IMG/VR virus record: IMGVR_UViG_3300020118_000126
Span: 1-35,122 of that record
From: a virus
Lineage: Duplodnaviria; Caudoviricetes
DNA length: 35,122 bases
Direction: 5' to 3' (one strand)
The notes under the pieces are model-generated. The model saw only the letters and a list, made by a program, of their open reading frames with translations. It made no database searches and was not told where the DNA came from. Position numbers and translations under genes: made by a program. Positions within the stretch are counted from its first letter, which is position 1; every line of letters starts with the position of its first letter. This document shows, in pieces, positions 1-35,122 of this stretch.

Positions 1-1170
1 GGTCACAGCGACGTCCCGCAGCGTGCCGCCATTGCCGCCATTGGCCGTCGCATTGGCTGCGGTCAGACCGCCGCCGCTGCCGCCATCGCTGCCGGAACCT
101 TGACTGGCCAGTGATCCTGCGCCGGCCGCCGTTGAAAGCCCCGCGGCCGTGCCGCCACCGCCACCGCTTGCCGCGAAATTGCTGGCGCCGCCGGCCGCGC
201 CCGATCCGCCTGCGGCACCGCCCAGCGCGCCGGCTGTCCCGCCGGTGCCCGCCGAGGCATTGCCGCCCGCACTGCCCTCGCCACCACCGCCACCGCCGCC
301 GGACGCGACCCCCGCCGCGCCGTTCGACCCCGCACCGCCCGCATAAGCCGTCAGCCATGCGCCGAACGATGAATTGACGCCAGCCGCACCAGCCGCGCCG
401 CCCGTGCCAACGGTGACGGTTTCGGTGCTTCCCAGAGTGGACGTTGGGATCTGCAATTCGCGGCCGGCGCCACCGCCGCCACCGCCACCGCCGGATGCCG
501 CGGTCGACGCGGCGACGACGACGCCGTTGCCTCCCCCGCCGCCGCCGGCAAAGGCGATGACGCGCGTGAGCGACCCGAACACCGGTTTGGTCCAGGCGCC
601 CGAGACGGTGAATATCTGCACGTCGGCGCTGGCCGGTAGGCCGAGATCGGCCTTCAGTTGCGCTATCGTGCGGTTGGTCCAGGCACCGGCCTTGCGCTGC
701 AGGATGTCATCGTTCGCCGGCGACAAGCCGCCAATCGTCGTCAGGTCGGCGTCATGCGCCTCGACGTCGCTACCGATGACCAGGCCGAGAGTGCCGCGCG
801 CCGCCGAGGCGCTGGCGCTGGTGACGATCGAACGGCCGAAGCTCGGGCAGCTATAGGTCGCGACCGCCGTCGAGCTGGTGAAATAGAAGCATTGATCGGC
901 TGACGGCGAGAGTCCCGCGATGGCGACCAGCTTGGCGTCGAGAGCGGCTGCGGTGAATGCCGCGATCGTTGTCAGCGTGGCCTTGGCCGAGGCGCACGGC
1001 GCAACGTGCGTCGCGCAGCCGCTGCCTTGCGCCAACGGGACCTGCTCGGTGCCGGTGAGCGTCGCCGCGATCGGCAAATCGCTGACTTTCTGTGCCGTTG
1101 CCGCCTGCGGCATGCACGCCGCCAGCGCTCCCGCCGCGACACACGCGGCGAGCCATTTCATCAATCGCAT
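1..1170 (-). CDS. Gly-rich tail fibre/receptor-binding protein with N-terminal signal-peptide-like leader (3' end outside window, >390 aa)
   Basis: Translated by hand; absent from the ORF track because no stop falls in the window. AAGGAG RBS, then ATG 1170: MRLMKWLAACVAAGALAACMPQAATAQKVSDLPIAATLTGTEQVPLAQ, two LDAKLVAIAGL/HDADLTTIGGL shaft repeats, then QIFTVSGAWTKP...AGGGGGG Gly-rich domain. Lies directly after the tail-tip gene. Confidence 0.9.
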   Translation of the reverse strand, partial: MRLMKWLAACVAAGALAACMPQAATAQKVSDLPIAATLTGTEQVPLAQGSGCATHVAPCASAKATLTTIAAFTAAALDAKLVAIAGLSPSADQCFYFTSSTAVATYSCPSFGRSIVTSASASAARGTLGLVIGSDVEAHDADLTTIGGLSPANDDILQRKAGAWTNRTIAQLKADLGLPASADVQIFTVSGAWTKPVFGSLTRVIAFAGGGGGGNGVVVAASTAASGGGGGGGGAGRELQIPTSTLGSTETVTVGTGGAAGAAGVNSSFGAWLTAYAGGAGSNGAAGVASGGGGGGGEGSAGGNASAGTGGTAGALGGAAGGSGAAGGASNFAASGGGGGTAAGLSTAAGAGSLASQGSGSDGGSGGGLTAANATANGGNGGTLRDVAVT

Positions 1171-1180
1171 CGCGATCTCC

Positions 1181-3823
1181 TTATAAGGTCGATTCACGCC
1201 GTCCGGCGCCGTGGTCACCCGGCGGCGGTGTTGGCGGCGGCGTGTAGATCCCGCCCGTCGAGGTGGAATACCAGTTGATGAAGGCGTAATCAGGCGACGC
1301 CTTGCGACTTATCGCCGGCGTGATATCCACCTCATATGCGCTGGTCGAAAATCGCCAGAACACGCCGTAGATCGTCGTATTGGCGAGCCCCGATAGTGTG
1401 CCGTCCGGAAACGCCATCGACCTCCCGTCGTCGAGCACGGCGGTGAATGCCGCGATATAGATATGCGTGTCATCGCTGGTGACGGGATAGGCCGGGTTGA
1501 GCGCATCGATGTTGTAGGCCGCGCGCGAGACGCCGAGCGCTCCCGCCGCGACGGGACCAAGGACGAGCCGGTCGCCGACCTTGCCCCTGGTCCGGTAGCT
1601 TACCGCGACCTGATAGACCTGTTGCGCCGCAATACCATTCGAGATCGTGCGCGAAACAGTACCGGGATCGAGTGTGGTGTCAGCGATCCAGTTCCCGGCA
1701 CCGTCTTCCGCGAGCATCGGCGTGCCATCTTCGTTGAGAAGGACAGCCCCGCCTTCGGCGAGCAGTGCCGCGACGGTGCGATATTCGGTGATGATCGCCT
1801 CGGCATAGGCGCCGGTGAAGGCGCCCGACAGGAACAGCGCCGGGATCACCGCTCCGGCCGCGCTGGTGACGGTGCCGCCGGTCAGGCCCCAGTCGGCCGG
1901 CGCCGGCGCGACCGGCGTCACCGGGGCAAGGCTGACGGTATAGGCGGTGACGGTCGAGATATCCTCGTGCGCCCGGCCATAGACGTTGAAGCTGACCAAT
2001 TTGACGCTGATCGTGCCGCCGACATTGGTGTTCGGATAGGCGAACTTGAACACCGCGTCGTCGAGCCGCACGAACGGCGCCCCGCTGGAATGTGCGGCCG
2101 GATAGGTGCCCATGAAACCGCGGTGCAGCGTCGTCAGGTTATAGGCATTCGCGCCGGTCAGGGTCGCTGTCTGATAGGTGACGATCTCATCATCGACGAG
2201 GCACATCGAAGCGCCAGCATTGGCTTCCGCTGCGGTCGCGTTGCCGAGCGCGCCGAGCGATGTCGCGAGGTTCACCGCGAGCGTGTTGGTCGTGTCCGGG
2301 TCGGCGTGATTGGCGAGCCCCGCCGACAATGTGCCGAACCGCGCCGGGCCGTTGATCGTGCCGACACGCTCATACTTTGTGTCGACGCAGATATAGACGT
2401 CGCAACCGCCCCATGTCGGCGAGGTCGAGGCAGCGGCGCACCATATCTCGGGACCGTGCGCGGTCAGCGCTGGCGGGGCATTGAATAGGACCGGCGCTGA
2501 TACCGAGCCCGGCGCCACATCGAAGTTCGGCGAATAGCCATCGCTCGACGTCGAGGCGCGAGCCGCGGACGATGCGACGCCGACATCGACATGCTCGGCG
2601 GTAAACGTCAGCGTGTCGGCGCTATCGGACTCATCGATCTGCAGGATGCGCACCAACTGGCGGCTCAACTGCAGTTCATCGGTCGTCGTCGTCAGCGTGA
2701 CGAGGTCCATCGGCTCAAGCAGCACGAAGTCCCACGGCAGCGGGAAGGTATATTGCAGGCGTTTGTAGAGCGTCCGGTTCTTGAGAAGATCGGCCGCGTG
2801 CTGGGCGATGCCCGCATCGCAGATCGAATGCCACGTGGTCGGATCCTGCTTGCGGACGCCGTTGAGGTCGATATCGGCATCGTCGAAAGATGCTGCAACG
2901 CCGACGTCATATTGGTGCGCGCGATCGAGGAATTCGACCTGGACGACATTGTACGCATCGCTCTGGTCAATGATGTTGATCTGGACCGGCGCCAGGAAAT
3001 CATTCTCGGTGAGGTCGTATTCCGGCGTCAGGTTCGGTGTGAAGGTCACCCCGTTCCCCGTCGCGGCGCGATCGCCATAGGGCCTGATCTTCAGCACGCC
3101 TTCCGACCAGAACGGCGCCGAATTGGAGAGGTCCGTGATCTCGGTGACGTGTTCGCTCGCCTGGACCTGCGATTCGAGCAGCGGCGAAACGAGCAGGTTG
3201 TTCGCGCGGCAATAGGTCGACCATTCCGTCCAGTCGCCGAGCAGTCCCGAAGTCCAGCCCGGTAGGCCCCATTGCGTGTTCGTCAGGAAGGCGGTGAGCC
3301 AGTCTTTCGGGTCGGCATCGGTCAAGCCGGACATCTGGATCGGCCAGTTCACCTCGAAGCTGTGGTTCGGCAGGGTCGCGCTGTCGTTCAGCGCGTAATC
3401 CTGGGCATAGACATAGGCGATCCTGGCATAGGCGCGCGCCTCGGCCGGATAGAGCGAAGTCAGGTAGCTCCACACCGGCTGGGTCGGCGTGCCTGTCGCG
3501 AGCGAAAGCCCGGCGGCGGCCAACGAGGTGAACACCGACTTGTCGCGGTAGATCGTCGCGATCGAGGTGACCGGCCCTTCGCCGATCGCCATGATGATGG
3601 AGGCGGTATAGGTGTAAGTCGTATTGCTGTTCGACCCGCCGAACCCCTTGCCCGAGCTCGTCTTGGTCGTGTGCGGAATCGCGGTGAAGGCGTTATACCA
3701 GATGAGGTTGCACTTCGCCCGGTTCCGGCCTGCGCCGATGGTCAGCGGGATGCCGAGCGTCGAGGACTGGACTTGGATGCCGTTCAGCTTCGGGTCGGAG
3801 GTGGAGGTGTGCTTGCCGCCCAT
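1181..3823 (-). CDS. Tail tip/host-specificity protein (gpJ/GTA baseplate-like), ~880 aa
   Basis: Follows the DUF2460-DUF2163-NlpC/P60 cluster; motifs GIPLTIGAG, AIGEGP, LLEPMDLVTL, LHRGFMGT. Start moved to ATG 3823 (MGGKH), 1 nt after the upstream stop. Confidence 0.88.
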   Translation of the reverse strand: MGGKHTSTSDPKLNGIQVQSSTLGIPLTIGAGRNRAKCNLIWYNAFTAIPHTTKTSSGKGFGGSNSNTTYTYTASIIMAIGEGPVTSIATIYRDKSVFTSLAAAGLSLATGTPTQPVWSYLTSLYPAEARAYARIAYVYAQDYALNDSATLPNHSFEVNWPIQMSGLTDADPKDWLTAFLTNTQWGLPGWTSGLLGDWTEWSTYCRANNLLVSPLLESQVQASEHVTEITDLSNSAPFWSEGVLKIRPYGDRAATGNGVTFTPNLTPEYDLTENDFLAPVQINIIDQSDAYNVVQVEFLDRAHQYDVGVAASFDDADIDLNGVRKQDPTTWHSICDAGIAQHAADLLKNRTLYKRLQYTFPLPWDFVLLEPMDLVTLTTTTDELQLSRQLVRILQIDESDSADTLTFTAEHVDVGVASSAARASTSSDGYSPNFDVAPGSVSAPVLFNAPPALTAHGPEIWCAAASTSPTWGGCDVYICVDTKYERVGTINGPARFGTLSAGLANHADPDTTNTLAVNLATSLGALGNATAAEANAGASMCLVDDEIVTYQTATLTGANAYNLTTLHRGFMGTYPAAHSSGAPFVRLDDAVFKFAYPNTNVGGTISVKLVSFNVYGRAHEDISTVTAYTVSLAPVTPVAPAPADWGLTGGTVTSAAGAVIPALFLSGAFTGAYAEAIITEYRTVAALLAEGGAVLLNEDGTPMLAEDGAGNWIADTTLDPGTVSRTISNGIAAQQVYQVAVSYRTRGKVGDRLVLGPVAAGALGVSRAAYNIDALNPAYPVTSDDTHIYIAAFTAVLDDGRSMAFPDGTLSGLANTTIYGVFWRFSTSAYEVDITPAISRKASPDYAFINWYSTSTGGIYTPPPTPPPGDHGAGRRESTL

Positions 3824-3824
3824 G

Positions 3825-4142
3825 CTACCCGCGCATAGGCTCGTCGCGAGGACCCGAGCGGCCGCGGCGAAATACCGCGTCGCAGTCCGCAACCGTACGC
3901 TCGGCGCTGCCATCGAGCTTCTCGTCGGCCAGCACCACGCATGGCGTTACGACCACGGATTCACGCAGGACCGCGCGCAAAGCCGCGACTGCGCATAGGT
4001 CGGCGACGCCGGGAATATCGTATCCGTGCCGGAGCAGGACCGGCAGCATCGCCGCCTTCATCTTGTCGACGAGATCATAGTCAAGATCTTCGCCCGACTG
4101 GACCCGGGCACTCACAACGAGGGAGATGTTGGCGGTGCGCAT
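3825..4142 (-). CDS. Hypothetical protein (105 aa) between NlpC/P60 and the tail-tip gene
   Basis: ATG overlaps the NlpC stop (TGATG); its stop is 1 nt before the next ATG. Confidence 0.65.
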   Translation of the reverse strand: MRTANISLVVSARVQSGEDLDYDLVDKMKAAMLPVLLRHGYDIPGVADLCAVAALRAVLRESVVVTPCVVLADEKLDGSAERTVADCDAVFRRGRSGPRDEPMRG

Positions 4143-4585
4143 CAGGCGTCTCCGAACAGCGTAAAAAACCGAACCGGCCGTGACCGCAGATCCTCGTCGC
4201 GATCGATGTTCCCGCGCACCACGCCACAGCGGATCAGCGCGTGAATGACCTCGGGCGGCTCAATGACGATGGCGCCGTGCGAATAGACGCGGCCGAATTT
4301 CCAGATGCAGAAATCGCCGGGCGCCAGCTGCTCGCGCGTGATCTCGCGCGCATAGGGCGTCACCCATTCGAGATACTTTTCCTCGTCGCGGTGCAGCATC
4401 CATTCGGACGAATATTGCGGCTTTAGCTCGGGGACGAGGCCGACGGCATGGTAACAAGCCGCTGGAAACATCGCGCAATCGGTTCCGACACCCTTGATCG
4501 AGGCGTGAGAATGGTATGCAGTTGTTTCCCAGGACAGCGCCTCGGCGACGATCTCCGCGCGCTTGATGCGCTCTAAGTCATTCAT
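4142..4585 (-). CDS. NlpC/P60 tail-associated peptidase
   Basis: YHSHASIKGVGTDCAMF (catalytic Cys), YSHGAIV (His), IHA. Start ATG 4585 overlaps the upstream TAA (TAATG). Confidence 0.9.
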   Translation of the reverse strand: MNDLERIKRAEIVAEALSWETTAYHSHASIKGVGTDCAMFPAACYHAVGLVPELKPQYSSEWMLHRDEEKYLEWVTPYAREITREQLAPGDFCIWKFGRVYSHGAIVIEPPEVIHALIRCGVVRGNIDRDEDLRSRPVRFFTLFGDA

Positions 4586-5463
4586 TATAATGATGTTTCT
4601 GGCGACGGCACGAATTCGCAACCTTTGAAGTTCGCCAGATTGTTGAACTTACCCGAGCAGGTAGTCGACGTCCGATCGCAGCCCCAATAGGCGGTGAACG
4701 TGTCGCCGGCCGATGGCTTCACCGGCAGCGGATTGATGATCTCGAACGCCCCGTCGCCCGCATTGGTGCGGATCGATCGTGCCAGGCCGTTGTTCGCGCC
4801 GGACGTGAACGTCAGGCGGCCGAGCGAGAACTTGTCCGGCACCCCGGTGAGGTTCGAGAGCCAGGTCGTCTGTGTCGGCCGGGTATCGGGCGGTCCCACC
4901 ACGCCCGCCTGCACCGTGCCCGACGACGAGAACGACGCCGGGTTGAGCGTGCATCCGCTGTCATAGACGTTATGCAGGCACGTCGACTGATAGAGGTGCG
5001 GCGGCATGTTGACGTTGAGCAGGATCGTCCAGGCAGACACCGTGACCCGCGCGGTCGAGCCGCTGATCTCGCCGACCGAGGTGACGCGGCCGGAGAAGCG
5101 CAGGACGGTGCCAGCTGCAGGGACGCCCCAGTCCGCCATGAAGGCGCGATCGAGGCGCACGTTCGCGCCATCGAGACCGCGCCCGATGATGAACGGGATG
5201 ACCGGGACGCCGGCGATCAGATCATTCGCGTTCGCATTGATCGTCAGTTCGAGCGTCGCGACCTCGATGCCGATCTTTTCCGAGATCGCACCTCGGTCGA
5301 TCGCCGGGCCCATCACATAATTATGGCCGTTGGCGTAGACCGCGACATCGGCGCCGGACCAGCGCACCACGGTGCCGTTGCGCAATGTCAGCGTCCAGAG
5401 GTCCGCCTTCTGGAAATTGCCGCTCGCGAGCAGGGTGATGAGGGGGGCGGAAGCTGATTTCAT
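4585..5463 (-). CDS. DUF2163/BR0599-type tail hub protein, probable Fe-S ligands
   Basis: YQSTCLHNVYDSGC...GCDRTSTTCSGKFNNLANFKG signature; position after DUF2460. Confidence 0.9.
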   Translation of the reverse strand: MKSASAPLITLLASGNFQKADLWTLTLRNGTVVRWSGADVAVYANGHNYVMGPAIDRGAISEKIGIEVATLELTINANANDLIAGVPVIPFIIGRGLDGANVRLDRAFMADWGVPAAGTVLRFSGRVTSVGEISGSTARVTVSAWTILLNVNMPPHLYQSTCLHNVYDSGCTLNPASFSSSGTVQAGVVGPPDTRPTQTTWLSNLTGVPDKFSLGRLTFTSGANNGLARSIRTNAGDGAFEIINPLPVKPSAGDTFTAYWGCDRTSTTCSGKFNNLANFKGCEFVPSPETSL

Positions 5464-5464
5464 C

Positions 5465-6121
5465 TCAGGCCTTCACCGACATGAACGCCAGGCCCGACTG
5501 CGACCACAGGCCAGCCATCATCTGCGAGACGTCGAGGTCATCCTGATCGAAGCGGCACGCGAAGAGGAATCGGCCGGTCCAGGTCAGCACTGCGGCGGCG
5601 CCAGGCGCGCTGGTGAAGGTGATGACGCCATAAGGGCCGACGGTGAACGCCGTGGTGGGCGTCCCGTTGACGAACACGGTCGGTGTGCCGGTGAGACCTC
5701 CCACGGGCTCGGAGAAGGTCGAGCCACCAAAGAGCGCCGACCGGGTGAGGCGGAACACCGTCGTGACGCCATCGCCCGTGCCGAATTGCTGCCCGACCAC
5801 GGTATTGTCGCCGGGATCCAGGAAATAGAATTGCTCGAAACGACCGGCATGGAGGTTGAAGAACGTGACGAGGCGATTGAGGTCCGGCGTGGCGATCGCA
5901 TCCCTCAGGACTTCATAGCTGACCTTGAACGACCAGCGCGGGTAGGACCATTGCTTGGTGCGGCGCTCGCGGCCGGACACCGACGTCGCGATTGCCGTCT
6001 GCCATGCCGGCTTTTTCGAGACGAGGAACGATTGGCCGATCAGGAGGGGGAAGACGTCCGGATCGTCGATGCCATCGGCGGTGGTGATCAACCAGCGGGT
6101 GGGCAAATAGGGAGATGGCAC
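5465..6121 (-). CDS. DUF2460 (TIGR02217-type) distal tail protein
   Basis: SVSGRERR..WSYPRW, FFNLHAGRFEQF.F.DP.D, FGTGDG, CRFDQD motifs. Likely start GTG 6121 after GAGGGGAG. Confidence 0.88.
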   Translation of the reverse strand: MPSPYLPTRWLITTADGIDDPDVFPLLIGQSFLVSKKPAWQTAIATSVSGRERRTKQWSYPRWSFKVSYEVLRDAIATPDLNRLVTFFNLHAGRFEQFYFLDPGDNTVVGQQFGTGDGVTTVFRLTRSALFGGSTFSEPVGGLTGTPTVFVNGTPTTAFTVGPYGVITFTSAPGAAAVLTWTGRFLFACRFDQDDLDVSQMMAGLWSQSGLAFMSVKA

Positions 6122-6217
6122 GCGGTCGGTCTCCCCTCGTCGGATATGGAATTGGCGGCCGGGCACTGGACTTTCCCGCCGCCGGCGGTACCGTCGCGCG
6201 CCAGGGGAAATGCCGCG

Positions 6218-6385
6218 ATGAGCAAGATTTCGTGCCCGAACTGCCGCCAGGTGACGCCGCGCGCTGGTTTCGGATGCTTGGCCGTCGGGCTGTCGATCGC
6301 GCTATTCCCGGTCGGCTTGCTGTTCTTGTTGCTCGGCCGGAAGCCGACGGCTTGCCGGCACTGCAAATTCATTTTCAAGACGTGA
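6218..6385 (+). CDS. 55-aa CxxC-hydrophobic-CxxC membrane zinc-ribbon protein (BRI3/LITAF-like), antisense moron
   Basis: AGGGGA RBS, ATG 6218: MSKISCPNCRQVTPRAGFGCLAVGLSIALFPVGLLFLLLGRKPTACRHCKFIFKT. Fills the gap between tape measure and Dit. Confidence 0.8.
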   Translation: MSKISCPNCRQVTPRAGFGCLAVGLSIALFPVGLLFLLLGRKPTACRHCKFIFKT

Positions 6386-6395
6386 GGCCGAGAGG

Positions 6396-9300
6396 CTAGT
6401 TCACCTTCGCGCCATTGCGCGCCGCCGCCTTCGCGGCCTTCGCGACGCCGTGCTGATGCGTCATCAGCCACTTCTCGATCGACGCCTTGTCGGTCGGGCC
6501 GTTGAAATGCAGGTGATAATGTTCACCACCATCGTTCGCCGCTGCCGGACTATTGTTGTTCGCGGCGCCGCCGCCGAGCATCGTGCGCAACGGCTGTGCG
6601 GCCCATGCGGGTAGGACCATTTCCCGCGCGTGAATCATGGTCGGCGTGTCGGTCGGGACGTCCCACCAGCCGCCCGCAGCCGAAGCCGCTGGGGCGAAGG
6701 CTGCGGCAGCCGCTGCCATCGACGCGCCGAACGCCGGCGCGCCCATATCAATCGGCCACGGCGCTGCGGCAAACGACGCGACGCCGTTTGCGCCGGCCAG
6801 GCCGATCGCCGACGTGACCTGCGCCACGGCTGCGGCGCTGGACGCCGCGCGCCCGAGCAGCAGCGTCGAGATATGCTTGACCAGCCATTGTTCGAGGATC
6901 GTCGCCAGTGCGTTCGAGACAATCTGCACCATGCCCTGGTAAAGGCCTTTGAGCGTGGCGGAGAAGCCCTGCTGCAGCGTGATCAGCTTCGCGATGTTCG
7001 ACGACCAAAGCTGCGCGGTCGACGCTATCGCCGTGCGCTGGATTGCGGTGCGCTGGAGCGCCGCCTGCTGGTCGATCTGCGTCAACTTGAGTTGGTGCTG
7101 CTGCTCCAGCGTCTCGATCTGCCGCGCCAGCTGCGCATATTTCACCGGGTCTTTGGACGGATCCACCGCTTTGAGATTGCGCTGTGCAGCCTGCAGTTCG
7201 ATCTGGAACCGTCGCTCCTCGAATTGCCGGTCCTGCGCGAGCAGCTGCGCATTCGTTTCAACGCCGAGTGCGACGCGCTGCTTGGCGAGATTTTCCGCGG
7301 CGGTGATTTCGGCGAGATTGGCCCTGTCGCTCGCCTCCTGGCGGATCCGTTCCAGTTCGACGATTTGCTGTGCGGCGTCGCGCTTGATCCTGACGATCTC
7401 AGCCTGCGCTGCCGCATACTCCTTCGATTCGAGGCCGAACATATGCCCGACGACGTCGAGATGCTTCTGCGCCAGGAGCAGCTTGGCCGCTTCGTTCTTG
7501 TCGGCCTCCGCCAGGCTGCGCTTGTAGCCATCCTCCTCGATCGCCCACTTTTCGCGGATGATCTGGCTGTGCACAGCAAGATATTTTGTCTCGATGGCGG
7601 CGCGATCCTTCGCACTCAGATTGGTGCGCTGAAGGATTTTCGACCAGTAATCGGCTTCGACCTGAAGACTGAAGGCGATGGCGGTTCCCCGCGCATCCTG
7701 CTCAGCGGCCCACGCTAATTTCTTGGCGGTGAGCGCCGCCTCGAGTTGCTGGACGAGCTCGTCCTTTGCCTTGTGATGCTTTCCCTTGTCGCCGGCCGTC
7801 GAAAGGTCGCCGCCGGGGTCTTCACCATGCTTCGGCAACTTGATTCCGGTCGACTTGGGTGGCGCGGCCGTGTCGCCTGCATGCGCCCAATACTGCGCCA
7901 GCTTATCGCGCTCGCCATCGGCGCTCGCGAACCACCCCTGCGCCTGCTGCGCATAGGCCCTGGCATCGTCAGCGATCTGCTTGCCGCGGGTGCGCACGAC
8001 ATTGTCGATCTGCGCCAGGCCCGCGTCCCAATCGGCCGCGATGCTCCCCCATCGCAGCGAGAGCGAATCCTCGACGATCCGGCCGAGCATCTGAAACTCG
8101 ACCTTCATGATATCGATGACCTCGCCGACCTGCTCGAACGTCGTCGCAATCCGCCCATACCAGTCGATGACCTGGCCGATCATCTCGTCGAACCCGATCT
8201 TGAAGCCCTCGACGAGCGTGACGACTGCGGCGATCACCACCTTGAACAGCATCACGACTATGTCGATCACCGTCTTGATGACGGCGGCCCAATCGACAGC
8301 GCCGCTGCCGGTGCCGCTGAACATGACCGAGAATGCGGCGCCGACAGCACCGAGGATGTCGCCGACCGCGTGGAACGCCTCGCCAATGGCGTCGAACACG
8401 ACTTTGAGCGCGCCGCCGGTATTGTAGCTTTCGGTCATGGCCTTGACCATGCCATTGAACCCGTCGACCAGCTCGGTGAGCAGCGGCGCGAACGCGTCCG
8501 ATAGCGTCATCTTGAGGCCCAGCATCGCCAGCTTGCCCTCGTTGAGCGACTCCGCCAGCTTTACGCCCTTGCCGGCCGCCTCCTCATTGACGGCGCCGTA
8601 TTCCTTGGCTTTCTCGATCAGTTCGGCAAAGCCTGCCGACCCTTCATTGAGGAACGGGATCAGCTCTTTACCCGCACGGCCCATCAGCGCCATCGCGATT
8701 GCCGTCTTGTTCGGGCCATCGGCCATGCCGTTGAAGCGGTCCATCACGGCATTCAGGACCTGCATCTGCGTCGCGTTTTGTGGGATCAGGATGCCGAGAT
8801 CCCGGAACAGCTTCGGGTTCTTCTCGAGCCGAAGGTCCATCTGGCCCATGCCCTTGGTGAGGGCGTCGAACGGGATGCCGGTAGCGGCCGCAGCTGCGGC
8901 CAGTCCTTGGGTCTGCGCCATCGTCAGGCCCAGCTGCTGCGCGACGTGATAGGTCTTTTCCGCCGCCTCGCCCATGGCCTCGGCGAACCGGTGGATTTCC
9001 TCCACGGCAAAGGCGGCCATCATCAGTTCACCGAATGAGATCAGTGACTCGCGGATCTCACGCAGCCCGGCGACCGATTCGTGCAGTTGGACACCCATTT
9101 CGCGAGCGCTTGCGGCGATGCCGGCTAATCCGTGCTCCACATGCTCAGCTGCCGGCGCCGCTGTTGTCGACATCGCCTTCAGTTCGGCATTGACCTGCGC
9201 GATGCTGGCCTTGGCCTTTTCGGCCGCCGTGGCACTGGCGAGCATGCCCTCGCGCAGCGCCTCGGTCGACCCAGACGTCGCTGCCTCTTTGGCGAAGGCA

Positions 9301-9404
9301 TTGAGATCCTTCGTTGCAGCCTTCAGTTCGGCCGACATGACCGCGCGCTTGACCTGAAGGTCAGCGACGTCCGCTGTGATGCTGACGGCGATGTTATTGG
9401 ACAT
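6396..9404 (-). CDS. Tape measure protein (1002 aa)
   Basis: Long Ala-rich helical protein after the tail chaperones; AMALMGRAGKELIPFLNEG core; C-terminal SAAGG.W.VP.D....IHAREMVLP. Confidence 0.93.
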   Translation of the reverse strand: MSNNIAVSITADVADLQVKRAVMSAELKAATKDLNAFAKEAATSGSTEALREGMLASATAAEKAKASIAQVNAELKAMSTTAAPAAEHVEHGLAGIAASAREMGVQLHESVAGLREIRESLISFGELMMAAFAVEEIHRFAEAMGEAAEKTYHVAQQLGLTMAQTQGLAAAAAATGIPFDALTKGMGQMDLRLEKNPKLFRDLGILIPQNATQMQVLNAVMDRFNGMADGPNKTAIAMALMGRAGKELIPFLNEGSAGFAELIEKAKEYGAVNEEAAGKGVKLAESLNEGKLAMLGLKMTLSDAFAPLLTELVDGFNGMVKAMTESYNTGGALKVVFDAIGEAFHAVGDILGAVGAAFSVMFSGTGSGAVDWAAVIKTVIDIVVMLFKVVIAAVVTLVEGFKIGFDEMIGQVIDWYGRIATTFEQVGEVIDIMKVEFQMLGRIVEDSLSLRWGSIAADWDAGLAQIDNVVRTRGKQIADDARAYAQQAQGWFASADGERDKLAQYWAHAGDTAAPPKSTGIKLPKHGEDPGGDLSTAGDKGKHHKAKDELVQQLEAALTAKKLAWAAEQDARGTAIAFSLQVEADYWSKILQRTNLSAKDRAAIETKYLAVHSQIIREKWAIEEDGYKRSLAEADKNEAAKLLLAQKHLDVVGHMFGLESKEYAAAQAEIVRIKRDAAQQIVELERIRQEASDRANLAEITAAENLAKQRVALGVETNAQLLAQDRQFEERRFQIELQAAQRNLKAVDPSKDPVKYAQLARQIETLEQQHQLKLTQIDQQAALQRTAIQRTAIASTAQLWSSNIAKLITLQQGFSATLKGLYQGMVQIVSNALATILEQWLVKHISTLLLGRAASSAAAVAQVTSAIGLAGANGVASFAAAPWPIDMGAPAFGASMAAAAAAFAPAASAAGGWWDVPTDTPTMIHAREMVLPAWAAQPLRTMLGGGAANNNSPAAANDGGEHYHLHFNGPTDKASIEKWLMTHQHGVAKAAKAAARNGAKVN

Positions 9405-9421
9405 GCATCGCCTTTCTCAGG

Positions 9422-9740
9422 TCATGGCAGCGGCCGAACGGTTGCCGACAATTCTGCGATGGAAGGGCCAGCAGGCGGTTCGTCGCTCGGATCTGGCGGT
9501 GGTGCTTCGGCGTCCCATTTGACCCCGACGGCGTGCGCGATCGCCTTCGCCGTAATGTGGAGCGGAGGAGCGTGTCGTCGCCAATACGAGTTCATCGCCT
9601 CGGCGCGCGCCATCGTCCATTCTTCGATCCGGTCCCACGAGCCGCCTTCCACGCCTGCCGCCACGAGGCTGCAGACGAGGTCTGTCAGCTGCTGGTCGAG
9701 GCTCCCGCCGCTTGGGTCGGTTCCGAGGGAGCCTTCGCTT
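9422..9740 (-). CDS. Tail assembly chaperone C-terminal segment (gpT-like), reached by -1 frameshift
   Basis: The -1 frame is open from the slippery site to TGA 9422 (GSEGSLGTDPSGGSLDQQLTDLVCSLVAAGVEGGSWDRIEEWTM...YWRRHAPPLH). Confidence 0.8.
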
Positions 9741-10065
9741 CCCCCTTTGGGGCGAGCCCGGATTCGGCGAGGACATCGCGTAGCGCGGTACCGAGCGCGG
9801 CCATGTCTTCCGGGCCTATCATGTCGTCCAGCGCTTCAGCGGTGAGTTCCGGATCGATCTTCTGCAGGCCGATCGCGAGAATAGCCACGATGTGCTCGGT
9901 ATTTTCGAGCAGTCCGGTGATGGTGCCAGGAGCGCCATCCGCGCCATCGCCCAGGGCCTGGACAGACGCGTTGATCGCGTCGATGTGCGGCGCAGCGCGG
10001 CGGAGCGCGCCGAGCTTGTAGGGGGCGATCTCGAAAGACCGCCCCCCAAGAGCCAGCGTCGCCAT
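9685..10065 (-). CDS. Tail assembly chaperone (gpG-like)
   Basis: Between tail tube and tape measure; TAATG coupling; carries the slippery site. Confidence 0.85.
   Translation of the reverse strand: MATLALGGRSFEIAPYKLGALRRAAPHIDAINASVQALGDGADGAPGTITGLLENTEHIVAILAIGLQKIDPELTAEALDDMIGPEDMAALGTALRDVLAESGLAPKGEAKAPSEPTQAAGASTSS
9739..9752 (-). other. Programmed -1 ribosomal frameshift site CCCCAAAGGGGGAA
   Basis: In-frame GCC CCA AAG GGG GAA contains C-CCA-AAG and A-AAG-GGG (X XXY YYZ) plus G-GGG-GAA, at the canonical gpG/gpGT position. Confidence 0.85.
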
Positions 10066-10829
10066 TATGCAATGGTCCCGAACTGGAAGACGTTGTTGCT
10101 GGAGTCAGCGAAGGCCATCATGTCGACCTCGTTGATCGTCCAGTCGTCCTGCTTGGTGGCGAAGCTGAACTTCGTCACCATCGCCGCATAGAGCGCGAGG
10201 GTCATGCCGCTGCGCGGGTTGAGCAGATCGACCTTCATCGTCGGCGCGGCGCCCATCGGCGCATTGACGACCAGCGCCTTCTTCGCCGTGGTCGACGTCG
10301 CGGTATAGACATAGTCGATATAGACCGTCTTGCCGGTGTCCGCCGCGGCGAACAGATAGGCACCGGCGGTGACGCTGAACTGCCCCGTGGCCGGTGCGCT
10401 GGCGACCTGCGTGTAGGGGTTGCCCAATGCGTCGCGGACCGCGAGCGTGCGCGACCAGGTGCCGCTGCTCGGAACGGTCGGCGTAATCGTGAACGGCGTG
10501 GCCGGGATCAGCGCGCCCGTGGTGTCGTAGACGACGCCGGCAATACCGCTGGCGATCGGCTGGCCGACGATGACTGACTGAAACAGCAGGCCATCGAGCC
10601 GCGCGAACTTCGCCTTACACTCGATCTTCAGCTTGCCGCGCCCGAACGCTACCGCGGCCATGTTCTGGCCGTGCAGCGGCTTGGCATCCCACGAGAAATC
10701 GACGCTGACGTCCTGCAGCGTGCCGATCAGGATCGGCGTCGGCAGAGCAACGGCGGCGCCGGTGTAATCAGTGAGCTGCGTCGTCCAGAGCGAACCGCTG
10801 CCGAACGAATAGGTGTCATTTGCGGCCAT
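10065..10829 (-). CDS. Major tail tube protein
   Basis: FGSGSLW, GTLQDVSVDFS...K.LHGQ, FATKQDDW; AAGGA RBS; position before the chaperones. Confidence 0.85.
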   Translation of the reverse strand: MAANDTYSFGSGSLWTTQLTDYTGAAVALPTPILIGTLQDVSVDFSWDAKPLHGQNMAAVAFGRGKLKIECKAKFARLDGLLFQSVIVGQPIASGIAGVVYDTTGALIPATPFTITPTVPSSGTWSRTLAVRDALGNPYTQVASAPATGQFSVTAGAYLFAAADTGKTVYIDYVYTATSTTAKKALVVNAPMGAAPTMKVDLLNPRSGMTLALYAAMVTKFSFATKQDDWTINEVDMMAFADSSNNVFQFGTIA

Positions 10830-10899
10830 GGAACATTCCTTCTTTCAAAGAGAAACCGTCGGAATCCTCCGAGGGCAGGGGCGGCCGTGTGGCCGGGGA

Positions 10900-11133
10900 T
10901 CAGTCTGCGGGCGACACGGCCGGGGCATCGGTCGGCGGCGCGGCGTTAGCCGTTGGCGCCTTACCCGCGCGGCGCGGCGCGCCATCTGGCGCGGGGGCGA
11001 AGCCATAAACAGCAAGGCCGCCCAGATCGCCCTCGGACGCGTCGTCCGGGACATCGACAAAGCCATCGACGACAGTGAGAGGGCCGGTCGAAAGGTTGAT
11101 GCCGGACACGTCAGCGGGCGCTGAATATCGCAT
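10900..11133 (-). CDS. Small hypothetical virion-module protein (77 aa)
   Basis: GGAG RBS; GC3-rich codons; between tail terminator and tail tube. Confidence 0.7.
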   Translation of the reverse strand: MRYSAPADVSGINLSTGPLTVVDGFVDVPDDASEGDLGGLAVYGFAPAPDGAPRRAGKAPTANAAPPTDAPAVSPAD

Positions 11134-11154
11134 GATATTCTCCAGTGAATTGGA

Positions 11155-11577
11155 TCAGGGCAGGGTGATGCGAACGGGGATCCGGGCGATTGCCTGGGGA
11201 CCTTGATCGCCGGGCGAGATGTCGCTCTTCCCCTCGATGCGGCACCAATAGACGAGACCGCCGATCGTGAAGCGGTTCTGGTCGTCCGGCGACAAGCAGG
11301 CGCGAACCTCTTTCTCGAGGCCCGTCAGCGCAGCATCGGGCGCGACGTCCAGATTCTGCCCGGCGTTGCAGTAAATCCAGATCTCGCACTCCATCGTGAT
11401 GATGGGCATGCTGCCGGTGTGGTGGTCGGACATGCCGGTCCGGCGAAGGAACAGCGCGGGCTGATTGGCGCACTGGGTCCAGTGGATGACCCGGCGTCCC
11501 GTACTGACGAAGCTCGGCACCGCCGCGGCGATGTGCGTGAGCAGCGCCTCCATGACGGCCTCGAAATCGGCGCTCAT
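11155..11577 (-). CDS. Tail terminator/completion protein
   Basis: 140 aa; QPALFL and TIGGLVYWCRIEG motifs; position. Confidence 0.75.
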   Translation of the reverse strand: MSADFEAVMEALLTHIAAAVPSFVSTGRRVIHWTQCANQPALFLRRTGMSDHHTGSMPIITMECEIWIYCNAGQNLDVAPDAALTGLEKEVRACLSPDDQNRFTIGGLVYWCRIEGKSDISPGDQGPQAIARIPVRITLP

Positions 11578-12074
11578 TCGTTCGCTCCTGCCACGGCCTT
11601 TTCGACAACGGCATTGAGGCGCTCGACGATCTCACCGCGCATCGCAGCGAGCGGGCCGCGCTCAAAACGGTGCGCCGAAATGTTCGGCGTGCGTGAATAT
11701 GCCTCGACAATGACGTCCATCGGCGCCGACAGGGCTCGATCAAAGACGTGGTCGAGCTTGCGCGAGTGCGACTTGACCTTGGTCTCTTTGTGGGCGCCGT
11801 ATTCCAGCGCACCCGCCTTGCGGAGATCGTTGATCGTGCCGTCACCGATGTCGACGTAACCGGTGATCCGCTCTTTGTCGGCGAAGACGCGGACCCGCTC
11901 CTGGCTCCGCAGTTGGCCCGTCTTCGAGGGCGTTTTCGCCTCGATGCGCTCGAACAGCTCGCGCGACAGGCTGTCGATCGCCAGCCTCAGTTCCTCATAG
12001 AGCGCATCGGGAAATTCTTCGAAGCGCAGGCCTGCCTGGCGATCGCCGGTAAGCCCGATCCAGATCGAGTCCAT
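11574..12074 (-). CDS. HK97 gp10-like neck protein
   Basis: TPSKTGQLRS and ALEYG motifs; start ATG 12074 overlaps the upstream TGA. Confidence 0.75.
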   Translation of the reverse strand: MDSIWIGLTGDRQAGLRFEEFPDALYEELRLAIDSLSRELFERIEAKTPSKTGQLRSQERVRVFADKERITGYVDIGDGTINDLRKAGALEYGAHKETKVKSHSRKLDHVFDRALSAPMDVIVEAYSRTPNISAHRFERGPLAAMRGEIVERLNAVVEKAVAGANE

Positions 12075-12964
12075 CAGGCGACGACCGGGACGTGATAATT
12101 CTGCAGCATCGCGTCGATATCGGGCGGTAGCGCGCCCGACTGACCCGGCGCGCCGCCAAACCAAAAGCGCTCCGTCCCGACTCCGGGGGTTTCGCGCTGG
12201 ATCAGCGACGGGTCGCGGCCCTTCGCTTTATGCCGCCCGACGACGAGCCTGAGACAGGCCTCTTCGATGTCGTCCGGCACGTTCTGCGTCGCATAGGTGA
12301 AGGTCAGCGCCGCGCTCGCATCGGCAGCATTGAAGGTATAGATGCCCGCGACCGCGGTATATTGCCCCACGGCCGGGCTCGCCGCGACGCGGGTGAGCGT
12401 GACGCCGCTGGCCCGCTTCACGCTCTGGTCGCACGAGAAGGTCGCAGCGCCCGCAACGGTCACCGTATAAGGTCCCGTGGCGGGCACCGGACGGCTCTCG
12501 ACCACCGACGTGCCGAACCCGGCGACATAGCTGACCGTCAGCGGCAGCGCCGCCCAAGCCATCATGCGCCCGGTCGAGGAATCCAGCCGGACCAGCGTTC
12601 CGGTCTCATAGTTGACCTGGAAGTCAGCATTCTCGACCAGTACGGTGACCGTCTCGGCATTATAGGATGCCTGTTCAACCAGGGTGACCGAGATCACCGG
12701 CCAGCGGCTCAGCTGGATCGTCCACAGCCCTGCCGGGACGTGGTTGCGGGTCCGCGCGATATAGAACTGGTCTTCGATATGTTCCGGCGCGAACACGCGG
12801 TTGGTCGCGTTCATCACCGTCTTCGAAATCTGGCTGATCACCCGCGAAATCCACGCGTCATCGGTCGTCGCCGTGATTCCCAACTCGCTTTTGGCGATGG
12901 CGAGGGTCGTCAGATCGTAGCTGGCCGCTGGTGCCAGGATGGTCGTGACGACCTCAGTGCTCAT
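12074..12964 (-). CDS. Head-tail adaptor (HK97 gp6/SPP1 gp15-like) with inserted beta-domain
   Basis: DLTTLAIAKSELGI, LSRWPVISV, VSYVAGF, VPDDIEEACLRLV. Start ATG 12964 in an ATGA overlap. Confidence 0.82.
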   Translation of the reverse strand: MSTEVVTTILAPAASYDLTTLAIAKSELGITATTDDAWISRVISQISKTVMNATNRVFAPEHIEDQFYIARTRNHVPAGLWTIQLSRWPVISVTLVEQASYNAETVTVLVENADFQVNYETGTLVRLDSSTGRMMAWAALPLTVSYVAGFGTSVVESRPVPATGPYTVTVAGAATFSCDQSVKRASGVTLTRVAASPAVGQYTAVAGIYTFNAADASAALTFTYATQNVPDDIEEACLRLVVGRHKAKGRDPSLIQRETPGVGTERFWFGGAPGQSGALPPDIDAMLQNYHVPVVA

Positions 12965-14133
12965 TGCCATGACGCATCAGGCCTCCCGCTTTCGCGCCAC
13001 TCGCCGACCGATTGGATGACGGGCGCTGTCTCGGGTCCGAGCTCGGCCGGCCAAAGCACCATCAATTCGAGGTGGCCGATCGGCACCCGGTTCGCGAGGT
13101 GCAGGGCGTTCCCGGCTGCTTCCCAGTCCCGCCAGAAGGCGATGTCACCATCGGTGCGGCCTTCGTTCCACGAGCCATCGGGTGCGGGCACATCATGGAA
13201 CCACGGCTTGGGCAGCGCGCGGAGCTTCTCGGCGCGGATCAGCGTCAGGCCGAAATGAGCGGTCGATACGCGCGCGAGATCTCCGGCAAATGTGTCGATC
13301 GGCACACCGACGGCATTGGCGCCGCCTGCGGCCCGGATCGTGAACAGCCGGCCACTGACCGTGCCCCGCCCCGCCTGGACCGCGGCGATCGCGTCGGCCT
13401 CCGGATAGCAGCACATCAGCTGCATCAGCAGCGAGACGTCCCGGGCGGTGAACACCGAGTCATAGTCGAGCGTCAGGATCGCATCGGGCGCGTCCTCACG
13501 AATAGCTTCCTCGATCGCACGCTCGAGGCACTGGCCCCAGAAGGCGCCGGTGCAGCGGCGAAGCTTGATGTTCAGCCGCGGCAGCGCCTCAATGCTCGCG
13601 AACATGTTATCCATGAAGCCGAGCCGTGGCACGGACATGACGGCCGACACGGAAATCTCGGATCGGTGCGGCTTCGTCCCGACCAGGTTGAGCGAGATCG
13701 GCAGTGCGGCGCAGTCGGCGAGTTCAGATTGCCATGGGCGGATGAGCATCAGCCCAGCCTGCGCCATCGCGCGATTCAACTGCTCTTCGTCGAACAAGGC
13801 CTTGTGAAAGTCGTCGGGGGCCGACTGGCCGCCCATGATGTAGCCCTCGGTCGGCTGGCGCGCGCCAGCGAGATAGTTTTCGGCGATCTTCGCAAAGTCA
13901 GGGACGGCGACGCTCAGGGTGCCGCCTGGCCTCAGGACTCGGGTCCAATCGGCCAGCACCGCGGCGATCTCGCCGGAAGGGTAGTGCTCGAGCACATGTG
14001 ACGCCCGGATAGCTTCGACGGTGCCGTCAGCATGCGGGAGCGGATAGATGGCGGAGCCGTGCGCGTTACCCATCGGCGTAAAGCCATCGGGCGAAACGGC
14101 GCCGGCGCCGAGGTCGAGGCGAAGTGCGCTCAC
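12961..14133 (-). CDS. Class I SAM-methyltransferase fused to GT-A-fold glycosyltransferase-like domain (390 aa)
   Basis: N-half: LRLDLGAG (motif I), ASHVLEH, RVLRPGGTLSVAVPD. C-half: ILTLDYDSVF (DxD), HFGLTLIR, KPWF, GDIAFW, IGHLE. GTG 14133 overlaps the upstream TGA. Confidence 0.8.
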   Translation of the reverse strand: MSALRLDLGAGAVSPDGFTPMGNAHGSAIYPLPHADGTVEAIRASHVLEHYPSGEIAAVLADWTRVLRPGGTLSVAVPDFAKIAENYLAGARQPTEGYIMGGQSAPDDFHKALFDEEQLNRAMAQAGLMLIRPWQSELADCAALPISLNLVGTKPHRSEISVSAVMSVPRLGFMDNMFASIEALPRLNIKLRRCTGAFWGQCLERAIEEAIREDAPDAILTLDYDSVFTARDVSLLMQLMCCYPEADAIAAVQAGRGTVSGRLFTIRAAGGANAVGVPIDTFAGDLARVSTAHFGLTLIRAEKLRALPKPWFHDVPAPDGSWNEGRTDGDIAFWRDWEAAGNALHLANRVPIGHLELMVLWPAELGPETAPVIQSVGEWRESGRPDASWQ

Positions 14134-14489
14134 TTTGCGCTCTCCGGCGTGCGGAGCGCGAGGGTCCGCATGTCTTCCAGATGATAACGAACCGCTGAAA
14201 TCTCGCCGGCCAGGTCCTTCGCCTGTGATGGGCGAATGCCCTCGTCCCACGCGGCATCTGCGGCGGCCTGGAGGAACGCGCGGACGTCGTGGTCACCGCC
14301 ATTCCAAAGCTCGCGGGACATGACAAAAACCTCGTCCTCTGGCGGAATCTCTCCGGGCGGGAAGGTTTTGATTGTGAATGGCTGGACGAACCCGCGCTGG
14401 CTCGGGCCTCCGCCCTCATCCTTCACGCAGATCGCTAAACGGACTGAGCCGCCAGCGCGCGAGCGCTCGACGAAAAATTCGTACTTCAT
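14130..14489 (-). CDS. Hypothetical protein (119 aa)
   Basis: GAGG RBS; GTGA coupling to the MTase-GT gene. Confidence 0.7.
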   Translation of the reverse strand: MKYEFFVERSRAGGSVRLAICVKDEGGGPSQRGFVQPFTIKTFPPGEIPPEDEVFVMSRELWNGGDHDVRAFLQAAADAAWDEGIRPSQAKDLAGEISAVRYHLEDMRTLALRTPESAK

Positions 14490-14516
14490 GTGTCGGAGAC
14501 CTCTGTCGGGAGGGGT

Positions 14517-14612
14517 GGCGGAGCCCGGCCGACACCGAGCCCCGCCTGTCAGCGCGCTGACATTTCGTCCGGGTGTCGGCCCGGATTCGGTTATTCGGCT
14601 GCGGGCTCCGCC
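14517..14612. repeat. Nested inverted repeats/hairpins downstream of the capsid gene block
   Basis: Perfect palindrome TGTCAGCGCGCTGACA 14547-14562; GGCCGACACC 14527-14536 / GGTGTCGGCC 14572-14581; GGCGGAGCCCG 14517-14527 / CGGGCTCCGCC 14602-14612; 13-bp G-U-containing hairpin 14517-14546 on the - strand. Confidence 0.7.
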
Positions 14613-14743
14613 GCAGGCTCGGCAGCGGGTTCATCCCCCGCCTGCGCCTCGGCTTCGTCCAGCTTAGCAGCGGCCTGGGCGTACGCCTCGTAAGCGTCCG
14701 CTACGGCCTTGCGCAGCGCGTCGACGTTGGTGGCCCTCGCCAC
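14591..14743 (-). CDS. 50-aa acidic helical protein with EPAA repeats (not in ORF track)
   Basis: GGAGG RBS, GTG 14743: MARATNVDALRKAVADAYEAYAQAAAKLDEAEAQAGDEPAAEPAAEPAAE*. Confidence 0.7.
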   Translation of the reverse strand: MARATNVDALRKAVADAYEAYAQAAAKLDEAEAQAGDEPAAEPAAEPAAE

Positions 14744-14746
14744 GGC

Positions 14747-15190
14747 TCAGGCCTCCGCCAGCGTCATGGCGTTAGCCTTGGCCGCCGTGATCGGGGCCTG
14801 CTCGCCCCGGCCCAGGTTGGCCAGCACCGTCACCGTCTGGGTGGTCTGCGGGCTATAGACCGGCTGGATGTAGCGCTTGCGCGCCCGCAGATCGACGTTG
14901 AACTTGTAGTTGTTCTGCACGACCGCCGTCGCCGCAGTGTTGGCGTTGGGGATCGTGAAGTCGGTGCCGCCCCGGAAGCCGACGATGTCGGCGAACGACG
15001 AGGCGTTCGTGACATCGGCCTCCTGAAGCTTCAGGACGGTCGGAACGTTGGACACGACGTCCGCGGTCGACGCGATGACGTCGATCGTGGCGAAGTCGTA
15101 GCCCATCGTGTCGATGATGCCGGATGCGGTGGCGCCGTTCGTCTTCGAGACGCCGTTCACCGCGACAATGGTCTTCAGTTGAGGAAACAT
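14747..15190 (-). CDS. Probable capsid decoration/cement protein (147 aa)
   Basis: Directly after the major capsid gene; GGAG RBS; beta-rich and Thr/Val/Ala-rich; strongly biased codons. Confidence 0.7.
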   Translation of the reverse strand: MFPQLKTIVAVNGVSKTNGATASGIIDTMGYDFATIDVIASTADVVSNVPTVLKLQEADVTNASSFADIVGFRGGTDFTIPNANTAATAVVQNNYKFNVDLRARKRYIQPVYSPQTTQTVTVLANLGRGEQAPITAAKANAMTLAEA

Positions 15191-15237
15191 GGAAATTCTC
15201 CGTCAAAAACGGTTGTCTGGGAAGGTGAGGGCGGCCG

Positions 15238-16551
15238 TTACGGCGACTTCGCGGCGACCAGTGGCCCGGCAACGGTATTGTCACCAAGGTCGTGGTTGTT
15301 GATGTCGAAGCGCTCGGTGCCGAGCAGGCCGATCTGGTCGTTCTCGAAATAGCGATGATCGGACCGCTTGATCGTCACACCGCGGCGCTCGCCGAGGGCC
15401 GAAGCCTTGGCGAGATCGCCGAAATAGAACATCGGCTTGCCGGAGCCCGGCGTCGCGACCGGCAGCTTCTGGGCGAACTTGACCGGGAACCCGGCGAGGC
15501 GCGGCGCGATCGGGTTTTCCAGAATGTCGATCGTGTTGCCACCGGCCTTCGCCTTGAGCCGCGCGACGATGCCGTAGAACGCCTGCTGCGACATATACCA
15601 CTTCGCACCCGCGAGGGCATATTGCGGCAGCATCCCCATAACCCCGAAGAGATCGTCCTGGGTCATCGCACCCCATGTCGCCGACGACACCTGGAACTGG
15701 CCAGCGGTGTGGTTGCCGTCCTGGAACAGGAACGACAGGCCTCGGATGCCGCCGAACCCGGACGAGCCATCACCGTTGAAGCCGCAATCGTCCTCCTTCG
15801 CGGCGAACGCATAGGCGATTTCGCCAACAAGCCAGTCCGCGACAGAGATGACGGCGTCTTCCGCGATTTCATTCGACATGCGGGTGAGCGCACCGAGCTT
15901 TTTCGCGGTCAGGTTGATGTTGTCCCAGATCGCCTGAGACTCGGCGACGGCCGAATTCTCGGCGGTGAACGAGGCGGTGAGCCCGCCGACGCGGCGCGGC
16001 CAGTTCAGCGTGTCGCTGCCCATCGGCACGACCTGACATTCCTGGCGGAACACGCCGAACTCTTCGCGAAGCACGATGATGTTCGCGAGCAGTTCCTCGG
16101 GGACGAGGAAGCCGCCCGCCGAGTTGACGTTCTCGCCCTGGGCCTTCTCGACCGCGATGCCGCGCGACTTACACCAGTCCTTGGCCTCGGCGTTGTCGAA
16201 CATCGTCGCCTTGAACCACATACCCGCGGTGTAAGCCTGGTCGACCGCGCGGACGGTCTGGCCAGCGACCTCCTGATCCTTGAAGTGCTTCAGCTGCCCA
16301 TAGAATTTATGGGCGCTTGCCGGGGCGGCCGGGGTCATGCGCTCCTGGCCCGCGACCGGCGTGGCGAGGTTCGCGGCAACCTTCTCGGCCTCCTCGACGC
16401 GCGCGAGCTGCTTCTGCAGATCGGCGATCTTTTCTTTCAAGGCGTCATAGACGTCCTCCTTAAAACCGTCGGCCTCGGACTTGCCGGCCATCAGTTCCAG
16501 TTCATCGACAGCCTTGCTCAGCGCCTGCCGAAGCTCATGCTTCTTAGCCAT
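15238..16551 (-). CDS. HK97-fold major capsid protein with N-terminal coiled-coil scaffold (437 aa)
   Basis: SAGGFLVPEE, LTAKKLGAL..MSNE..ED, FNGDG, FGDL, TERFD; follows the prohead protease. Confidence 0.95.
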   Translation of the reverse strand: MAKKHELRQALSKAVDELELMAGKSEADGFKEDVYDALKEKIADLQKQLARVEEAEKVAANLATPVAGQERMTPAAPASAHKFYGQLKHFKDQEVAGQTVRAVDQAYTAGMWFKATMFDNAEAKDWCKSRGIAVEKAQGENVNSAGGFLVPEELLANIIVLREEFGVFRQECQVVPMGSDTLNWPRRVGGLTASFTAENSAVAESQAIWDNINLTAKKLGALTRMSNEIAEDAVISVADWLVGEIAYAFAAKEDDCGFNGDGSSGFGGIRGLSFLFQDGNHTAGQFQVSSATWGAMTQDDLFGVMGMLPQYALAGAKWYMSQQAFYGIVARLKAKAGGNTIDILENPIAPRLAGFPVKFAQKLPVATPGSGKPMFYFGDLAKASALGERRGVTIKRSDHRYFENDQIGLLGTERFDINNHDLGDNTVAGPLVAAKSP

Positions 16552-16661
16552 GTGGGGGCTCCATCTGTGGGAATGCGGTCGCCATCGCGGCGGTCGCGGT
16601 GCGGCTTGCCCAAGGCCGGATGGGGCGTTCGCCTCGCGGCGAATTCTAAAATGATTGCCGA
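16552..16661 (-). promoter_or_regulatory. Structured leader of the major capsid gene
   Basis: Hairpins TTCGCC-GCGA-GGCGAA (16628-16643) and CGGCCTT-GGGC-AAGCCG (16602-16618); CCATC can pair with GATGG next to the RBS. Confidence 0.4.
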
Positions 16662-17786
16662 TCAGCCGATCGGCGGGAGGGTCGCGCGAAGCTCGCGCGC
16701 CTCTTTCAGGCGCCGCTCTTCGGGGGTCAGGTTGATGGGCACCTCGACCGGGGGCGCGGCCAGCTCGATCACCTGATCGTCATCCTCGTCGCCAGGCTCT
16801 TCCTCGGCGTCGTCGTCCATCAGGTCCTTGATGCACTTGCCCATCTGCTCGAGATGATCGAGCGCTTTGCCGAGCGCCGTCTTGGTCGCGGCGGAGAGCT
16901 TGCGCCCGGCCTTGTTCTGGACGTTCGCGTCGACCTCGCTGGGCGGCACGACCTCGTCGGGCGGCGACAGCGCGTTATCGGGGGCGGAATCGTCGCCCAC
17001 CGTGCGCAACGTGAGGCCCTGATCGAGCACCAGCACCTCGTCCGGGTTCTTCGCCCAGGCCTTCACGACATCCCGAACGCGCTTGGCCGCGTCTGCGGAA
17101 ATCGCCTTGGTGGCCTGGATATAGAACCGCGGCTCGGAGCCACTCTTCGCCTGGCTGCGCAGCGCTTCGAGATCCTTGCGCGGCAGGAACACCGTGTCGC
17201 CGCTGTCGAGCACCTTCTCCGCCCAATCCATGAGCGGTGCGGTATTGATGCCCATGCTGCGGGCCTCGATCAGAGCCGAGGGATTGGCCGGAATTGAGCA
17301 GCAGGAAATTTCCAGAAGCTCTTGTTTTGTAAAGTTTATTCCGTATGGCCGCTCTTTGTCGGTGCTCCATGCCCATTCCTTGGGCATGAAGCCGACCGAG
17401 ACGGCGCGAAGGAAACCGGCGTCGACCAAGCGGAAGATCGTGTCGGCCAACGGATAGACTTCCGCCGAAGCGAATTCGATGTCGCCAACCAGTTGATCAT
17501 TGATCACCGAGACGTTCGATGCGCGGCCGATTGGCGGCTCCCACGACATGTGGCTGAACAGCGCGACCGGGTTCTTGTTGAAGATCGACAGGCCCCAGCC
17601 CTTGGGATCGATCGAGTCCTTCGAATGGTCGACGGTCGCGTCGCTGAACACGAAGCGCTTGGTGCGCGCCGCGCCTTCGACTTCCTGGGCGTCGCCCGTC
17701 GAGAAGCGGAAGATCATGCCATCGGCCTGTCCGCCATCCTTGGCAGCAGCGCGGAAATCATCGGCGGAGAGAAGGTTCATCGGCAT
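16662..17786 (-). CDS. HK97-family prohead protease with C-terminal extension
   Basis: NPVALFSH, PPIGR, LRAVSVGF, LLEISCCSIPANPSAL; acidic C-terminal tail with KAGRKLS. Confidence 0.92.
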   Translation of the reverse strand: MPMNLLSADDFRAAAKDGGQADGMIFRFSTGDAQEVEGAARTKRFVFSDATVDHSKDSIDPKGWGLSIFNKNPVALFSHMSWEPPIGRASNVSVINDQLVGDIEFASAEVYPLADTIFRLVDAGFLRAVSVGFMPKEWAWSTDKERPYGINFTKQELLEISCCSIPANPSALIEARSMGINTAPLMDWAEKVLDSGDTVFLPRKDLEALRSQAKSGSEPRFYIQATKAISADAAKRVRDVVKAWAKNPDEVLVLDQGLTLRTVGDDSAPDNALSPPDEVVPPSEVDANVQNKAGRKLSAATKTALGKALDHLEQMGKCIKDLMDDDAEEEPGDEDDDQVIELAAPPVEVPINLTPEERRLKEARELRATLPPIG

Positions 17787-17798
17787 CACCGCGGCTCC

Positions 17799-18857
17799 TT
17801 ATGGGGCGACCAGCACGGCAACGCTGCCGGGCGTGGTGGCATCGCCGAGGTCATGGGCAACTGCATCGAACCGCTCCGTGCAGAGCAGCCCCAGCTGGTC
17901 GGTGTCGAGATAGCGGTGATCGCTGCGCGCGATCGTCAGGCCACGCCGCTGGCCCAGCACCGTCGCGGCGTACAAGTCGCCGAACGCCAGCATGCCTTGC
18001 CCGGTCAGCGTGGTCGCGACCTGGGGCAGCTTCTGCGACATGATGATCGGGAAGCCGTTGAAATACGGGGTCGGGATGCCGTCGACTTCGCCGGTATAGA
18101 GGTAGCCGCCGCCGGCACCGGCCGCGAGGCGGGCGAAGGTCTGCGCGAAGCCGGTCACACTGACGAACCACGCCGCGCGCGCCATCGCGGAAGCGCGGAC
18201 CTTGGTCATCAGCAGGGAAAGGTCGGTGCCATCGAGCGTCGCGAAAGTGTTGTGCCCGGCCGCCGCGGTGACCTTCGCCGCGGCATGCGCGCCGTCGAGC
18301 ACGATCTGCATGATGCCGCGCATGCCGCCGAAGCCGGACGTTCCATCGCCGTTGAAGCCGCAATCGTCTTCCTTGGCTGCCAGTGTCCGGGCGATCTCGT
18401 TGGCGACGAAGTCGACGATATCGACGATCGAATCCTCGGCGAGCTCATTGGAGAGCGTGACGAGCGCGCCGAGCTTCTTCGCGGTGAGCGCGACGCCGTC
18501 CATGGCGGCGGCCGTCGACTGAGCGGTGCCGCCCTCGGCGATAAAATAGGCCGTGGTGCCGCCCGTGCGGCGCGGGAAGATCGAAGTGTCGGAGCCCATC
18601 GGCCAGACACAGGCGCGACGCCGGAGCGCGCCGTAGCTGTCGCGCAGATCGAGGATCGCGTTCTCAAGTTCGAGCGGCACCAGAAAACCGCCGGCGCTGC
18701 CGATACCCTCGGCCTGCGCCTTGGTGAACGTGACGCCCTTTTTGTCGCACCAGTCGCGCGAATCCTTGCGGCCGAACACGGTCGCAAGGATCCACTGGCC
18801 GGAGCGCTGATAATAAGCGTCGACCTCCGGACCGGACCCGGGAAAAGCTTTCTTCAT
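17799..18857 (-). CDS. Second HK97-fold capsid protein paralogue (352 aa, short N-terminus)
   Basis: Collinear with the 15238-16551 protein: SAGGFLVP, PMGSDT..PRR.GG, LTAKKLGAL, AAKEDDCGFNGDG.SGFGG.RG, RSDHRY...DQ.GLL.TERFD...HDLGD. AAGGA RBS. Confidence 0.92.
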   Translation of the reverse strand: MKKAFPGSGPEVDAYYQRSGQWILATVFGRKDSRDWCDKKGVTFTKAQAEGIGSAGGFLVPLELENAILDLRDSYGALRRRACVWPMGSDTSIFPRRTGGTTAYFIAEGGTAQSTAAAMDGVALTAKKLGALVTLSNELAEDSIVDIVDFVANEIARTLAAKEDDCGFNGDGTSGFGGMRGIMQIVLDGAHAAAKVTAAAGHNTFATLDGTDLSLLMTKVRASAMARAAWFVSVTGFAQTFARLAAGAGGGYLYTGEVDGIPTPYFNGFPIIMSQKLPQVATTLTGQGMLAFGDLYAATVLGQRRGLTIARSDHRYLDTDQLGLLCTERFDAVAHDLGDATTPGSVAVLVAP

Positions 18858-18871
18858 TCGCCGATCCTTGT

Positions 18872-20200
18872 TCAGTCGTCGCCGCCGACGTCATCGACCG
18901 CAGCGGGGTCGCCGCGGCCGCCCGCGGCTGGGGCGCCGCTGACATCGCTGCCGGGGCCGGATTCCTTGCCGCTCGGCTCGAAGCCGAGAGGGGCGATATT
19001 CGTCGCCTGGTAGAGCTTGTCGCCGAGCGGATCGTCTTCCCACCCGCCGCCCCATTTGGCCTCGGCCTGGCGCGCCTGGTTGGGCTTCATGAACGATCCG
19101 ACGATGCCGGTGCGGTACGTCTCGAAGCGCGCCTTCATGTCGGCGCGGAGAAGAACGGAGACATCGAACTGGACGAACTCGTCATCAGCGAGGTCGAAGG
19201 TGGTGAAGAGCTTCGATTCCCATCGGCCAATGTCGCCCGAGATCGGCCCGTTCATATATTCCTGGTCGAGCTGTTCGACCGTGGCGGTGTTCTTCGCCTC
19301 GGGCACGCCCAGCTTGTAGAGCGGCATCCGCCACAGTCGGGCGATCTCCTGGACCTGCATGCCGCGCGATGCGACGATCTCGGCGTCGCGCGCGCTCATG
19401 CCGAGCGGGGTCCATTTCAGGCCCTGCTCGAGCACGGCGGTTTCGCCGGCATTGCGCAGGCCTTGCTGACGCGCCTTCCATGCGGCCTTGAGCCGCTCGG
19501 CCGCGTCCTTCGTCAGCTTCTGGTCGGTGCTCAGCGTGCCGCCGAGGTTGGTGTTGTTCGCAGCGAGGCGCCCGGACAGTTCCTGCTGCGCCAGCGCGAG
19601 CCCAATCGATTCCCGCGCCAGGCTGATCCGCGAGGCGCCATAGAGCGAATTGTCGAGCGCCATCCAGCGGACATGCAGGATGTCCTCGGACGGAATCATC
19701 ATCGGCTCGTTGGCGAGGACGGCCATCTCGTGGAGTCCGCGCCGCGCGACCTGGTAGAACACCTCGCCGCCGGGCGCCTCGAAGATCCAGACGCGGTCGG
19801 GGTTGACCGGGATCAGGGACCGGGGCCGGCCGCGACCGTCGCGCAGGATCACCGCATAGGCATTGCCGCGGAGCAGCAGCGCGACCTGCATCTGCTCCAT
19901 GAACTCGAAGCGGCTCTGGAAGCCGTTCGGCCGCTGCAGCACAATCTCGAGCGGATGGTCGGTGAGCAGCTTGCGCTCGCCCTTCGGCAGGCGCCGGTAG
20001 ACGTGCGGCGGGAGCTTCGCGAAATCCTCGGCGCGGATCGACACGCACGCCATGACGGTCGAGACCTGCAGCGCCGTCAGCTGCGTGACGGCCATCCCGC
20101 CGGCGCTGACCGACGTCGGGCCATATTCGGCCCACCAGTCATCGATCGATCCAGCCTTCGCGCGCAGCGACGGTGCCGCCAGGCGGCTGAGGAACGCCAT
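18872..20200 (-). CDS. HK97-family portal protein
   Basis: ALQVSTVMACVSIRAEDFAKLP, RPNGFQS, LLLRGNAY, VLEQGLKW, KPNQARQAE. Confidence 0.95.
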   Translation of the reverse strand: MAFLSRLAAPSLRAKAGSIDDWWAEYGPTSVSAGGMAVTQLTALQVSTVMACVSIRAEDFAKLPPHVYRRLPKGERKLLTDHPLEIVLQRPNGFQSRFEFMEQMQVALLLRGNAYAVILRDGRGRPRSLIPVNPDRVWIFEAPGGEVFYQVARRGLHEMAVLANEPMMIPSEDILHVRWMALDNSLYGASRISLARESIGLALAQQELSGRLAANNTNLGGTLSTDQKLTKDAAERLKAAWKARQQGLRNAGETAVLEQGLKWTPLGMSARDAEIVASRGMQVQEIARLWRMPLYKLGVPEAKNTATVEQLDQEYMNGPISGDIGRWESKLFTTFDLADDEFVQFDVSVLLRADMKARFETYRTGIVGSFMKPNQARQAEAKWGGGWEDDPLGDKLYQATNIAPLGFEPSGKESGPGSDVSGAPAAGGRGDPAAVDDVGGDD

Positions 20201-20406
20201 TATTCAACGTCCTCGGGCGGCGCGGCCTTCCGGGCATAGAGCCACGCACCGGACAGCGTCATCAGGCCGCCGATAATGAAGGCAGCCGGCCGGAAGATCA
20301 GGTCGACCCCATGGACGATCGCGACAGCAGCCCCGAGGGCGGCTGCGTCCGCCGCCCATCCTGCGATGCGGGTTGCGCGGCTCGGGTTCGGCGTGGTGTC
20401 GGCCAT
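20200..20406 (-). CDS. Small two-TM membrane protein between TerL and portal
   Basis: GGAGG RBS; two hydrophobic segments; TAATG coupling to portal. Confidence 0.75.
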   Translation of the reverse strand: MADTTPNPSRATRIAGWAADAAALGAAVAIVHGVDLIFRPAAFIIGGLMTLSGAWLYARKAAPPEDVE

Positions 20407-20421
20407 GCTGAACCTCCTTGA

Positions 20422-22200
20422 TCACACGACCAGAAGGTCATGCTCTTCGTAGACAGAGCGACCGCTGTCGGGGTTGGTCGCCATCACCGTGACCGCGTTG
20501 AACAGCGCCATGGCGGGGTCGATCTTAGCGTCGCCGGCATTTTGCTTCGTCGCGCGGATCGCGGTTGCGGTGTTCTCGATCTTCAGGTTCGCGACGCACC
20601 AGTCCATCAAGGCCTGGTCGGCATGGAGCAGCGTGCCATTCGCCAGCTTCCGCTCAGCCGTCTTCAGCGCGTTCATCATCGCGTAGCCCTGAGGGGCACC
20701 GATGACGTAGTCGCTGCCGTGCTTCTGGTTGTCGACGGTGATGCCGACGTCGGCGAGGGCGTCGATCATTTCACCGAGACCAGCCGGATCAACCGCAACG
20801 CAGCAGAGCAGTCCCGCATCCTTGATGCGAACGATGATATTCACGATCGCGGCGACGTCAGCGGGGACCCCTTCGACCATCGCCCCGTTTTCGAGGAGGG
20901 TTAGTTCGCCGGCGCGCTCAAGGTCGCCGAGCTTCTCGACAATCGTTTTTCGGCGATCGAGGACGATCTTCGAAGCCCAGGCGTGGCTCCACGAGAGCCA
21001 TCGCTTGACGCGCTTCTTCCCGCCGACGACGTCCTGCGAGTCCTCTTCCGAAGCCGTCTCAGCCGCGACCTCGATCTCCTGAGGCTCTCGACCGAGAACG
21101 GTAACGCCGTAGAGATCGTCGAGGCCGCCGCCGTCGAGGCCGACGATAATCACTTCGCTGCGCTCGATTATAGCGTCGAGCGTGATCGCCGGATCGGCCT
21201 GGCGCTTCCAGAATTCGACACCGGCCCAGTTATCTGAGCGGGCACCCATGCCCGGCTCGATATTGAGCGACTTGGCGAAAAACCCGACGAGCGACTTCTG
21301 GCCTTCGCGCTTCGCTTCCTCATAATCGTCGAGCAGCGACTGCTCATCGACGGAGGCGCCCAGGTTCGGGTTCGGGATGTAGAAGTTCTTCGGGTCCTTA
21401 TAGGCCTCGGACTTCACCATCTCCGGCGGGAATTCGTAGAGAAAGCCCATCGACCGCGGCACGACGATTTTGCCGTCGCGGATATCCCGGAAGCGTTGAA
21501 GCCATTCGAGAAACACGCCCTCGGGCGGATCGTCCGCCTGCGTCGTCAACGCGATGACGAAGCCCTCGGGCCTGCTCTTGAGACCACCCATGGCCTCCCG
21601 CATCATGTTCCTGGCATTCGGGCGCTTGCCGAACAGCCAGAGCTCGTCGAACAGGACGCCGGTCGACTTGCCGCCCGCGACCGTCTCGGAGTCCGCAGCG
21701 AGGATCTTCAGCTGCGCGCCGGTGAAGCGGTGCTCGATCAGCCGCTGGTGTGCGACCGGCTTCAGTATCCGCTTGAGCTCGGGGTGCTCGGCGACGAAGT
21801 CCATCGCCGGCTCGGCCGAGTTCTTCGCGACCTCGATCGTCGGCGCGATAATCGTATATTGAGCAGAGTGGCGCTCGTTGCGCATCAACTCGGTGAGCAT
21901 GATGCCCGCGGCGCGGGTCGACTTCGTGTTCTTCTTCGCGATCAGCTCGAAGAACTTGTTGATCTCGCGGCGCCCCGTCTCCGGGTTGTACGACCCAAAC
22001 ACGGCGCGCGGCAGATCGAAGGTCCAGTCGCGCCCGACATCGCCGAAGGTCGGCTTGCCGATCATGTCGACGATCGGCAGATCCTTGAAGATCGCCAGCC
22101 CGGCCTCAGCCTCCTCCGGGAACAGCGGCTCGCACGGCATCAGCGACCGGCGAGCGATGATTCTTTCCTTCCAGTCGGGGCAGGCGGTCGACCACTCCAT
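20422..22200 (-). CDS. terL: Terminase large subunit
   Basis: Walker A-like IAKKNTKST, Walker B VLFDELW, nuclease GLDGGGLDDL and KIDPAMA. Confidence 0.95.
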   Translation of the reverse strand: MEWSTACPDWKERIIARRSLMPCEPLFPEEAEAGLAIFKDLPIVDMIGKPTFGDVGRDWTFDLPRAVFGSYNPETGRREINKFFELIAKKNTKSTRAAGIMLTELMRNERHSAQYTIIAPTIEVAKNSAEPAMDFVAEHPELKRILKPVAHQRLIEHRFTGAQLKILAADSETVAGGKSTGVLFDELWLFGKRPNARNMMREAMGGLKSRPEGFVIALTTQADDPPEGVFLEWLQRFRDIRDGKIVVPRSMGFLYEFPPEMVKSEAYKDPKNFYIPNPNLGASVDEQSLLDDYEEAKREGQKSLVGFFAKSLNIEPGMGARSDNWAGVEFWKRQADPAITLDAIIERSEVIIVGLDGGGLDDLYGVTVLGREPQEIEVAAETASEEDSQDVVGGKKRVKRWLSWSHAWASKIVLDRRKTIVEKLGDLERAGELTLLENGAMVEGVPADVAAIVNIIVRIKDAGLLCCVAVDPAGLGEMIDALADVGITVDNQKHGSDYVIGAPQGYAMMNALKTAERKLANGTLLHADQALMDWCVANLKIENTATAIRATKQNAGDAKIDPAMALFNAVTVMATNPDSGRSVYEEHDLLVV

Positions 22201-22805
22201 CAGCCGGCCTTGACCGGCTTGCCGTTGGCGGTCGCCAGGCGCGGCGCGGCGCGCGGAGCGAACTTGCTGCCCTGGGTGACGACTGCCTCGGCGTCGGCCT
22301 TCGCGGCGGCCTTCTTGCCAACATATGCGGCACCGAGCGCCGGGCCACCTTCGCCCGCATCGACGGCCTGGGTCAGTGCCTCGAGCTTATTCGTCGCCCC
22401 GACGGTGCCGGCGCGCATCTGGACGTCCAGCTGGTCGAGGACCTTCGCCCGGTAGACCGCGCTGCCGATCTCGATCTCCCTGCGAAAATCAGACCTGAAG
22501 GTTTCGAAATCCGCTTCGGCCTCATAGCCCAGCACATAGGCAACCTGTTGCAGCGGCATCTTGCAGCCGACGTACCGCTTGACCTTCTCGCGCTGCTCAT
22601 CGGTGACCTTGCGGGCTGGCGTTTCCGCCTCACGCGATTTCTTGGCGGAAAAAATCTCCTCCCGAAAATATTTCCTGAAGGTCGGCAGCGAGTAGCCGAA
22701 CAGCTTCGCGAGGTCACTGATCGGAGCCTTATCCGCCAGTAATTCCGTCACTTTCTTGCGGTCCGCCTTCGTCGGGGCCTTCGTTGGTCGGCCGGCTTTT
22801 GCCAT
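22200..22805 (-). CDS. terS: Terminase small subunit (tandem HTH)
   Basis: TGATG-coupled to terL; MAKAGRP start; two HTH-like repeats; YVGKK and SKFAPRAAPRL tail. Confidence 0.8.
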   Translation of the reverse strand: MAKAGRPTKAPTKADRKKVTELLADKAPISDLAKLFGYSLPTFRKYFREEIFSAKKSREAETPARKVTDEQREKVKRYVGCKMPLQQVAYVLGYEAEADFETFRSDFRREIEIGSAVYRAKVLDQLDVQMRAGTVGATNKLEALTQAVDAGEGGPALGAAYVGKKAAAKADAEAVVTQGSKFAPRAAPRLATANGKPVKAG

Positions 22806-23025
22806 GGGTCAGAGCCCCCGAATTATTTTCAGTCACCCTCGCAAATTGAGCGCCGGGAAAATGTGGGACAGAAAAAATCTGCGCGTGTGGACCAATGCGG
22901 TAGACGGAAAGGCTCGCCGGCGGGCCGCGAACCCCCTAGGGGTTGGCACGGTCCTTGCCGGCGAGCCTTGCTCGTTTGTTGCTTGTGAGCGCAATATTAT
23001 TGCGCATCGTGGCTCTCGCAGCGTG
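22806..23025. other. Probable cos/packaging-initiation region with long inverted repeats
   Basis: Non-coding gap between HNH and terS, where cos lies in HK97-like phages. 13-bp IR AAGGCTCGCCGGC 22909-22921 / 22957-22969; palindrome GCGCAATA-T-TATTGCGC 22989-23005. Confidence 0.5.
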
Positions 23026-23364
23026 TCAGCGTCGTGCAGCGCGGGCCTTGGCTGTCTTCGCACCGTGGTGGGAGCCGCAAAGGCACTTGCCATTGTCTAC
23101 ATCGTACAGCGAGCCGCCATCGCGCACTTCGACCTTGTGGTCAGCGAACATGCGATGGCGGGGCTCAGCCTTCGTGCAGCGCTTGCCGTTGGCAGCCTCT
23201 TCGCACTGCCGGCCAGCGCGCGCGATCACCGCTTCGCGCCAGGCCTTGAACTCAGGGGTGCTATAGATCGGCAGCGCCTTCTTCGGTGGCACGCCTACGC
23301 GGCGCATGTCAGCCGTAGCTAGGCGGTTGCCCAAGGTCGGCAGGCGAGGGCGGTTACTGTCCAC
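23026..23364 (-). CDS. HNH endonuclease (terminase-associated, HK97 gp74-like)
   Basis: QCE...RC, ADHKVEVRDGG...NGKCLCGSHHGAKT; just upstream of terS. Confidence 0.88.
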   Translation of the reverse strand: MDSNRPRLPTLGNRLATADMRRVGVPPKKALPIYSTPEFKAWREAVIARAGRQCEEAANGKRCTKAEPRHRMFADHKVEVRDGGSLYDVDNGKCLCGSHHGAKTAKARAARR

Positions 23365-23530
23365 GAAAGGCGGTCCATACAGCCTTGGCGATACGTTCGC
23401 CCTCAGCGATCAGCGTATTGGCGCGGGTGATCGAGTGCGACGGCTGGTCGACGGCCTCGGCGAGCGTATAGAGCTCGTCGGCAAGGCGACGCAGCCGATC
23501 GCCGCGCATAACCTGCGTTGCCTGAGCCAT
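23354..23530 (-). CDS. Hypothetical 58-aa helical protein (not in ORF track)
   Basis: ATG 23530: MAQATQVMRGDRLRRLADELYTLAEAVDQPSHSITRANTLIAEGERIAKAVWTAFRGQ*. Confidence 0.6.
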   Translation of the reverse strand: MAQATQVMRGDRLRRLADELYTLAEAVDQPSHSITRANTLIAEGERIAKAVWTAFRGQ

Positions 23531-23551
23531 GGCCCGTGTCCCGTATTTCAG

Positions 23552-23580
23552 AAACTAAAATAGCCCACTGACGCGGGCCT
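23552..23580 (-). terminator. Intrinsic terminator between the NusG-like gene and the late genes
   Basis: - strand GCCCGC-GTCA-GTGGGC followed by TATTTTAGTTT. Confidence 0.6.
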
Positions 23581-23635
23581 TTTGCGACGGTGCCCGCGGG
23601 AACATTGCCCGCCAATCGACAGCGTCGAGAGCCGC

Positions 23636-24307
23636 TCATGCGGCGATAGCTGCGCTGTTTACATCAAACGGAGACAACTGCCAAGCCTCTATCGTCCAAG
23701 CGAATCCGCCCCCGAACGACACTTTCGCTGCGGTGCCGTTGCTGCTCTCGATAACGCCGGTCATGCCCGCCATCGACGAGCTCTCCCGCACGACTACCTG
23801 TTGCCCTGGCGTGAAGTCAGCGCGGATGGTGCGCAGCGCCTTGCGCCGCGCTCGCTCGGTCTGCATCAGCGCAATCCGTTCGCGTCGGCGCTCTTCCCGG
23901 GTTTCACATTCGCGCAGCCGCTCAAGCAATTCGATGGCCCGGCGCTCCTCCTCCTGGAGGCCCGCGACATCGCGATCGCTGACCAGCGGCACTCGGCCAG
24001 CGAAGTGGAAGATCGAAAAGGCCGGATGTTCGCGGGACTCGGCGCCGACCAATGTCGCCAGTTCGGGAAGAAGGTGGCCCCGGGCGAAAACGAACGTCGG
24101 CAGGATCGGTGACGCCACCTCGACCATGGGACGACGTTCGCCCTTCCTGATTTTCACGCCGCGCTTTGGCTGCTTTGTGATGCGCCGCGGCGTCCATGCT
24201 TCCAGGCCTGCAGCACACAGCGATGTCGCGAGATCGAGCGTCTTCCCGCCTGAGGTGCGAAGAATGCACCAGCGGGACGATGGGACATCGATAGGGCTAT
24301 GCATCAT
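23636..24307 (-). CDS. NusG-family (NGN + KOW) transcription antiterminator, probable late-gene activator
   Basis: WCILRT...LEAWTP, PILPTFVFAR, KOW-like FTPGQQVVVRESSSMAGMTGVI. Occupies the lambda Q position. Start ATG 24307 after GGGGAG. Confidence 0.82.
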   Translation of the reverse strand: MMHSPIDVPSSRWCILRTSGGKTLDLATSLCAAGLEAWTPRRITKQPKRGVKIRKGERRPMVEVASPILPTFVFARGHLLPELATLVGAESREHPAFSIFHFAGRVPLVSDRDVAGLQEEERRAIELLERLRECETREERRRERIALMQTERARRKALRTIRADFTPGQQVVVRESSSMAGMTGVIESSNGTAAKVSFGGGFAWTIEAWQLSPFDVNSAAIAA

Positions 24308-24381
24308 CAGGGCTCCCCGGACGCCACACCCCGGGGCGTCGTTCCCTATCTGTGCCGTGATGATCAGGGCTCGCATAGTTG

Positions 24382-24696
24382 CTATTTCGTAACGCGGGGA
24401 GAGATTGCGCGGCGGAGCTCGCCATCGATATTCCAGCCCTCGCGCCGAAGGATCGACACGGCCCGGTCGATGTCGCCGGGGAACGACAGGCCGCGCGGGC
24501 AGCGCTTCCTTCGCACCAATCGGCCCGCGGCGACCAGTTCGTCGAGTGCGCGGCTCACGCGCGGCTTGGTCGACCCGACATGCAGGGCGATCTCGTTGAG
24601 GCTCGGCGACACGTCGTGCGCCAGTATAAAGGCGCGCACGAACGACACGATGCGGACCTTGATGCTGGTCGATGGGGGAATGTCGACGGCGCTCAT
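24382..24696 (-). CDS. LexA DNA-binding-domain-like winged-HTH protein (no peptidase domain)
   Basis: IVSFVRAFILAHDVSPSLNEIALHVG...VSRALDELVAAGRLVR...PRGL; ATGA overlap at 24693-24696. Confidence 0.75.
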   Translation of the reverse strand: MSAVDIPPSTSIKVRIVSFVRAFILAHDVSPSLNEIALHVGSTKPRVSRALDELVAAGRLVRRKRCPRGLSFPGDIDRAVSILRREGWNIDGELRRAISPRVTK

Positions 24697-24965
24697 GCGA
24701 CGAGGCCGGCGGTGCGGCGGGCGATGAACGCCTCGAACTCTTCTATCGACCCCGCCTCGTAAATCGCGCTGTCGATCACTTCCTGGTCGCTCCTGATCCA
24801 GGGCTGCGATCCGCCCATGGCGACGTCCCACTGCGTTTTGGGTCGGGTGACCTTCCAGCACCCCTCGCCGAACGCTACGATGGGGGTGGTGTTGAGGTAG
24901 CAGCTGTTGAGATACTCGACGGCAAGCTTTGCGCGCTCACCGAGATATGGGGTCGTGGCGTTCAT
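24693..24965 (-). CDS. Hypothetical protein (90 aa)
   Basis: ATGA coupling at both ends. Confidence 0.65.
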   Translation of the reverse strand: MNATTPYLGERAKLAVEYLNSCYLNTTPIVAFGEGCWKVTRPKTQWDVAMGGSQPWIRSDQEVIDSAIYEAGSIEEFEAFIARRTAGLVA

Positions 24966-25633
24966 GCGGCTTCAGCCTCGGTCGTAACGTCGCCATGAAG
25001 CGCGCGGCGCAAATCCTCTTCCGCGAAACTGCCCAGCTTCAGCCCCATGGCCTTGAGGTCCGGCCAGGAAGGCAGCTTCGCCATGGCGCGGATCTCGTCA
25101 TCGGTCGGCGCCCGCTCATCCCCCGCCGGCGGCAGGGCGGCCGGGGGGTTCAACGCGCGCTCGATCTCGGTCCGATGACGACGCAGCGCCAGCATCAGCG
25201 TATTGCGCTCGGCGAGCAGTTCCACGGCGATCTCCCGGATCGCCGGCTCGATGTCGCCGATGAAGCGATATGCGCGATGAATCGCGCGCTTCGTTGCGGT
25301 GAGCGAGATCATCGCCGGCAGGTCGCTCAGCGCTTCCCACATCGCTTTGCGCCATTCGATCGTTTCGCCGGGGCGAGCGGTTGGGAGCGCCTTTACGGCC
25401 AGGCGGCGTAGGCGCTCGTCGAGGGCGGTTTCCCATTCCTTTCGGGCTGGCCCAGTCGGAACGGGTCGCAAATCGTGCTCGACCTTGGCGATAGCTGCGT
25501 CGAGGCACATCGGTGCGTCATTGCCGAGCTTGATAGCCAGCTCCCTCGTCGTCGAGGGATGCAGGCTCAACACCCTCCATGCCTGGGCGAGCTGCCCAGC
25601 CGCTGGGTCGGTCGTCGCGATGTCGTTGGCCAT
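24962..25633 (-). CDS. Hypothetical replication-module protein (lambda P position; possible helicase loader/inhibitor)
   Basis: Overlaps the 3' end of the initiator gene; EWRKAMWEALSDLP helical core. Function inferred from position only. Confidence 0.6.
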   Translation of the reverse strand: MANDIATTDPAAGQLAQAWRVLSLHPSTTRELAIKLGNDAPMCLDAAIAKVEHDLRPVPTGPARKEWETALDERLRRLAVKALPTARPGETIEWRKAMWEALSDLPAMISLTATKRAIHRAYRFIGDIEPAIREIAVELLAERNTLMLALRRHRTEIERALNPPAALPPAGDERAPTDDEIRAMAKLPSWPDLKAMGLKLGSFAEEDLRRALHGDVTTEAEAA

Positions 25634-26192
25634 TGGCGTTTTCCGAAATCTTGGTGAGCCATTTCGTCTCGAAGCTAAGCCAGCCCCGTTCGATTATCGT
25701 GTCGATGATCCGGCCGGGCGGCCACTCGTCGGTCGCTTCCCTCGCCAGCTTGCCGATGAGCAGGTGATAGGCTCGGTCAGCGAGCGGGTTCCGCTTCGCC
25801 TTCCGGTGATCGATAAACCCAGACCACTGCTCGCCAGACACCCCGGGAGGGGGCGGCATCGACTTCGGCCAGCGGAGCTTCGGACCGGCCTCACGTGCGG
25901 TCGCGTGATTCACATCCGGGTGGGGGAGCGGGAGTGGGGTTATTTGAGGGGTTTGGGGAGAAAGAAGGGGAGAGGGAGAGGGGGCGGGTTCGTCACGGTC
26001 AACGTCACGCGTGACGTCACGCGTGACGGTAGCGGCCTGCGCCTCTGCCTTAAGTGCATCCCGACGGCGTTGCTGACGTGCCGCCGCAGTCGGGTCGCGG
26101 CGCACTTCGAGCGCTTCAGCTATCTCAGCGATATCCGATGCTGATAGGCCTTTGTCGGCCATCAGGCGCAAAGCCGCGGCGGTCAGGCTCAT
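25518..26192 (-). CDS. Replication initiator (lambda O-like organisation), 224 aa
   Basis: ATG 26192 (MSLTAAALRLMADKGLS); AARQQRRR, repeat-coded VTRDVTRD linker, C-terminal WSGFIDHRKAKRNPL...IIERGWLSF. Confidence 0.75.
   Translation of the reverse strand: MSLTAAALRLMADKGLSASDIAEIAEALEVRRDPTAAARQQRRRDALKAEAQAATVTRDVTRDVDRDEPAPSPSPLLSPQTPQITPLPLPHPDVNHATAREAGPKLRWPKSMPPPPGVSGEQWSGFIDHRKAKRNPLADRAYHLLIGKLAREATDEWPPGRIIDTIIERGWLSFETKWLTKISENANGQRHRDDRPSGWAARPGMEGVEPASLDDEGAGYQARQ
25920..26028. repeat. Probable replication origin: palindromic iterons plus purine-skewed tract
   Basis: 26-bp perfect palindrome CGTCACGCGTGACGTCACGCGTGACG 26003-26028, half-site CGTCACG 25991-25997, adjacent G/A-rich tract ~25920-25990, all inside the initiator gene. 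Confidence 0.7.
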
Positions 26193-27187
26193 GCTGCGGC
26201 ACCCATACAGCCGCAGCCGCTCTCGCCCGCGGCGTATTCGAACGTCGCTCCCGGCATGGCGCGTAGCTGCTGCGCGAAGGCGTCGAGCGTCAGGGGCTTC
26301 TTGCCATCGCCGCCGCGGCGGTCGCTTAGCATGGACACGTTGCCACCCAGGTAGGCGATAAGCTTGCGCTCCATCATGGCGTCGTAGGAAAACCGATCGG
26401 GCTGGACGCGGTAGCGGTTCGCCCAGTGCGCCTGCCCGGCGCGGACGCACATGCCGCCACAGTTGCTGTGCCGATAGCCGAGCCCGTATAGGCGCGGGGA
26501 GCGCAGACCAAACGTCTCGATCGGCGACATCAACAGTTCGAGGAATTCGGTGCCGCCGAGGTTCACCGCGATCTCCGCATCGATCAGCGGCGCGTGGTAG
26601 ATCCAACCGTCGAGCAGGTTGCGCGGGCCAATGCCCCCGCCGGCGCCGTCGTCGAACCGATGCCGCTCATCGAACCCGATGCCGACGGCGAAATGATCAG
26701 GCGCGCCGAACAGTTCGCTAACACGGTGACAGTTTCCGATGCGCCATGCGTCCGCTGCCTCGCGCTTCGCGATGCGTGAGCAGAGGTCGACCTGGTTGTT
26801 GCCGAGGAACTTGCGGTCCCGGAAAATTTCCCATGGGTCGCGCCCTTCCACGAGCCATATCAGTTCGGGAATGGCCTCCATGGCGCGCGCGCGAAGGTCT
26901 GCAAGGCAGGCACGCCATTCGGCGTTTCCCCGATACTCCTCGATCGGCACGTCGGCGCTGACGCGATAATCCGGGAAATCGTCCGGGGAGACCGACCAAT
27001 TCAGCTGGCGCCCGAATACGTCCGCAGCGCCTTCGACGAGGAAGCGGTAGTTGTCCGCATCCTCATAGAGCGTGTCGGTGAAGACGAGGTAGAACTCAGC
27101 GTCAGGGTGGCGGGCGCGATCGATCTTTGCTGCGCGCCACGAGCCCTCGCCGCTGCTGAACATGACGTAGCGACGGCCGTCCGTCAT
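26189..27187 (-). CDS. PAPS-reductase-like (PP-loop/adenine nucleotide alpha-hydrolase) protein
   Basis: YVMFSSGEGS, FTDTLYED.D.YRFL, CSRIAK, PRLYGLGYRHSNCGGMCVRAG, C-terminal CGC. Confidence 0.75.
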   Translation of the reverse strand: MTDGRRYVMFSSGEGSWRAAKIDRARHPDAEFYLVFTDTLYEDADNYRFLVEGAADVFGRQLNWSVSPDDFPDYRVSADVPIEEYRGNAEWRACLADLRARAMEAIPELIWLVEGRDPWEIFRDRKFLGNNQVDLCSRIAKREAADAWRIGNCHRVSELFGAPDHFAVGIGFDERHRFDDGAGGGIGPRNLLDGWIYHAPLIDAEIAVNLGGTEFLELLMSPIETFGLRSPRLYGLGYRHSNCGGMCVRAGQAHWANRYRVQPDRFSYDAMMERKLIAYLGGNVSMLSDRRGGDGKKPLTLDAFAQQLRAMPGATFEYAAGESGCGCMGAAA

Positions 27188-27381
27188 TCTCCCTCCTCGT
27201 CATGCACCACCGCCAGATGGCGAGGCATGTCCTCAGGGAGGATGGAGAGGGTACAGTGCTCGCATGGAATCCGACGGGCGTTCTCGGCTTCAAGGCGCGA
27301 CAGCTTCGACCGAAAGGCATCTGCTTTCACGCCGCCAAAGTTGAGCCCGTTGCCGAACGGGTTGACGTTCTCGCCGCTCAT
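27184..27381 (-). CDS. 65-aa protein with C2H2-type zinc finger
   Basis: CEHC-x11-H-x4-H; ATGA coupling at both ends. Confidence 0.65.
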   Translation of the reverse strand: MSGENVNPFGNGLNFGGVKADAFRSKLSRLEAENARRIPCEHCTLSILPEDMPRHLAVVHDEEGE

Positions 27382-28187
27382 GCCCTGCACCCATGGACGA
27401 AAAGCGCAACGCCATGCTCTCGCGCGCGGTCGGCCATGTGATCCGTTAGGCCGCGCTCCATCATCTCAGCCGCGAACTGAAGCACGGGAACGCCAGCTCG
27501 CGCCGCAGCAGATGCGACCTTGGCCGGTATGCGCGGCCGTTCGGATGTTCCCTCCACGATGCGCCGGACATAGGTGCCAGTCGCGATGTCGAGCGCGCGC
27601 GCCTCTGCCTCCATCCGGTCAAACAGTTCGCCTGTCAGCCAGAACGATACCTGGCGATGACGAGTGGGGACGCGGCGATGAGGGACGGCGCGCCTTGGTG
27701 ATGTGGGCAAACGTTCCATGTGAACCTCTGGCGCTCGGGTCAGGTCGAGTTCGGCCATGACGGGGTGAGGTGCCGGCGCCTCGACGGGAGCCGGGGCTAC
27801 CGGCGCAACCAAAACCGATTTCGCGGGCGTTTTGACAACCGGCTTTGGCGCCACAGCCGCTTTCCCGCGCTCTACCGCTGCCTTGATCTTCGCCAGACCG
27901 TCGGTGATGACCTCATCCTCTGAGGGCTTGGGCTTCGTGACCGAGCGGATCGGGCGCGGGGCTGGGGTGGGGAGCGCCTTCTGGCGACCAAGAGAGATGA
28001 CGCGGTCGGCGCCAGCACCCCTGATCGTGATGTCGCCGCGATCGGCTAGGTCGGCGAGCAACTTCCGCGACGACGCTACATCGCCGAGGCCACAATAAGC
28101 GGCAATCTCGGAATCGGGCAGGAACAATGGCCCGCGCGCCGTGATCAGTTCAAGCGCATAGGTGTAGACGATGCGGGGGAAGGTCAC
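27378..28187 (-). CDS. Hypothetical DNA-binding protein (wHTH, Pro-rich linker, RHH-like domain)
   Basis: DSEIAAYCGL...RKLLADLADRGDI; RQVSFWLTGELFDRMEAEARALDIATGTYVRRIVE. Confidence 0.6.
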   Translation of the reverse strand: MTFPRIVYTYALELITARGPLFLPDSEIAAYCGLGDVASSRKLLADLADRGDITIRGAGADRVISLGRQKALPTPAPRPIRSVTKPKPSEDEVITDGLAKIKAAVERGKAAVAPKPVVKTPAKSVLVAPVAPAPVEAPAPHPVMAELDLTRAPEVHMERLPTSPRRAVPHRRVPTRHRQVSFWLTGELFDRMEAEARALDIATGTYVRRIVEGTSERPRIPAKVASAAARAGVPVLQFAAEMMERGLTDHMADRAREHGVALFVHGCRA

Positions 28188-28957
28188 CGGGCGGCCTCCG
28201 TTGGCACGATCGCTTCGACTTTGTCAGCAAACGCCCGCGCTTGGCCCGCAGCCGAGGCCAGTGATGAATATGTCCCGGCGATCCCGAGTTCATGCACGAG
28301 CTTGGCCGCGCGGCCGAAACCGTCGGCATCGAACCACCGCTTATGCTCGCCATCGAACCCGCACGCCGCCATGATGCGGTCAAGCTGGTTGCGCGCTGAG
28401 CCTTCGGACTCACGGCGAACGGATAGCGCCTGGTCGACCCGCTTGGTGATCTCCGCCTCGATCGCCGCTCGCTCGCCGGACATGGCGGCATTGATGCCAT
28501 CCCTGATCGACCGCTCGGAATGTTCGTGGGCGCGGCGCAACACGGCGGCGAGAAAATGCGGGTGCCAGTTCTCGCGCGGAAGCGCTGGCGCCATCCTTGC
28601 TACGTTGAGGCCATTGCCCTTGACGATGTAGTGGCCCCAGGTCGGCGGCAATTCCCCGTCGCGGATGATGTCCGGCGGCGTAACGATCCACCAGCGATCG
28701 GTGAACCGCTGGATCGGCGCCGACTTATCGGGCTGCTTCAGTTCATTCAGCCAGTCGGATCGGCTGACCTTCACCTCGAAGCCGTGGAGTTCGCACCCGC
28801 GCGATGGCCACAGGTTCATGGCGATCGCATCGGCATAGCGTCCGCCGGCCGCGCCCGTGCCCTCGGCCACCTCGTAGAAGGTCGCCCATTCGGGAGCGCA
28901 GAATTTCCGCTTTATCGCAGCCTTCACATCCGCGGCAGTGATGCGCCCGCCGGTCAC
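28184..28957 (-). CDS. MmcB-like PD-(D/E)xK nuclease-fold protein
   Basis: YEV...RYADAIAM...HGFEVKVSRSDWLNEL..P.K; GTG 28957 in a GTGA overlap. Confidence 0.75.
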   Translation of the reverse strand: MTGGRITAADVKAAIKRKFCAPEWATFYEVAEGTGAAGGRYADAIAMNLWPSRGCELHGFEVKVSRSDWLNELKQPDKSAPIQRFTDRWWIVTPPDIIRDGELPPTWGHYIVKGNGLNVARMAPALPRENWHPHFLAAVLRRAHEHSERSIRDGINAAMSGERAAIEAEITKRVDQALSVRRESEGSARNQLDRIMAACGFDGEHKRWFDADGFGRAAKLVHELGIAGTYSSLASAAGQARAFADKVEAIVPTEAAR

Positions 28958-29292
28958 CGTGCGGCCTCGGCAATGCGCGCCGGCTTGGCAGCAACTTCTG
29001 CCAGCATTGCGACGAAAGGCCCGCGGTCGCCGATCGCCGTCAGCGCAAGCGGGCGGATCAAGTCCTTCCAGATCGCGTCTAGCGCAGCAGCGTCGACCGG
29101 CTCGTTCTGGCCGGCCAATAGGACGCCGGTGACCTGGGCCATGGCCATGGACGCGCCAGTGACGGCCGCCATCACGCACGCGCCCTGGCTGTCGCAGAGC
29201 TTGAAGGCGCGATGCATCAGCGCGGCGACGTCCTCCCCGCACTTGCGAGCAAGGTCATCCGCAATGGTGTTGGCGAGGGTTGGGGTAGCCAT
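28954..29292 (-). CDS. Hypothetical protein (~112 aa)
   Basis: TGATG and GTGA coupling. Confidence 0.65.
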   Translation of the reverse strand: MATPTLANTIADDLARKCGEDVAALMHRAFKLCDSQGACVMAAVTGASMAMAQVTGVLLAGQNEPVDAAALDAIWKDLIRPLALTAIGDRGPFVAMLAEVAAKPARIAEAAR

Positions 29293-29891
29293 CACGCGTG
29301 CGCCATCTCAAGCCGGGCGGCGGCGCCCGCCTCGGGCAGCACTTCTCGCGCGCCGATATGGTTCGGCTTCGAAATCAGCCCCTCGCGCTCCATGCGCTCG
29401 ACTAGCCGGGCGGCGCTGTTGTAGCCCACGCGCAACTGGCGCTGCAGCCACGACGTCGAGGCCTTGCAATGCTCGGCGACGAGCTTGACCGCGCTATCGT
29501 AGAGCGCCTGGTCGTCGACGGGCGGCGCCTCGCGATCGGCAGCATGCCGGATTTCCGCCGTGACGCCGGGCCCGAGCGCGCCGGCGTTCACGGCGTCGAC
29601 CGTCCGCTCCATGGCGCGGCGCACGGTACTTTCGCCGAGTGGGGTCGAGGAATAGTCGAGCCCAAGCGCGGCCTTGTACGTGTCGAGCAACATCTCGGCT
29701 TCGTCGCGGTGATGCTTCTCCATTTTGCGCAGCTTCACGCACGTGCGCATCGTTTTGATATCGTAGCCATTTGCCTTTGCCTCGGCGTAGACTTCGCGGA
29801 TATCGGCCGCGATCGCGTCACGCTCCTCGGACAAGCGTTCGATCCGCTCGATGAAAAGCCTGAGGGTGTCCGCCGCAATGCTCTCGCTCAT
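29292..29891 (-). CDS. GapR/DUF2312 domain fused to FtsK gamma domain (199 aa)
   Basis: N-part LRLFIERIERLSEER..IAADIREVYAEAKANGYD.K..R..VKLRK; C-part LYDSAVKLV....KASTSWLQRQLRVGYNSAARLVERMEREGLISKPNHIGAREVL. Start ATG 29891. Confidence 0.9.
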   Translation of the reverse strand: MSESIAADTLRLFIERIERLSEERDAIAADIREVYAEAKANGYDIKTMRTCVKLRKMEKHHRDEAEMLLDTYKAALGLDYSSTPLGESTVRRAMERTVDAVNAGALGPGVTAEIRHAADREAPPVDDQALYDSAVKLVAEHCKASTSWLQRQLRVGYNSAARLVERMEREGLISKPNHIGAREVLPEAGAAARLEMAHA

Positions 29892-30058
29892 CTTCTCAAT
29901 CCTTCCATGTGATGCTGAAATCGGGTTTCTGCTGCCTTGCGGGCAGCGGCTTGGCGCTTTGCTCGGCCGCGACGGCGGGCGGCGAGGGTGATCTCCATCT
30001 CCCGAGCCAAGCGGCGCCGCTCGATCTGTTTGTGGAACCAGGCGATGAGGCGCTTCAT
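29888..30058 (-). CDS. 56-aa basic hypothetical protein (not in ORF track)
   Basis: MKRLIAWFHKQIERRRLAREMEITLAARRRGRAKRQAAARKAAETRFQHHMEGLRR*; ATGA overlaps at both ends. Confidence 0.65.
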   Translation of the reverse strand: MKRLIAWFHKQIERRRLAREMEITLAARRRGRAKRQAAARKAAETRFQHHMEGLRR

Positions 30059-30684
30059 GCGGCCGCCTCCGGATAGTCGCCGACGCGCTCAAGCTTCTTC
30101 CGGCATGGTCCGATCCAGTGCAGCCGGGTCTCGGTGCTGCCCATCCAGACCGGCCAGGCGTACGCCGTGGCCGTCGACCCCTCGGGAGCGAGCCGGCCCT
30201 TGTGCATGACCACGCGCTCGGTGAACTGCAGGACGTGGCTGGGCGGATTGACGTTGAACAGGCGCTCGAATCGGCCGACGCTTTCGAGGAACGCAGCACG
30301 AACGATAACGGCGCAGCCCTGCCGACTGGTCTCGGTCATGCGGGCGATGAACTGCTCGGCGAGACGGAATGGCGGGTTGGTGATCGTCCAGTCGACCGGC
30401 TCCGGCAGAGGGCCGAACAGATAGTCGTTCTGCGGATACCCGGCGCCGTAGTCGTGAATGTCAGACGCTTCGACGCTCGCGAAATACTCGCCAAGCGGCT
30501 TCGCCATGTGCCCGCGGTTCGCTGCAGGCTCTCGGCAGGTGAACAGCGCAAGCGGTTGGCTTTCGTTGCACTCGAGCCATTCGCATAGCGCTCTCGTCGC
30601 CCAGGGCGGCGTCGGGAAGTCGTCGAGCGAATCGTGCGCCTCGTGGCGCTGCTGCATCACCGCTGTGGAGCGGTTCTGGCTCAC
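30055..30684 (-). CDS. Orphan amino-DNA (m6A/m4C) methyltransferase
   Basis: DDFPTPPW, EPAANRGH (motif I variant), ITNPPF (motif IV). Confidence 0.85.
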   Translation of the reverse strand: MSQNRSTAVMQQRHEAHDSLDDFPTPPWATRALCEWLECNESQPLALFTCREPAANRGHMAKPLGEYFASVEASDIHDYGAGYPQNDYLFGPLPEPVDWTITNPPFRLAEQFIARMTETSRQGCAVIVRAAFLESVGRFERLFNVNPPSHVLQFTERVVMHKGRLAPEGSTATAYAWPVWMGSTETRLHWIGPCRKKLERVGDYPEAAA

Positions 30685-31283
30685 AGCGCAGCACTCGCAA
30701 CGCCGCCGAGCGTCATCGTCGGGTCAGGTCGACGGACCTGGACCTTGGCGACAAGGCCCGCACCAGCCGCAACGCGGGCCTGTTGCTCGGCGAATGACAT
30801 GCGCGGCGCACCGGGTGCGCGCGGCTGTGCCGCCGCCTTCCGGCGCATGTCCTCCTCGATCGACGCGCGCGCCTTGGCGGCACCGAGTGCCTTGCGCAGC
30901 CGGCGATATTCGTCCCGGCGTTCTTCCGGGCACCAGCCCATGCGACGTTCGGCATAAGCGTGTAGTGCGGCTGACGCGCCGGCCTTGCGCCTTGCCTGGG
31001 CTTCGGGGTCGGCGTCATAGGCGGCGCGGAGCCGCTTGCCCGATGCGGACAGGATCGCCTGCCAGGCAGGGTCGTCGCGGCGATCGGCGTGGCGCTGCAG
31101 CGCGATCTGGCTCTTCAACGCCCGGCCGGCCGGGCTGCGGATCGTCGCGGCGACCTTCTCGCGGTTCCGCGCGCGGTTGACCGGGTCGTTGAAGATCCTT
31201 GCGGCAGTGCATGGCCGGCACGTGCCCGACACATTCTTCGGGCCGATCGGTGCGCCGCAGGGACAGGTGCGCCGCTCCGTCAC
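30681..31283 (-). CDS. Hypothetical Arg/Ala-rich protein with N-terminal Cys4 motif
   Basis: CPCG...CRPC; GTG 31283 overlaps the upstream TGA. Confidence 0.6.
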   Translation of the reverse strand: MTERRTCPCGAPIGPKNVSGTCRPCTAARIFNDPVNRARNREKVAATIRSPAGRALKSQIALQRHADRRDDPAWQAILSASGKRLRAAYDADPEAQARRKAGASAALHAYAERRMGWCPEERRDEYRRLRKALGAAKARASIEEDMRRKAAAQPRAPGAPRMSFAEQQARVAAGAGLVAKVQVRRPDPTMTLGGVASAAL

Positions 31284-31555
31284 TTCGCCGACCGCTTCGC
31301 GTTGTTCGCGCGCCACTGTGCCGGGCGTTTGCGGCCGATCTCGGCGAGGGGCTGGAGCTCGATGATGTGGTCGAGTGCGGCGGACAGGTGCCGCATGGTC
31401 TGCAGTTGGTCGCGGGCCTCACGACGCCAGCCGTTGAGGGCGTAGGCCACCAAGGGCGCAATCGCGACCGTGGCGACCACCTCCCCGAGGATAAACAAGC
31501 CGGTGCCGTTCGTCAGGGACGCCATCGCGGCCCCGACGTTGTTAATCATGTCCAT
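31280..31555 (-). CDS. Hypothetical single-TM protein (91 aa)
   Basis: GGGGAG RBS; hydrophobic LFILGEVVATVAIAPLVAYAL. Confidence 0.6.
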   Translation of the reverse strand: MDMINNVGAAMASLTNGTGLFILGEVVATVAIAPLVAYALNGWRREARDQLQTMRHLSAALDHIIELQPLAEIGRKRPAQWRANNAKRSAK

Positions 31556-31593
31556 ATTGCACTCCCCGCCAGCTTGGGGCTGGCCTTAAAACC

Positions 31594-32079
31594 TCATTCC
31601 GCGTGTCTCGCGCTCGACAGCGGCAACATGTCGTGGATGATCTTGTCGGCCGCCTCGGCGACCATGCGCTGATCCTGATGGTTCACCCGGCCTTTGCCGC
31701 GGGCGGCGGCCTGGGCGATGATGCCGACCTCACACATGGCGTCCGCGACCAGCGCCATGGGCTGCTCGTCGACCGGCTCATCGAGGGGAATCGCCCCGCC
31801 ATATCCAACCAGCGCCAGCACGGCGTTGACCGCGCGCTCGCCGAGAACCACGGCGATCGACAGCATGTTCGACGTCGGCGGCTCGCGCGCCTCGGTCGGG
31901 TCGTTTTCCATATACGTGCGGATCGCGCGGACGGCCACGCCGCTGGCCTGGCTGATCTGCTCGACCGTCATCCGCTTCTCGACGGCGACGGTGACGCGCA
32001 GTTCGCGGCGAATGCAGTCAATCACGCGATCGCGGGCGACGATCGAAGAGCTTCCCGCTGAATCGTTGCGGCTGGTCAT
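31594..32079 (-). CDS. CII-position transcriptional regulator (HTH)
   Basis: TVEQISQASGVAVRAIRTYM HTH; downstream of cro; ATG 32079 in an ATGA overlap. Confidence 0.6.
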   Translation of the reverse strand: MTSRNDSAGSSSIVARDRVIDCIRRELRVTVAVEKRMTVEQISQASGVAVRAIRTYMENDPTEAREPPTSNMLSIAVVLGERAVNAVLALVGYGGAIPLDEPVDEQPMALVADAMCEVGIIAQAAARGKGRVNHQDQRMVAEAADKIIHDMLPLSSARHAE

Positions 32080-32270
32080 GTATTCCGATCCCCATAATGA
32101 GTAACACCAAGCCACTCGCTGTCGTCATCCGACCACGCCTCGGCCTCTTCGCGGCGCATCTGGTCGACGATGGCGCCCGCACGGGCGAGCAACCAAACGA
32201 GGACGCCGCAAAAAGCGCAGAACGCGATACCTGCGCCAATGATGGCGAGGGCGAGCGTGTGGCCGTTCAC
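32076..32270 (-). CDS. 64-aa single-TM protein
   Basis: GGAGG RBS, GTG 32270; LALAIIGAGIAFCAFCGVLVWLL. Confidence 0.6.
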   Translation of the reverse strand: MNGHTLALAIIGAGIAFCAFCGVLVWLLARAGAIVDQMRREEAEAWSDDDSEWLGVTHYGDRNT

Positions 32271-32500
32271 TGCGAGCCCTCCGCATGAGGTGCGCCGGGA
32301 CCAACCTTGGCTGGGCTGATGCTTACGCAACCCCCACCCGCCGCTTTGACACCCGAAGGCGCAGGTTGATCTTTGCCGGACATGCCGGCGCGGTCATGCC
32401 CAAGGGATTGGGCGGGGATGGGGAACACTCGCTCCATATCGCGATCGAAGGCGGCACGACGGGCGCGGATGAATGGCCAGCGGGCGTCCGAGACTATCAC
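32267..32500 (-). CDS. Hypothetical protein (77 aa)
   Basis: GTGA coupling to the next gene; no recognisable motif. Confidence 0.4.
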   Translation of the reverse strand: MIVSDARWPFIRARRAAFDRDMERVFPIPAQSLGHDRAGMSGKDQPAPSGVKAAGGGCVSISPAKVGPGAPHAEGSQ

Positions 32501-32637
32501 AGCGAAACAGCCGAAATGGATGCATCCGAAACGAGTATGCTTATCGGATCATTCAGGAAACTGATCGCTTGCGATCGCCCGCAATTAGCCCATGGTCCGG
32601 GTCCCAGCGCCGGGGGGCGCTTGATTCGGGGCGCGTT

Positions 32638-32847
32638 ATGCCGAGATATGTGGAGCGTATCCCACACATGGAATTGCGAGACGGCGTTGTTCACATCGGG
32701 GGAGATGGCGCGGATGTCGCCTTTGTCCTGCCGGTCAGTGTATTCAGGCAGGCGCACAGGCAAGCGGGCGCGGTTCTGGCCATGCACGATAGCAAGCCGT
32801 CCAATGTCGTGCCCGCGTGCCGGCTCTGTTTGCGGCCCGAGCACTAG
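32638..32847 (+). CDS. Possible 69-aa protein antisense to the cro operon
   Basis: ATG 32638 MPRYVERIPHMELRDGVVHIGGDGADVAFVLPVSVFRQAHRQAGAVLAMHD...; stop overlaps the cro stop (CTAG). Competes with - strand ORF 32497-32844. Confidence 0.4.
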   Translation: MPRYVERIPHMELRDGVVHIGGDGADVAFVLPVSVFRQAHRQAGAVLAMHDSKPSNVVPACRLCLRPEH

Positions 32848-33056
32848 GCCGCGACCTTCGCTTCGATCTGCTCCAGTGCGTCGATTTCCGCATCGGTCAG
32901 TTTGGCGATCGGCGAAGGCTTCCAGCCCATCTTACGGTAAATCTGGATTGCCAGTGCTCTCGATGGCGGGCGCTTGGTCGAGATGATCCCGTGCGCCTGC
33001 CCGCGGCTGATGCCCATTTCCGATGCCAGTTCGGTGTACGTGGGTGCTTGTTCCAT
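32844..33056 (-). CDS. Cro-like HTH protein (70 aa)
   Basis: YTELASEMGISRGQAHGII...RPPSRALAIQI; divergent from the repressor; ATG 33056. Confidence 0.85.
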   Translation of the reverse strand: MEQAPTYTELASEMGISRGQAHGIISTKRPPSRALAIQIYRKMGWKPSPIAKLTDAEIDALEQIEAKVAA

Positions 33057-33064
33057 ATCCGAAC

Positions 33065-33150
33065 GTTCGCACATCACGAACAACTTGGCAATAGCGAATG
33101 TTCGCACATACCGGGCCGACAAGCCGCGTCCGCGTTCGTACTATACGAAC
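33065..33150. promoter_or_regulatory. OR-like region: three 17-bp operators and divergent promoters
   Basis: GTTCGCACATCACGAAC 33065-33081, GTTCGCACATACCGGGC 33100-33116 (degenerate), GTTCGTACTATACGAAC 33134-33150. TTGCCA -35 on the - strand; TACTAT -10 at 33139-33144 on the + strand. Confidence 0.85.
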
Positions 33151-33486
33151 ATGGCGCGGCGCGGCATCCCCAAGGCTCAACCGGTCTGGTATCTTCCGGA
33201 ATGGATGGATGCGTGCGGCATCAAGTCGCAGGCCGAGATGGCGCGCCTGGCCGGCTGGTCGAAGGCCACCATGTCCCAGCTCTATAATCAGCAGCAGGAC
33301 ATATCGACACCGATCCTTGCGGCAGCAGCGGAAGCGCTGAAGGTAGAGCCCTTCGAGCTGCTAATGCATCCAGAGCGCGCAATGGCGATGCGCAAGTTTC
33401 GCGAGACGGCCGCGATCGTCGCCGGGGCGGCGCCCCAGGCCGAACCCAAGGCCCGCGTCGACCGCAAGAGCGGCACCCACGGCTGA
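33151..33486 (+). CDS. CI-like XRE-family repressor without S24 peptidase domain (111 aa)
   Basis: SQAEMARLAGWSKATMSQLYN...LAAAAEALKVEPFELL; flanked by operators on both sides. Confidence 0.85.
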   Translation: MARRGIPKAQPVWYLPEWMDACGIKSQAEMARLAGWSKATMSQLYNQQQDISTPILAAAAEALKVEPFELLMHPERAMAMRKFRETAAIVAGAAPQAEPKARVDRKSGTHG

Positions 33487-33521
33487 GCGCCGGCCTGGCA
33501 GAGTTGGAAATTCGATGATCT

Positions 33522-33564
33522 AAGCGTTTCGCCGCGCGCGACGATTCGCGCCTCGATGCTTTTT
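33522..33564 (+). terminator. Possible terminator after the repressor gene
   Basis: GCGCGA-CGAT-TCGCGC core with imperfect outer stem, followed by TTTTT. Confidence 0.35.
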
Positions 33565-33616
33565 GTTCGTCATGTGCGAACATTTCCTATTGCCACGGCG
33601 TTCGCGATGTGCGAAC
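33565..33616 (+). promoter_or_regulatory. OL/PL-like region: two 17-bp operators flanking a TTGCCA -35
   Basis: GTTCGTCATGTGCGAAC 33565-33581; GTTCGCGATGTGCGAAC 33600-33616. Confidence 0.85.
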
Positions 33617-33655
33617 ACGGCTCTATCGGCAGCATCGCCGATGGAGATCAACACC

Positions 33656-33979
33656 GTGGCCCACTCGCTACACCCAGACGCAATCGCCGCCCATGCCGCC
33701 AAAGAGCGCGTTTCGCTCGACGTGGCGCAGAAGCAGCTTGAATATGCAGCGCGTCCGATCCTCGCGATCTGGTGCGACAGCCATTGCTCGGTTCCGAACC
33801 GCTTTCACACGGTCGGCGAGGCGCTCGCTTTCTTCCACGGCAACTGGGCGCGCATTCGCACCCGCTGTGCGTGCGAGAAGTACAACGCATCCAATCTGCG
33901 CCAGTCGTTCATCGAAGGCCCCGGATTTCGCTGGACCGGCCGCGACGTGATGCTCACCGCTGACGTGTCGAGCTACTGA
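33656..33979 (+). CDS. Hypothetical early protein (Cys/His-containing)
   Basis: First ORF after the PL-like promoter; GGAG RBS before GTG 33656 (alternative ATG 33641). Confidence 0.6.
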   Translation: MAHSLHPDAIAAHAAKERVSLDVAQKQLEYAARPILAIWCDSHCSVPNRFHTVGEALAFFHGNWARIRTRCACEKYNASNLRQSFIEGPGFRWTGRDVMLTADVSSY

Positions 33980-33980
33980 G

Positions 33981-34598
33981 GTGATGATCCCGAACGCCGA
34001 CCGCTGGGAGCGCCTCGCCACCGGCTATTGGTGCCCGAAGTGCCGCGACGCCATCGCTGGCCCGAACGCCATGCATCTGCCGGATCGCTGCCGCAACTGC
34101 GATCCGAACAAGCTCGCGATCATCGCGTGCAGCGGGAAGAAGCGCCCCGGCCCGGATGTGAAAGCGATCGACATGTACGATGGGCCGATGTGGCAGACGC
34201 TGCGCGCTCGCATGGCCGAGTTGCCAGCGGCGCGAGAGGCCTTCGCAACCGGCGAACTGCGCATCTTCGTGCTGTCGGCGAAATGGGGCTTGGTCGAGGC
34301 GTTCGTCTGTCTGCCAGACTATGACCAGCGGCTGGACGAACGGCGCGCGGCCGAGCTGCCGCACAATCCGACCAACGATCTGCAGATGATCCCCGGCATG
34401 GTCAATCAGGCCAGCGACGTGCTGTTCGCTGGCGGCGAGCTTTACCGCAACGCCATGTGGAAGGCGACTGGCGCCAATCTCTTCAACATCATGAAGATCA
34501 CCGAGACGGACGGCGCGGGCATCGGCTTCCAGCGCGAGCAGCTTTCCGCGTGGTTCAACCTTCACTTTTCATCGCAGGCCGAAAGGCTCGCAGCATGA
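33981..34598 (+). CDS. DUF6884-like (YaaA-related) protein with N-terminal zinc ribbon
   Basis: CPKC...CRNC; IIACSGKK, A.DMYDG, VLSAKWGLV, YDQRL. Confidence 0.7.
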   Translation: MMIPNADRWERLATGYWCPKCRDAIAGPNAMHLPDRCRNCDPNKLAIIACSGKKRPGPDVKAIDMYDGPMWQTLRARMAELPAAREAFATGELRIFVLSAKWGLVEAFVCLPDYDQRLDERRAAELPHNPTNDLQMIPGMVNQASDVLFAGGELYRNAMWKATGANLFNIMKITETDGAGIGFQREQLSAWFNLHFSSQAERLAA

Positions 34599-34828
34599 GC
34601 CGCCAGCCCACCATCGAAGAGGTCCAGACCGCCGAGGACGTCATCCGCAGGGTCGCGCCGGTGACGACGATCGGCGTCCAGCCCTGCAACAGCTACCTCA
34701 GCGGAGAACTGTGGACCGTCCACCTCAATGCAGGGGGACAGTTTGCCATGGGGCAGGGCGGTACCCTGGTCGATGCGATGAAGGCGATCAAAGCGGTCGA
34801 TGCGCCGCGGATGCGGGCTGCGTCATGA
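34595..34828 (+). CDS. Hypothetical protein (77 aa)
   Basis: ATGA coupling: MSRQPTIEEVQTAEDVIRRVAP... Confidence 0.6.
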   Translation: MSRQPTIEEVQTAEDVIRRVAPVTTIGVQPCNSYLSGELWTVHLNAGGQFAMGQGGTLVDAMKAIKAVDAPRMRAAS

Positions 34829-34867
34829 TCCGGTCAAGAGCAACCATTTCACAACAGGAGCTGCAGG

Positions 34868-35122
34868 GTGACGAATAGCAAAGGGGGCGATGTGTCCGCT
34901 CAGAAGTATCCAAGGCCAGCGTGGAACGCGACAACGGTCGATTGCTCGACCCAGGCGGAACTTGAAGCCGCGCTGACCAAGGGCAAGGTGGCACGTCTCC
35001 TGGCCGGCGCCTTCACGCTCACATGCGCGACCACCGATGCGCCGCGGATCATCCTGCAGGCCGATGTGAAGATCAGCATAGAGGCGTGGGGATCGTCGTC
35101 GCCCAGCATCGTGGCGTGGGAA
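34868..35122 (+). CDS. Partial protein beginning AWGSSSP/AWE repeats (3' end outside window)
   Basis: AGGAG RBS, GTG 34868; frame open to the edge: ...VDCSTQAELEAAL...IEAWGSSSPSIVAWE. Confidence 0.65.
   Translation, partial: MTNSKGGDVSAQKYPRPAWNATTVDCSTQAELEAALTKGKVARLLAGAFTLTCATTDAPRIILQADVKISIEAWGSSSPSIVAWE

What the first reader, a model, noticed from the sequence alone, without database searches (positions are those of the whole stretch)
760..1170. Tail fibre with an export signal peptide and paired cysteines: possible periplasm-matured virion fibre
Seen: the fibre gene after the tail tip, missed by the ORF track, starts MRLMKW-LAACVAAGALAAC-MPQAATA|QKVSDLP. That is a basic n-region, a hydrophobic h-region, an AxA SPase I-type site after residue 26 and an LAAC lipobox at C19. 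Cleavage at ATA|Q would expose KVSDLP.A..LTG.E.VP..Q, a motif I recognise from the extreme N-terminus of other phage fibres. The mature part visible here has exactly four Cys in two close pairs (C52/C59, C94/C108). The second pair sits in a fibre repeat that, as I recall, usually reads DKLPYFTG...LT.FGR without Cys. Known: tailed virions assemble in the reducing cytoplasm, and disulfides form in the periplasm. Inference: this fibre is exported, oxidatively folded and joins the particle at or after lysis, or it is displayed on the lysogen envelope as an adhesin or receptor blocker.
Basis: partly seen in the sequence, partly recalled or inferred. Interest (0 to 1): 0.85.

Follow-up and report, generated by a model that had tools for sequence, protein, structure and literature searches.

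The report
Exported phage fibre with snap-on socket
This phage's tail-fibre gene begins with a conserved, predicted secretion signal and paired cysteines, and the tail-tip protein encoded beside it carries a three-repeat loop predicted to grip the fibre's three-fold end, so the fibre likely folds outside the cytoplasm and would snap onto the virus only when the cell bursts.

Summary
Confirmed. The gene (1170 to <1, minus strand, cut by the contig end) follows the tail-tip gene of an uncultured siphophage, likely of Sphingomonas. A26|Q27 is invariant in 15 of 15 aligned proteins; the lipobox is in 3 of 18. All 29 leader-bearing members have an even number of mature cysteines (3 have none), against 26 of 68 leaderless ones. 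Disulfides therefore follow export but are not its purpose.

The mature N-terminus (residues 27-75) is a widespread trimeric 'plug'. The tail-tip protein holds three 8-residue LLxEDG units, a 'socket'. In relatives the two occur together or are absent together. A three-plug/one-socket model scores 0.75 (best control 0.01). Cultured phage phi18:3 has three signal-bearing proteins annotated as virion proteins by MS/MS.

Best reading (0.65): Sec export, folding in the periplasm, docking on the tail tip at lysis. No export, cleavage or binding experiment exists. The scan noted exported fibres before on other DNA (376 notes, at least 357 genomes), and one note described triple-repeat docking. My ten literature searches found no paper describing the route.

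The parts
1..1170 (-). Fibre gene, 390 aa visible, 3' end cut off by the contig end
   Evidence: PHROG 863 (tail) E 5e-7
1177..1181 (-). Shine-Dalgarno AGGAG, 6 nt before the ATG, overlapping the tail-tip stop codon
1093..1170 (-). Predicted Sec/SPase I signal peptide, residues 1-26, cut after A-T-A
   Evidence: SignalP not available
1114..1125 (-). LAAC lipobox (residues 16-19), not conserved in the family
   Evidence: 3 of 18
946..1092 (-). 'Plug' module, residues 27-75: short helix, beta-hairpin, helix; predicted trimer that grips the socket
   Evidence: pLDDT 85
994..1017 (-). C52...C59 pair in the hairpin loop of the plug; both touch the socket in the model
781..939 (-). Fibre repeat 1 (residues 78-130) with the C94/C108 pair on a predicted hairpin
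631..780 (-). Fibre repeat 2 (residues 131-180), shared with many leaderless phage fibres
25..597 (-). Glycine-rich distal domain (residues 192-382), likely a polyglycine-II bundle for host binding
   Evidence: Pfam PF21722 E 3.7e-4, below its cut-off; Bxb1 gp33 E 0.042
1694..1765 (-). 'Socket': three tandem 8-residue units of type LLxEDG, a loop inserted in a C-terminal domain of the tail-tip protein
1181..3823 (-). Tail-tip (central fibre, megatron-like) gene, 880 aa, no leader, carries the socket

Best explanation
The gene encodes an accessory tail fibre with a conserved, predicted Sec signal peptide; it is likely cut after A26 and folded as a trimer in the periplasm, where its cysteine pairs would form disulfides, and its N-terminal plug is predicted to bind the three-repeat loop of the cytoplasm-built tail tip, so it would join the virion only at or after lysis. 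Shown by sequence and calls: the gene's position, the conserved leader and cleavage site, cysteines in pairs only, and the joint presence or joint absence of plug and socket. Predicted: trimer and 3:1 docking. Inferred: export, cleavage, oxidation, the timing at lysis, and a role in first, reversible host binding through the glycine-rich tip, beside a leaderless main fibre (seen downstream in relatives, cut off here).
For: (1) A26|Q27 invariant in 15 of 15; no internal start near the cut site is shared by the four loci checked. (2) Even mature Cys count in 18 of 18 plus 11 of 11 further leader-bearing members (3 have none), against 26 of 68 leaderless ones. The plug pair is in 17 of 18 leader-bearing and 0 of 142 leaderless proteins. 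A head-domain pair is present in 7 and lost on both sides in 1. (3) Socket pattern within 1 kb upstream of the plug in 13 of 29 sequence groups (2 look spurious), 0 of 29 on the reverse strand, 4 of 28 downstream. The settings include siphophage tips, a Mu gp48 wedge and small adaptors. (4) Five distinct loci whose tip has the loop are followed by a leader-bearing plug fibre. Three tips with the same domain and no loop and 5 tips 60-63% identical without that domain have no plug gene next to them. (5) Three plugs plus socket: ipSAE 0.75, best of 3 controls 0.01; runs agree in at least 90% of contacts; partner pLDDT at least 65; the mark was reached by 116 of 157 solved and 2 of 215 mismatched pairs, counts that hold only roughly here. 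All three copies bind through Q27-L32, the residues that cleavage would free. (6) A leaderless plug protein is a virion protein by MS/MS annotation in phi13:1 (gp015). (7) phi18:3 gp085-087 have signal-like leaders ending xxA|Q or xxS|Q and are annotated structural by MS/MS.
Against: No experiment on export, cleavage, oxidation or binding. SignalP could not be run. The 17/18 versus 0/142 contrast is close to one evolutionary event: the plug Cys pair needs only 2 changes on a poorly resolved 58-column tree. The socket pattern was written after seeing examples. 16 of 29 plug groups have no socket within 1 kb, among them leader-bearing L022 and L032, and L211 has none within 3 kb; phi13:1-type and KBS-S-2A plug genes show none next to them either. 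The complex controls did not include a scrambled acidic peptide. Virion disulfides occur in subunits built in the cytoplasm (Milano PMC10811340, Jabs PMC13419713, gp39 PMC13576161). MS/MS annotation does not rule out co-purification and does not show cleavage. The phi18:3 proteins do not carry this plug.
Confidence: 0.65

Rival explanations
1. The protein is exported but works on the cell, not on the virion: it masks the receptor in the lysing cell or lysogen, blocks superinfection, or acts as an adhesin, and the plug is only a trimerisation relic.
For: Relatives also encode a leaderless long fibre downstream that could do all the host binding. Some leader-bearing members have no socket nearby. 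Bdellovibrio MAT proteins are exported phage-like fibres used by cells (PMC10769870, passages).
Against: It does not explain why the tail tip gains the socket loop exactly where the plug gene is present, nor the docking model. The gene is tightly coupled to the tail-tip gene. No membrane anchor is seen at the C-terminus of complete homologues (by eye).
Confidence: 0.18
2. In this phage the protein is a lipoprotein, cut and acylated at C19, and stays tethered to a membrane, where it could hold virions by the socket.
For: LAAC at 16-19 fits the lipobox. Two relatives encode a 73-74 aa lipoprotein with an LGAC box, a closely similar leader and a bare plug just before the fibre gene.
Against: A lipobox is in only 3 of 18 family members, while A-x-A|Q is in all 18. 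Several members have no Cys in the leader.
Confidence: 0.09
3. The fibre is made and attached in the cytoplasm like any other (leader kept, or a start at M20), and its disulfides form by air oxidation after release.
For: An in-frame ATG exists at M20. Extensive virion disulfides are known without export. Leaderless plugs sit next to the same socket, so docking needs no export.
Against: M20 is not conserved and has no well-spaced ribosome-binding site. A leader ending in a small-x-small|Q/D/E site is kept across 29 members and needs at least 2, by parsimony 5, gains or losses. The pairs never appear in leaderless plugs.
Confidence: 0.08

Closest known systems
Pseudomonas phage Pa223 tail fibre gp60 on the fibre attachment loop of hub gp59 (bioRxiv 10.1101/2025.06.11.659172; passages read)
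   Same: One loop with three pseudo-equivalent units inserts into the base of a trimeric fibre (3:1 docking).
   Different: There the units are three Trp residues in a podophage hub, and the passages mention no leader. Here they are acidic LLxEDG units in a siphophage tip. No sequence match of plug or socket to any solved structure was found.
Leaderless phage fibres with the same plug: Cellulophaga phage phi13:1 gp015, cyanophage KBS-S-2A CPKG_00002, and 142 stored proteins
   Same: Same N-terminal module; gp015 is annotated structural by MS/MS.
   Different: No leader and no Cys pair in the module.
Cellulophaga phage phi18:3 gp085, gp086, gp087 (KC821620)
   Same: Signal-like leaders on proteins annotated structural from virion MS/MS.
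   Different: No plug or socket of this family, 0-3 Cys, Bacteroidota host; the record makes no remark on export.
Bdellovibrio MAT fibres (PMC10769870; passages read)
   Same: Signal peptide followed by a conserved N-terminal domain and a phage-like fibre body.
   Different: Encoded by the cell and displayed on the cell; N-terminal domain about 130 aa and often an S74 chaperone; here a 50-aa plug in a phage tail operon.
Disulfide-linked virions: Agrobacterium phage Milano (PMC10811340, passages), siphovirus gp39 (PMC13576161, passages), Jabs (PMC13419713, abstract)
   Same: Disulfides in tail parts.
   Different: Those join sheath, tube, baseplate or capsid subunits; 'periplasm' does not occur in the two full texts searched.
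Polyglycine-II bundle tail appendages: Bxb1 gp33 tail wing brush (PDB 9D93), S16 adhesin (6F45), as described in PMC13243192 (passages)
   Same: Glycine-run distal domain; weak match to gp33 (E 0.042).
   Different: Match is weak and the domain is cut off by the contig end.

Membership tests
Sec/SPase I substrate | Basic n-region, uncharged hydrophobic h-region, A-x-A before the cut | tested here: met
   (own rule; 1 of 35 window genes and 7% of shuffles pass)
Sec/SPase I substrate | Cleavage site conserved in homologues, and homologous leaderless proteins start at the same place | tested here: met
Sec/SPase I substrate | SignalP 6 call; processing shown in vivo | not testable with these tools
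   no predictor or experiment available
Sec/SPase II lipoprotein | Lipobox [LVI][ASTVIG][GAS]C in this protein | tested here: met
   LAAC 16-19
Sec/SPase II lipoprotein | Lipobox Cys conserved in the family | tested here: not met
   3 of 18
Tailed-phage tail fibre | Encoded in the tail operon after the tip gene, with fibre repeats and tail-family matches | tested here: met
Tailed-phage tail fibre | Homotrimer with an N-terminal particle-binding domain | tested here: inconclusive
   model only: pLDDT 88-89 for the three plug copies, ipSAE 0.75 with the socket, best control 0.01
Tailed-phage tail fibre | Present in purified virions | not testable with these tools
   uncultured; a leaderless relative is annotated structural by MS/MS
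3:1 fibre attachment loop (Pa223 type) | Three pseudo-equivalent units in one chain, one per fibre subunit | tested here: met
3:1 fibre attachment loop (Pa223 type) | Three Trp residues form the inserted surface | tested here: not met
   units are LLxEDG-type against W363/W370/W377
3:1 fibre attachment loop (Pa223 type) | Structural homology of the fibre N-terminus to a solved one | tested here: inconclusive
   best Z 2.7 for the plug model; 7-7-1 tail fibre Z 2.1, rmsd 2.1, 33 aligned
Bdellovibrio MAT | Chromosomal, cell-displayed adhesin | tested here: not met
   gene lies in a phage tail operon
Bdellovibrio MAT | Conserved beta-rich domain of about 130 aa after the signal peptide | not tested
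   no direct comparison with MAT sequences was made
Polyglycine-II bundle adhesin (Gly_rich_2, Bxb1 gp33, S16 adhesin) | Family match above the cut-off and the bundle fold | tested here: inconclusive
   21 bits against a cut-off of 24.3; E 0.042; domain not folded

The most novel reading that the evidence does not exclude
Plug and socket form a portable, compartment-crossing connector used across sipho- and myophages and on head spikes: particles leave the cytoplasm with open sockets and pick up periplasm-matured fibres at lysis, possibly also fibres from other phages or prophages in the same cell or lysate, so host range could change without any change in the genome; lipid-anchored bare plugs would capture socket-bearing virions at the membrane.
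Probability: 0.25. Interest if true: 0.93.

Novelty: new variant of a known kind. Interest (0 to 1): 0.8.

Why it matters
Tailed phages are taught to assemble wholly in the cytoplasm. A fibre that goes through Sec and joins at lysis would add a second compartment to virion assembly and give receptor-binding parts access to Dsb enzymes and other envelope chemistry. The hardware is of a known kind (trimeric fibre on a 3:1 loop); the route has no precedent in my searches. This case makes it directly testable: plug (49 aa) and socket (24 aa) are small, and a named isolate, Sphingomonas sp. RT2P30, carries a prophage with both. A 24-residue peptide that captures a trimer would also be a compact tool for phage display and fibre exchange in laboratory phages.

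Tried and rejected
No solved relative by sequence for the plug or the socket; no clear fold match for residues 27-180 (Foldseek 0 with E<=0.001; best Z 2.4) or for the plug alone (best Z 2.7; BFVD 0 with E<=0.001). These misses do not show that the fold is new. The single-chain model of 27-180 was poor (pLDDT 61) and no coordinates were returned, so Cys-Cys distances were not measured. No Pfam or NCBIfam family covers the plug; PHROG 19691 'virion structural protein' matched 2 of 15 members weakly (best E 0.002). Atlas hits were all under 0.9. No cultured phage has a close, full-length relative: 0 of 12 matching records cover 80%. No further homologues of the plug lipoprotein were found. The tail-tip C-terminal part found no viral relatives. 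The Fisher p of 5e-22 was set aside because the sequences are related. 'Export serves oxidation' was rejected (3 leader-bearing members without Cys). The lipobox as a family trait was rejected. The phiCbK and rumen-phage papers had no relevant passage. The paper behind the Cellulophaga proteomics is not held, so its tables were not seen. Literature searches with no paper on exported tailed-phage fibres in the listings; subscription papers and bioRxiv supplements are outside them.

Full report
OBSERVATION. The window is a whole 35,122-base virus record at 64.9% G+C. Its minus strand carries terminase, portal, protease, capsid, tape measure, a DUF2460/BR0599/NlpC tail-tip module and an 880-aa tip protein: a siphophage. 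No integrase is visible and the contig is cut, so lysogeny is not shown. The closest match among genome contigs is a prophage of Sphingomonas sp. RT2P30 (67% over residues 1-129), so the host is likely a sphingomonad (inference). The gene in question starts at ATG 1170, 10 bases after the tip stop codon, with AGGAG 6 bases upstream, and runs off the contig after 390 codons.

THE LEADER. A search with residues 1-185 gave 360 hits, of which 120 were listed. Thirteen close homologues keep a leader of the same build. With P0062 and the query, A26 and Q27 are invariant in 15 of 15. Leaderless relatives begin at the same motif that cleavage would expose. The lipobox is in 3 of 18, so SPase I is the family rule. 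M20 is an in-frame ATG here but not in the three other loci checked. SignalP was not available; my own rule passed 1 of 35 other window genes, 2 of 245 other stored proteins and 7% of shuffles.

THE CYSTEINES. Of 263 stored proteins, 168 hit the plug profile: 17 of 18 leader-bearing ones have the C52/C59 pair, 0 of 142 leaderless ones do, and 8 have the module internally. The repeat pair is in 14 of 14 leader-bearing copies caught by a pattern and 0 of 19 leaderless copies; the pattern missed P0062's Cys-free copy. Mature Cys counts are even in 18 of 18, and in 11 of 11 further members taken from loci, against 26 of 68 leaderless proteins of 200 aa or more that have any Cys. The pairs sit at several unrelated places, and one head-domain pair is lost on both sides at once. 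Two limits apply. On a 70-row, 58-column tree with most forks open, the plug pair needs only 2 changes, so that contrast is close to a single event; the leader needs at least 2 and by parsimony 5. And three leader-bearing members (L197, L211, L069) have no mature Cys. Pairs appear only where there is a leader, but a leader does not need them. Virion disulfides without export are also known (Milano, PMC10811340, and gp39, PMC13576161, passages; Jabs, PMC13419713, abstract). Distances were not measured.

PLUG AND SOCKET. Residues 27-75 fold as a short helix, a hairpin and a helix (pLDDT 85). The profile finds 5,604 clusters at E<=0.001 among 1.84 billion representatives. The tip protein upstream has three tandem 8-residue units of type LLxEDG at 1694-1765, in a loop of a C-terminal domain. 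The same triple unit ends the gene before a plug gene in unrelated settings: a Mu gp48 wedge protein (L126), a second Mu-like prophage (L128), a small adaptor (L197), tiny ORFs in sphingomonad genomes and viral contigs. Among 104 loci reduced to 29 groups, the pattern lay within 1 kb upstream in 13 groups (L057 and L069 look spurious), on the reverse strand in 0 of 29 and downstream in 4 of 28; the pattern was written after seeing examples. A natural control is stronger. Five distinct loci whose tip carries the loop (window, L002 = L213, L003, L017, L214) are followed by a leader-bearing plug fibre. Of 25 sphingomonad loci examined, only the RT2P30 one had plug or socket; three (L228, L229, L231) have the same domain with a short turn in place of the loop and no plug gene within the 1.5 kb flank. 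Five of six tips 60-63% identical to the window's lack the domain and go on to leaderless genes; the sixth locus ended too early and was left out. Against this, 16 of 29 groups have no socket nearby, including leader-bearing L022 and L032, so the plug may have other partners or none there.

THE MODEL. Three plugs with the 42-residue socket stretch scored ipSAE 0.75, best of three controls 0.01; runs agreed in at least 90% of contacts and the partner's pLDDT was at least 65. The mark was reached by 116 of 157 solved and 2 of 215 mismatched pairs, counts that hold only roughly for this job. All three copies use residues 27-32, 45, 47, C52 and 59-61, and the socket's three units each lie against the trimer. 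I found no like solved complex by sequence. The model supports binding and does not show it; no scrambled peptide was among the controls.

CULTURED PHAGES. A leaderless plug protein, phi13:1 gp015, is annotated structural from MS/MS, and another is the annotated tail fibre of KBS-S-2A. I saw the record notes only, not the paper.

MECHANISM. Most likely the fibre is made late with the tail genes, exported by Sec, cut after A26, trimerised and oxidised in the periplasm, while the tip with its open socket is built into the virion in the cytoplasm. The two meet when the inner membrane fails at lysis. That fibres can attach to finished particles outside a cell is recalled from T4 and P22 in vitro work, not checked here. 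In L002, L003 and L017 a leaderless adaptor and long fibre follow, so the exported fibre is likely accessory; its distal domains vary, and here it is glycine-rich, weakly like Bxb1 gp33. Why export is favoured is open: stapling by disulfides is at most a later gain. Confidence 0.65; envelope role 0.18; lipoprotein 0.09; ordinary cytoplasmic fibre 0.08.

KNOWN AND NEW. It works like Pa223 gp60 on its attachment loop (passages) but is not of that family by sequence. It resembles Bdellovibrio MATs in being an exported fibre (passages) but is phage-encoded. Ten searches of open papers (listings and abstracts) showed no paper on exported tailed-phage fibres; subscription papers and preprint supplements were not visible. 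The scan holds 376 earlier notes of this kind in at least 357 genomes, none on this sequence; they are unchecked leads and I count them neither way. Verdict: real feature, new variant of a known kind of hardware with an undescribed route; interest 0.8.

Noticed in passing
L002 9711-9935 and L003 10001-10222: A 73-74 aa gene between tip and fibre: lipoprotein leader (LGAC) plus a bare plug without Cys pair. Its leader resembles the window fibre's, suggesting a duplication of the fibre's 5' end. It could tether socket-bearing particles to a membrane. No further homologues found.
   Followed up: partly
window 15238-16551 and 17799-18857 (-): Two major-capsid-like genes (both PHROG 10, E 6e-60 and 4e-41) flank the protease gene.
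   Followed up: no
window 12961-14250, 26189-27187, 30055-30684 (-): A methyltransferase-like gene inside the head-tail region, a PAPS-reductase-like gene and a DNA methyltransferase.
   Followed up: no
L020, L021, L024, L025, about 1100-3000: Cassette in sphingomonad genomes: small gene, then a tiny ORF ending in the triple socket, then a leaderless plug protein of 480-540 aa or more. The first two look like the gene-transfer-agent head-spike base and fibre anchor (names recalled; Pfam gave no hit), so the connector may also serve heads.
   Followed up: partly
L248 4892-10584 (phi18:3 gp085-087): Three signal-bearing proteins annotated structural by virion MS/MS in a cultured phage.
   Followed up: yes
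L032-L035, about 1420-2600: Sphingomonas prophage fibres with leader and Cys pair but an altered plug start and no socket in the gene before them.
   Followed up: partly
L127 9047-12462: After the lysis genes, an 841-aa protein ends in the socket and is followed by a leader-bearing plug protein, outside the tail operon.
   Followed up: no
L128 (minus-strand positions 9812-11062 and 15375-18007): A Mu-like prophage with a leader-bearing plug fibre after a socket gene and two more leader-bearing genes (one twin-arginine-like) after the lysis genes.
   Followed up: no
P0122, P0137, P0148, P0164, P0174, P0210: Proteins with 5-9 matched stretches of the plug profile in one chain; P0144 and P0147 have a socket-like unit directly before an internal plug.
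   Followed up: no
L131 / L022 about 1440-2450: Plug fibre with leader-like stretch and 8 mature Cys, overlapping the end of a primase-like ORF, with no clear start codon.
   Followed up: no
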